A stretch of DNA of 40,837 nucleotides from IMG/VR virus record IMGVR_UViG_3300006854_000016, one strand, 5' to 3'. This DNA is from a virus. Position 1 is the stretch's first letter. The number at the start of each line of letters is the position of its first letter. Below, one piece after another: positions 1 through 40,837 of the stretch. The notes beneath the pieces are model-generated. The model worked only from the letters and a program-made list of their open reading frames with translations. It was not told the DNA's origin and ran no database searches. Both the position numbers and the translations under genes were made by a program.

Positions 1-110
1 GTCATCGCGGTCCCGACGTTCATCCACGCCGCGTTCGGGATCCGGGTGTACTTCCCGGCCGCCGCGCGGAAGGAGGAGCTCGTCGGGTACCCGGTCGGGT
101 CGTTCACGAG
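1..110. repeat. Terminal direct repeat, copy 1 (identical to 40728-40837)
   Basis: 110/110 nt identity between the first and last 110 nt of the window, read directly (gtcatcgcggtcccgacg...ggtcgttcacgag). Confidence 0.97.
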
Positions 111-1361
111 CGCCGTCTGGTTGAGCAGCGGACCGCCGACGTACGCGCCGTCCCGGTGGTTTCCAGAGAGGTCCGCGGCCACGGTCCCCGTGTCCTCCCG
201 GTCCCCCTGCCAGAGGGCCGGGGCGTTCGCGAGCACGATCGCGCCATAGGGCGACGGCGCGCCGAAGACGAACCGCGGGGTGTTGAGGACCGGGAAGAGC
301 GGGGGGATATGCGGGTCATAGAGCTCCGCGAGCTTGAGCGTGACCTCGTCCTGGTCGGGGTTGCGGTGGGCTTCGATGACCTCCGCCGGCATGGCGACGA
401 GCCCGAACCGCGAGGATGTGACGGGGAAGCGGTCGCCCATGTCGACCGGGTTCATCGTCGGCCCGATCGTCACCTCGCAGATCCGGCGCTGGTAGCTCGA
501 CCGGGAGAGGCAGAGGTTTCCGAAGTAGATCGCGCTGGCCCGGTCATAGGCGAACACCGTCTCGGTGTCCCCGTAGGTGATGGGCCGGATGATCCGGTTC
601 GCCCGCTGACTGTCGAGCGCGTTCACCGTCTCCGTGAATCCTCCGGTGTATCCGACCGTCACGCGGTTGACGAAGCTGAGGGCGTCGTATCCCTGCGAGG
701 GCATCGCGCGAATGACCGTCTCATCGATGTCCTGCTTGAGGCCGGAGCCCTGTCCCTGGTAGGGCCGGAAGACCCGGGCGGAGAGGAGTGTGCGGGAGAC
801 GTAGACGGAAATCGAGCAGAGCCGCGCGATCTCCTGCATCGCGGACATGCAGGACGCCCTCGAATCGTCCTTGAACTCGTAGGAGATCGTCGCGCCCGCG
901 GTGCGCGCGAGGCCCCCGCTGGCCTTGAAGCTGGCGGCGTCGATGAACTCCTCGGGGAGCGCCGATCGCGCGATCGCGAGCAGCACGTCCCCCGGGTTCG
1001 CGTTCTGCCCCGACCCGACGAACGGCTCCTGCGCCGGGACTTTCATGACGTCGTCGCTCACAATCGTCGCGGTCCCCGCGTCGGAGGAGATCTGGATATT
1101 CCGCACCCGGCCGGCGTAGACGAGCTGCCCGTCGAGCGTGACGGTGAGAATCTGCCCGTACCAGTTGAGGCCCCGGACGATCGACGCGGGCCCGTCGGAC
1201 GTGAACGCGCCGCCCTCGTTCATCACCTGGATCGAGTGCTCGGAGGTGAACATCGTGGCCTCGGCCAGCAGCACCTCCTTGACCTGCTCCAGCGTGCCCC
1301 ACGAGACGACCCGGTCGGTGATGTCGACCCCGAGGAAGGTCGCCGTGCGGACGGTCGCCAT
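1..1361 (-). CDS. Tail/baseplate protein, N-terminal part; the ORF leaves the window at base 1 and continues at 40727 to the stop at 40265 (607 aa in the circular map)
   Basis: ATG at 1361-1359 overlaps the TGA of the upstream 1390-aa gene (ATGA). Hand translation (MATVRTATFLGVDITDRVVSWGTLEQVKE...) stays open to base 1 and is in frame with the 189-aa track ORF at the other end. It is missing from the ORF track because it has no in-window stop. Confidence 0.75.
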   Translation of the reverse strand, partial: MATVRTATFLGVDITDRVVSWGTLEQVKEVLLAEATMFTSEHSIQVMNEGGAFTSDGPASIVRGLNWYGQILTVTLDGQLVYAGRVRNIQISSDAGTATIVSDDVMKVPAQEPFVGSGQNANPGDVLLAIARSALPEEFIDAASFKASGGLARTAGATISYEFKDDSRASCMSAMQEIARLCSISVYVSRTLLSARVFRPYQGQGSGLKQDIDETVIRAMPSQGYDALSFVNRVTVGYTGGFTETVNALDSQRANRIIRPITYGDTETVFAYDRASAIYFGNLCLSRSSYQRRICEVTIGPTMNPVDMGDRFPVTSSRFGLVAMPAEVIEAHRNPDQDEVTLKLAELYDPHIPPLFPVLNTPRFVFGAPSPYGAIVLANAPALWQGDREDTGTVAADLSGNHRDGAYVGGPLLNQTALVNDPTGYPTSSSFRAAAGKYTRIPNAAWMNVGTAM

Positions 1362-4300
1362 CAGGGGGATTCCCAGAAGGAGAGCTTGCGGATCGGCTCC
1401 GGCACCTGGTCGGACGAATAGTAGAGCCCTTGGAGCTGCGAGCGGCCGAGGGACGTGCTACGCTTGAGCCGGACAGGGATGAAAGTCGTCCCACCGTCGA
1501 AGCTGATCTGACACTCGCCCACGCCGTAGGTGTAGAGATCGATGAGCGCCTCGACCTGGTCGGTCCCCATCATCGCGTCCGCCCCCCATTCCAGGTCGTA
1601 CCGCTTCATGAACCCCGCGCCCTCGCTGTACTTCCGGAGGCCGAACGTGTCGCCCTCCGTCAGCTTGATCGCCTCCGGGTCCGTGGCGAGGGTGAACGGG
1701 TTGTACCATCCGGTCGTGTCGAAGTCGAGGAGCGTCCACGAGGTCACGAGCGGCGGGTAGGCGAAGGCGTACGCCCCGGCGTCGAGGCCGTCGTGCGCGA
1801 GCCCCTTCGCCGGGGAATCGTACGGGAAGCCGTCCTCGACCGCCTGCAGGCGGAGATCCACGGTCCCGACTCGGACGTTCCGGTAGAGCGGGTCCCGGCG
1901 CGAACCGGAGATCTCGGCGCCCGCGCTGATTTCCGCGATGTCGGAGTCCGTCTGCGGCCGGACGCCCTGGTAGTCGAGAGCGTAGTTCCCGGCATAGACG
2001 TTGTCCCGGCTGATCGTATCCGTCGCCCCGAGGAGATCGACCTGCCCGTACTCGCAGCGGAAGGCGGTGCAGTGCTCGACCACGTTGTTCACGGCGTAGA
2101 TGAGGAATCCCGCGCCGTCGCACTGACTCGCGACGCATTGCCGCACCGTGCATCCGGCGTCCGAGACGTTGCAGGCGATCCCGTTCGTGGTGAACCGGCA
2201 ACGCTCGATCGTGGCGCGGCTCGCGACTTGGATTCCCTGCGGTCCGAGCCCCTGGAAGTCGCAATAGCTCACATAGAGCGGCGTCGCGATGCTCCGGGCG
2301 ATCTGGACGCCGTCATAGAAGTTGAGGTCCCCCGTGAACGTGAACCCGTCGATCGAGAACCCCTTCGCTGCGGTGCTCAGGATGAGGAGGGGCGTTTGGA
2401 TCCCGGCGTTCGTCCGGATGTTCGCCGCACCCGAGGCCACGTTCCAGTCCACGGCCGCGGAGAGCGCGGAGAGGCCGGCGTTGACCTGCTTGGGGACCGT
2501 CGAGAGGAAGAGGGGGTCGGTGATGACGGTGTCGACGCCCCCGGTGATCGTCACCATCGCGGTCGTCGACGGCGTCCAGAAGTAGCTCGCGAGCACCTGC
2601 ATCGCGGACCCGCCGACGGTGAGCGTGTAGGTCGCAGTCCCCGCGTTCACCGACCAGGCGGTCGTCGGGAAGAAGTTGTTCGACCCGGGGAAGGCGATAT
2701 AGAGGTTCCCGTTCGGGCCGACGTACGTCCCGGCGAACGGCGGGGTGACGACGAAGGTCGAGGTGCCGGCGGGGACGTTGTGCGGCTCGTTGTAGACGGA
2801 ATATATCCCACCCGCGAGGCCCTGCTGCGGGTTCTGGAAGACGCACCCGCTGACGCCGATCACGCCGACCGTCCCCGTGTTTTCGAGAGCGACCTTCATC
2901 CCCGAGCCGTACTCCAGGCAGGAATACATCTTGATGATCTGGGGGGTACCCGCGTTGTTCTGCAGCAGGTGATATCCATTGAGCCGGGCGTTGATCGCGA
3001 CGCAGCGGTCGAACTTGACCGCGCCGGCTGTGACGCCCGCGACGGCGAACCCCTCCCCCTGCGATCCGATGGAGAGAACGCTCGTGAGCGTGACGGTCGC
3101 CGTGTTCGCGACCTGGAGCGTGAAGTTATTGAGGCCCGCCGCGGTGTTGCTGGTCTTCCCGCACTCCTCGATAACAATCGTGCTATACGTCCGCGCGCAG
3201 GCTCCGGCCGCGCCGTTGTCGAGGATGCCGCAGGAGCCGAGGCTGGAGATCAGCAGGTTCGAGATCGCGCAGGAGCCGCCCCCCGCCATCTGGTTCGAGA
3301 TCCCGACGGACGCCGTCGGCTTCGTGGCCGTGCTCCGGATGATCCCCCCGCTGATCGTGATCGCGGTCGTCACGCCTCCGGCGGTCCCGAGGTAGATCGC
3401 GGCGACCCCCTTCGCCACGTCCTCGATCGTGAAGCTCGTCATGGTGAACGTCCCCACCCCCGCCCCGCCGACGTTGATGACCCCGTTCCCCCCCGTGAGC
3501 GTGCAGTTCGCGAAGTATGAGTTCGTGACCGTGAACGTCTCAGTCGTCCCGCCGATGATGAGCGCGGAGTTCTGGGAGTTGAGGAAGGCGCAGTTCACGA
3601 TCGCAAGCGTCTTCGTGTTGCCCGAGCTGCTCACCGCCGTCGCCGCCCCAAGGACCGTGCAGTCGTAGAGCTCGAGGTTCCCCGTCGGGTGGATGAGGTC
3701 CTGACTCGGGAGGCTCCCGGTCGCGTTCTCCTCGAAGATAATCCCGTAGAGCTTCACGGAGACGCCCGCGTTCATCGTGACGTGGATCGCGGAGGCCGCG
3801 GTGTTCGTCACGATCGGCGTCTGTCCCGCAGCGGCTTGGATCGTCACGGCGTTCGCCCCGACCGCGATCGCGCCGGCCTCCGCGTACCGGCCCGAGTCCT
3901 GGATCTGCACCGTGTCGTTCGCCACGCGCGCGGCGTCCCCGAGGGCTCCTGTGATCGTGAGATACGGGAGGGAGGAGTTGCCCCGGGCGCCCGTGCCATC
4001 GTTGCCCTGCTTCGAGACGTAAATGAACGTGGCCCCGGCCCCGGCCGAGAACTTCGTCCGGCCGCTCGCCCGGGCCCCATACGTCCCGGGGACCGCGCCG
4101 CGCGACTGCGTGAGGATCGGCGTCTGCCCGTCAGCCGCGAAGAGCCCGCCCTCCTCGTTCGCCGAGTAGGTGACGGTGATGAGTTCCCCGTACGTCCCGG
4201 AATCAAGAACGACGACATAGGTGAAGGCCCCGGCGAGCTGCGCGAGGGCGAACCCGACCGTGAGGTACGGAGCGCCCAGCGTCCCGGCCGCCCCGTCGCT

Positions 4301-5533
4301 CCCCGTCTTCGCGACATACTTTGTGTTCGAGTTCGTGAATATCGGATACGGGACCGCCGCGGCGAAGGAGGTCGATCCCGTCCCGATCGTGGTGAACGCC
4401 CCGAAGCAGTAGGCCGTCCGGTCCACGAGGAGGATCTGGTCGACGTCGCCGTTCGTGGACGGGTCCCAGACTCGGAGCGCGTTGTCGACTCCGACGGCCG
4501 CGAGGCCGAGCCGGGCGACGCCCCCGACGGTCGTGAATGACCCGCCGATGAGCACAATGTTCCGGTAGACCGCGACCGCCAGGCCGTCGAGGTTGAGGTT
4601 CGGATTCCAGGCAATCGCGTTCGCGTTCGAGTCCAGACCCGCCGCACGGTTCCGCACAACGGCCGCGGCCCCGATCTGCGTGAAGGAGCCGACGGCGAAG
4701 AGGTACCCGCTGGCCGTATCATAGGCGATCGATATCACCTGCGCGTTCGGGGCAGGCGCCCATGAGTCCACCGCGCCCGCGCCGGTCATGGTGAGGCGAT
4801 TGAGATAGGTGTGCGCGACCGCGTAGAGGGTCGTGTGCTGCCCGGCGAGGTAGACCTTCTGGTTCGCCTCGTCGATCGCGATCGCCCGGATGGCCGCGTC
4901 CGGCTCCGGGTCCCACGCCGTCGGCACGACCGGGGAGGCGGACACGATCGGGAGTTCGGCGAGCCGGGCGCGGGCGGTCCCGTTGACGGTCGTGAGGGCG
5001 TCCCCCGCGATGTAGAGCGAGGCGTTCACGGGGTTGTACCGCAGCACCGCGAGGTTCGCGGAGGCGTTGAGCGCCGGGAGCCATGTCGTGTCGACCTCCC
5101 CCGCATAGCTGATCCGGCAGAGCCCCGAGAGGCTTCCCGTCGCCACGGGGGATCCGCCGTTCGGCGTGATCGTGAGCGCGGTGAAGGAGCCGCCGAGGTA
5201 GAGCCACGTCCCGTCCGTCTCGAGGGTCGTCGGCGGGCCGCCCGTGAACGTGATCGTGAAGGCGTCGTCGAGCGCGCCCGTGAACCGGTCCCACATCGCG
5301 AACCCGGCCCGGGCAGAGGCCCCCACGTTCGCGAAGGATCCCACGGCCGCGATCCGGCCCGCCCACGCGACGGCGCCGGAGAGGTTCGTACATCCGGCGT
5401 CCGGCGAGGCTCCGAAGTCCGGCCACCACCCGCGCCGGCCTGCGTCGCCCTGCGTGCCAACCCAGGAGAGTTGCTTCGCGGTCGCCGGCCGGACCGGCCG
5501 GTACTTGATCCGAATACCCGGGCGCTGCGCCAT
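1361..5533 (-). CDS. Large tail fibre/spike protein: N-terminal beta-propeller-type repeats plus two right-handed beta-helix (pectate-lyase-like) modules
   Basis: 1390 aa directly after the tape measure gene. Repeated 'GGSFT..xG..r..lA....vD..W.P' units in aa ~60-400. 'KYVAKTGSDGAAGTLGAPYLTVGFALAQ' and 'IYVSKQGNDGTGARGNSSLPYLTITGALGD' look like beta-helix N-caps. Long G/T/A/V/N-rich beta-helix-like region. Confidence 0.65.
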   Translation of the reverse strand: MAQRPGIRIKYRPVRPATAKQLSWVGTQGDAGRRGWWPDFGASPDAGCTNLSGAVAWAGRIAAVGSFANVGASARAGFAMWDRFTGALDDAFTITFTGGPPTTLETDGTWLYLGGSFTALTITPNGGSPVATGSLSGLCRISYAGEVDTTWLPALNASANLAVLRYNPVNASLYIAGDALTTVNGTARARLAELPIVSASPVVPTAWDPEPDAAIRAIAIDEANQKVYLAGQHTTLYAVAHTYLNRLTMTGAGAVDSWAPAPNAQVISIAYDTASGYLFAVGSFTQIGAAAVVRNRAAGLDSNANAIAWNPNLNLDGLAVAVYRNIVLIGGSFTTVGGVARLGLAAVGVDNALRVWDPSTNGDVDQILLVDRTAYCFGAFTTIGTGSTSFAAAVPYPIFTNSNTKYVAKTGSDGAAGTLGAPYLTVGFALAQLAGAFTYVVVLDSGTYGELITVTYSANEEGGLFAADGQTPILTQSRGAVPGTYGARASGRTKFSAGAGATFIYVSKQGNDGTGARGNSSLPYLTITGALGDAARVANDTVQIQDSGRYAEAGAIAVGANAVTIQAAAGQTPIVTNTAASAIHVTMNAGVSVKLYGIIFEENATGSLPSQDLIHPTGNLELYDCTVLGAATAVSSSGNTKTLAIVNCAFLNSQNSALIIGGTTETFTVTNSYFANCTLTGGNGVINVGGAGVGTFTMTSFTIEDVAKGVAAIYLGTAGGVTTAITISGGIIRSTATKPTASVGISNQMAGGGSCAISNLLISSLGSCGILDNGAAGACARTYSTIVIEECGKTSNTAAGLNNFTLQVANTATVTLTSVLSIGSQGEGFAVAGVTAGAVKFDRCVAINARLNGYHLLQNNAGTPQIIKMYSCLEYGSGMKVALENTGTVGVIGVSGCVFQNPQQGLAGGIYSVYNEPHNVPAGTSTFVVTPPFAGTYVGPNGNLYIAFPGSNNFFPTTAWSVNAGTATYTLTVGGSAMQVLASYFWTPSTTAMVTITGGVDTVITDPLFLSTVPKQVNAGLSALSAAVDWNVASGAANIRTNAGIQTPLLILSTAAKGFSIDGFTFTGDLNFYDGVQIARSIATPLYVSYCDFQGLGPQGIQVASRATIERCRFTTNGIACNVSDAGCTVRQCVASQCDGAGFLIYAVNNVVEHCTAFRCEYGQVDLLGATDTISRDNVYAGNYALDYQGVRPQTDSDIAEISAGAEISGSRRDPLYRNVRVGTVDLRLQAVEDGFPYDSPAKGLAHDGLDAGAYAFAYPPLVTSWTLLDFDTTGWYNPFTLATDPEAIKLTEGDTFGLRKYSEGAGFMKRYDLEWGADAMMGTDQVEALIDLYTYGVGECQISFDGGTTFIPVRLKRSTSLGRSQLQGLYYSSDQVPEPIRKLSFWESP

Positions 5534-6676
5534 TTAGTGCGCCGGTCCGAGGGCCGTGTTGCCCTGCCGGGCGGCCGTCTCGGCGGCGAGCTCGGCCAGA
5601 CTGAGCGCGGAGGTCGTCCCCTGGAGCGCGCCTGCGGCGGCGAAGAGGCCGCCCGCACCGCCGCCCGTGAGCAGGGTGAGGAAGGCGAGGATTGCCTTGC
5701 TCGCGAGGATCTCCTCGCCCCTGCGGATTGCCTCCCGGACCACGGCCTTCCCGAAGTTCTCGTGGGAATTCGCGAGGCTGACGAGGGTCGCGCCGACGCT
5801 CTTCGAGAACTGCTCGTACCCCTGCTCCATGGTCGCGAGGGTCGCGGCCTGCTTCTTGTCCCAGCGTTCGAGCATCTCGATCGCGTTGACGTCCGCCTGC
5901 GCGCCGGAGAGGGTCATCCGGGCGCGCAGCGCGATCGCGTCCGCGAGCTTTTTCTCGTTGTCGATCTCCTTCTTCTGCCATTCCGTGAACGTGAGCCCGG
6001 TCCGGATCAGGAAGAGCATGTCGAGGTTGAGGGCGTTGATCGCCGTCGCGTTCTTGTAGGTGTTCTCCGTGTGCTTGACCGTGTCGTCGTTCAGGTCCCG
6101 GATCTTCTCCTTGATGTCGTCGATCATGGTCCGGTGCTGCGCGCTGAACGACCGATCGAGCCCGGCGGACGTCGCCTGGAGCCAGGCGGGCAGCTCGTGT
6201 CCCGCGGCGAGCCAGTCCCGGAGCGAGTTCGTCGCGACCAGTGCGCCCTCGTGAAACTTCCGGACCTCCTCGTTGAGCTTGTGCTGCTCCTCCGCCTGCT
6301 TCTTCGTGTGCTCCGTCCACGCGACGAACGCGGTGATGGCGAGTCCGATCCCGGCCACGGCCAGCCCCACGGCCCCGCCCATGGTCCCGAGCCCCTCCTC
6401 GAGCGCCTGCGCGGAGCCGAGGAGGGAGAACATCGAGCGCGCCGCGGTCGTCCCCTCGCCCGCGAGGGACCCCAATTCGAGGGCCATGAGGCGCAGGTGC
6501 CGGCCCTCCCGGCCCTTGACGAGGGTGCCCATGAGCGACTCGGTCGAGTGGTTCGCACGCGCCATGCCCCCGGCCATCTGGTCGCCCGCGGTCTGGACGA
6601 CTTCCCCGGCCTGCTTCATGTCGTTCGTGAAACCGTCGGTGAGCGCGGCGAGCCGTACGCTGATCTCGTCAGGCAC
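5534..6676 (-). CDS. Tape measure protein (short, 380 aa)
   Basis: Syntenic slot after the chaperone pair. Helical/coiled-coil composition with hydrophobic Gly/Ala segments (GGAVGLAVAGIGLAITAFVAW; LTLLTGGGAGGLFAAAGAL). GTG start overlaps the upstream stop (GTGCCTGA). Confidence 0.7.
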   Translation of the reverse strand: MPDEISVRLAALTDGFTNDMKQAGEVVQTAGDQMAGGMARANHSTESLMGTLVKGREGRHLRLMALELGSLAGEGTTAARSMFSLLGSAQALEEGLGTMGGAVGLAVAGIGLAITAFVAWTEHTKKQAEEQHKLNEEVRKFHEGALVATNSLRDWLAAGHELPAWLQATSAGLDRSFSAQHRTMIDDIKEKIRDLNDDTVKHTENTYKNATAINALNLDMLFLIRTGLTFTEWQKKEIDNEKKLADAIALRARMTLSGAQADVNAIEMLERWDKKQAATLATMEQGYEQFSKSVGATLVSLANSHENFGKAVVREAIRRGEEILASKAILAFLTLLTGGGAGGLFAAAGALQGTTSALSLAELAAETAARQGNTALGPAH

Positions 6677-6968
6677 GGGCCGCCTCCTTCCCGAACACGA
6701 GATCCCGCGCGAGCCAGCCGCGGATCTTCCGGGCCGTCACCTCATCGCCGCGCCGGACGGCGAGCTGGAGCATCGCCCGCTGCCAAGCGTGCTCGTCCCG
6801 GGGCGCCGCCGGGCCCCCGGCCGCGGGGCGGTTCGGGAGCGGGCGGAAGCGGGAGACGCCGGCCGCGGCGGCGTAGATCATGGCCTTCCCGATCGTGAGG
6901 CGTTCCACGACGTCGGGCGTCCACTTGTAGGCGAGACAGAGCTCGGCGATCAGCACGTCGAGGCTCAC
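6669..6968 (-). CDS. Tail assembly chaperone-like protein 2 (gpT position)
   Basis: 99 aa; GTGA overlap with the preceding chaperone ORF; lies between chaperone 1 and the tape measure gene. Confidence 0.45.
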   Translation of the reverse strand: MSLDVLIAELCLAYKWTPDVVERLTIGKAMIYAAAAGVSRFRPLPNRPAAGGPAAPRDEHAWQRAMLQLAVRRGDEVTARKIRGWLARDLVFGKEAARA

Positions 6969-7321
6969 CCCGACGCGGGAGACGATAGGACCTCCGTCAT
7001 CTTGCGCCCGATCAGGTTGCCGAGCTGGTTCAGGGACCAGACCTGCTCCAGGACGCCGAGCAGCTCCGTCGCAGTCAGGGTCCGAAGAAACTCCTCGCTC
7101 GCGCCCGTGCTCGCCGCGAGGATCTGCCCGATCATCCGGTCCGCGAGCGACTTGACGATCTCGGCCCCCGGGAGCTTCTGCGTGAGGAGGATCTGCATCT
7201 CGTCGAAGATCGCCGCCAGGGGCGCGAGATCCCCGATCGTAAGTTCCCGGACCACCACCATCTGCCCGCGCACGGTCACGTCGACCGTGCGGGGCTGCGC
7301 GAGGAGGACGGAGGCGCCCAC
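6965..7321 (-). CDS. Tail assembly chaperone (gpG position)
   Basis: 118 aa, acidic, immediately downstream of the tail tube gene; GTG start 2 nt after the tube TAA. Confidence 0.55.
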   Translation of the reverse strand: MGASVLLAQPRTVDVTVRGQMVVVRELTIGDLAPLAAIFDEMQILLTQKLPGAEIVKSLADRMIGQILAASTGASEEFLRTLTATELLGVLEQVWSLNQLGNLIGRKMTEVLSSPASG

Positions 7322-7322
7322 G

Positions 7323-8186
7323 TTACGCGATGGTGAAGTCGAACGTCGCCCAGCCGCCGTTCAACAGGTTGCCCGCCAGGTCCGCGACGCTGTTGAGCTG
7401 GATGCTGTACTTCAGTCCAGACGTCAGCGGGGCGGCCGGGGTGATGGTGAGGGTCGTGGTCGTGGGCGTGAGGGTACACGCGCGCACGGTCGGGTTCGTC
7501 CCGACGGCGCCGGACCACTCGACGAGCTTGACGTGCAGCGCGTCGAGGGTGTTCTGGTTCATGATCTCCGAGAAGGTGACGACCGGGACGACGGTCGTCG
7601 CGACGCCGGTCGCGTCGTCGACGGGCACGCACGTCGCCGTCGGCGCCGTGACGTCTGCGCTGATGGTCGGGTCCCCGAGCGTCCCGAGCCAGAAGCCCTC
7701 GGAGCCGCCGGCCTCGTCGACCATGCCCTCGAACTCGCAGGCCCACGCCTGGTACTTCTCGGCGGTCCAGACGAGCTTCGGCGCGCCGGTCGGCACCGCG
7801 CGCGTGAGGGTGAACTTCGAGAACGGAGTCCGCGCGGACTGCTCGGGGGTGAGGACGAGGGTCACGCCGGTCAGGGGCGCTCCGGCCTTGCGGCCGATTC
7901 CGAGCTTCGTGTTGCCGCCGCTCGTGGTCGCGGTGAAGAGGGAATAGACGGTCGCGATGTCCGTGTACACGGACTGGATGAGGTTGAACTTGACCTTGAC
8001 CATCGTCCCGGCGGAGAACTTCTGGACGGGCGCGCCGTGCGGGCCGTACTTGCCCGCCTTCGCGTCGACGTAGGCCTCGATCGGATCGGCCTCGGCCCCG
8101 TGCTCGTCCGTGTGTCCGACGTCGCCGCCATTCACGACCACCGTGCACGGCCCCGGCATATAGACCTTTGTCTCGTCCTGTCCCAT
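7323..8186 (-). CDS. Major tail tube protein with C-terminal Ig-like domain
   Basis: 287 aa; GGAGG RBS before the ATG at 8186. The C-terminal 'VPVDDATGVATTVVPVVTFSEIMN...TLTITPAAPLTSGLKYSIQLNSVADLAGN' matches the Big/SbsA Ig-like pattern. Position is upstream of the chaperones. Confidence 0.7.
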   Translation of the reverse strand: MGQDETKVYMPGPCTVVVNGGDVGHTDEHGAEADPIEAYVDAKAGKYGPHGAPVQKFSAGTMVKVKFNLIQSVYTDIATVYSLFTATTSGGNTKLGIGRKAGAPLTGVTLVLTPEQSARTPFSKFTLTRAVPTGAPKLVWTAEKYQAWACEFEGMVDEAGGSEGFWLGTLGDPTISADVTAPTATCVPVDDATGVATTVVPVVTFSEIMNQNTLDALHVKLVEWSGAVGTNPTVRACTLTPTTTTLTITPAAPLTSGLKYSIQLNSVADLAGNLLNGGWATFDFTIA

Positions 8187-8200
8187 TCAACCTCCTCGGG

Positions 8201-10024
8201 TCATAGAAACGACCAGCGCCCGACGTTGCCGTCGGTGTCCGCCAGGGCTTGAAATTTGAAATCCATCACCATGAACCGCTCGAGCTGCTCGGGCAGCACG
8301 AGGTCCGTCGCCACGCAGCGGTTCAGGATGACGGCCATCTGGCGGCCATTATAGCGCGCCCGGAGCGTCACCTTGAACGTGGGCGCGAGGCCCCCCGGCC
8401 GGTTCGTCACGGAGATCGACTGGCCGACCGTGACGCTGTAGGTGTAAGAGATTTTGACCGCCACCCCTCGATCGGCCGCAGCGAAGAGGTACGTCGAACC
8501 CGTGAGCGAGAACGTCCCCGAGGCCGACGGCACTCCCGAGACCCGGGTCAGGAATGCGCCCGTGGCCGCGTAGGCGACCCCGAGATCTCCCGCGAACGTC
8601 CCCGAGTTGGGGGGGGCGATCGTCACCCCCGGCTCCGGGCTCGTGATGAGGACCCGCCCGACGAGCGCGAAGTCCGACTCGTCCGTGAAGACGCCCTGCG
8701 TCGAAGCCACGAGGCAGACCCCGACGAGGCTCGTCCCGTGGGTCGTCACGATCGCCCCGGTGAAGAGCACGGATCCGGCGTCGACGGTGATCGTCACAAC
8801 GCCGGCAGGGTCGACGGCGATCGCGACTTCGTGCCAGGCGTCGTCGGTCATGCCCACGGTGACGGCGTGCGTCCCCGTCGCGTCGACGACCGAGAGGTCG
8901 CCGTTCGTCTGCAGATAGACCTGGCAGAGTTGGTACGCGGTGAACCCGACGACCTCTGCGATGAGGTCGATCCTCGGCCGGTGCGTCCTCCCCGACTTCC
9001 CTTGCACGACCCATGTCACGGTGTACGGGACGTTGATCGCGGTGAACTGGCGGAGCATGTTCGGCGCGCCCGCGCTCGTCCACGAGAGGCTGACGGCCTT
9101 CCCGCCTCCGGCCGGTGGGTTCGACGCGACGACCATCTCGTCAACGGCGCCGCTGTTGAGGGTCGTCCAGAGTCCGCCGCTCGCGACCCCGAGCTCCCCG
9201 GGCGTGTAGAGGAATTGCTCGTCGAGCGAGGTCGCGGGGGAGAGGGTGTACGGGCGGTCCACGTCCACGAGGACGCCCCCGGTCGCCGTGTCCTCTCCGA
9301 AGAAGATCTGGTTCGAGAGGAGCGAGTCGATCGCCGCGAGCTGCGCGGTCCCCTCGATGGTCGTGTACTTCCGGGCGGCGCTGATCGCGTAGAGCTGGCC
9401 GGACCTCGCCCAGGTGAGCTCTTGCGCGCCCTCGAGGCGGACGCCCTTGAGGCCCCCGAACCGGACCACGGTCGGGAGCGTGGGCGCCGCCTGGTCCCCC
9501 TGGCGGCCGGTGAGCGTGGCGAACATCTCGCCCACGTCGAACACGAACTGGCGGCCGGATCCGTCGTTGTCCTGTCCGACGAGGATGCGGATCGGGACCT
9601 CGACGAGGGACGGGTTCGCCAGCGCCAGCCCCTCCTCGATCCCCGTGCGGCCCTCGACCCAGCAGTGGGAGACGATGTCGCCGAGCGTCTGGAAGCCCGT
9701 GACCGGGTCGGGCGCGAGCGCCCCGCGGATCGCGTCGAGGAAGTCATTGATGTCCGGGGACTTCGCCTCGTCCGGCTGCTGCCCGGGCCGGAGCCCGCCG
9801 ATCAGGCGGGCGTCGAGCGTGTCGAGCGCGGGCGTGCCCTTGCTCTGCTCCGTCTCCTCCCCGATCTCGACGATCGCGAGGTACGGGCAGGCGGCCTCCG
9901 GGCTGCGCGGGTCCGCCGGCAGCCGGCGGGTGATGTTGGCCGCCGGACAGATCGTGGTGAGCGGCGTCCACGCCTGGAGGCGGGCGAGGAGCGCGTCGTA
10001 GACCGCGTTGCGCGTCCAGCTCAT
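8201..10024 (-). CDS. Tail protein: tail-terminator-like (DUF3168-like) N-domain fused to a ~450-aa beta-rich extension
   Basis: Single 607-aa frame; ATGA overlap at 10021-10024. The N-terminal 'AVYDALLARLQAW...CPYLAIVEIGEE' sits in the tail-terminator slot. The middle segment 'WHEVAIAVDPAGVVTITVDAG' is jelly-roll-like. The last ~60 aa weakly resemble tube C-termini. Confidence 0.55.
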   Translation of the reverse strand: MSWTRNAVYDALLARLQAWTPLTTICPAANITRRLPADPRSPEAACPYLAIVEIGEETEQSKGTPALDTLDARLIGGLRPGQQPDEAKSPDINDFLDAIRGALAPDPVTGFQTLGDIVSHCWVEGRTGIEEGLALANPSLVEVPIRILVGQDNDGSGRQFVFDVGEMFATLTGRQGDQAAPTLPTVVRFGGLKGVRLEGAQELTWARSGQLYAISAARKYTTIEGTAQLAAIDSLLSNQIFFGEDTATGGVLVDVDRPYTLSPATSLDEQFLYTPGELGVASGGLWTTLNSGAVDEMVVASNPPAGGGKAVSLSWTSAGAPNMLRQFTAINVPYTVTWVVQGKSGRTHRPRIDLIAEVVGFTAYQLCQVYLQTNGDLSVVDATGTHAVTVGMTDDAWHEVAIAVDPAGVVTITVDAGSVLFTGAIVTTHGTSLVGVCLVASTQGVFTDESDFALVGRVLITSPEPGVTIAPPNSGTFAGDLGVAYAATGAFLTRVSGVPSASGTFSLTGSTYLFAAADRGVAVKISYTYSVTVGQSISVTNRPGGLAPTFKVTLRARYNGRQMAVILNRCVATDLVLPEQLERFMVMDFKFQALADTDGNVGRWSFL

Positions 10025-10482
10025 CGGGGCGCCGGGAAGATGGCCGAACTATGGACCGTCTCGCCGAACCGGTCGCGGTACTCGCCCACGGTCGACCGCA
10101 GGAAGCTCCGCTCCCGGTACTGGACCGTGTACGACCGGACGAAAATCGGATGATCGCCGGACGGGTTATTCCGAAGATGCGCCGGCACCACCACGAGCAG
10201 GCCGTACTCGTGCGGCTTCGCGTACGGGGCCTCGCGTCCGGCGTAGATCCGCAGGATCACGGCTCGGCCGGGGACGACCTCGACCTCCCGGTGGATCGAC
10301 CGCGAGAGCTTGCCGGTGACGCGCCGGAGGACCTGGCCGGAGAGCTTGTCGGCCTTGATCGTGCTCACCATCTCGAGGCCGAGGTTCCCGAGGCGGCGCA
10401 CGAGCCGGCTCTCCACCTGCTGCGGGATGCCCTTGAGGCGGTCCGTGTTGACGACGACGGTGAACGGCAGGGGCGGGGGCAT
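10021..10482 (-). CDS. HK97 gp10-like tail completion / head-tail joining protein
   Basis: 153 aa starting MPPPLPFTVVVN (re-called from track ORF 10021..11271); ATG shares 1 nt with the upstream TGA. 'GQVLRRVTGKLSRSIH' fits the gp10-family pattern; synteny supports the call. Confidence 0.5.
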   Translation of the reverse strand: MPPPLPFTVVVNTDRLKGIPQQVESRLVRRLGNLGLEMVSTIKADKLSGQVLRRVTGKLSRSIHREVEVVPGRAVILRIYAGREAPYAKPHEYGLLVVVPAHLRNNPSGDHPIFVRSYTVQYRERSFLRSTVGEYRDRFGETVHSSAIFPAPR

Positions 10483-11102
10483 CAGTACCCCCCGAAGCGC
10501 GGCACCCGGACCCACCGCGCGAGCTTCCCCTCGGCGTCGGGGTCCCACTCCTGATCCATGTAGGACGTGACCTCGCCCTGGATGGCGAGAGACTTGAGCC
10601 CCTGACGGTTGCGCCGCAGGTACTCGAACGCCCCCTGAATCTGCGCCGCGCGCTTGATGTCCTCCGGCACGGCGGAGTACCCGGCGACATAGACGACCGT
10701 GCAATTCTGGATCCCCTTGCGGAAGACCCGCCCCGCACCCATCGGACTCGGGGAGAACCCCGGGACCGCAACCCCGCCCTCGCTCAGATAGATCGTGTCC
10801 TGATCGAAGATGTACCCCGCGTGCTGCGCGTCCACGGCCGCCGGGATGGTGACGCCGTCGATCAGCACGGACGTGACGGACACGATCGGCGTCTGCTTCA
10901 TGATCACCGCGTACCGCCCGGTCCCGTTGAACCGGACGGTGTAAGTGTTCTGGAGGATGTCCCGGCCGAGCTTCCGCTGGACGGCGGGCGTCATGCCGGC
11001 GGCGATGTCCGCCAGGATGGCGTCGTCGGTCGCGGTCATCGTCTTCGACTGGACCTGGCTCTTGATCTTCGCGACCGTGGTGAAGGCGGTGTCGGCCGGC
11101 AC
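10482..11102 (-). CDS. Head-tail connector/adaptor (gp6-like N-terminal region)
   Basis: 206 aa, GTG start. 'TVAKIKSQVQSKTMTATDDAILADIAAGMTPAVQRKLGRDI' resembles the gp6-like connector motif; synteny supports the call. Confidence 0.5.
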   Translation of the reverse strand: MPADTAFTTVAKIKSQVQSKTMTATDDAILADIAAGMTPAVQRKLGRDILQNTYTVRFNGTGRYAVIMKQTPIVSVTSVLIDGVTIPAAVDAQHAGYIFDQDTIYLSEGGVAVPGFSPSPMGAGRVFRKGIQNCTVVYVAGYSAVPEDIKRAAQIQGAFEYLRRNRQGLKSLAIQGEVTSYMDQEWDPDAEGKLARWVRVPRFGGY

Positions 11103-11105
11103 GGC

Positions 11106-11324
11106 TCAGGCCCCCCCGGCGATCGGCGCGGGCTGCGTCCCCTCCGTCTCGTCCGGGACCTGCTCGAAGCAGTCGAGCCGGATGCCGTTCTCGCCCAGCC
11201 GCGCCGCCTGCGCCTCCTCCAGGAGGAAGAGGCCGCGAGGGTCTGCGGTGATGACGTGGCCGTCCACCCACAGCTCGGTCAGCCGCGCGAGGAGCTTGCC
11301 GGAGGTCCGGTAGTACGCCTTCAC
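11106..11324 (-). CDS. Hypothetical protein (head-tail region)
   Basis: 72 aa; GTGA overlap with the upstream ORF. Confidence 0.5.
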   Translation of the reverse strand: MKAYYRTSGKLLARLTELWVDGHVITADPRGLFLLEEAQAARLGENGIRLDCFEQVPDETEGTQPAPIAGGA

Positions 11325-11548
11325 GCGCCGACCACCTTGTAGCCGTGCGCCTTGAGGGACACGACCTCCGCGCCGGTCAGCTCGAGGACGCCGAACTCTC
11401 TATCGCTCGGGCGCCGGCCCCGTGCGACGACCTCGCGCCCCTCAACGGAGAGGCGGAGGACCGGTTTCATCCGGCCCTCCGCGTCCGTGATCTTGACGCC
11501 CGCGACGCTCACCGTGCGCCGGACGGGCTGGTAGACTCGGGCCAGCAC
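11321..11548 (-). CDS. Hypothetical protein (head-tail region)
   Basis: 75 aa; GTG start 1 nt after the upstream TAA. Confidence 0.5.
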   Translation of the reverse strand: MLARVYQPVRRTVSVAGVKITDAEGRMKPVLRLSVEGREVVARGRRPSDREFGVLELTGAEVVSLKAHGYKVVGA

Positions 11549-11549
11549 G

Positions 11550-12092
11550 TTAGGCCTGGTCCTTCGCCTTCTGCCATCCCTCGACCCACGAGGCCGCGAG
11601 CGCCTTCTGGTGGTCGGTCGCGTTCTCGGGATCCGCGACGGCGAGCGGGTTCGCGTCTTCCTTGACGTGCTTCTTGAAGTCCGCGGCCCCGCGGGTGAAC
11701 GCGGCGTGGATCTCGTCCTTCTCGTCGTGCGCCTGGTCCCAGCCGTCGATCCAGGCGTCCTTCTGCTGCGTCTCGGTCTTCGGGTTGTACGGGCAGTCCT
11801 TCCGCTTCTTCCCGTGGCCGAACGAGGCGTAGCCGATCTGGTTGAAGGGGATCGGGTCGAACGGCGTGCCCGGCTTCGCGTCGGACTCCAGCCGGTTCAC
11901 GATCATCCCGTGCTCCTTGAGATAGTGCGCCTCGAAGGCGCCGAGCTCGAAGGTCCCCTCCTTGTCGAGGGCCTTGATCTGCATCCCCTCGGGATACTCC
12001 TTCTTCTCGGGGTGCGGGATGGTCGCGAGGATGAGCGGGCGCGCGTTGCCCTGTCCGTCGGCGTTCGCGGGATTGAGAACCTGAAACTTCAT
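11550..12092 (-). CDS. Hypothetical protein with two Rmf/CrpP-like motifs (possible head accessory protein)
   Basis: 180 aa; AAGGAG RBS. 'KDCPYNPKTETQQKDAWIDGWDQA' and 'HQKALAASWVEGWQKA' resemble the Rmf-type 'CPY....W..GW..A' motif. Confidence 0.55.
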   Translation of the reverse strand: MKFQVLNPANADGQGNARPLILATIPHPEKKEYPEGMQIKALDKEGTFELGAFEAHYLKEHGMIVNRLESDAKPGTPFDPIPFNQIGYASFGHGKKRKDCPYNPKTETQQKDAWIDGWDQAHDEKDEIHAAFTRGAADFKKHVKEDANPLAVADPENATDHQKALAASWVEGWQKAKDQA

Positions 12093-12119
12093 GAGCGGCT
12101 CCTTTGGTGGACGCGATGA

Positions 12120-12145
12120 GGGGCCCGGCCTTTCGGCCGGACCCC
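12120..12145 (-). terminator. Strong stem-loop just downstream of the major capsid gene (attenuator/terminator candidate)
   Basis: Minus strand GGGGTCCGGCC-GAAA-GGCCGGGCCCC: 11-bp stem (one G.U pair) with a GNRA tetraloop. No U-tract follows. Confidence 0.4.
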
Positions 12146-12158
12146 GTCGCGCGGTTGG

Positions 12159-13763
12159 TTAGTTCGTGGACGCGATGTTCGTGATGAGCCCGAGCGAGAA
12201 CGGCGCGTACGACTGGAGGACGCCGGACCGGTAGGTTCCGTAGGTCCACTTGCGGGACACGACCGGATAGTCGAGCCCGTAGTAGTCGCGGCGCGTCTTG
12301 AACTGGATCAGGTTCGGCACCTTCGGCAGCGGGTAGGGCAGCTTGTAGGTCGTGAAGACCATCGTGCCCGGGGGGCAGTTCGGATGGATCACGATCGGGA
12401 TCAGCCGGCCCGTGGTGTTGCCCTGGCCCTGGATCGCTGCCCCGAACTTGTTCAGGTACGAGCCGATCACCAGACCGCCCGCGACCCCCGCCTGGATCAT
12501 CCGGGTCGCGTCGTGCGGGTCCACGTTGAAGCGGACGAGCGACGAGCCGCCGGAGGGCAGCACGAGGTTCGTGATGTCGAGCATCTGCTGGGCGTTCACC
12601 CAGATCTTGTCGGGCGAGAGGCGGTAGCGCGTCCAGAAGTGCTTGAACGCGGTCTCGATCTCGTTGACGCCCGCCGCACCGTTGCCGGTCAGCGGGGTCC
12701 CCGTGCCCGGGGTCCCGTTCGCCAGGACGTTCCGGTACGCGCCCGAGCTCGTGTCCCCGTCGCCCTGGGCGGCGCCGTTGATGAGCGAGAGCAGGCCGTC
12801 GTAGATCAGGTCGTCCTGCGAGAGGTCGGACGCCAGGCCGGCGTTGTTCGCCGCCGTGGTCCCCGCGCCGACCGCGTCCTGGATCTTGATGTTCGCGACG
12901 GACGAGATCCCGTAGAACAGGGCTCCCGCGCCGGTCGTCGGCCCGACCAGCCACGCATAGGCGACCGCGCCCACGACGGGCGTGACGCTGGCGCTGACGG
13001 TGTGGGCGTTGTTCCCGTCCGTGTCCGTCGTGATCGACGCGACGGCGCTGATCTGCCCGTTGAAGCCGGCGATCACGTCGGTCGATCCGTCGGCGTTCGT
13101 CCGGGTGTATGACATGAAGAGCACGTCGCCCGTCACGGCCTTGTAGTAGGTGTTGTCCCCGATCGAGGGACCCTTCCGCAGGCCGTCCGGCGTGAGCGCC
13201 ACGCAGTAGACCTTGAGGGTCGTGGTCTCCGGGATCGTTCCGCCGTCCGCCGTGTTGTCCGAGAGCGTCGGCGTCCCGCAGGTGCCGAGCGCGATCGACG
13301 TGTTGCCCCCGAAGATTTCCGCCTCTTCCTCGATCAGGAGCGAGGAGAGCATCGTGTAGTAGTTGACGTCCTTGACGTCATCGAAGCCCTCGGCCGCCTC
13401 GTCCGCCGCGAACGTGACGAAGGAGTCCATGCCGACTTCCTTGTACGCCGCGGTGTAGGCCTTCGTGGTGATCGAGATGAACGCGTTCCGGTTGCCCTCG
13501 GAGACGCCGATCGACTGCTTCGTGGTGTTGACGGCCGTGACCGCCTTCCAGTGCGTCGCGTCGCCGCCCTTGCCCTTCTCGGTCGGGAGTTCCTTGAGCA
13601 GCGGGGTGAGCACGGTGAAGAGGTTCTTCGCCGTGGCCTCGAGGTCGTACGAGGTCAGGTTCGAGGCGACGGTGATGCCCGCGGCCTTGAGGAGGTTCGT
13701 GATGCTGCCCTTCGCCCGCGCGTCGCGGAGGCTCTGGATCGTGGTATCGGTCAGCTCAGACAT
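12159..13763 (-). CDS. Major capsid protein (large, 534 aa, probably with an insertion domain)
   Basis: Immediately downstream of the protease-scaffold gene. Size and composition are typical. Followed by a strong hairpin. Confidence 0.75.
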   Translation of the reverse strand: MSELTDTTIQSLRDARAKGSITNLLKAAGITVASNLTSYDLEATAKNLFTVLTPLLKELPTEKGKGGDATHWKAVTAVNTTKQSIGVSEGNRNAFISITTKAYTAAYKEVGMDSFVTFAADEAAEGFDDVKDVNYYTMLSSLLIEEEAEIFGGNTSIALGTCGTPTLSDNTADGGTIPETTTLKVYCVALTPDGLRKGPSIGDNTYYKAVTGDVLFMSYTRTNADGSTDVIAGFNGQISAVASITTDTDGNNAHTVSASVTPVVGAVAYAWLVGPTTGAGALFYGISSVANIKIQDAVGAGTTAANNAGLASDLSQDDLIYDGLLSLINGAAQGDGDTSSGAYRNVLANGTPGTGTPLTGNGAAGVNEIETAFKHFWTRYRLSPDKIWVNAQQMLDITNLVLPSGGSSLVRFNVDPHDATRMIQAGVAGGLVIGSYLNKFGAAIQGQGNTTGRLIPIVIHPNCPPGTMVFTTYKLPYPLPKVPNLIQFKTRRDYYGLDYPVVSRKWTYGTYRSGVLQSYAPFSLGLITNIASTN

Positions 13764-13767
13764 TGGT

Positions 13768-15342
13768 TCAGGCTCCTTCGACCGCGCCCGTTCCCGGGTG
13801 AGCGATCACGATGGTCGGATTCTTGCGGGCGAGACGAATCAGGCCCATGACGGCGGCCTGGTTGCCCGGGTCCGCCTTGAGTTTCTCCTCGTATCCCTTG
13901 CGGAGATCCTCGTCGGACTGGGAGAGCTTCTCCCCTTCCGGCTTGGAGTCCGCGCTCTTCTCGACCGCCGCGGCGCGGGTCTTCCCCTTGCCGGCGACGG
14001 GTGTCTCGTCGAGGACCTTCGTGAGCCGCGCGATCTCGGCGTCCTTCTCCCCGATGGTCTTCTGGAGGGACTGGACCTCGCCGAGCGCCTTCTGCAGGTC
14101 GCCGGCCGGGGCCGCGGACTCCTTCGCTCCGCCAGCCGGCGCGCCCTCGGGCGCTTCCGTCGCCGTCTCCTCCTGCGCGGAGCCGCCCTCGTCCTTGAGC
14201 GCACCGCCCATCTTCTCGTGGATGGCCTTGAGCTTCGCGGACGCGGCCTCGCCCAGCTCGTCCTTGTGGGCGGTCATGACGTCGCCGAGCTCCTTCATGC
14301 AGGCCTCGAACTCCGCGTTCTTCGGATGCTTGCCCGCGGCCTTCCCGGCGGCCGAAGCGTCGGCGGCGGGAGCGGCGGGCGGCGTCGCCTCGGCGGGCTT
14401 CTCGGGCTCCGCGGCCTTCTCGCCGAGGAGCGAGCCCATCTTCTCATGCAGAGCCTTTGCCGCGTCCATGAGCTCTTTCATCGCGGCGCGCGTCTCCTTC
14501 GAGAACTTCGCGCCCTTCTTGACGAGGGAGCCGATCGACGCCGCGGCCTCGACGCCTTCCTCGACGGCCGGCGTCTCGTCCGTCACGCCCTCGCCGATCT
14601 CCTCGTTGAGGACGGCGGAGCAGACGGCCGCGCCCGCGGCCTCCCAGCTCTTCCAGAGCCCGGAGAGCGCGTCGACCTCGCCCTCCATCGCCTGCTCGGC
14701 GGTCCAGTTCTGCGCGGCGCCACGGATGGCCGCGAGGATCTCGATCGCGCGCGCGGCGCAGTAGAGCGACTTCTGGATCACGGGGAGCGTACGCGGCATC
14801 GGGTCCTCCTTGGCGGTGTCGATCACCATCGAGCGTTTGACCATGTCGAAAACGCACTCGGGGTTCGCCGGCCGGTCGACCAGGCTGACCTCGTTGATCT
14901 TGATCTTCGTGACGAGCTTGCCCTTCTTCGCGAGCACCTGGCCGCCGATCGAGTAACCCTTGAGCACGCCCTTCCGGACCTTCCGGATCGAGCCGGTATC
15001 CACGACCTCGGAGGTCAGGTACAGGCCCTTGTCGTCGACGTACCCGGTGAGCGCGACGCCCGCGGCGATCTTCGTGTGCATCTCGCGGACGTTCGACCAC
15101 TTGAAGTAGTCCGGCGCCGCGTTGTGGATCGCGTCGATCGCGATCTGTTCGTCCTGATCGTCGAGCGCGGTCGTCGAGGCGTATCCCGCGACGATGACCT
15201 CGTCCGAGCCGTCGCTCCCCTTCCGGAGTGTGACGTTCTCGAAATCGATCGGGACGAAGTAGGTGAATTGGTCGCCCTTCGTCAGGAAGACGGGGGCGAG
15301 CGGGGCGGTCGGCTTGCGGCAGGCGAGGCGGATGTCACTCAT
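13768..15342 (-). CDS. HK97-family prohead protease fused to a scaffold-like coiled-coil C-terminal region
   Basis: 524 aa. N-terminal 'VAGYASTTALDDQDEQI', 'NVREMH', 'LKGYSIGG' and 'NEVSLVDRPANP' fit the Peptidase_S78 pattern. The C-terminal ~300 aa are A/E/K-rich and helical. Confidence 0.8.
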   Translation of the reverse strand: MSDIRLACRKPTAPLAPVFLTKGDQFTYFVPIDFENVTLRKGSDGSDEVIVAGYASTTALDDQDEQIAIDAIHNAAPDYFKWSNVREMHTKIAAGVALTGYVDDKGLYLTSEVVDTGSIRKVRKGVLKGYSIGGQVLAKKGKLVTKIKINEVSLVDRPANPECVFDMVKRSMVIDTAKEDPMPRTLPVIQKSLYCAARAIEILAAIRGAAQNWTAEQAMEGEVDALSGLWKSWEAAGAAVCSAVLNEEIGEGVTDETPAVEEGVEAAASIGSLVKKGAKFSKETRAAMKELMDAAKALHEKMGSLLGEKAAEPEKPAEATPPAAPAADASAAGKAAGKHPKNAEFEACMKELGDVMTAHKDELGEAASAKLKAIHEKMGGALKDEGGSAQEETATEAPEGAPAGGAKESAAPAGDLQKALGEVQSLQKTIGEKDAEIARLTKVLDETPVAGKGKTRAAAVEKSADSKPEGEKLSQSDEDLRKGYEEKLKADPGNQAAVMGLIRLARKNPTIVIAHPGTGAVEGA

Positions 15343-15352
15343 TCATGGGCGA

Positions 15353-15383
15353 ACGCTACCACGGGGGGGACGGGGCGTGTCAA
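15353..15383 (-). promoter_or_regulatory. Promoter-like element (TTGACA-N19-TAGCGT) containing the conserved 13-mer CGTGGTAGCGTTC
   Basis: Minus strand TTGACACGCCCCGTCCCCCCCGTGGTAGCGTTC. The 13-mer is also present at 40220-40232. The -10 lies only ~10 nt from the protease ATG. Confidence 0.3.
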
Positions 15384-15391
15384 GCGACCCG

Positions 15392-15462
15392 GTGCGGGGG
15401 CGAGAGTCGAACTCGCTTGCGAGGGTAATGAACCCCCTTGGTGGCCGTTACCATACCCCGCA
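15392..15462 (-). tRNA. tRNA with CAU anticodon (Met; initiator-like anticodon stem)
   Basis: Hand fold: acceptor TGCGGGG/CCCCGCA (7 bp), D arm TGGT-AACGGCC-ACCA, anticodon arm GGGGG-TTCATTA-CCCTC, variable loop GCAA, T arm GCGAG-TTCGACT-CTCGC, discriminator C. No encoded CCA. Confidence 0.75.
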
Positions 15463-15472
15463 CCCGATCGCT

Positions 15473-18049
15473 CTATTCGTCGCCCGCCTCGTCTCCGCCT
15501 TCCTCCGGGTGGAGGTCGACCTCGACGTCGCAGGCGCAGGCGGGGTGCGCCGGGTAGATCGCGTCGCCGCTCGGGAAGGCCTGCTCGAGGGGGATGAACC
15601 CGGCCGCGGCGTTCTCGTCGCACTCGTCGGGCTTGCCTTCCCCGTGGACGTTCGAGAGGAGCCAGCGTTTGCCGGCCACCGCCCCGGACTCCCGGTACGT
15701 CTGCATGTTCGCGTACCCGTTGACGAACGCGAGCTCCGTCTCCGCGATCGACCGGGCGCGGTACTCCGAGAAGAGGAAGTTGTCCGAGAGCTCGCCCTGG
15801 AGCTGCTCGGACGTCCAGCCGTCGTCGACAGCCTTCGCGATCATGGCCTGGATGCGGTCCCGGGTCGTGTCCGTGATCGCCATCCGGGGATTCGGGTTGT
15901 CGACTAGCTCGCCGTCGCGCCACTGCTTCCCGACCAGTTCGGCCGCCCGCTCGTGGGCGTACCGGGAGACGATCTCGTTCGTCTTGTTCACGAGCCCCGA
16001 GGAGTCCGCCAGCTCGAGGGAGGCGACCGCGGCCCGCGCCTGCGCCAGGCCGACGAGCCGGAGCTCCGCCTCGACGACCTCGATGAGCGCGTCCGTCCCC
16101 GGTCCGTCGCCGCCCTCCTCCTCCGCCTTCCGAAGACGGGATCCGATGGCCTTCTGCAGGTCGCCCGAAGGCATCGCGCGATCGGCCTCGGAGAGCGCGG
16201 CGAACTCCGAGAGCGCGGCCTTGATGACGCGCGGGCGAGACGCAGCGAGGTAGGACGCGAACCGGTCCTTGAGCCGGTCCTCCGCGTCGCCGTGCTTCGG
16301 GTTGTGCAGCTCTCGGAGGCGGATGCTGCGTTTCGTCCGCCGCCGTCCCTTTTTCTCCAGCTCGACGGCCTTCCCGTTCGCCCGGGCGGAGTGCTTCTCC
16401 GCGCGCTGGATCGCCCGCTCGGCCGGCGAGATCTCGTCGGGCTTCGGCTCGGCGCCCGGACCGTCGACGGGGGCCGGGGCGGGCGCCGGCATCATCGCGC
16501 CCGTCGCGACCATATCGAGCGGTACCGGCCCGCTTCCCGTCTCCACGGTGTAGACGTCGCCGCCCGGGATCGGTCCCTTGCCCTCCTCCTCGCGGATCTC
16601 GTCGCGCGACCGCAGCCCGTTCTTGACCCGGATCTCGTCGGCCTGCGCGTTGTCGAGGTTGTCGCGGCCCTCGCGATCGAGGTCGATGTACTCGATGTTC
16701 GGATGCCCGAGGTACATCTGGATCAGGCGGTTCATGACGCGCCGGCGGAAGTTGAGCCACGGGTCGAGCCCCGTGTCCTGCGCCTCCTTCCCCATCTCCT
16801 CGCTCGTGGCCTGGCCCTGCTTCGTGGTCGAGAGGAGCGCCTGCGGGCTGATGCCCATGAGCCACGCGATCACCCGCGCGAGCCACTCGTCGAACTGGTC
16901 CTTGAGGATGGCGTCCTTGAAGAAGTAGACCGACTCGCCTTCGCCGCCGGGGATGAACTGGACTTGATTCTTCGCCGCGAGGTTGCCGTTGAGCATCGTC
17001 TGCCAGTATTTGTCGATCTGCTCGAGCTGCTCCGGTCCCCACTCCTTCGGGACCTTGATGAGGGCCGGCGGGATGTTGCCGGACGTGTAGTGCTCCAGCT
17101 TGACGATGTCCCGGCGGATCGCCATGTTCACGATCATCATGAGCTGCTCGACCACGGAGTACCCGTAGAGCCGGTTCGACCGCGGGTTGCGGACGACGAG
17201 GAGCAGCTCCCGCGTGGTGAAGTTCGCCGCGATCGCGCCCTTGATCTTCTGCTGGTACGCGGTTGACGGCGGAGAGGGCGTGCGGCCGTCCTCGTTGAGC
17301 CGGCGCAGGATCGTCGCGCCGTCGATCACGTCCAGGGAGAACGGGCGGCCGGAGAGCGTCGGCCGCGTGTAGATCGCCGCCTGGTCGAGGACGATCGAGT
17401 CCTCCGCCCAGACCCGCGTCCACTCCTCGAAGTCGTACTCGGGGTCGCCGTTGTCGAGGCGCTGCGGGTACCGGAGCCAGGCTTCGAGCTCCTTCGCCTC
17501 CGGGTCCTGCTCGGCGCTCTTCTTCGAGCCGATCCGCTGGAGCGTCCAGCGGCGGGAGCTGATCTGGTCCTTCCGCGTCTCGATCGCGCCCCGGAGGATC
17601 GTGCAGCCGTCGGCGAGCGCCCGCAGCTCGTCGAAGGTGACGCCCTGGTCCTCGCCGGGCGTGAACCGGAGGTTGATGTTCGTCTGGTAGTCGCGGGTCC
17701 GCCCCTTCACGTTGTCGGTCGTCGTGAGGTTCGGCGGCTGGCCGGCTCCGAAGAAGCCGGCGCCCGGGCCCGGCTCGATCCGCGAGGGCGTGTCCGGAGC
17801 CGGGGCCGCGCCCGGCTGCCGGTTCTGCGGCACGCTCGCGCTGTTGAGTCCGGGGACGAGCGGGGCGAGCGTCGGGTTCTCGATGAGGCTGCGCGCCGCG
17901 AGCTCGATCGCCTTGCCCAGGATGCGGGGGTCCATCTGCATCGGGGCCGCGGGCCGGACGACCGGGCGGGTCACGGGCCGCGGGGCGTGGGCCTTCTCGA
18001 TCGTGCGGCTCGACGGCCGCCGCCGCTTACCTCCGCCGCGCGTACTCAA
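15473..18049 (-). CDS. Portal protein fused to a Mu gpF / SPP1 gp7-like minor head protein domain
   Basis: 858 aa directly after terL (23-nt overlap). The central region is portal-like. The C-terminal 'FSEYRARSIAETELAFVNGYANMQTY...WLLS...CDENA...YPAHPACACDV' fits the Phage_Mu_F pattern. Confidence 0.8.
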   Translation of the reverse strand: MSTRGGGKRRRPSSRTIEKAHAPRPVTRPVVRPAAPMQMDPRILGKAIELAARSLIENPTLAPLVPGLNSASVPQNRQPGAAPAPDTPSRIEPGPGAGFFGAGQPPNLTTTDNVKGRTRDYQTNINLRFTPGEDQGVTFDELRALADGCTILRGAIETRKDQISSRRWTLQRIGSKKSAEQDPEAKELEAWLRYPQRLDNGDPEYDFEEWTRVWAEDSIVLDQAAIYTRPTLSGRPFSLDVIDGATILRRLNEDGRTPSPPSTAYQQKIKGAIAANFTTRELLLVVRNPRSNRLYGYSVVEQLMMIVNMAIRRDIVKLEHYTSGNIPPALIKVPKEWGPEQLEQIDKYWQTMLNGNLAAKNQVQFIPGGEGESVYFFKDAILKDQFDEWLARVIAWLMGISPQALLSTTKQGQATSEEMGKEAQDTGLDPWLNFRRRVMNRLIQMYLGHPNIEYIDLDREGRDNLDNAQADEIRVKNGLRSRDEIREEEGKGPIPGGDVYTVETGSGPVPLDMVATGAMMPAPAPAPVDGPGAEPKPDEISPAERAIQRAEKHSARANGKAVELEKKGRRRTKRSIRLRELHNPKHGDAEDRLKDRFASYLAASRPRVIKAALSEFAALSEADRAMPSGDLQKAIGSRLRKAEEEGGDGPGTDALIEVVEAELRLVGLAQARAAVASLELADSSGLVNKTNEIVSRYAHERAAELVGKQWRDGELVDNPNPRMAITDTTRDRIQAMIAKAVDDGWTSEQLQGELSDNFLFSEYRARSIAETELAFVNGYANMQTYRESGAVAGKRWLLSNVHGEGKPDECDENAAAGFIPLEQAFPSGDAIYPAHPACACDVEVDLHPEEGGDEAGDE

Positions 18050-19403
18050 TGTCTGCCCTCCTCGTCGATTGCGGGTGCGGCGGATCGCCCGCGTGCGCCT
18101 CGTGCTCCGTGCGGTCTGCCAGCGCCGCCTCCGCCTTCTTCCTCATGTGCTCCAGGATGCCGTCGCCCTTCACGCCCGCGCCACCGTTGAGGAAGAAGTG
18201 CGCGCCGCTCGCGCCGTCGACCCGATCGTCGTGCGTCCCGACCGTGGGGAAGTTGACGAGCTCGTCGATGAACGCCTCATAGTCGTACTCGCCGCGGTAG
18301 ACGCGGACGCGGCCGGCCCCCGCGTCGATCGCCAGCCCCGAGGCCCGGTCGATCTTGTCGGCGCGCTTGGGGTCGGGCTTGAACCGGAATCCTGCATCAG
18401 CCGCAATCCTAGCATACCGGGGGTTCATGCCCTTCGAGTCGCTCCCGGGCTGCTGCTCCTTCACCGCGAGATAGAGCGCGCGCGGGTACCGCTTGAGGTC
18501 CTCGATGCCCTTGAGCTTGAACCGCTCGATGACGACGTCCGAGGTGTCCCGCAGGTACTCCACGTCGGCGAATACGAAGAGGCCGCTCTTCGTCCGCAGC
18601 TCGAGGACGCCCGCCGTCGCGTCCGGGTCGTTGTCCCCCGTGTCCTCCGTGCCGGCGGTGTCCCAGTAGCGGAGCGCCCCGGTGAGCTCGTCGACGGATG
18701 GCAGAGCGTCGACGTACTTGAACCAGTCGCGGCGGAAGACGCCGGCCCCGATGTCGAGGTCCCAGTTGCCCTTGAGGATCGCCTCCCGGATGCGCGGGGG
18801 GAGCTTCTGGAGGGTCTTGAGGTACGCCGGCCGGTCGAGGTACGGGTTGTCCTCCATCACGGCCTTGATGAAGATCTTGTCCGCCGTGGGCTCCGAGTTC
18901 ACGAAATAGCTCTTCACCCACTCGTGCCCCTGGCCGCCCGGGTTCGCGCCCGCCCGGATGCCGAGCGGGACCTCGGAGAGCGGCCCTTCCGACGGGCGTC
19001 GGAGGCGGGACTGGATGCGCTCGTACTCGTACCGCTGGAACTGCGTGAGCTCGTCGATGTAGATGCGCTGAAACTCCGCGGAGTCGTACCGCTCGTACGC
19101 CTTCCGGTTCTCCAGCCCGCCGAACGTGATCGACGCCCCGCCGGCCCCGGTCGATCCCTTCCCGGGGAAGCGGAAGGAGTTCGAGAGGCCGTGCCAGTGC
19201 GCCTTCGTCCCCGCGAACCATTTCGTCGCCCGGTCGAGGAGCGCCTTCGGCTGGCGCAACGCGGTCATGGTACGCCGCAGGATCAGGCCGGCAAACCCGT
19301 CGACCTCCACGAATCGCAGCATGTCCATGAGCCCGACGTCGGACTTCCCCCCGCCCCCGGCGCCGCCGTACAGCGCCTCCTCGCCCTCGAAGAGCAGGAA
19401 CAT
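18027..19403 (-). CDS. terL: Terminase large subunit (start uncertain, see findings)
   Basis: Walker A 'LYGGAGGGGKS', 'ILRRT', Walker B-like 'RIYIDELTQF'. Nuclease half 'RYWDTAGTED', 'GTHDDRVDGASGA'. Confidence 0.9.
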   Translation of the reverse strand: MFLLFEGEEALYGGAGGGGKSDVGLMDMLRFVEVDGFAGLILRRTMTALRQPKALLDRATKWFAGTKAHWHGLSNSFRFPGKGSTGAGGASITFGGLENRKAYERYDSAEFQRIYIDELTQFQRYEYERIQSRLRRPSEGPLSEVPLGIRAGANPGGQGHEWVKSYFVNSEPTADKIFIKAVMEDNPYLDRPAYLKTLQKLPPRIREAILKGNWDLDIGAGVFRRDWFKYVDALPSVDELTGALRYWDTAGTEDTGDNDPDATAGVLELRTKSGLFVFADVEYLRDTSDVVIERFKLKGIEDLKRYPRALYLAVKEQQPGSDSKGMNPRYARIAADAGFRFKPDPKRADKIDRASGLAIDAGAGRVRVYRGEYDYEAFIDELVNFPTVGTHDDRVDGASGAHFFLNGGAGVKGDGILEHMRKKAEAALADRTEHEAHAGDPPHPQSTRRADIEYARRR

Positions 19404-19536
19404 CCCCTGCTTGATCGTTGGCTTCCGCGGGCGCTCCTGTCCGTCGTAGAACGCGGGCGCGCTGTACTGGCCGATCAGGTCGAGCCGGAGCCGGTCCTCG
19501 ACGACGGCGACGGGATCGGCCGCGCGCGGCGGTCGG

Positions 19537-20043
19537 CTATTTCTTTTTCGCCGGGCGGGTGGAACGGTCGAGTCCTTCGAGCATCGCGCGGACCTCCTCT
19601 CGGCTCACGGTCGCCTTTCCCCGGCTTTTCGGCGTCGGCTCCTCCGGCTTGCCGGATGCGGCCCGGGCTTCCTTCCGCCAGGTGTCGCCGCCGCGGTTCG
19701 GCAGGAAGATGCGGACGGCGGTCCCCCAGTGGCGGTGCTTGTCGTTCATGCTCACGTTCGCGACCTTCCGCTCGACCTTTCCGACCAGGACGGAGACGGC
19801 CTCATCGATGGCCTCTGACAACTCCGCTCCCGGCTCCAGCTTGAGGTTGCGGTGCGCGCGGGAGGGGTGCGCCTTGAGCCATTTGAACAATGTGCTCGGC
19901 GCGATGTGCAGGACGGAGCGGGCGACGCTCTCGAGCGTCTCGCCCTCGGAGATCGCCTCCTTTACGCGGTCAATGTCCCGCGGGGTCGGGTACCACTCCC
20001 GGCGTCCGCCGCGCTTGCCCTTCGGGCGGGGTCTGCGAGCCAT
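19537..20043 (-). CDS. terS: Terminase small subunit (putative)
   Basis: 168 aa with a basic N-terminus and an HTH-like 'ETLESVARSVLHIAPSTLFKWLK'. Immediately upstream of terL. Confidence 0.55.
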   Translation of the reverse strand: MARRPRPKGKRGGRREWYPTPRDIDRVKEAISEGETLESVARSVLHIAPSTLFKWLKAHPSRAHRNLKLEPGAELSEAIDEAVSVLVGKVERKVANVSMNDKHRHWGTAVRIFLPNRGGDTWRKEARAASGKPEEPTPKSRGKATVSREEVRAMLEGLDRSTRPAKKK

Positions 20044-20050
20044 GCCCCTG

Positions 20051-20209
20051 TCATACCACGAGGGGCGGCTGCGGATACGTCGTCCCGCAGAAGATACACG
20101 TCCGCGGGGAGCCGGTCGGGTAGTCGCCGCGCCAGACCGGCCGGGCGCAGGCCGGGCAGGCGACCTCGAGGTTTGCGCCGCTCGCGTCCCGTCTCGGGTT
20201 GTCCGTCAC
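20051..20209 (-). CDS. Small zinc-ribbon protein (start uncertain; possibly a CTG at 20293 overlapping the upstream TGA)
   Basis: 'CPAC...CIFC' pairs. The only in-frame GTG is at 20209. The frame is open back to 20293 (CTGA junction). Confidence 0.35.
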   Translation of the reverse strand: MTDNPRRDASGANLEVACPACARPVWRGDYPTGSPRTCIFCGTTYPQPPLVV

Positions 20210-20289
20210 GTTCGTCGTCCCGTACGGGGCCTTCTTGTTCGGGACGTGGACCGTGGCGAACGGCCGGCGGGACGGGCGCCCAGGGCGGC

Positions 20290-20631
20290 TCAGAGGAGCG
20301 CCAGGAAGTCGGCGCAGGCTTGCAGGCGCACGCGGGCCTGCTCCTCGAACGCCCGGGGATAGTCGATCTCCTCGATCCGCTCGACCTGGCCGGCGGTCGA
20401 CCGCTTGAACGTGACGGCCGTGTACGGCTTGAGGTCGAGCTCGTTGAGGTCGAGGGTGACGCGCTCCTTGTGGCCGTGGCATTTCAGCGCATACCGGAGG
20501 ACCGCGGGCGGCCGGAGCGGCAGGATCTCCACTTGCACGAGGACGCCGCAGCGCGGGCAGGTGGGCCGGATGCGCTCTAGCGGGACGGCGGTCATCTCCC
20601 GGGCGCCGTCCGGCAACGGTCGATCGCTCAC
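20290..20631 (-). CDS. Hypothetical Zn-ribbon protein
   Basis: Re-called from track ORF 20290..20931 using the GTGA overlap at 20628-20631. 'CPRCG...CHGH'. Confidence 0.5.
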   Translation of the reverse strand: MSDRPLPDGAREMTAVPLERIRPTCPRCGVLVQVEILPLRPPAVLRYALKCHGHKERVTLDLNELDLKPYTAVTFKRSTAGQVERIEEIDYPRAFEEQARVRLQACADFLALL

Positions 20632-20879
20632 TCGCCCTCGAACGCCGGCCCGAGGTCCATCCGGCCCTCGAGGGCCCGGGCGAGCTCCTGGACGGGCCAG
20701 AGGTGGGCCGTTGCGTAGATGAACCGCGCGAAGTGGTGGTTCTGGATGGCGCGACCGTGGATGCCGTACATCGTACGCGGGCTCACGAATATCTGGTCCG
20801 GGACGACGCGATACCCGGAGTCGTACATCCGGGCGATCAGGGCGTCGAAATCCTCTATCGAGAGGGCGGCGCCGCTCAC
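20628..20879 (-). CDS. Hypothetical protein
   Basis: 83 aa; GTGA overlap at 20876-20879. Confidence 0.55.
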   Translation of the reverse strand: MSGAALSIEDFDALIARMYDSGYRVVPDQIFVSPRTMYGIHGRAIQNHHFARFIYATAHLWPVQELARALEGRMDLGPAFEGE

Positions 20880-21112
20880 GGCTTGCCGATGGAGTCGAGC
20901 AGGCGGCGGACCTCGTCGTCCTCGCGGTCATCCCGGGCCGCTGGTACCGTGACGTCGCAGCGGCAGTTCGGGTGATACGGAAAGGACGGATCCGGCGACT
21001 GGGCGCGGATCGACCGGCGGTACGCCTCGTCGAGCGCCCAGTCCCACGCCTTCGACGCCGCCCAGATCGTGAGGCCGAGCAGGGTGATCGCCGGGCCGAG
21101 CAGGTCTATCAC
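20876..21112 (-). CDS. Small membrane-anchored protein carrying an HPNCRC motif
   Basis: 78 aa; GTGA overlap at 21109-21112. N-terminal TM 'LLGPAITLLGLTIWAA'. 'PYHPNCRCDVTV' parallels the MuF-type C-terminus of the portal fusion ('YPAHPACACDVEV'). Confidence 0.5.
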   Translation of the reverse strand: MIDLLGPAITLLGLTIWAASKAWDWALDEAYRRSIRAQSPDPSFPYHPNCRCDVTVPAARDDREDDEVRRLLDSIGKP

Positions 21113-21450
21113 TGCGGGGTCCCGGTGGACTGGCGGTACCGACGGTGTCGGACGAACCGGTTGCCCAGCCCGAGGCCGTGCCAGGGCAGCTCCCAGAGCG
21201 CGTTGAAGAGGTGCATCGCGCGCCAGGCGATCCAGTGGCCGTACTCGTGGGCGTTGACGACGAGGTTGTCGTTCGCGGGGTGGAGCCAGATGATGTTGCG
21301 GCGGATGTCGAAGAGGCCACCCGAGCCGTCGGGCGCGTCGATGAACGGCGGCGGCTCCGGCTGGACGTACCGCGTCGGGAGCATCAGGCGCCAGACCTGC
21401 GGCCAGCAGCACTCCGCCCAGTACGCCCAGGTCCCGCAGGGCGGCATCAT
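21109..21450 (-). CDS. Small HExxH-motif protein (putative minimal zinc metallopeptidase)
   Basis: 113 aa; ATGA overlap at 21447-21450. 'NAHEYGHWIAW'. Confidence 0.45.
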   Translation of the reverse strand: MMPPCGTWAYWAECCWPQVWRLMLPTRYVQPEPPPFIDAPDGSGGLFDIRRNIIWLHPANDNLVVNAHEYGHWIAWRAMHLFNALWELPWHGLGLGNRFVRHRRYRQSTGTPQ

Positions 21451-21947
21451 GCCTGCGCCTCGTCCTCGAGCGGCGGGGTCGGGAGCGCGAGCATATCGTC
21501 CTCCTTCCCCGGCGAGAGCTTCTCCGCGAGATCCTCTGGCCGCTTCGTGGCCTTCGTGAGCTGCTGGAGGCGGGCGGTGTCGGGCCGGTGGACGAACCGG
21601 ATCGCGGCGGCGGCGATGATCTGGAGCTTGCCGTTCGCCTCCGTGGTCGCGGCCATGGCCGACGAGAGGTAGATGATCCCCGCGATCAGCTTCTCGTAGT
21701 CCTCGACGCGGGCTTCCTCCCCGGCGACGGTGCGGAGCATCGGGAGCTTGTCTTGGATGGCCTGCATGTCGGCGAGGATCGAGGCGATGCGGTCGTAGAG
21801 ACGCTGGTAAGGGAGCTTGACGGCCTCCTTTGCGTCGGCGGGCTGCTCCTGCGCGAGGACCTTGTCGAGCTCGCCGCGGTCGATCGCGTCCTGGATGTCC
21901 TTCTTCTGCTGGGCGGTCAGTTCGGGCGGTGGGCCGTCGTGGCTCAT
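21447..21947 (-). CDS. Hypothetical helical protein
   Basis: 166 aa; ATGA overlap at 21944-21947. Confidence 0.55.
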   Translation of the reverse strand: MSHDGPPPELTAQQKKDIQDAIDRGELDKVLAQEQPADAKEAVKLPYQRLYDRIASILADMQAIQDKLPMLRTVAGEEARVEDYEKLIAGIIYLSSAMAATTEANGKLQIIAAAAIRFVHRPDTARLQQLTKATKRPEDLAEKLSPGKEDDMLALPTPPLEDEAQA

Positions 21948-22225
21948 GGGCGCACGATCCCGGCGATCGCGTGCATCATCGCCTCCTCGAGGCGGGTGAG
22001 CGCGTTCGCCTGCTCGCGGCCGTTCGGGACGTGGTCGACGATCTCTTCGGCCAGGGCGAGGAAGTAGTCGCGCATCCGATGGGCCGCCTGACTCGTCGCC
22101 GCGTCGGGCTGGTGATAGGTGAAGTCCCGGCGGACCCGCTCGACGATCGTCCGGTGGTCGCAGGTGCAGGGGATCAGGTTGCCGTTCGTGGAGTTCGGCG
22201 CCTCGCAGCCGGGGCGGTGGCTCAC
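21944..22225 (-). CDS. Hypothetical protein
   Basis: 93 aa re-called from track ORF 21944..22996 using the GTGA overlap at 22222-22225. '...PNGREQANALTRLEEAMMHAIAGIV'. Confidence 0.5.
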   Translation of the reverse strand: MSHRPGCEAPNSTNGNLIPCTCDHRTIVERVRRDFTYHQPDAATSQAAHRMRDYFLALAEEIVDHVPNGREQANALTRLEEAMMHAIAGIVRP

Positions 22226-22725
22226 GGCTTCCCCTTCACGGCGGGCGCGCCCTTCCAGTCCGGCGGCGGCGCCTTCTTCTTCGCGGGGACTTCCGCCTTC
22301 TTCGGGGCCGGCGCGGACTCCGCGGGCTTCGTGGCGCTCGCCTGCGCGGCCTTGAGCTCGGCCAACGTCTCGGCCTTCACCTTCGCGGCCAGCTCGGCGT
22401 CGTGCTGCTGCTGCGCGGCCTGCTGCTGCTGGCCGGAGAGCCACGCCGAGAGCTGGTCGAACGTCGGGACGGTCGTGAGGGTCGCGGTGCTCCACTCCTC
22501 GCCGCAGGAGCAGACGTAGTCCAGGTGCACGGCGTCGATGTGAGCGTCCGGCCCGGCCTTCGTGCACTTGTAGTCTCCCCGGCCGCAGCCCGGGCAGATC
22601 ACCATGCCCTGATCGTTGTGGAAGGCGCCGAACGGCAGGACGGCGCGCCGGCCAACGGGGGCCGCAGCGCATCCCGCGAGGGCGAGCGAGAGGAGCAGGG
22701 CGCGGACGAGGGCGGATGGTTTCAT
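22222..22725 (-). CDS. Lipoprotein (moron-like)
   Basis: Signal plus lipobox 'MKPSALVRALLLSLALAG|C'. Own AAGGAG RBS after a 15-nt gap. Cys-rich core, Q-run, A/K/P-rich tail. Confidence 0.7.
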   Translation of the reverse strand: MKPSALVRALLLSLALAGCAAAPVGRRAVLPFGAFHNDQGMVICPGCGRGDYKCTKAGPDAHIDAVHLDYVCSCGEEWSTATLTTVPTFDQLSAWLSGQQQQAAQQQHDAELAAKVKAETLAELKAAQASATKPAESAPAPKKAEVPAKKKAPPPDWKGAPAVKGKP

Positions 22726-22740
22726 CGTGATCTCCTTCGA

Positions 22741-23028
22741 TCAGCCGGCCGCGCGGTGCGCCGGGATCTCCCCGATGACGCGGCCGTCCAGCTCGAGCTT
22801 GGGTGAGGGTGGCGTAACGGGGTTGCCCTGGTCCTTGGTGAGGATGGCGATGAGGTTGTCGTAGAGCGGGACGCTCACGGCCTCGAGGAGGTCGTGCGCG
22901 TCGCAGAACCCGAAGACGGCCTGCTGGCCGCGGATGGCGGGCGGCTCGACCGCGACCAGGTCGCAGGCGTGGGTCGCCGGGGCGGCGCAGATGCAACAGA
23001 CCATGCCGGGGGTCGTCGGCTTCCTCAT
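22741..23028 (-). CDS. Hypothetical Cys-rich protein
   Basis: 95 aa re-called (MRKPTTPGMVCCICA...) using the ATGA overlap at 23025-23028. Confidence 0.5.
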   Translation of the reverse strand: MRKPTTPGMVCCICAAPATHACDLVAVEPPAIRGQQAVFGFCDAHDLLEAVSVPLYDNLIAILTKDQGNPVTPPSPKLELDGRVIGEIPAHRAAG

Positions 23029-23543
23029 CGTGGCGATTGTACCGCGTCCGGCCACGGCCACTTCCAGCCCTTCGGGCGCTCGGCCGGGCAGAGGAAGGGG
23101 TCGAGCGGCTCGATCTTGACGGTCATCCCGATCGCGGGCGCGGGACCCTCGGGGTCGAAGGACCACGGGTACTTCGGGGGCAGGATGATCGAGAGCGCCC
23201 GGCGGTCGTTTTCGATGAGCTGCGCGTTCTGGAGCGCGTCCTGCGTGATCTTGATGAAGTTCGACGGGTCGCCGTGGGTCAGGTCCCGGAAGACGTGCTG
23301 GTACTCGATGACGACCCAGCCCGGGATCAGGGGAAGGCGGTACTCGATCCGGGCGCACTCCACGAGGTTATAAAACGCCTTCTTCTTCGGGTTGCCGAAG
23401 TACCGGCCCTGGCCGAACCGGCCGGCGTTGTTGTCCGTCGGCGGCCAGTGGTTGAACCGGAGCTGCAGCCCGCGCCGGTGGTGGGAGAGGTGGAGGACGT
23501 CCGCGTCGCACCGGGGACGCTCCGGCATCCCGAGGATCGTCAC
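23025..23543 (-). CDS. rusA: RusA-like Holliday junction resolvase
   Basis: 172 aa re-called using the GTGA overlap at 23540-23543. 'GDPSNFIKITQDALQNAQLIENDRRA' resembles the RusA 'D.DN..K...DaL....vi.DD' motif. Confidence 0.6.
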   Translation of the reverse strand: MTILGMPERPRCDADVLHLSHHRRGLQLRFNHWPPTDNNAGRFGQGRYFGNPKKKAFYNLVECARIEYRLPLIPGWVVIEYQHVFRDLTHGDPSNFIKITQDALQNAQLIENDRRALSIILPPKYPWSFDPEGPAPAIGMTVKIEPLDPFLCPAERPKGWKWPWPDAVQSPR

Positions 23544-23986
23544 GGCACCAGCTCCCAGAGAAGGCGCGGGACGGCCTCCGTGTGATCCTGCCTCTTTCGT
23601 TTCACGTTGTCGGATGCCCACGACCTCGGACGATCGCGCCGGGCAACGATCGACCAGCCAGCCCCACGAAGCGAGACGCCCGATTCGTCCTGACGGGTGT
23701 ATGTGATGAGGCGCCGGTACCCGAGCGCGAAGGCGGCGCGAGCGCAGGCCCCGTAGAGCATCGAGTTCGCGTTGCGCGTCCCGTCCGTGCATGTCCTCGT
23801 GACCTCCAGCGTGAATCCGTTGGCGAAGAGGCGGGCGACCGGGTTGCCCACGATCGCCACCGCGACCAGTCGGCCCTCATGCTGCACGCCCACGGTGAAG
23901 CGATACCGCCGTGGCGCCCGGTGGTGCCGGTGGTGGGCATTGATGAATTCGCAGGCGCGGTCGAAGCCGACCGGTACGATCGTCAC
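23540..23986 (-). CDS. Small GNAT-fold-like acyltransferase (HHRHH motif)
   Basis: 148 aa; GTGA overlap at 23983-23986. 'ACEFINAHHRHHRAP', 'LVAVAIVGNPVAR', 'LEVTRTCTDGTRNANSMLYGA', 'LITYTRQDESGVSLRGAGW'. From memory this pattern recurs in phage acetyltransferase/Mom-like families; unverified. Confidence 0.45.
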   Translation of the reverse strand: MTIVPVGFDRACEFINAHHRHHRAPRRYRFTVGVQHEGRLVAVAIVGNPVARLFANGFTLEVTRTCTDGTRNANSMLYGACARAAFALGYRRLITYTRQDESGVSLRGAGWSIVARRDRPRSWASDNVKRKRQDHTEAVPRLLWELVP

Positions 23987-24255
23987 GCGGGCTTCGCCTC
24001 GAACGCGGTGCAGCACGGTTGCCCCTGCGCGTCGTGCTTGAGCTCGGGAGGGTACCCCGAATCAGAGACGCCGAAGGCCATCGACGCCGTGAGGATCGGG
24101 CAATAGACCTCCTTCTCGTAATCGTCCTTCGTGCAGTGCGCGCACCATCGCGCCTGGAACATCTCGCCCTCCGTCCCGTTCGAGGGGCGGTACGGACCGC
24201 CCCCCGACCTGGCGACGGCCGCGGCGTGCTCGGGCGCCAGCAGCGGCTCCTTCAT
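23983..24255 (-). CDS. Hypothetical Cys-rich protein
   Basis: 90 aa; ATGA overlap at 24252-24255. 'NGTEGEMFQARWCAHC...YCPI'. Confidence 0.5.
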   Translation of the reverse strand: MKEPLLAPEHAAAVARSGGGPYRPSNGTEGEMFQARWCAHCTKDDYEKEVYCPILTASMAFGVSDSGYPPELKHDAQGQPCCTAFEAKPA

Positions 24256-24512
24256 TTCTCGGGGAGACTCGTCTGGCCGGGCGCCTGGCGCATGTCCTCC
24301 GCGTGGAGCCACTTCGCCTTCTCGCCGGACGCCATGAGCACGACCGGCCCGTCGGCCTGCTTCGCGCTGATCGCCTCGCTCGGATACTTCGTCTTCTCCC
24401 GGACCTCCTGGTCCGCCAGCTTCGCGGCGCGGTCGAGCGAGTCGGCCTCGACGAACGCCCGCACCTTCACGACTTCCTTGCCCTTGATGATCGCGATCAC
24501 GACCTCGTACAT
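24252..24512 (-). CDS. Hypothetical protein
   Basis: 86 aa (MYEVVIAIIKGKE...); GGAGG RBS 5 nt upstream of the ATG at 24512. Confidence 0.55.
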   Translation of the reverse strand: MYEVVIAIIKGKEVVKVRAFVEADSLDRAAKLADQEVREKTKYPSEAISAKQADGPVVLMASGEKAKWLHAEDMRQAPGQTSLPEK

Positions 24513-25186
24513 GCGGCCTCCTCGTTGTTGGTTTTCTTGAACTCGATGACCCAGACCCACGGGTTCTGGGCCCAGCCGAACCCGCGCTCGGCGTTCAGCT
24601 CGTCCCACAGTTTGCGATACGGTACGCCGTACCTGCATGTCGCCGGTTCGGCCCCGTCCAACAGAACACCCTCCGCCTTTGCGTCCGCCTCGCTGATCTC
24701 CTGGAGGCGCTCCACCCGAACTCCCACCACTTCGAGCGTGAGGCGCGAGGCCCACCGGGGCATGTGAATGGATGGCTTCCACTTGATCCCGCCGGCCCAG
24801 TAGAGGGCCGGCTGCCGTCGCACCAGTTCCTCGTCTCGACCATAGGCGGTCCCGTGTACTTTGTTCGTGTATGGGTCTATCAGGTGGAAGAACGTCTCGC
24901 GGACCCAGAGTCGATCACCTGGGACGCCATAGATACAACGAACACCGCAAGTTGGAATCCACAGTGCGCGCATTTTCTTTCCTGAGCCTCTCCATGGGGC
25001 GGGGATCATTGGTGGTTTCCCCGTCAGTCTGAATGTCGCCCGAGGGAATCCATCCGTCCTGAACTGGTCAAACGTGTACACCTTGGCAGGTTCTCCACCC
25101 ATGCACACCCGTCGCGTCTGAGTCTTGCGGCCTTCGAGAATGGCGCGGACCATCGGGCCGCTGAATAGGATGGGGTGCTCTTTCAC
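24497..25186 (-). CDS. ASCH-domain-like protein
   Basis: 229 aa re-called from track ORF 24497..25618 using the GTGA overlap at 25183-25186. 'ILFSGPMVRAILEGRKTQTRRV' is the typical ASCH-like N-terminus. Confidence 0.55.
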   Translation of the reverse strand: MKEHPILFSGPMVRAILEGRKTQTRRVCMGGEPAKVYTFDQFRTDGFPRATFRLTGKPPMIPAPWRGSGKKMRALWIPTCGVRCIYGVPGDRLWVRETFFHLIDPYTNKVHGTAYGRDEELVRRQPALYWAGGIKWKPSIHMPRWASRLTLEVVGVRVERLQEISEADAKAEGVLLDGAEPATCRYGVPYRKLWDELNAERGFGWAQNPWVWVIEFKKTNNEEAACTRS

Positions 25187-25401
25187 CGCCCCGCCTTCCT
25201 CGCCCGCCGCTTGCGGCTGGCGATCGCTCGAAGATACTTCGGGATGCGCTGGAAGTTGGAGCAGTGGAGCGTGGACAGGTAGCGGTTCGCCTGCTGAAGT
25301 TCGTCCCGGATGTCCATGAGAATGGCGCGGTCTACGTGCCGCCAGTCGATCGGCGAAGGCCCCAGATTCCAATTCACGTTCTTGTGTCGCGTGTCGCTCA
25401 T
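25183..25401 (-). CDS. Hypothetical protein
   Basis: 72 aa; ATGA overlap at 25398-25401. Confidence 0.5.
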   Translation of the reverse strand: MSDTRHKNVNWNLGPSPIDWRHVDRAILMDIRDELQQANRYLSTLHCSNFQRIPKYLRAIASRKRRARKAGR

Positions 25402-25802
25402 TTCGGTGTCCTCCCACCATTCGCACAGGCTGAGCAGCAGAGAGATTCCACGGTGTCGCCATAGCAGACGGCGCGCCACTCGGTCGGATGCCCCTGGAGC
25501 GGAGCGCCGCACCACGAGCAGCGGCCGTAGTCGTGCGGATCGAAGGCGTCCTTCGAGATCGTGACCTTCTCGCCCGGCTGGACAGCGATGCTGGGATACT
25601 CTCGGCTTTCTGATTCATCGTGTCGCCAGCAGGCCATGTACCCGCGCGTGATGCCGGGCCCTCGATAGGTAATCAAACTCGCAGGACCGGCCTCGTGTCC
25701 GCCGAACATCTTGCCGCACAGAGGACACGGGAGCCAGAACCACCCGACCGCGATCGCGTAGAGACGATTGAGAAGCCGGGGCCAGCGCAGCAGGGCCGTC
25801 AC
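25398..25802 (-). CDS. Cys-rich (zinc-binding?) protein with N-terminal TM segment
   Basis: 134 aa; GTGA overlap at 25799-25802. 'WFWLPCPLCG', 'CSWCG', 'CCSAC'. Confidence 0.5.
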   Translation of the reverse strand: MTALLRWPRLLNRLYAIAVGWFWLPCPLCGKMFGGHEAGPASLITYRGPGITRGYMACWRHDESESREYPSIAVQPGEKVTISKDAFDPHDYGRCSWCGAPLQGHPTEWRAVCYGDTVESLCCSACANGGRTPK

Positions 25803-26320
25803 GCCTGCCCCCTGAAGTGCCGCTGCACCGGGACCGGAAGGCCGCGCCGTCGCATCGCCTCGTCCTCCATGGCCCACCGCGCGAGCTGCCCCAGGCGCAG
25901 CGTCGGGCGGGCGAGCTTCAGGATGTACCGGCGGAAGTCCGCCACGTCCGCGGCGTCCTGGCCGGCGTAGTACCCGTCCTCGCAGGAGAACGCGGGGAAG
26001 CCGGCGGCCAGCAGGTCCTTCGTGAGCTGCTTGAACTGCCGCTCCCCGATCTCGACGAATGCCCGCGCGCCCTCCGAGTTCGCGCCCGCCAGGCTGGCGC
26101 AGATCTCCTTCCGGGTGCGGGCGTACTTCCGCCCGCGCGCCCAGACCTGCAGGTGCTCCCAGAGGAGCCGGTGAGCGGGGGAGAGGCCGGTCGCGCGAGA
26201 GGCCCGATGAGCTTGCGCTCCTTGCCCCTTGAGAGAGGGTGAGGCCCCCATTTTTTCACGCGCGGCGTCCCCGTCTGGCTGCCCGCCGTCCCGGATAGGA
26301 ACCGACATCCCTCCCGTCAC
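25799..26320 (-). CDS. Hypothetical protein
   Basis: 173 aa if the GTGA-overlap start at 26320 is used (the track ATG is at 26329). Confidence 0.5.
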   Translation of the reverse strand: MTGGMSVPIRDGGQPDGDAAREKMGASPSLKGQGAQAHRASRATGLSPAHRLLWEHLQVWARGRKYARTRKEICASLAGANSEGARAFVEIGERQFKQLTKDLLAAGFPAFSCEDGYYAGQDAADVADFRRYILKLARPTLRLGQLARWAMEDEAMRRRGLPVPVQRHFRGQA

Positions 26321-26517
26321 CAGATCCATCCGATCGCGTCGCGGACGCGGTCCATCGCCGCGTCGTCACGCTGGAGGGCGTCGAGCTCCCGCACGGCCTC
26401 GGCCTCCCGTTCGGCGCGGAGCGCCGCACCCGCCGCGCGCTCGGCGCGCGCGAGGTCGGCCGGTGGGACGGCGAATCGCGGCTTGAACGGGATCTCCGGC
26501 CAGTCGACGCCGCTCAC
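26317..26517 (-). CDS. Hypothetical protein
   Basis: 66 aa; GTGA overlap at 26514-26517. Confidence 0.45.
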   Translation of the reverse strand: MSGVDWPEIPFKPRFAVPPADLARAERAAGAALRAEREAEAVRELDALQRDDAAMDRVRDAIGWIW

Positions 26518-26846
26518 GATGTCCACCAGTGAACCAGCGCGCCGAGCGCGAAGCACGTCACGTCCGACAACACGGCCTCTCCGGACTGGCGGAAGACCTT
26601 CGCGGTGCGCTCCTCCGGCGTCGCCGGGTCGGGGCCGTAGTACTTCTTGCCCGCCATGAAGACCCAGACGAGTTGCAGACCGAACCCTTGCGCGAGCGTG
26701 ATCGGCTGGAGACCGACCGGGACGACGTACCACTGCCAGAGCAGCTTCATCGCCCAGGCGGCGAAATACCCGTGCGTCGGAAGGAAGATCAACACCGCGA
26801 GAATGGTTGCGACGGACTTCCACATCTTCGCTTCGTCCGCCATCAC
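26514..26846 (-). CDS. Integral membrane protein (3-4 TM)
   Basis: 110 aa with hydrophobic segments VATILAVLIFL, YFAAWAMKLLWQWYVV, GFGLQLVWVFMA and CFALGALVHWW. Confidence 0.6.
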   Translation of the reverse strand: MMADEAKMWKSVATILAVLIFLPTHGYFAAWAMKLLWQWYVVPVGLQPITLAQGFGLQLVWVFMAGKKYYGPDPATPEERTAKVFRQSGEAVLSDVTCFALGALVHWWTS

Positions 26847-27637
26847 ATCCCGTCCTCGGTCCCGCGACCGCCGCGCTGCGCCGTCCGCCGCTCACTCTTC
26901 TCCTCGACCACCATGACGCCCGGGTACATCTCCCCCTCGCGGCCGTACTTCTTCGCCAGCAACGCCGCCATCGGTCCGTCGAGCGCAATCAGCTCGGCAG
27001 GGGCCTTCCCCGCGACGACTGCCCGCGCGAGATCGAGCCGCGCCTGCGTGTCGACCCCATCGAGCGCCTTGTGAAACTGCGCCCGGTATCGCTTCGTCAC
27101 GGCGAGCCCCGGCGTCTGCGCCACGACCGGCCGCAGGCCCGGGACGGGGAGGCGCGGGGCGGCGGCGTGCTCGACCAGCGCCGCCGCCGTCGCGGTGTCC
27201 CCCGCGGCTTCCGCCGCCGTCGCGACCTCCAGGACCTTGTCCTCGACCGTCGCTCGAGCTGCGGCGGTCAGGGCGAGCCGGGCCGCCTCCTCGTCGGCCA
27301 GCCGCTTGTCCTCCGCCGTGCGCCAGGCGTCGCGCTGCCGGACCAGGTGCGCGTCCCCCGCCTTGAGCTGCGCGACGATACGACCCCGGAGGTCGGTCAT
27401 CGCCTTCCACGGGAGGTACCGGTCCTTGACCCACGGCTCCAGCTTCTCGACGACCTTGTCCTGGAGTTCGCGGATGCCGAGCAGCAGGTCGCCGGCCCGC
27501 TGCATCGAGTCCGCGTCCGTCACCTGGAGCCCGGTCGCCCGCTCGCAGACGTCGCCGAGCAGGGCCTCGACCGCCTGGCGCGCCTCGACCGGGACGAGCG
27601 ACGCCTCCGCCGGGAGGACCTCGACGGGGGCCATCAC
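26843..27637 (-). CDS. Hypothetical coiled-coil protein (recombination/replication module)
   Basis: 264 aa; GTGA overlap at 27634-27637. Confidence 0.55.
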   Translation of the reverse strand: MMAPVEVLPAEASLVPVEARQAVEALLGDVCERATGLQVTDADSMQRAGDLLLGIRELQDKVVEKLEPWVKDRYLPWKAMTDLRGRIVAQLKAGDAHLVRQRDAWRTAEDKRLADEEAARLALTAAARATVEDKVLEVATAAEAAGDTATAAALVEHAAAPRLPVPGLRPVVAQTPGLAVTKRYRAQFHKALDGVDTQARLDLARAVVAGKAPAELIALDGPMAALLAKKYGREGEMYPGVMVVEEKSERRTAQRGGRGTEDGM

Positions 27638-28101
27638 GCCTCATCCTCGAAGCCGCCGGAAGCCGGCGCCTCGCGGCGCGACGATCCGGAGGCGGGAGCG
27701 CCCGGGGGCGGGAGGGCGGCGCGCCCGTTCGACTTCGCGCGCTTGCTCCCGAGCCCGAGCCGCTCGCGCTGCTCCTCCCAGTCCGCCGGCTCCGCGATCC
27801 CGCCGAGCCCGACGAGGTTGTGGTACCCCTTCTCGTTGGTCTGGAGGTGGAAGCCGGTATACGCCTGCTCGGGCATCTGCGCCATCTCGCGGAGCGACCC
27901 GTGGAGGTACGCGAGCCAGGGGGCGCACGAGAACTTCACCGTGTGCTCCGTCCCCGCGACGCTGCGGAAGGTCAGGTATCCCCAAACGCTCTCGGCGCCC
28001 TGCTCGTTGTACTGCTTGGAGCGCAGGTCGACGACCCGCGCGTCGATCCCGACCCCGGGCTCGAACATGAACTGCGGCTGCTCGGTCTGTTGCTCGGCCA
28101 T
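27634..28101 (-). CDS. SSB-like protein (putative)
   Basis: 155 aa from the ATG at 28101, with GGAGG 9 nt upstream. Disordered G/P/S/A tail ending in acidic 'GGFEDEA'. Neighbours are the Sak4-like and nuclease genes. Confidence 0.4.
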   Translation of the reverse strand: MAEQQTEQPQFMFEPGVGIDARVVDLRSKQYNEQGAESVWGYLTFRSVAGTEHTVKFSCAPWLAYLHGSLREMAQMPEQAYTGFHLQTNEKGYHNLVGLGGIAEPADWEEQRERLGLGSKRAKSNGRAALPPPGAPASGSSRREAPASGGFEDEA

Positions 28102-28138
28102 GTTACACACCCTCCGAAGTTGCGGTCGTGTCGGTCTA

Positions 28139-28999
28139 TCAGTCCCACTGCTGGGGGATGCGCCGCCGGAGCCCCGCGGCCCGCAGCACGTTCTCCCAGT
28201 CGTCGCGCAGGTCGGTCGTCGTCTCCGCGAGCACGGCCGTCGCGCCCGTCTCCTTCTGGCAGCAGATGTCCGCGCGGCCGACGACGCAGTCCGGCTGCTT
28301 GTCCGTCTGCCCCATGATCCAGCGCGCCATCGTCTCGACGTCCCCGGCCAGGGCGCCCGAGAGCGTCCGGCCGAGCATCGCGACGGCGAGGTTGCCGCTG
28401 ATCTGGAGCTGCCACTCGTCCCACGCCTTGCTCCCCGTGGTTGCCTTCGCGTCGAGCACGAAGCCCCGGCGCACGGTCCCCTCCTTGAGGATCGCCCAGA
28501 GGTCGGAGATCCCGATGATCCCCGTCGACGGGTCGGCCGCGGCGTGCTGGCACGCGACCCACGTCGGGTCCGCGTGCGCCTCCCAGTCGAGGAAGGAGTT
28601 GATCGCGGCCAGCGCCGGGTCGTTCTTGCCGGGGACGGTCGGCGGCGACTGCTTCGTGATCCGGGCGCGGACGTAGTCGTTGACCCACTCGTCGACCTTC
28701 GTGCCGCCGGCCTTGTGCTTGCGGCTGCTCCACTTGTGGGCGTCCTTCGCGGCGGCGAGGGCCTGCTCGAACGTCGTCCGCGGGATGACCTCCCCGCGCT
28801 CGATGTACGGGTCGAGCTGCTCGCGGATGGCGTCGCGGCCCATCTCCGCGGCCCAGCCCTTGAGGCCGGGCTTGTCGATCACGGACGTCGCGGTCGTGAC
28901 GCCCGAGCAGCGGTGCCCGTTGAGCTGCCAGTAGCCCTTGCCCCCGCGCGGGCCGGGGACGCGGGACAGTCCAGGTTGGGGGGTGAGGACGAGCTCCAT
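28139..28999 (-). CDS. PD-(D/E)XK nuclease, Cas4/RecB-like
   Basis: 286 aa re-called (MELVLTPQ...); TGATG junction at 28999. 'GIIGISDLWAIL...FVLDAKAT' fits the D...(D/E)xK pattern. One N-terminal Cys plus C-terminal 'C-x8-CC' could be Fe-S ligands. Confidence 0.55.
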   Translation of the reverse strand: MELVLTPQPGLSRVPGPRGGKGYWQLNGHRCSGVTTATSVIDKPGLKGWAAEMGRDAIREQLDPYIERGEVIPRTTFEQALAAAKDAHKWSSRKHKAGGTKVDEWVNDYVRARITKQSPPTVPGKNDPALAAINSFLDWEAHADPTWVACQHAAADPSTGIIGISDLWAILKEGTVRRGFVLDAKATTGSKAWDEWQLQISGNLAVAMLGRTLSGALAGDVETMARWIMGQTDKQPDCVVGRADICCQKETGATAVLAETTTDLRDDWENVLRAAGLRRRIPQQWD

Positions 29000-30684
29000 C
29001 ACATCCCTCCTTCGCTGGAGACGCCCATGTCCGCCGCCTTCTGCCGGAGGTAGACCAGCAGCTCCTCCGCCTCCGCCGCCGTCTTCACCGTGCGCCCCTC
29101 GTCGCCCCAGACGATCCGCTTGACGTCCGCCAGATCGAGCCCGAGCTTCGTCCGCAGCGTCTTCGTCTCGTCCCGCTGCCCGATCGTCGGCGCGTCGCCG
29201 CTCGTCACCGCGACGGCCGCGGCCTGGACGGCCGGCGGCGCCCCTGCGACGGCCCCTGGCCGGACGCCCGCCGCGGCCTGCGGGAGCTCCGCCGCCCCGC
29301 TCCGCCGCCACTTCATCAGCTCGCGGCCCGTCCCCTCGTCGGGGGTGAAATACCCGCGGTCCTTGAAGAGCCCGGTGCGGTCCTTGTCGATCTGCGCCTT
29401 GTTCTCCTGCGTCATCTCGAAGCCGACCGTGAACTCGAACTCGATCTCGTCGCGGCTGATCGGGTCGACGCCCACCTTCACCCGCTTCCCGTCCCGGATC
29501 TCGTACGCCGACTTCGCGCGGAAGGTGACGATGAGGTGCATCTTCGAGCTCACGATGATCGAGCTCTTGAACTCCTCCCACTTCGGGCCGATGGTCGACC
29601 AGCCCTCGAACTTGGACTTCGAGTTCTTGTTGACGACGTCGACCTCCTCGCGCAGACCGCCCGACCCGGCCCAGAGGTGGGAGCCGGAGTCGATGATGAC
29701 CACGTCGTACCCGCCGGAGACGCCCTGCTCGTAGGCGTCGCGGTACCGCTGGATCGTGTACGGCTTGTCGATCCGGATCACGTCGAACGCGACCAGGTGC
29801 TCGTAGTCCATCGACGAGCCGGCCTCCGTGTCGATGATGAGGATGCGCGCCGGCCCCTCGGGGTCGCCGGTCGCCGGGTCGTAGTTCCACCACGGGACGT
29901 CCTTGCCGCGGCGGCCGAGCCCCAGGCCGAGCTCCAGGAGGAAGCCCTTCGCCATGAGGATCGCGGTGAACGTCTTCCCCGCCCCGCTGGCGGCGGTGAT
30001 GCAGACGCGCATGATGCCCTGGCGGCGGCGGGCGGGGGCGATGCCCAGCCCCGGCGCGATGCCGGCGATCGACTGCGGCGCGCGGGAGAGAGTCGGGGAC
30101 GGCGGCGGAAGGGGGGCGGGCGCGGCGGCTGCCGCGGCCCCGCCGTTGGCTGGCGAGGTGCTCATCGTGTTCTCCTTTGGTTTTGGTGTCGGACTTCCCG
30201 CCGGGCCCTCCGGCGGTTTCATCGGTTGTACGTCATCTCGTTTACGGTTGTCAAGTGCGGCCCGGACCTCCTCGCCGGTCGCCGTGCTGTAGGGATCGAG
30301 CGGGTCATCGGTCGCGAAGCTCGGGAGGATGTCTCCCGCGGCCTCCTCGGGGACAACGCCGTGGAAGAGGTCGAGCGCGCGCTGGACCGCGACCGGGTCG
30401 GCTTCGTCGCTGGCGCCGGACGGGTCGCGCACCCCCGGGACCGGACGGGCCGGCGGGGGCGGGGGGCTGAACCGGGGGACGCCGGGAGGCGGCTTCGGCG
30501 GGCGCGACCCCTCCGCCCGGATCGCGGGCGTGTCGCCGACGCGGTGCCCCTTGTCCTTGAACCAGATGAGGTCGAGTTGGCTCGGCGGCTTGTGCCCCTG
30601 GGCGACCGGGTACTGCTGATCGAACGCGATCCGGATCGTCTCCTCGTGCTCCCGCGTGACCCCGGGGATGGTGCCCTCGATCAC
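28999..30684 (-). CDS. Sak4-like RecA-fold ATPase (AAA_24-like) with in-frame Pro-rich N-terminal extension; probable internal start at 30165
   Basis: GTGA overlap start at 30684. Walker A 'ITAASGAGKTF', Walker B 'DVVIIDSGSHLW'. An internal AAGGAG-N7-ATG at 30165 uses a 19-nt cassette identical to the start region at 34531-34549. Confidence 0.65.
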   Translation of the reverse strand: MIEGTIPGVTREHEETIRIAFDQQYPVAQGHKPPSQLDLIWFKDKGHRVGDTPAIRAEGSRPPKPPPGVPRFSPPPPPARPVPGVRDPSGASDEADPVAVQRALDLFHGVVPEEAAGDILPSFATDDPLDPYSTATGEEVRAALDNRKRDDVQPMKPPEGPAGSPTPKPKENTMSTSPANGGAAAAAAPAPLPPPSPTLSRAPQSIAGIAPGLGIAPARRRQGIMRVCITAASGAGKTFTAILMAKGFLLELGLGLGRRGKDVPWWNYDPATGDPEGPARILIIDTEAGSSMDYEHLVAFDVIRIDKPYTIQRYRDAYEQGVSGGYDVVIIDSGSHLWAGSGGLREEVDVVNKNSKSKFEGWSTIGPKWEEFKSSIIVSSKMHLIVTFRAKSAYEIRDGKRVKVGVDPISRDEIEFEFTVGFEMTQENKAQIDKDRTGLFKDRGYFTPDEGTGRELMKWRRSGAAELPQAAAGVRPGAVAGAPPAVQAAAVAVTSGDAPTIGQRDETKTLRTKLGLDLADVKRIVWGDEGRTVKTAAEAEELLVYLRQKAADMGVSSEGGM

Positions 30685-30866
30685 GGGATCCACTCCCCCG
30701 CCGCGGCGGCGGCCATCCCGAGGACCACGCACCAGGCGGCGCCGTAGAGGAGCGCGATCGCGGCCACGTCGACCGCGGCCTGCTTGCAGTAATACGCGCC
30801 GAACCCCTGGGCGAGGCCGTCGAGGATCGAGAGGACGCAGACGACGCGCCAGCCGGTGCGGGTCAC
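30681..30866 (-). CDS. Small membrane protein (2 TM)
   Basis: 61 aa; GTGA overlap at 30863-30866. 'WRVVCVLSILDGLAQGFGAYY' and 'VAAIALLYGAAWCVVLGMAAAAA'. Confidence 0.5.
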   Translation of the reverse strand: MTRTGWRVVCVLSILDGLAQGFGAYYCKQAAVDVAAIALLYGAAWCVVLGMAAAAAGEWIP

Positions 30867-31174
30867 GGCTTCGCCCGCTCCCGCTCGATCCGCCGGTCGA
30901 TCTCCCGCGCAGCGGGCGTGCCGGCGAACTGCCTGAGCGCGGGCGCGTCCTTGACGTCCTTGAGTAGCTCGCGGAGCTTGCCGCGCACCTGGGACTCGAA
31001 CGCGGGCTGCAGGAGCGGCGACTTCCTCCGGCGCGCCGAGGCCTCGGAGCGGAGCAGGAGAGAAGCGGGGGTGAGCGCCAGCTTCCCCGCCGCGCGACCC
31101 TCGCCGGCCGCGTGGAGCAGCTCCGCGCAGGCGTCGCGGATCTCGCCGGCCATGACCTCGCGGCGGAGGTTCAT
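30863..31174 (-). CDS. Hypothetical protein
   Basis: 103 aa; ATGA overlap at 31171-31174. Confidence 0.5.
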   Translation of the reverse strand: MNLRREVMAGEIRDACAELLHAAGEGRAAGKLALTPASLLLRSEASARRRKSPLLQPAFESQVRGKLRELLKDVKDAPALRQFAGTPAAREIDRRIERERAKP

Positions 31175-32952
31175 ACGTTCGCCGCGACCAGCGCCCGCGC
31201 GATCGGCGGACAGACCGAATTGCCGCACATCCGGACTTGCGCCGTCTTCGTGAGCCGCTTCCCCTTATACGCGGGCTCGATGTTGTACCCATCTGGGAAG
31301 CCCTGGGCGCGGTAGAGCTCCCGCGGCTGGAGCATCCGCATCCCGATGTCGACGATCTGGTAGTCCTCCCCCTGGATCGTCACGAGCCCGAGCCGCGCCT
31401 TCGCGGTTGCCGTGTGAAGTGGTTCGTCGAGCGCCTGGCCGACGGCCGTGCCGTAGTATTTCACGAGGAAGGCGCGGACCTCGCCGAGGTGGGTCCCCTG
31501 CGCCCTGATCGTGGGCGCCGGCTGGTCGAGCGGCTGGCCGTCCTTGCATGATCCGTGCAGCTTGACCAGGTGCGAGGCGACGGCCGCGTGGTGCGGCCCG
31601 GCGGTCACGGTGCCGAGCGGGAGCTCCGGGTCGCTCCCGCCCATCCCGCCGTTCGCGACCTCGACGTGGCCGACGACGAGACGCTGCTGCGTCCCACGGC
31701 CGACGATGGTCGAGAGCGGCTTCCCCGCCTCGTGTCCGGTCATCCCGGTGTTTGCCTGCTCCATGAACGCGAGGACCGCGGCGTGCCGGTTCTCCGTGGT
31801 CGTCGTCGCCAGCGGCTCGTCCGCCGGCTTCGCGCCCCGGTCCCCGGCGCTCTGGTGGTCGATCGGGACCATGAGCGGGGCGACGACGCCGAACCGGTTC
31901 TCCGTCGTCTGGACGGCCAGCGGATCATCCGCCGCGCGCACGCGGTCGCCGTTCGGACTGGTCTTCCCGTGGTACTCCGTGAGGAAGGGCGTCACGATTG
32001 CGGCGTCCGCCTTCGCCGTCCCGGTCGCGATCGGCTCGTCGATTCCCCGCGGCCGGCTCTGTCCGGCCCGGCCGCCGACTCCGGCGAGGAAGGGCATGAC
32101 GAGCCCGTGCGCGTCGCGGCTGCTCGTCACCGTCCGAAAGGGCTCCTCGACTGATCGCTCCCGGTACGCCCCGGAATGGTTGGCCGTGATGATGACGAAC
32201 GGGTGCGAGGACTCGAACACGAACCGCCGCAGGCCGCGGGCGATCCGCGACATCGTCGCGGGCGCGAGGGGCTTCTTCCGCCCGAAGATAGACGGGCACT
32301 CCTCGTCCCAGTCGATGCACTCCGCCGCGGCGCGGTACGCCGGCAGGCCGTTCGCCTTCGCAGCGTGGGTTGCCTTCGGCCAGACGATCGGCTCGCCGTC
32401 CCGCCGGGCGATGATGAAGAGCCGTTTCCGGATCGTCGGCGCGCCGTAGTCGCAGGCGCGGAGTTCCCGCATCTCGACGACGTACCCGAGCCGCTCAAGT
32501 TTCTTCCACCAGGCGCGGAATGTCCGGCCCACCTGGCGCGGGTTGGGCATCCCGGTCGGCAGCAGCGGGCCCCACGTCTGAAACTCCTCGACGTTCTCAA
32601 GCATGATGATCCTCGGCCGGACCGCCGCGGCCCAGCGGGTGACAATCCACGCGAGGCCGCGGACGCGCTTGCTCACGGGCTTCCCGCCCTTCGCCTTCGA
32701 GAAGTGCTTACAGTCGGGGGAGAACCAGGCGAGCCCGACCGGGCGCCCGGCGCAGACCTTGACCGGGTCGACCTGCCAAACGTCCTCGCAGAGGTGCCGG
32801 GTCTGCGGGTGGTTCGCGCGGTGCATCTCGATCGCTTCGGCGTCGTGGTTAATGGCGATGTCGATCGGCCGGGCGACCGCCTGCTCGATCCCGAGACTCG
32901 CCCCGCCACCACCTGCGAAGTTGTCGACGACGAGCTCCTCGGATGAGATCAC
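31171..32952 (-). CDS. DNA (cytosine-5)-methyltransferase with an expanded variable region
   Basis: 593 aa from the GTG at 32952 (GTGA overlap). Motif I 'FAGGGG', IV 'SPDCKHFS', VI 'ENV', VIII 'PTIRKRLFIIA', IX 'RELYRAQGFPDGY', X 'GNSVCPP'. Confidence 0.9.
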   Translation of the reverse strand: MISSEELVVDNFAGGGGASLGIEQAVARPIDIAINHDAEAIEMHRANHPQTRHLCEDVWQVDPVKVCAGRPVGLAWFSPDCKHFSKAKGGKPVSKRVRGLAWIVTRWAAAVRPRIIMLENVEEFQTWGPLLPTGMPNPRQVGRTFRAWWKKLERLGYVVEMRELRACDYGAPTIRKRLFIIARRDGEPIVWPKATHAAKANGLPAYRAAAECIDWDEECPSIFGRKKPLAPATMSRIARGLRRFVFESSHPFVIITANHSGAYRERSVEEPFRTVTSSRDAHGLVMPFLAGVGGRAGQSRPRGIDEPIATGTAKADAAIVTPFLTEYHGKTSPNGDRVRAADDPLAVQTTENRFGVVAPLMVPIDHQSAGDRGAKPADEPLATTTTENRHAAVLAFMEQANTGMTGHEAGKPLSTIVGRGTQQRLVVGHVEVANGGMGGSDPELPLGTVTAGPHHAAVASHLVKLHGSCKDGQPLDQPAPTIRAQGTHLGEVRAFLVKYYGTAVGQALDEPLHTATAKARLGLVTIQGEDYQIVDIGMRMLQPRELYRAQGFPDGYNIEPAYKGKRLTKTAQVRMCGNSVCPPIARALVAANV

Positions 32953-33152
32953 AGTGTCACCGCGATCGCATCCGCCACGATCCGCGCGACCTCTTCGCCG
33001 CCGTGCTCGATCGCGAGCGCCTGCCACTCGAAGGCGAACGGCTCGGTCGTGGGAGACGGCCAGTGGTTGAAGATCGTCAGCATGAGCGCGCGCGCACGCT
33101 CCGGTGGGATGCCGATCCGCTGCATCCGGTCGGACATCTCGACCGGCGTCAT
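32949..33152 (-). CDS. Hypothetical protein
   Basis: 67 aa; ATGA overlap at 33149-33152. Confidence 0.45.
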   Translation of the reverse strand: MTPVEMSDRMQRIGIPPERARALMLTIFNHWPSPTTEPFAFEWQALAIEHGGEEVARIVADAIAVTL

Positions 33153-33553
33153 CCGCGAAACCGGCGAACCGTCTCCGCGATCGAGCAGACGGCAATCTCC
33201 TTGAAGTCGAGCGGCCCGATCCGGTCGCGCACTCGGGGAAGCCACGGCCGCACGACGAGGAGTGTCACTCCTCGGCGGTGCGCCGCGCGGAGTTCCGAGC
33301 CCACGCCGGCCGAGAAGGTGCCGTCGCGGAAGGGCATCGCGACCACGCTCGCGGCGTGGGAGGCGATGAGGTCGAAGAGGTCCATCCCCACGAGCGGGCA
33401 GAAGACGTCCGCGGCGTCGCGCATCTCCGGCGCGCCCGGGTTCACGATGTTCGGGGACATGAAGTGCTGGTTGATGACGGCGAGCGCGTCGCGCTCGTCC
33501 TTCCGGCCGTACGTCTCCATGGGGTGAGCGAAGTAGACGTAGTGGCGGGTCAT
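33149..33553 (-). CDS. Nucleoside 2-deoxyribosyltransferase-like fold protein (putative)
   Basis: 134 aa; ATGA overlap at 33550-33553. 'YVYFAHPMETYG' and 'ASVVAMPFRDGTFSAGVGSELRAAHRRGVTLLVV' resemble NDT-like/DUF4406-type motifs (weak, by eye). Confidence 0.35.
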   Translation of the reverse strand: MTRHYVYFAHPMETYGRKDERDALAVINQHFMSPNIVNPGAPEMRDAADVFCPLVGMDLFDLIASHAASVVAMPFRDGTFSAGVGSELRAAHRRGVTLLVVRPWLPRVRDRIGPLDFKEIAVCSIAETVRRFRG

Positions 33554-34536
33554 GACGTGCCCTCAGAAATCGACTCGCCCGACTCGCGAACCCGGTCCTG
33601 CCATCCTTCCTTGAGCGGCGCGAGCTCCATCGGTTTCCCGGAGTCGTCGAGACGGTACCAGGTGTTCGGCTTGATCCCGTCCTCGCCCGGATAGAGAACT
33701 ACCACGCGCTGGCGCTTCGCCTTATCATCCCAGCGCCCGAGAAGGATATAGCCGCGATCGGTCGCGGAGGCGCTGCCGCGGTCCCCGGTCGCGGAGGCGC
33801 TGCCGAGGTACCCGGTCGCGGAGGCGCTGCCGCGGTCCCCGGTCGCGGAGGCGCTGCCGCGGTACCCGGTCGCGGAGGCGCTGCCGAGGTCCCCGGTCGC
33901 GGAGGCGCTGCCGCGGTACCCGGTCGCGGAGGCGCTGCCGCGGTCCCCGGTCGCGGAGGCGCTGCCGCGGTACCCGGTCGCGGAGGCGCTGCCGAGGTCC
34001 CCGGTCGCGGAGGCGCTGCCGAGGTCCCCGGTCGCGGAGGCGCTGCCGAGGTACCCGGTCGCGGAGGCGCTGCCGCGGTCCCCGGTCGCGCCGGTGATCC
34101 CACACACCATCCCCGCCTTCATCCCGGCGTCCGGAAGGTGGCGCATGATGAGCTCGACCGCCTCCTCACGCTTGCCACAGTAGACGACCTCGCCTGCGGG
34201 ATACTTCACTTTTCCGTCGAGGTTCTGGCACTCAGCCGCCTTCACTTTCACCGCGAGCCAGATCGCATCCTCGGCCCAGTTCAGTAGACCGCCGTCGCCG
34301 ATTCCCCACAGGAGCCCGTGCAGGCCGTGGCCGCACTCGCCGTCCTTCCTCCAGTCCGGCGCCGCGACCGGTCCGGAGTTCGGCCAGGTGAAATCGTCGT
34401 GGCTCGTCATGTCCTGGCGGCATGTCCGGAGGACCAGCGCCTCGCCGTCGGCGAGCGTGATTGAAGGAATTACAGCAGTGGATTCACAAGCGGCGGGCAC
34501 ATTGTCATTCTCTTCACAACGCTTCGCATAGCTCAT
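33550..34536 (-). CDS. Nonapeptide-repeat protein (N-terminal Cys/Trp-containing domain + 12 x GSASATG[D/Y][R/L])
   Basis: Start re-called to the ATG at 34536 (AAGGAG-N7-ATG); the track starts at the GTG at 34557. The repeats are read directly. Confidence 0.8.
   Translation of the reverse strand: MSYAKRCEENDNVPAACESTAVIPSITLADGEALVLRTCRQDMTSHDDFTWPNSGPVAAPDWRKDGECGHGLHGLLWGIGDGGLLNWAEDAIWLAVKVKAAECQNLDGKVKYPAGEVVYCGKREEAVELIMRHLPDAGMKAGMVCGITGATGDRGSASATGYLGSASATGDLGSASATGDLGSASATGYRGSASATGDRGSASATGYRGSASATGDLGSASATGYRGSASATGDRGSASATGYLGSASATGDRGSASATDRGYILLGRWDDKAKRQRVVVLYPGEDGIKPNTWYRLDDSGKPMELAPLKEGWQDRVRESGESISEGTS
33760..34083 (-). repeat. 12 head-to-tail 27-bp tandem repeats, in frame within the CDS
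   Basis: Plus-strand unit ggtcgcggaggcgctgcc-g[c/a]ggt[c/a]ccc. 25/27 positions are invariant in all 12 copies. A degenerate 13th copy lies at 34084-34101. Confidence 0.97.
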
Positions 34537-34590
34537 CGTGTTCTCCTTTTCGATCACAAGTACCGCCGCACCCTGCGGCGGTCTGCATCT

Positions 34591-34620
34591 TGTTTACCAT
34601 GCTACCCCCGGGCGCGTCAA
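34591..34620 (-). promoter_or_regulatory. Promoter-like element TTGACG-N18-TAAACA (TG-extended) upstream of the repeat-protein gene
   Basis: Minus strand TTGACGCGCCCGGGGGTAGCATGGTAAACA. The upstream gene's TGA lies inside the -35. The -10 overlaps the 12-mer GTAAACAAGATG. Confidence 0.35.
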
Positions 34621-35192
34621 GTCCTCCGGCGGCGGTCCTCCACCAGGCGGCGGAATCGGGCGGTCCGGACCGGGTCCGGGTCCGGCTCCGAACCACTCCC
34701 GCGGGCGGCGGGCTGGTTCACATGGAACTCCGAAGATATGGATGAAGTACTTATAGGCGATTGGACACGAGGATCAACCCCTAGCGGTGTCAGTGGTGCT
34801 GACACCAAATCGGGGTGGACACGAGCTGGACGCGTCCAACCGGCTGGACGCGATCCGCTGCCCCTCGCGGGCTTCGGGGGCGGCGCATACCGCAGGGTGT
34901 AGACGGCGGGTCGGGATGGGTTCTTGTCCCGCTCGATCGTGATAAACCCGGCGCGCTCGAGGTCCTGGAGGAGCTGATGGACGCGCCCGTGGCTCAGTCC
35001 GATGTCCCGCGCGAGCGCCCGGATGCCCGGCCATGCCCGGGCCGTCTGGCGGTCGCGGTACTGGTCGAGGGCGGCGTACAGCGCGACCGCGGCCATCGGG
35101 ACGAGCCCCTGCCGCATGGCGTTGATGAGCGGGAAGGGGACGTGGGAGAACCGCTGCCGGCCGTCCTCGATCCGGACTCGCTGCTCAGGCAC
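34617..35192 (-). CDS. Winged-HTH protein (HTH_36-like), putative replication initiator/regulator
   Basis: 191 aa; GTG start overlaps the upstream stop (GTGCCTGA). 'MAAVALYAALDQYRDRQTARAWPGIRALARDIGLSHGRVHQLLQDLERAGFITIER'. The C-terminal third is low-complexity and overlaps iteron-like DNA. Confidence 0.55.
   Translation of the reverse strand: MPEQRVRIEDGRQRFSHVPFPLINAMRQGLVPMAAVALYAALDQYRDRQTARAWPGIRALARDIGLSHGRVHQLLQDLERAGFITIERDKNPSRPAVYTLRYAPPPKPARGSGSRPAGWTRPARVHPDLVSAPLTPLGVDPRVQSPISTSSISSEFHVNQPAARGSGSEPDPDPVRTARFRRLVEDRRRRT
34725..34852. other. Putative replication origin: AT-rich patch, perfect 8-bp hairpin and TGGAC-containing direct repeats
   Basis: tggacacgag at 34762-34771 and 34816-34825. 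ctggacgcg at 34826-34834 and 34844-34852. ggtgtcag-tggtg-ctgacacc at 34786-34806. AT-rich 34725-34760. Confidence 0.35.
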
Positions 35193-35376
35193 TCGACAGC
35201 CTCGTCCGGATGTCCCGGAGGTTGCGGTCCGTGAGGAGCTGCCGGCGGCGGGACCGCCACCGCTTGCCGTCCCCCCGGGACGGCTCCAGGAGGGGGACGA
35301 TCCCCATCCCCCGGATGACGCCGTAGAGGTAGGGGCGGCTCAATTTGAGCCGTTTGGAGGCATCTGTCATCGTCAT
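35185..35376 (-). CDS. Small HTH DNA-binding protein (Xis/AlpA-like)
   Basis: 63 aa from the ATG at 35376 (the track ORF starts at 35430, inside the promoter-like element). 'ASKRLKLSRPYLYGVIRGMGIVP'. Confidence 0.45.
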   Translation of the reverse strand: MTMTDASKRLKLSRPYLYGVIRGMGIVPLLEPSRGDGKRWRSRRRQLLTDRNLRDIRTRLSSA

Positions 35377-35419
35377 GGTGCCCGGAGGCGGGGGGGACGG
35401 TCTAAATGCCACGGAGGAC

Positions 35420-35449
35420 ACTGTAAACAAGATGACGGGCCATTGTCAA
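35420..35449 (-). promoter_or_regulatory. Promoter-like element TTGACA-N18-TACAGT at the head of the early gene string
   Basis: Minus strand TTGACAATGGCCCGTCATCTTGTTTACAGT. The upstream gene's TGA lies inside the -35. Contains CATCTTGTTTAC, the inverted copy of the 12-mer at 34586-34597. Confidence 0.4.
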
Positions 35450-35655
35450 GCCGCCCCCGTCCGCCGGACCGCCCGCCCGTCGGTCAGCGGGAGCCCCAGC
35501 CGCCCGAGGTTGTACCGCACCGTCGGCGCGGTCCGCTCCTCCCCAATGAGCTCCATGACCTCGGCCAGGGTCGGCGGGCGACCGTGCTCCGCGGCGAGCT
35601 CGGGGTGGACGTCCCGCAGGCAGGCGACCAGCGAGGCGTCGACGGGGCGGCTCAC
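35446..35655 (-). CDS. LexA-N-terminal-like winged-HTH protein
   Basis: 69 aa; GTGA overlap with the endolysin stop at 35652-35655. 'GRPPTLAEVMELIGEERTAPTVRYNLGRLG' resembles the LexA DNA-binding domain. Confidence 0.45.
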   Translation of the reverse strand: MSRPVDASLVACLRDVHPELAAEHGRPPTLAEVMELIGEERTAPTVRYNLGRLGLPLTDGRAVRRTGAA

Positions 35656-36374
35656 GCGAGGGGCCGGAGGATCTGCCGCAGGCTGGCCTCCGTGCCGGCG
35701 TACCAGTTCACGTCGACCGCGTGGTCGCAGCCGGCGATCCGCTCCTCCCCGTACTGCCAGAACTCCCACTGCGAGAAGGGCGCGGGCATCGCGGGGGGAT
35801 AGGGCCGGTAGTCCGCGACCCAGAGCCGGGCGATGCCCTCCGGCGGGATCCACCCGCCGAGCTGCTCGTCGACCCACGACCGGCCGCAGTAGATCAACGG
35901 CCGCCGGCCCGTGGCGAACTTGACGTGGTTGAGCGCCTGGGAGATCACCTGCCGGCGCTCGTGGAGCGTGAGCCGCGTCCAGTCGTCCCCCGTGCCGTCC
36001 CCGGTGACGTCCTTCCCGCACCACTCCAGATCGAGGACCGGCTGGAGTTGAAGCCCGCCGATCGCGCGCAGGTCCGCGAGGAAGGCGTCCACCTGGCGGG
36101 CGACGTCGGCCAGCGGCCGGAAGAAATGATACCCGCCGCAGCAGAACCCGGCAGCTCGAGCGGCCTCGAAGTTCTCGCGCAAGTCCGGATCCGCGAACGT
36201 CACGCCCTCCCGCGCCTTGATGAAGGCGAACCGGGAGCCGGCGGCGTAGAGGACCGGCCAGTCGATGTCGTCGTCGTGGTTGATGTCGACGCCGTGGACG
36301 GCGCCGATGAAGGGCGGGACGCGAGCCGCCCCGGGGGCGGCGGGTGCCGCGCCCCGGGGGTCGTCAGGAGTCAT
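35652..36374 (-). CDS. GH25-family muramidase (endolysin)
   Basis: 'GVDINHDDDIDW', 'FAFIKAREGVTFADPDLRENFEAARAAGFCCGGYHFFRP' and 'QPVLDLEW' match GH25 lysozyme motifs. Confidence 0.85.
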   Translation of the reverse strand: MTPDDPRGAAPAAPGAARVPPFIGAVHGVDINHDDDIDWPVLYAAGSRFAFIKAREGVTFADPDLRENFEAARAAGFCCGGYHFFRPLADVARQVDAFLADLRAIGGLQLQPVLDLEWCGKDVTGDGTGDDWTRLTLHERRQVISQALNHVKFATGRRPLIYCGRSWVDEQLGGWIPPEGIARLWVADYRPYPPAMPAPFSQWEFWQYGEERIAGCDHAVDVNWYAGTEASLRQILRPLA

Positions 36375-36386
36375 GCGTCGGAAGGG

Positions 36387-36635
36387 TTAGGAGTCCGAAC
36401 CGAACAACGAGACGCGGCCCTTGGTGAGCCACCGCAGCGCGATGTTGATCGCGCCCCACAGGGCGATGACGCCCTCGAGGTTGGCCGCGACGTAGGTCTT
36501 CACCTGGTCGGCGGCGTGCGGGGAGACGAGCGCCGTGATCGCGAGGGCCGCCGGGATGGCCGTGTTCACGATCATCGTCTTGCTCTGGAAGATCGACTTC
36601 GAGCCGGTCGAGGCTGCGGGATCCTGGTCGGGCAT
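36387..36635 (-). CDS. Holin-like protein (2 TM)
   Basis: 82 aa; AAGGAGG RBS. TM segments 'MIVNTAIPAALAITALV' and 'GVIALWGAINIALRWL'. Immediately upstream of the endolysin. Confidence 0.5.
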   Translation of the reverse strand: MPDQDPAASTGSKSIFQSKTMIVNTAIPAALAITALVSPHAADQVKTYVAANLEGVIALWGAINIALRWLTKGRVSLFGSDS

Positions 36636-36645
36636 GGGGTCCTCC

Positions 36646-37107
36646 TTAGCGAGTGTTGGCGGGCGTGTGCCCGAAGGCTTTGCGCGTCTCGACCCAGATG
36701 AACGCGTTCGTCGCGAGCAGGTTGTTCGAGAACGGCGCGGACCCGGAAGCGTCCACGATGTAGAGGTTCATCCCGCCGGTCGGCACCTGGAGATGCCGGG
36801 TGTACTCGACCCCCGACTGCATGGGCAGGAAGTGGCGGAAGGTCCCGAGCGTGGAGCCGTTCGTGCTCCGCGTGAAGCTGAACGCGCCCCCAGGCTGCGC
36901 GGCGCCGTTCGTGCTGTAGGACCAGATCATGCTGAGTTCCGTCTCGCCCGCGGGCAGGGCGATGACCGTGACGTCGTGCGTCACGGCGTAGACGGAGCCG
37001 GAGACGGACAGGGCGTGGTCGAGCTGGACGGGCGTGCTCGTGGTGACGGCCAGCGCCCGGCCGCAGAGGCCGAGCAGCGCGACCGCTGCGATCAGGGTCT
37101 TCTTCAT
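36646..37107 (-). CDS. Secreted hypothetical protein
   Basis: 153 aa; AAGGAG RBS. Signal peptide 'MKKTLIAAVALLGLCGRALA'. Confidence 0.6.
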   Translation of the reverse strand: MKKTLIAAVALLGLCGRALAVTTSTPVQLDHALSVSGSVYAVTHDVTVIALPAGETELSMIWSYSTNGAAQPGGAFSFTRSTNGSTLGTFRHFLPMQSGVEYTRHLQVPTGGMNLYIVDASGSAPFSNNLLATNAFIWVETRKAFGHTPANTR

Positions 37108-37164
37108 TCGTCGTGCTCCTTCGGCCCGAGGGCCGCGTGTGGGTCTGAAAACAATGCCATCATA

Positions 37165-37527
37165 CTACTGCCCGCGGCCGGCCCCGACCGCGACCGACGC
37201 CTCGCCGTTGCCGTGGCTCATCGAGACGCGCCATGCCTTCATGTCGTCGAGCCGCGTCTGGAGTACCGCCAGCGCGAGGGCCTGCTTCGCCTGCTCGTCC
37301 TTCAACGGCTGGACCGCCGCCGTGACGGCCTTCTCGACGATCCCGCTGATCTCGTTCACGCGCCAGGCGTGGACGCGGTCGTAGATCCCGAAGAGGACGA
37401 CCGCCGTGCCGAGGGCGGCCGAGACGGCCGCGGCGATGGTCTTGCGCTCCCGCCGCAGGGCGTCGGCCACGGCAAACCGGATCGCGGGCCGCTCACCGCC
37501 GCCGGGGGGCATCTGGTCGTCGGGCAT
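37165..37527 (-). CDS. Rz-like i-spanin candidate (N-terminal TM + coiled coil)
   Basis: 120 aa from the ATG at 37527 (GGAGGGG RBS); the track ORF is over-extended to 37650. TM 'IAAAVSAALGTAVVLFGIY' followed by a helical 'EQAKQALALAVLQTRLDDMKAW'. Confidence 0.5.
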   Translation of the reverse strand: MPDDQMPPGGGERPAIRFAVADALRRERKTIAAAVSAALGTAVVLFGIYDRVHAWRVNEISGIVEKAVTAAVQPLKDEQAKQALALAVLQTRLDDMKAWRVSMSHGNGEASVAVGAGRGQ

Positions 37528-37637
37528 TACCGTCCCCTCCCGCCCACGCCGACCGGACCGCCGAGGCACATATAGAAACAGAACGCCGTCAGCGCCAACG
37601 CCATCCGGTACAGCCCTACCGCGTCGAGATCGATCAT
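37527..37637 (-). CDS. 36-aa hydrophobic peptide ORF (not in track)
   Basis: ATGA overlap with the lipoprotein stop (37634-37637) and a TAATG junction with the Rz-like start. 'MIDLDAVGLYRMALALTAFCFYMCLGGPVGVGGRGR'. Confidence 0.3.
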   Translation of the reverse strand: MIDLDAVGLYRMALALTAFCFYMCLGGPVGVGGRGR

Positions 37638-37825
37638 CGTTTTCCCACATTCAACGCGATGACGACAGCGAGGATGCCGCCAAACAGCGCCGCCGCGTCC
37701 TGCCCGTCACCGTGTTTCCGCGTCACATGGCCGGTGCCGGTATCAAGGACATCCCCTTGATGCAGGACCAGCGGCCCCGTGGCGCATCCGGCCATCAGCA
37801 GGGCCAGCAGCAGGCAGCGGGTCAC
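37634..37825 (-). CDS. Small lipoprotein with C-terminal TM segment (spanin-like)
   Basis: 63 aa; GTGA overlap at 37822-37825. Lipobox 'LLMAG|C'. C-terminal 'AAALFGGILAVVIALNV'. Confidence 0.55.
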   Translation of the reverse strand: MTRCLLLALLMAGCATGPLVLHQGDVLDTGTGHVTRKHGDGQDAAALFGGILAVVIALNVGKR

Positions 37826-39063
37826 AATGTACTCGCCGTGCGAACCGATCCGTCCACAACAGAGAGCGGGGCCGCGTAGAAGATGACGCGGTAGACGTGG
37901 CCGCGCAGCGGGCTACCGCCGCTCCCGACGGCTCCAAACGTCGTATTGGCCGTCGAACCATCCGGCATCGCGCAGACCGTATCGGTTGCACCAACTTGCT
38001 TGCCGCTGCTAAATGCTTTCGTCAGGTTGGTCGTGTAAGACTGCCCAAGGGCCAATCTCGTCCCTACTACAAATGTTGCGCCCGCGATATTCCACTGGGC
38101 CGAAGCGGTAGTGCCCGCCATTCCGGACACGCCAGTGGTGGCCGTCATGGAGTTGTGTACGCCCTGCGTGATACCGCCCCCTGATCCCGTAGTGATCGTA
38201 TATTGTGCCCCCCCGCTGACAAAGTTCACGTCCGAAATTGTGAACAGCGATCCGGGGTACATCACGTTTCCTGCCGATACGAGCGTCAGGGCATCGCGGT
38301 TCCTCGTGACCACGCCACCACCCGTGATGATGGCCGACGTGGAGGTTACCCCAGCCTCATCCTGACAGAGGCACACGTCAACGGCATCGCCGCTCGTCAC
38401 GATCCGAATGGCAAAGCGCGGGTCTTTGGCTGTGATGTTTTGCAGCCCAAGCACTTGCATCCACGATCCCGTGACGGTGAGTGTGAGCCACATGCTTCCG
38501 TCGCGGGTAATCGTCATGTCGATATTCCCCGTTCCAGTGATCCGGCGAATCCAGAGAGACTGCGACCGAGCCGCGTTCGACGATGTAATGTCCGCGTAGA
38601 TGGTCGCGTTCGCGCTGGTGGCCGTCAGGCGGGTTGCGTTGTTCGCCACGCCGTCCGGTCCAGTAGACGTGAACGCCGCCGTCATGTTCGTAGCAATCCA
38701 TGGGGTGCCGCTCAACTTGTCGTTGTTTTGTAGATCATTCGTGGCAGCAGGCTCCATGATGATCCCATTCGCCTCGATCCCCACTTCCCCGGAGATTCCT
38801 CGCACGAGTAGTCCTGTGGTTGGATTGACATATGTTCTACCCGTCGTGCGCGTGAACGTCGCCACGCCCGACCCGCGTGCGGCGTCCGGCGTCAGCGTGG
38901 CGTTCGGCGTGATGACGTAGGTGACGTAATCCTTTTCGTCGTCGTCGAGTGACGCCGCGTATCCACCGAACGAGGTTGCCTTCATGCCGAGACATGGGGC
39001 GCTTCCGGTGAACGCGAATGCGGGTCCAGCAGCGAATAGGATCGCCGCGAGAATACGACGCAT
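37822..39063 (-). CDS. Tail fibre / receptor-binding-type protein (jelly-roll glycan-binding-like domain) with signal-like N-terminus
   Basis: 413 aa. 'ATFTRTTGRTYVNPTTGLL...EPAATNDLQNNDKLSGTPWIATNMTA...GPDGVANNATRL' and 'QDEAGVTSTSAIITGGGVVTRNRDALTL' match a recurrent phage fibre module pattern. GC is lower than the flanks. Confidence 0.55.
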   Translation of the reverse strand: MRRILAAILFAAGPAFAFTGSAPCLGMKATSFGGYAASLDDDEKDYVTYVITPNATLTPDAARGSGVATFTRTTGRTYVNPTTGLLVRGISGEVGIEANGIIMEPAATNDLQNNDKLSGTPWIATNMTAAFTSTGPDGVANNATRLTATSANATIYADITSSNAARSQSLWIRRITGTGNIDMTITRDGSMWLTLTVTGSWMQVLGLQNITAKDPRFAIRIVTSGDAVDVCLCQDEAGVTSTSAIITGGGVVTRNRDALTLVSAGNVMYPGSLFTISDVNFVSGGAQYTITTGSGGGITQGVHNSMTATTGVSGMAGTTASAQWNIAGATFVVGTRLALGQSYTTNLTKAFSSGKQVGATDTVCAMPDGSTANTTFGAVGSGGSPLRGHVYRVIFYAAPLSVVDGSVRTASTL

Positions 39064-40181
39064 CAGGGCGTCGGCCCGTGCATCGGCGGCGTCGGCCCCG
39101 CCTCGAAGATGTTTGACCCCCCGTTCTTGAAGTTGATCGTGTACTTGATGCTGAGCGTCTGCCCTTCACCGACCGGCGTCGGCCCAAACCATCGCAGTCG
39201 CAGGAAGGGCGGGGGCGAGGGAATGACATACGTTCCGCTCGTCATGATGACGTTCGACGGGGACAGCGAATCATTCCACAACGGGTCGGTGGCGGTTGTC
39301 GGAAGATAGCCGCCGAACGCGCTGTCCCACGACAGAGTCGAGGATTGCCCGCCATACGCCGCGTGGTCCGTTGCCACCTTGTTATCCACCTTGATCGTGA
39401 TGGACGCCGCGCCTCGGCAGTCGATGAACCCTTGCGACCCCGTGGTAGAGAGTGTCCAACTTGTGACATAGCAGGTGTTCGTGATCGACCCGACACCCGT
39501 GATGCTAAAACTGAAAGGCACCTGCGCCCCGCTCTGCGGCTGTACGAACGCCGCGTTCGCGGAGGAATACCCCGGCAGCGTGTTGGAGAACGACACATGG
39601 AAGGGCCACACGTCACTCGCCCCCGTCGCGGCCCCGGTCACGGAGAGGGTCATGAGCCATCCGGCAGCATTCGCTGCGGCCATGCCCTGGTTGAACGTCG
39701 CATTGGGCTGTCCCGTCAGCGACACCGTGAACGTCCCCGTGCCAGCGTTCGCCGTGACCGTGGCATTCGGCTGGCCCGTGAGGGATACGGTGAAGGTGCC
39801 GGTCCCCGCGTTCGCGGTCACCGTCCCCCAGATGTTTGTCGCGCCCCCGGTCCCAGTCTGCGTGACCCAGATCGGCTTCGTCGCCGCGCCGCCGAAGGAC
39901 GCGGTCGAGATGGACACGATCCACGGGCTCGTCGACTGCGAGACGCTCGCGGCCGTGCTCGAGCTGACGGGCGTGACCATGAGGCCGCCCGTCGACGGGT
40001 CGATCTTGAAGGGCAGGAGGACCCCGGTGTTCGTGGACGAGAAGCCGAGGTTCATCGAGAACGGCTGGTGGACGATGTACGCCTGCTGGGCGTCGGTCAC
40101 GGTCCGCGGGAGGGCCGCGGCGGAACGGCCGGCGAGGAGGAAGAGGGCGGCGACGAGCGATCGGACCGGCTTATTCCACAT
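39063..40181 (-). CDS. Secreted/fibre-like beta-rich protein with an internal 21-aa perfect duplication
   Basis: 372 aa; GGAAGGAG RBS. Signal-like 'MWNKPVRSLVAALFLLAGRSAAA'. 'TVTANAGTGTFTVSLTGQPNA' occurs twice. Confidence 0.6.
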   Translation of the reverse strand: MWNKPVRSLVAALFLLAGRSAAALPRTVTDAQQAYIVHQPFSMNLGFSSTNTGVLLPFKIDPSTGGLMVTPVSSSTAASVSQSTSPWIVSISTASFGGAATKPIWVTQTGTGGATNIWGTVTANAGTGTFTVSLTGQPNATVTANAGTGTFTVSLTGQPNATFNQGMAAANAAGWLMTLSVTGAATGASDVWPFHVSFSNTLPGYSSANAAFVQPQSGAQVPFSFSITGVGSITNTCYVTSWTLSTTGSQGFIDCRGAASITIKVDNKVATDHAAYGGQSSTLSWDSAFGGYLPTTATDPLWNDSLSPSNVIMTSGTYVIPSPPPFLRLRWFGPTPVGEGQTLSIKYTINFKNGGSNIFEAGPTPPMHGPTP

Positions 40182-40221
40182 TCGGCTCCTTCCGCCCGGG
40201 GGCGGTGTTCTGGTCGGGTGA

Positions 40222-40251
40222 ACGCTACCACGCCACGCCGGGGCGCGTCAA
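40222..40251 (-). promoter_or_regulatory. Promoter-like element TTGACG-N18-TAGCGT containing the 13-mer CGTGGTAGCGTTC
   Basis: Minus strand TTGACGCGCCCCGGCGTGGCGTGGTAGCGTTC, ~45 nt upstream of the ATG at 40181. It lies in one of the few intergenic gaps. Confidence 0.35.
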
Positions 40252-40264
40252 AACGGCCCCCGGC

Positions 40265-40837
40265 CTACTTCCCGGCGTTGTAGATGGCCGCGAGCTGCGC
40301 CAGGCTCATGCAGAGGCCGGAATACAGGATCCCGTCCTCGTGCAGGCCGTCACTCTCGGCCCCGGCGGCGTCCGGATAGGAGCCGACGCAGAAGTCCTGC
40401 GTCGCCGCGTTGATCGGCTCCGGACTCCCGTGCGCGGCGCCCGCGAAGTCCAGGACGAGCCCGGTCGAGGGACGGCCGATATACGCCCGCACCCGCAGGC
40501 CGTCGTACGTCATGGCGATCATGGTCTTGTCCCCGGTCGTGATGTCCCCCGCGCCGAGGCGCTCGATGTGGTTGCCGCCGGCCGTGGTGTGGTAGAGGGT
40601 CGCCAGCCGCGTTTCGCCGATGAAGTTGTACATCGCAAACCCGGTCGCCAGGGAGAGCTCGGCGCAGCCGATCAGGTACCGGTCGTGGGCACCGTTCACC
40701 CCCGGTAGGCTGATCCAGTTGATGAGGGTCATCGCGGTCCCGACGTTCATCCACGCCGCGTTCGGGATCCGGGTGTACTTCCCGGCCGCCGCGCGGAAGG
40801 AGGAGCTCGTCGGGTACCCGGTCGGGTCGTTCACGAG
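40265..40837 (-). CDS. C-terminal part of the junction-spanning tail protein: LamG / concanavalin-A-like lectin domain
   Basis: Track ORF 40265..40834. 'AAGKYTRIPNAAWMNVGTAMTLINWI', 'GDKTMIAMTYDGLRVRAYIG' and the terminal 'GILYSGLCMSLAQLAAIYNAGK' fit the Laminin_G_3 pattern. The apparent GTG start at 40834 is an artefact of the window edge. Confidence 0.7.
   Translation of the reverse strand, partial: LVNDPTGYPTSSSFRAAAGKYTRIPNAAWMNVGTAMTLINWISLPGVNGAHDRYLIGCAELSLATGFAMYNFIGETRLATLYHTTAGGNHIERLGAGDITTGDKTMIAMTYDGLRVRAYIGRPSTGLVLDFAGAAHGSPEPINAATQDFCVGSYPDAAGAESDGLHEDGILYSGLCMSLAQLAAIYNAGK
40728..40837. repeat. Terminal direct repeat, copy 2 (identical to 1-110)
   Basis: Same 110-nt string as bases 1-110. 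Confidence 0.97.

What the first reader, a model, noticed from the sequence alone, without database searches (positions are those of the whole stretch)
33760..34083. Twelve DNA-identical 27-bp repeats with exactly two dimorphic sites, encoding GSASATG[D/Y][R/L]
The units are head to tail and invariant at 25 of 27 positions. Only two sites vary, and each is strictly two-state: coding-strand G/T switches codon 8 between GAC and TAC (D/Y) and codon 9 between CGC and CTC (R/L). All four combinations occur (DR x4, YR x3, DL x3, YL x2). Such near-perfect DNA identity implies very recent expansion or ongoing homogenisation, and it makes the array prone to copy-number change by slippage or recombination. 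The two-state sites suggest a patterned surface on a beta-solenoid-like stack. The gene sits just after the initiator-like gene, behind its own promoter-like element, in the early region, which suggests host takeover or anti-defence rather than virion structure. From memory, similar x-G-[DY]-x-S-x-A-x-A nonapeptide arrays follow a 'W-P..G...PDW....CG.GLHG' N-domain in uncharacterised phage proteins; I cannot verify that here.
Basis: partly seen in the sequence, partly recalled or inferred. Interest (0 to 1): 0.75.

Follow-up and report, generated by a model that had tools for sequence, protein, structure and literature searches.

The report
Hypervariable repeat array in phage early protein
The twelve near-identical 27-bp repeats are real and lie inside an early, non-structural phage gene of the Bbp36/"VR2" family, a widespread group of phage proteins, first noticed in Bordetella phages about 20 years ago, whose repeat arrays change quickly in length and pattern and whose function is still unknown.

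Summary
Window 33760-34083 holds 12 in-frame 27-bp units that are identical at 25 of 27 positions. The two G/T sites (coding strand) give D/Y and R/L, with counts DRx4, YRx3, DLx3, YLx2.

The gene (33550-34536, minus strand, 328 aa) is a clear homologue of Bbp36 of Bordetella phage BPP-1 (E = 3e-36). The Bbp36 repeat is the annotated "variable region 2". The shared architecture is a DUF7666 N-domain, an octa- or nonapeptide array with a DNA-identical core and a variable last dipeptide, and a conserved C-terminal cap.

The array behaves as a fast-evolving in-frame repeat. A second metagenome contig is 100% identical over 13.4 kb but carries 1 unit instead of 12. Four near-identical Bordetella phages carry 7, 14, 20 and 20 units. 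Three diverged lineages keep the same two G/T sites while their unit cores differ only at synonymous positions, which indicates concerted evolution plus maintained dimorphism.

AlphaFold gives a moderate-confidence beta-strand stack with about two units per turn and D/Y in the turn.

The N-domain resembles the C-terminal domain of T4-type RIIB. The array plus cap resembles E. coli YdhT.

Function remains unknown; a role in phage-host conflict is inferred, not shown. This is a new member of a known, uncharacterised kind.

The parts
33550..34536 (-). CDS of 328 aa (ATG 34536, stop TGA 33550-33552): Bbp36-family, DUF7666-containing, non-structural phage protein
   Evidence: ORF list. GC3 = 0.84 in this frame. 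tblastn to BPP-1 Bbp36: 43.6% identity, 85% coverage, E = 3e-36. phrog_18079 at 1e-50. An identical protein, P0001, exists in the JGI collection.
34537..34616 (-). Spacer upstream of the gene, with the Shine-Dalgarno sequence AAGGAG 5 nt before the ATG and a short GC hairpin; no consensus promoter found
   Evidence: Sequence, RNA fold z = -1.97, promoter scan negative in this spacer.
34132..34458 (-). N-terminal globular domain (aa 27-135), DUF7666 type, with the motif F-x-W-P...P-D-W...C-G-x-G-L-H-G
   Evidence: Pfam PF24703 scores 26.0 bits against a cut-off of 27; the precomputed annotation lists PF24703.3 for the same protein. AlphaFold2 pLDDT is 90-98. Invariant C68, G71, K111 and near-invariant W51, P52, W62, L72, H73, G74. 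Foldseek finds RIIB proteins; hhalign against the rIIB C-terminal profile gives probability 63%, E = 7e-5.
34075..34101 (-).
33760..34083 (-). Array of 12 x 27 bp, coding strand GGG[G/T]ACC[G/T]CGGCAGCGCCTCCGCGACC = G[D/Y][R/L]GSASAT. The dimorphic nucleotides lie at + strand 33779+27k and 33783+27k (k = 0..11).
   Evidence: The dipeptide order in the direction of translation is DR YL DL DL YR DR YR DL YR DR YL DR.
33751..33777 (-). Trailing truncated unit GSASATDRG, the junction to the C-terminal domain
33622..33750 (-). C-terminal cap domain (aa 263-305), YILLGRWDDKAKRQRVVVLYPGEDGIKPNTWYRLDDSGKPMEL, conserved across the family and in E. coli YdhT
   Evidence: Alignment A1. pLDDT 88-95. phrog_4433. 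BLASTP to YdhT aa 125-269, E = 1e-7.
33553..33621 (-). C-terminal tail (aa 306-328) with low-confidence structure, shared only with the closest relatives (P0002, P0003)
33149..33553 (-). Downstream 134-aa gene of unknown function; its ATG overlaps the stop codon of the repeat gene (ATGA). Context only; not conserved next to bbp36 homologues.
   Evidence: No family hits. No similarity to the neighbours of homologues.
34617..35192 (-). Upstream gene: O-like replication initiator / HTH_36 protein (context: early region)
   Evidence: phrog_391 at 5e-8; Pfam HTH_36 at 25.4 bits.

Best explanation
The array is a VR2-type, in-frame, variable-number tandem repeat inside a Bbp36-family (DUF7666) early, non-structural phage protein.

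Shown:
- The protein has three parts: a compact N-domain, a run of nonapeptide units, and a small C-terminal cap.
- Across the family, positions 1-7 of each unit (G-[S/A/H]-A-S-A-T-G) are essentially invariant, and only the last two codons vary, drawn from a small alphabet. Here that alphabet is the four combinations of D/Y and R/L.
- Within any one array the cores are DNA-identical, although they differ at synonymous sites between lineages. This is concerted evolution.
- Copy number and unit order differ between genomes that are otherwise identical.

Inferred:
- Misaligned recombination or replication slippage between the 22-nt identical cores adds, deletes and reshuffles units. Because the unit is 9 codons, the reading frame is always kept. 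The result is a protein of variable length and pattern, not an on/off switch.
- Selection keeps the scaffold residues fixed and keeps the turn dipeptide heterogeneous.
- The units most likely fold as a thin beta-strand stack with about two units (18 residues) per turn. The G-[D/Y]-[R/L] turn then forms an exposed ladder along the rod, held between the N-domain and the C-cap.
- The gene sits in the early operon and the N-domain resembles the C-terminal domain of RIIB, which is an anti-RexAB factor and a trigger of bacterial gasdermin and Tmn defences. The most likely role is therefore an accessory protein in phage-host conflict, whose variable ladder is the surface under diversifying pressure.

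Confidence by step: family membership and repeat dynamics about 0.9; beta-stack fold about 0.55; conflict or anti-defence role about 0.35.
For: Homology to Bbp36, whose repeat is annotated VR2. The same three-part architecture appears in 37 aligned homologues.

Family-wide unit statistics: 113 of the 120 best hits have at least 3 nonapeptides (median 12, maximum 24). Positions 1-7 are near invariant. Position 8 is D 38%, Y 36%, N 10%; position 9 is R, Q or S. Arrays use 2-9 different dipeptides.

DNA-level variation is concentrated in codons 8-9: 20 of 36 positions vary there against 8 of 126 elsewhere in six arrays, Fisher p = 5e-10.

Concerted evolution with conserved dimorphism: the window, L003 and L066 units differ at many synonymous sites but share G/T at unit nucleotides 22 and 26.

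Copy-number differences: window versus L002, 12 versus 1 unit, with 0 mismatches in 13,431 flanking bp; BPP-1 14, BMP-1 20, BIP-1 20 and vB_BbrP_003 7 units with identical flanks; P0006 with 12 units versus P0126 with 2. The literature reports 9-20 copies by isolate, bbp36 non-essential and not linked to tropism (PMC2884959, citing Liu et al. 2004).

Fold: AlphaFold2 strands SASAT / xGSASAT alternate with period 18, with the turn at G-[D/Y]. E. coli YdhT carries a degenerate, non-homogenised 9-residue array xxG[DYEN]xxx[IV][AGS] plus the same C-cap. This argues for a folded repeat rather than a disordered linker.

Early-region position. RIIB resemblance. RIIB roles: PMC10312443 and PMC13001434.
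Against: No experiment or annotation gives a function; every homologue is 'hypothetical' or misnamed.

The array part of the model has only pLDDT 55-71, and no PDB structure matches (best E = 1.2), so the fold is not established.

The one-unit variant might be an assembly collapse rather than a real allele, because no reads were available. Many homologues work with only 1-3 units, so a long array is not required for whatever the protein does.

The RIIB link is remote: hhalign probability is 63%, Foldseek E-values are 4e-4 to 1e-2, and T4 rIIB does not hit DUF7666 in Pfam. The protein lacks RIIB's N-terminal HTH.

No PADLOC or anti-defence family hit. The D/Y alternation seen here is not a family rule.
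Confidence: 0.75

Rival explanations
1. The array is an assembly artefact (spurious expansion or mis-ordering), or conversely the true state is the 1-unit form and the 12-unit form is wrong.
For: An ENA MEGAHIT contig (L002) is 100% identical on both sides but has 1 unit. The array contains exact repeats up to 107 bp, so it is only resolvable at k >= 109. Ten of 52 public genome loci of this family end inside the array, which shows that assemblers struggle with it.
Against: An assembler cannot invent a non-periodic order of four unit types. Arrays of 3-30 units are the rule in more than 100 homologues, including Sanger-era and isolate phage genomes. The usual failure mode seen here is a contig break, not a clean collapse. 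The 1-unit form corresponds to a simple deletion between two 35-nt direct repeats, and short arrays occur naturally.
Confidence: 0.07
2. The repeat is merely a flexible, intrinsically disordered spacer between two domains. The dimorphic sites would be neutral leftovers of unit duplication with no patterned surface.
For: Moderate-to-low pLDDT in the array (55-71), and 40 for the single unit of P0002. The Tweety paper notes that such repeats are often associated with unstructured proteins (PMC2884959). Copy number is very free, from 1 to 30.
Against: The scaffold residues are under strong purifying selection: 11 synonymous and 0 non-synonymous differences between lineages. The same two sites are dimorphic with the same alleles in three lineages. 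The diverged YdhT array has regularly spaced I/V residues, typical of a folded solenoid core. The predicted strands are regular.
Confidence: 0.15
3. It is a collagen-like or tail-fibre virion protein, as suggested by Pfam Collagen and the PHROG 'tail fiber' or 'collagen-like minor tail' hits.
For: Pfam Collagen 34.4 bits, above its cut-off. About 15 PHROG tail or tail-fibre families at 1e-10 to 1e-2. PDB sequence hits to collagens.
Against: Gly occurs at unit positions 1 and 7 of 9, not at every third residue, so no Gly-X-Y triple helix is possible. The hits cover only the low-complexity array. The gene lies in the early/replication block, about 14 kb from the terminase-portal-capsid-tail block. 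The best PHROGs (18079, 4433) have unknown function. bbp36 variation is reported not to track tropism.
Confidence: 0.03
4. The two-state sites are written by a dedicated mutagenic system (DGR-like retrohoming or other targeted editing) rather than by recombination and selection.
For: Across the family, position 8 is mostly D/Y/N/H, i.e. NAC codons differing in the first base. This is superficially reminiscent of DGR codon design. The founding member lies in the DGR phage BPP-1.
Against: No reverse transcriptase was found among the 20 ORFs scanned with PHROGs (10 of them also with Pfam), which include all large unassigned ones. There is no distant template copy of the unit in the genome. The substitutions are G/T, not adenine-specific. 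Unit types recur as whole cassettes.
Confidence: 0.02

Closest known systems
Bbp36 with 'variable region 2' (VR2) of Bordetella phages BPP-1, BMP-1 and BIP-1 (Liu et al. 2002/2004, as cited in PMC2884959)
   Same: True homologue (43.6% identity over 85% of the protein, E = 3e-36). Same N-domain motif, same C-terminal cap, an in-frame array with a DNA-identical core plus a variable last 5-6 bp, the same early/non-structural location, and an array that differs among otherwise identical genomes.
   Different: The unit is 24 bp / 8 aa (GTATAG + YR/ES/NY/EK) rather than 27 bp / 9 aa. The cassettes differ at several bases rather than at two binary sites. The host and the rest of the genome are unrelated.
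Pfam DUF7666 (PF24703) proteins of phages, prophages and giant viruses
   Same: The N-domain matches over aa 34-122, and the precomputed annotation assigns PF24703.3. Most DUF7666 proteins found here carry the same nonapeptide array and C-cap.
   Different: The window protein belongs to the 'CG.GLHG' subtype, which scores just under the Pfam cut-off (26.0 versus 27). The model is centred on the 'C..GFH.C' subtype, which scores about 120 bits. No function is attached to the family.
C-terminal domain of T4-type RIIB (PF26926 in the precomputed annotation)
   Same: Fold-level similarity of the N-domain: five RIIB proteins at Foldseek E = 4e-4 to 1e-2, rmsd about 3-3.6 A over 103-113 columns. Shared C-x-x-G-L-H motif followed by a V-x-V-x-V strand; hhalign probability 63%, E = 7e-5 over 84 columns. 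Both are early, non-structural and dispensable.
   Different: No N-terminal HTH, no rIIA partner found, no repeats in RIIB. The homology is remote and unproven, and the RIIB mechanism is itself unknown.
E. coli K-12 YdhT (b1669; NCBIfam NF007410)
   Same: A 9-residue periodic array with G-[D/Y/E/N] at the same position, followed by the same C-terminal cap (...GE.nI.....YRL......vE). BLASTP E = 1e-7 over aa 155-304.
   Different: The YdhT repeats are degenerate at both protein and DNA level, with no homogenisation and an I/V core. The N-terminal part is different, and the gene is chromosomal in the ydhYVWXUT operon. The score is 32.5 bits against the family cut-off of 300, so the window protein is not a member.
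Mycobacteriophage Tweety gp54 / Che8 gp57 / PMC gp51 tetrapeptide-repeat proteins (PMC2884959)
   Same: An early-region, dispensable phage protein with an expanded in-frame GC-rich repeat. The number differs between relatives (48/26/15) and variation is confined to two residues of the unit.
   Different: 12-bp / 4-aa unit (A-A-x-x). No sequence homology was shown here; this is an analogy only.
Bacterial ice nucleation proteins (InaZ/InaA type beta-solenoids)
   Same: Repeat-level resemblance (TAGYGSTxTAG..S.L versus ATGYRGSASATGD.). Y-type and acidic-type half-units occur. Burkholderia phage Mica's homologue was annotated 'ice nucleation protein' from a BLAST hit of 4e-10.
   Different: INPs have 16-residue units in 48-residue super-repeats, a membrane-anchoring N-domain and outer-membrane location. 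None of these is present here.

Membership tests
Bbp36 / VR2-type phage proteins | Homologous N-terminal domain with F-x-W-P ... P-D-W ... C-G-x-G-L-H-G | tested here: met
   tblastn E = 3e-36 to BPP-1 Bbp36 over aa 29-306; the motif aligns residue for residue.
Bbp36 / VR2-type phage proteins | In-frame tandem array of 24-27 bp units with an invariant core followed by a short variable segment drawn from a few variants | tested here: met
   A 22-nt invariant core plus [G/T]ACC[G/T], 4 variants, 12 units. BPP-1 has a 19-nt core plus 5 variable nt.
Bbp36 / VR2-type phage proteins | Conserved C-terminal domain (W.D...R.R....G.dGI.....Y.L) | tested here: met
   Alignment A1; pLDDT 88-95.
Bbp36 / VR2-type phage proteins | Array copy number or order differs between otherwise identical genomes | tested here: inconclusive
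   12 versus 1 unit with 0 mismatches in 13.4 kb of flanks, but both are short-read metagenome assemblies and no reads were available. This is directly seen for the Bordetella phages (7, 14, 20, 20 units).
Bbp36 / VR2-type phage proteins | Non-structural, dispensable for growth, no effect on tropism | not testable with these tools
   Only the position in the early block is shown. Dispensability is reported for BMP-1 bbp36 in PMC2884959.
Pfam DUF7666 (PF24703) | Score at or above the gathering threshold of the model | tested here: inconclusive
   26.0 bits against a cut-off of 27.0 in the local copy. The precomputed annotation of the identical protein lists PF24703.3. Relatives score about 120 bits.
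T4-type RIIB | N-terminal HTH domain plus C-terminal C..GLH.C domain, encoded next to rIIA | tested here: not met
   No HTH in the protein. No rIIA-like hit among the 20 ORFs scanned. Only the C-terminal domain shows remote similarity.
Collagen triple-helix repeat (PF01391) | Gly at every third residue (Gly-X-Y) over long runs | tested here: not met
   Gly occurs at positions 1 and 7 of each 9-residue unit. The Pfam hit covers 14 residues of low-complexity sequence.
Ice nucleation proteins | 16-residue repeats in 48-residue super-repeats, with an N-terminal membrane-anchor domain | tested here: not met
   The period is 9 aa / 27 bp only. The N-domain is DUF7666. No Pfam or NCBIfam INP hit.
Diversity-generating retroelement variable region | Nearby reverse transcriptase and a template repeat differing from the variable region at adenines | tested here: not met
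   No RT among the ORFs scanned. No second copy of the unit elsewhere in the 40.8-kb genome. The variation is G/T.
YdhT (NCBIfam NF007410) | Whole-protein score at or above the curated cut-off (300 bits) | tested here: not met
   32.5 bits, covering only the array plus C-cap. The N-terminal halves are unrelated.

The most novel reading that the evidence does not exclude
The array is a recombination-driven (non-DGR) cassette-shuffling device. It would continually re-pattern an exposed D/Y-R/L ladder on a beta-solenoid rod attached to an RIIB-like effector domain. On this reading the Bbp36/DUF7666 family is a very widespread class of phage counter-defence or decoy proteins, whose hypervariable rod either escapes host immune sensors or tracks variable host targets. 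The dimorphic sites conserved across lineages would be the signature of that selection.
Probability: 0.2. Interest if true: 0.75.

Novelty: new member of a known kind. Interest (0 to 1): 0.45.

Why it matters
The feature itself is not new. VR2 in bbp36 was described in the early 2000s, and the N-domain is catalogued as DUF7666. However, the family is very large: 1,719 clusters at 50% identity reach E <= 1e-3. It occurs in (pro)phages of Proteobacteria, Bacteroidota, Actinomycetota, Chloroflexota, Planctomycetota, Verrucomicrobiota, Saccharibacteria and others, and it has no known function.

This window adds a clean example with strictly binary variable sites. Three observations here make the question more testable:
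- The same two dimorphic nucleotides persist across lineages whose unit cores have diverged at synonymous sites. This indicates selection for heterogeneity on top of homogenisation.
- The N-domain looks like the C-terminal domain of RIIB, a classical anti-exclusion factor and a known trigger of bacterial immune systems.
- E. coli K-12 YdhT carries a degenerate version of the array plus cap.

Practically, these arrays break or may collapse short-read assemblies, so their diversity is under-recorded.

Tried and rejected
- Near-identical DNA in cultured phages: none. The terminase is at most 36% identical to any cultured phage, so the host is unknown.
- Exact flank patterns in IMG/VR and JGI metagenome contigs: no match, so no further alleles of this phage could be compared. 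The window protein itself is not on record in the contig index.
- Close relatives in GTDB genomes: none. The full alignment was too diverse to use as a query. A smaller alignment gave 52 distant loci.
- PDB by sequence: only spurious collagen hits. PDB by fold: nothing with E below 1. YdhT against PDB: nothing.
- Defence and anti-defence libraries: no PADLOC hit.
- Conserved gene neighbourhood: the neighbours of the window gene show no similarity to the neighbours of homologues in BPP-1, CP1, D14O, Mica, Pan4 or phage 5399. There is therefore no conserved operon partner.
- DGR: no RT and no template repeat.
- Own promoter: none found by consensus scan. The spacer hairpin is not remarkable, z = -1.97.
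- Literature: no paper mentions DUF7666. The A1S_2505 and YdhT searches were uninformative. The Liu et al. 2004 paper is not held, so it is cited only through PMC2884959.
- The near-perfect D/Y alternation (P = 0.0076) is not seen in other family members, so it is not used as evidence for a rule.
Full report
**1. The observation**

The window is a complete, apparently circular phage genome. Its ends, 1-110 and 40728-40837, are identical. GC content is about 69% and essentially all genes are on the minus strand.

At 33760-34083 there are twelve head-to-tail 27-bp units. Twenty-five of the 27 columns are invariant. Columns 20 and 24 (+ strand) are each C x7 / A x5, which is G/T on the coding strand. 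Tandem Repeats Finder gives 33759-34090, period 27, 12.3 copies, score 594.

The units are in frame with a 328-aa ORF (33550-34536, minus strand). Its ATG is preceded by AAGGAG. The units read G[D/Y][R/L]GSASAT, with DR x4, YR x3, DL x3 and YL x2.

Two additional points:
- The two sites are independent (Fisher p = 1). R/L order is unremarkable, but D/Y alternates at 10 of 11 junctions (P = 0.0076).
- The longest exact internal repeat is 107 bp, so the array can only be assembled at k >= 109 or with spanning reads.

**2. Genomic context**

PHROG and Pfam scans identify these genes:
- large terminase, 18027-19403
- portal, 15473-18049
- protease and capsid-region genes
- tail genes, which wrap around the contig ends
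- a GH25 endolysin, 35652-36374

After the endolysin comes an early block. It starts with a consensus promoter-like site at 35449-35420, followed by:
- small HTH proteins
- an O-like initiator/HTH_36 protein, 34617-35192
- the repeat gene
- a 134-aa unknown whose start overlaps the repeat gene's stop codon
- a C5 DNA methyltransferase, 31171-33195
- an AAA_24 protein

The gene is therefore early and non-structural by position. No consensus promoter lies in its own 59-bp upstream spacer.

**3. What the protein is**

A tblastn search against 50,697 phage records gives Bordetella phage BPP-1 Bbp36 as best hit (43.6% identity, 85% coverage, E = 3e-36). The region under the match is annotated "variable region 2; VR2".

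Bbp36 has the same three-part architecture:
- an N-domain with F-x-W-P...PDW...CGHGLHG
- 14 units of 24 bp, GTATAG + YR/ES/EK, DNA-identical except for the last 5-6 bases
- a C-terminal WWDAKAERYRTVLGYVGEDGIKADTKYRLDD

The Tweety genome paper (PMC2884959) summarises Liu et al. 2002/2004. VR2 is a 19-bp repeat plus one of three 5-bp spacers, repeated 9-20 times depending on the isolate. bbp36 is not essential, and the variation does not track tropism.

Pfam places the N-domain in DUF7666. The local score is 26.0 bits against a cut-off of 27, and the precomputed annotation of the identical protein lists PF24703.3.

The Pfam "Collagen", PHROG "tail fiber" and PDB collagen hits cover only the Gly-rich array. 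They are compositional, because Gly sits at positions 1 and 7 of 9, not at every third residue.

**4. Family-wide anatomy**

The word-indexed search found 1,865 proteins at E <= 1e-5. An exhaustive HMMER search with the one-unit variant found 1,719 50%-identity clusters at E <= 1e-3 and 1,111 at <= 1e-10.

Of the 120 best hits, 113 have at least 3 in-register nonapeptides (median 12, maximum 24). Positions 1-7 are G-[A/H/S]-A-S-A-T-G, almost without exception. Position 8 is D 38%, Y 36%, N 10%. Position 9 is mostly R, Q or S. Arrays use 2-9 different dipeptides. Other members have only 1-3 units.

Fifty-two loci in GTDB genomes come from many phyla. Nearly all carry 24- or 27-bp arrays of 3-30 copies at 88-100% identity. 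Ten of these contigs end inside the array.

At the DNA level, variation is concentrated in codons 8-9: 20 of 36 positions vary there, against 8 of 126 elsewhere, in six arrays (p = 5e-10).

**5. Repeat dynamics**

(a) An ENA MEGAHIT contig (L002, 13.4 kb held) is 100.000% identical to the window on both sides (3,187 + 10,244 bp, no mismatch). It lacks exactly 297 bp, or 11 units. This is a deletion between two 35-nt direct repeats, and it encodes P0002, which has a single GSASAT unit. I cannot tell a real allele from an assembly collapse without reads. The usual failure mode in this family is a contig break, and short arrays occur naturally, so I judge a real allele somewhat more likely.

(b) BPP-1, BMP-1, BIP-1 and vB_BbrP_003 have identical flanks. 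Their arrays hold 14, 20, 20 and 7 units, with different orders of YR, ES, NY and EK.

(c) P0006 (12 units) and P0126 (2 units) share the same flanks.

(d) Concerted evolution is visible across three lineages. The window unit is GGCAGCGCCTCCGCGACCGGGKACCKC. L003 has GGATCAGCGAGCGCCACGGGCKACCKT, which differs at 11 of 27 nt, all synonymous. L066 has GGCTCGGCCTCTGCTACCGGGKACCKG. Within each array the cores are identical, and all three lineages are G/T-dimorphic at the same two nucleotides, giving D/Y and R/L.

So the scaffold is under purifying selection, the arrays are homogenised, and the two-site heterogeneity is nevertheless maintained. All four combinations of two sites 4 nt apart also imply recurrent mutation or very fine-scale exchange. 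No reverse transcriptase and no template copy exist in the genome, so a DGR mechanism is excluded.

**6. Structure**

AlphaFold2 with a 37-sequence alignment gives pLDDT 90-98 for the N-domain (aa 27-135), 88-95 for the C-cap, and 55-71 for the array. In the array, strands SASAT and xGSASAT alternate with an 18-residue period, and G-[D/Y] lies in the turn. This is compatible with a thin beta-solenoid of two units per coil carrying a D/Y-R/L ladder, but confidence is moderate.

The one-unit variant folds into the same N- and C-domains, with the single unit unstructured. Foldseek finds no PDB analogue (best E = 1.2).

Independent support for a folded repeat comes from E. coli K-12 YdhT. Its residues ~99-224 form a degenerate 9-residue array, xxG[D/Y/E/N/F/M]xxx[I/V][A/G/S], followed by the same C-cap (BLASTP E = 1e-7; NCBIfam NF007410 hit at 6e-8). 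No Pfam model covers this array-plus-cap module.

**7. A lead on function**

Foldseek against predicted viral structures returns two kinds of hit. Some are DUF7666 proteins. Interleaved with them at similar scores are five RIIB proteins, from Caulobacter phage Seuss, Pseudomonas phage PspYZU05, Aeromonas phage 65.2, Salmonella phage 38 and Vibrio phage Kuja. Their E-values are 4e-4 to 1e-2, with rmsd about 3-3.6 A over 103-113 columns for the domain-sized alignments.

An HMM of the N-domains aligns to T4 rIIB residues 229-299 around C-S-R-G-L-H-V-C. Profile-profile comparison gives 63% probability, E = 7e-5, over 84 columns. The rIIB C-terminal relatives are annotated PF26926.

RIIB is needed to overcome RexAB and is itself the trigger of a bacterial gasdermin system (PMC10312443) and of Tmn (PMC13001434). 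The similarity is remote and the RIIB mechanism is unknown. This supports, but does not establish, a role in phage-host conflict. No PADLOC hit was found, and no gene partner is conserved across homologues.

**8. Verdict**

The feature is a new member of the known VR2/Bbp36 (DUF7666) kind: an in-frame, homogenised, copy-number-variable repeat. Its only free positions are the two turn codons.

Shown: the repeat-dynamics part of the explanation, which rests on comparative data. Moderately supported: the beta-stack fold. Inferred: the anti-defence or conflict role.

It was right on homogenisation, instability, the N-domain and the early location. The promoter is not supported and the function is untested.

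Noticed in passing
window 1-110 and 40728-40837: The two contig ends are 100% identical over 110 nt. The window is therefore a complete, circularly closed (or terminally redundant) phage genome of about 40,727 bp, with all genes on one strand.
   Followed up: partly
window 34132-34458 (N-domain) versus T4 rIIB (L008:1466-2404, aa 229-299): The DUF7666 N-domain resembles the C-terminal domain of RIIB proteins. Foldseek finds 5 RIIB hits (E = 4e-4 to 1e-2); hhalign gives 63% probability, E = 7e-5; both share a C-x-x-G-L-H motif. I found no paper in the held library stating this link.
   Followed up: partly
L067:6748-7560 (E. coli K-12 ydhT, b1669) versus window 33622-34074: YdhT, an uncharacterised protein of the ydhYVWXUT operon, carries about 14 degenerate 9-residue repeats (xxG[DYEN]xxx[IV][AGS]) and the same C-terminal cap as the phage protein (BLASTP E = 1e-7). 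No Pfam model covers this module.
   Followed up: partly
L003:256-936 and L066:419-1183 versus window 33760-34083: Three diverged lineages share the same alphabet GSASATG[D/Y][R/L], with G/T dimorphism at unit nucleotides 22 and 26, while their cores use different synonymous codons. This is a polymorphism within arrays that is shared across lineages.
   Followed up: yes
window 33760-34083: D and Y alternate at 10 of 11 unit junctions (P = 0.0076), as expected if Y and D stack on opposite edges of a solenoid with two units per turn. Other family members do not show strict alternation.
   Followed up: partly
L015, L019, L020, L023, L030, L033, L038, L044, L055, L059: Ten of 52 public genome or MAG contigs carrying a family member end inside the repeat array. 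These arrays are systematic assembly breakpoints, so their diversity is under-sampled.
   Followed up: partly
window 39692-39825 and 39060-39098: Two further tandem repeats (63 bp x 2.1 at 77% identity; 21 bp x 1.9), in and next to the unassigned 372-aa gene 39063-40181, which lies beside the tail-like gene 37822-39063.
   Followed up: no
window 31761-31934 (within the C5 DNA methyltransferase gene 31171-33195): An internal 66-nt duplication (73% identity, 108 nt apart) encodes two copies of a 'PLA..TTENR' motif. It sits in a large insertion between the N- and C-terminal methylase parts of a 674-aa ORF.
   Followed up: no
window 38001-39000: GC content drops to 0.60 against about 0.69 elsewhere, over the tail-like gene 37822-39063. 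This may be a recently acquired receptor-binding module.
   Followed up: no
window 33550-33553: The stop codon of the repeat gene overlaps the start of the next gene (ATGA), which suggests translational coupling with a 134-aa protein that has no detectable family.
   Followed up: partly
L004 (BMP-1 VR2): The BMP-1 array contains one truncated 18-bp unit (GTATAG directly followed by GTATAGES). Unit boundaries are therefore not always respected by whatever process rearranges the array.
   Followed up: no
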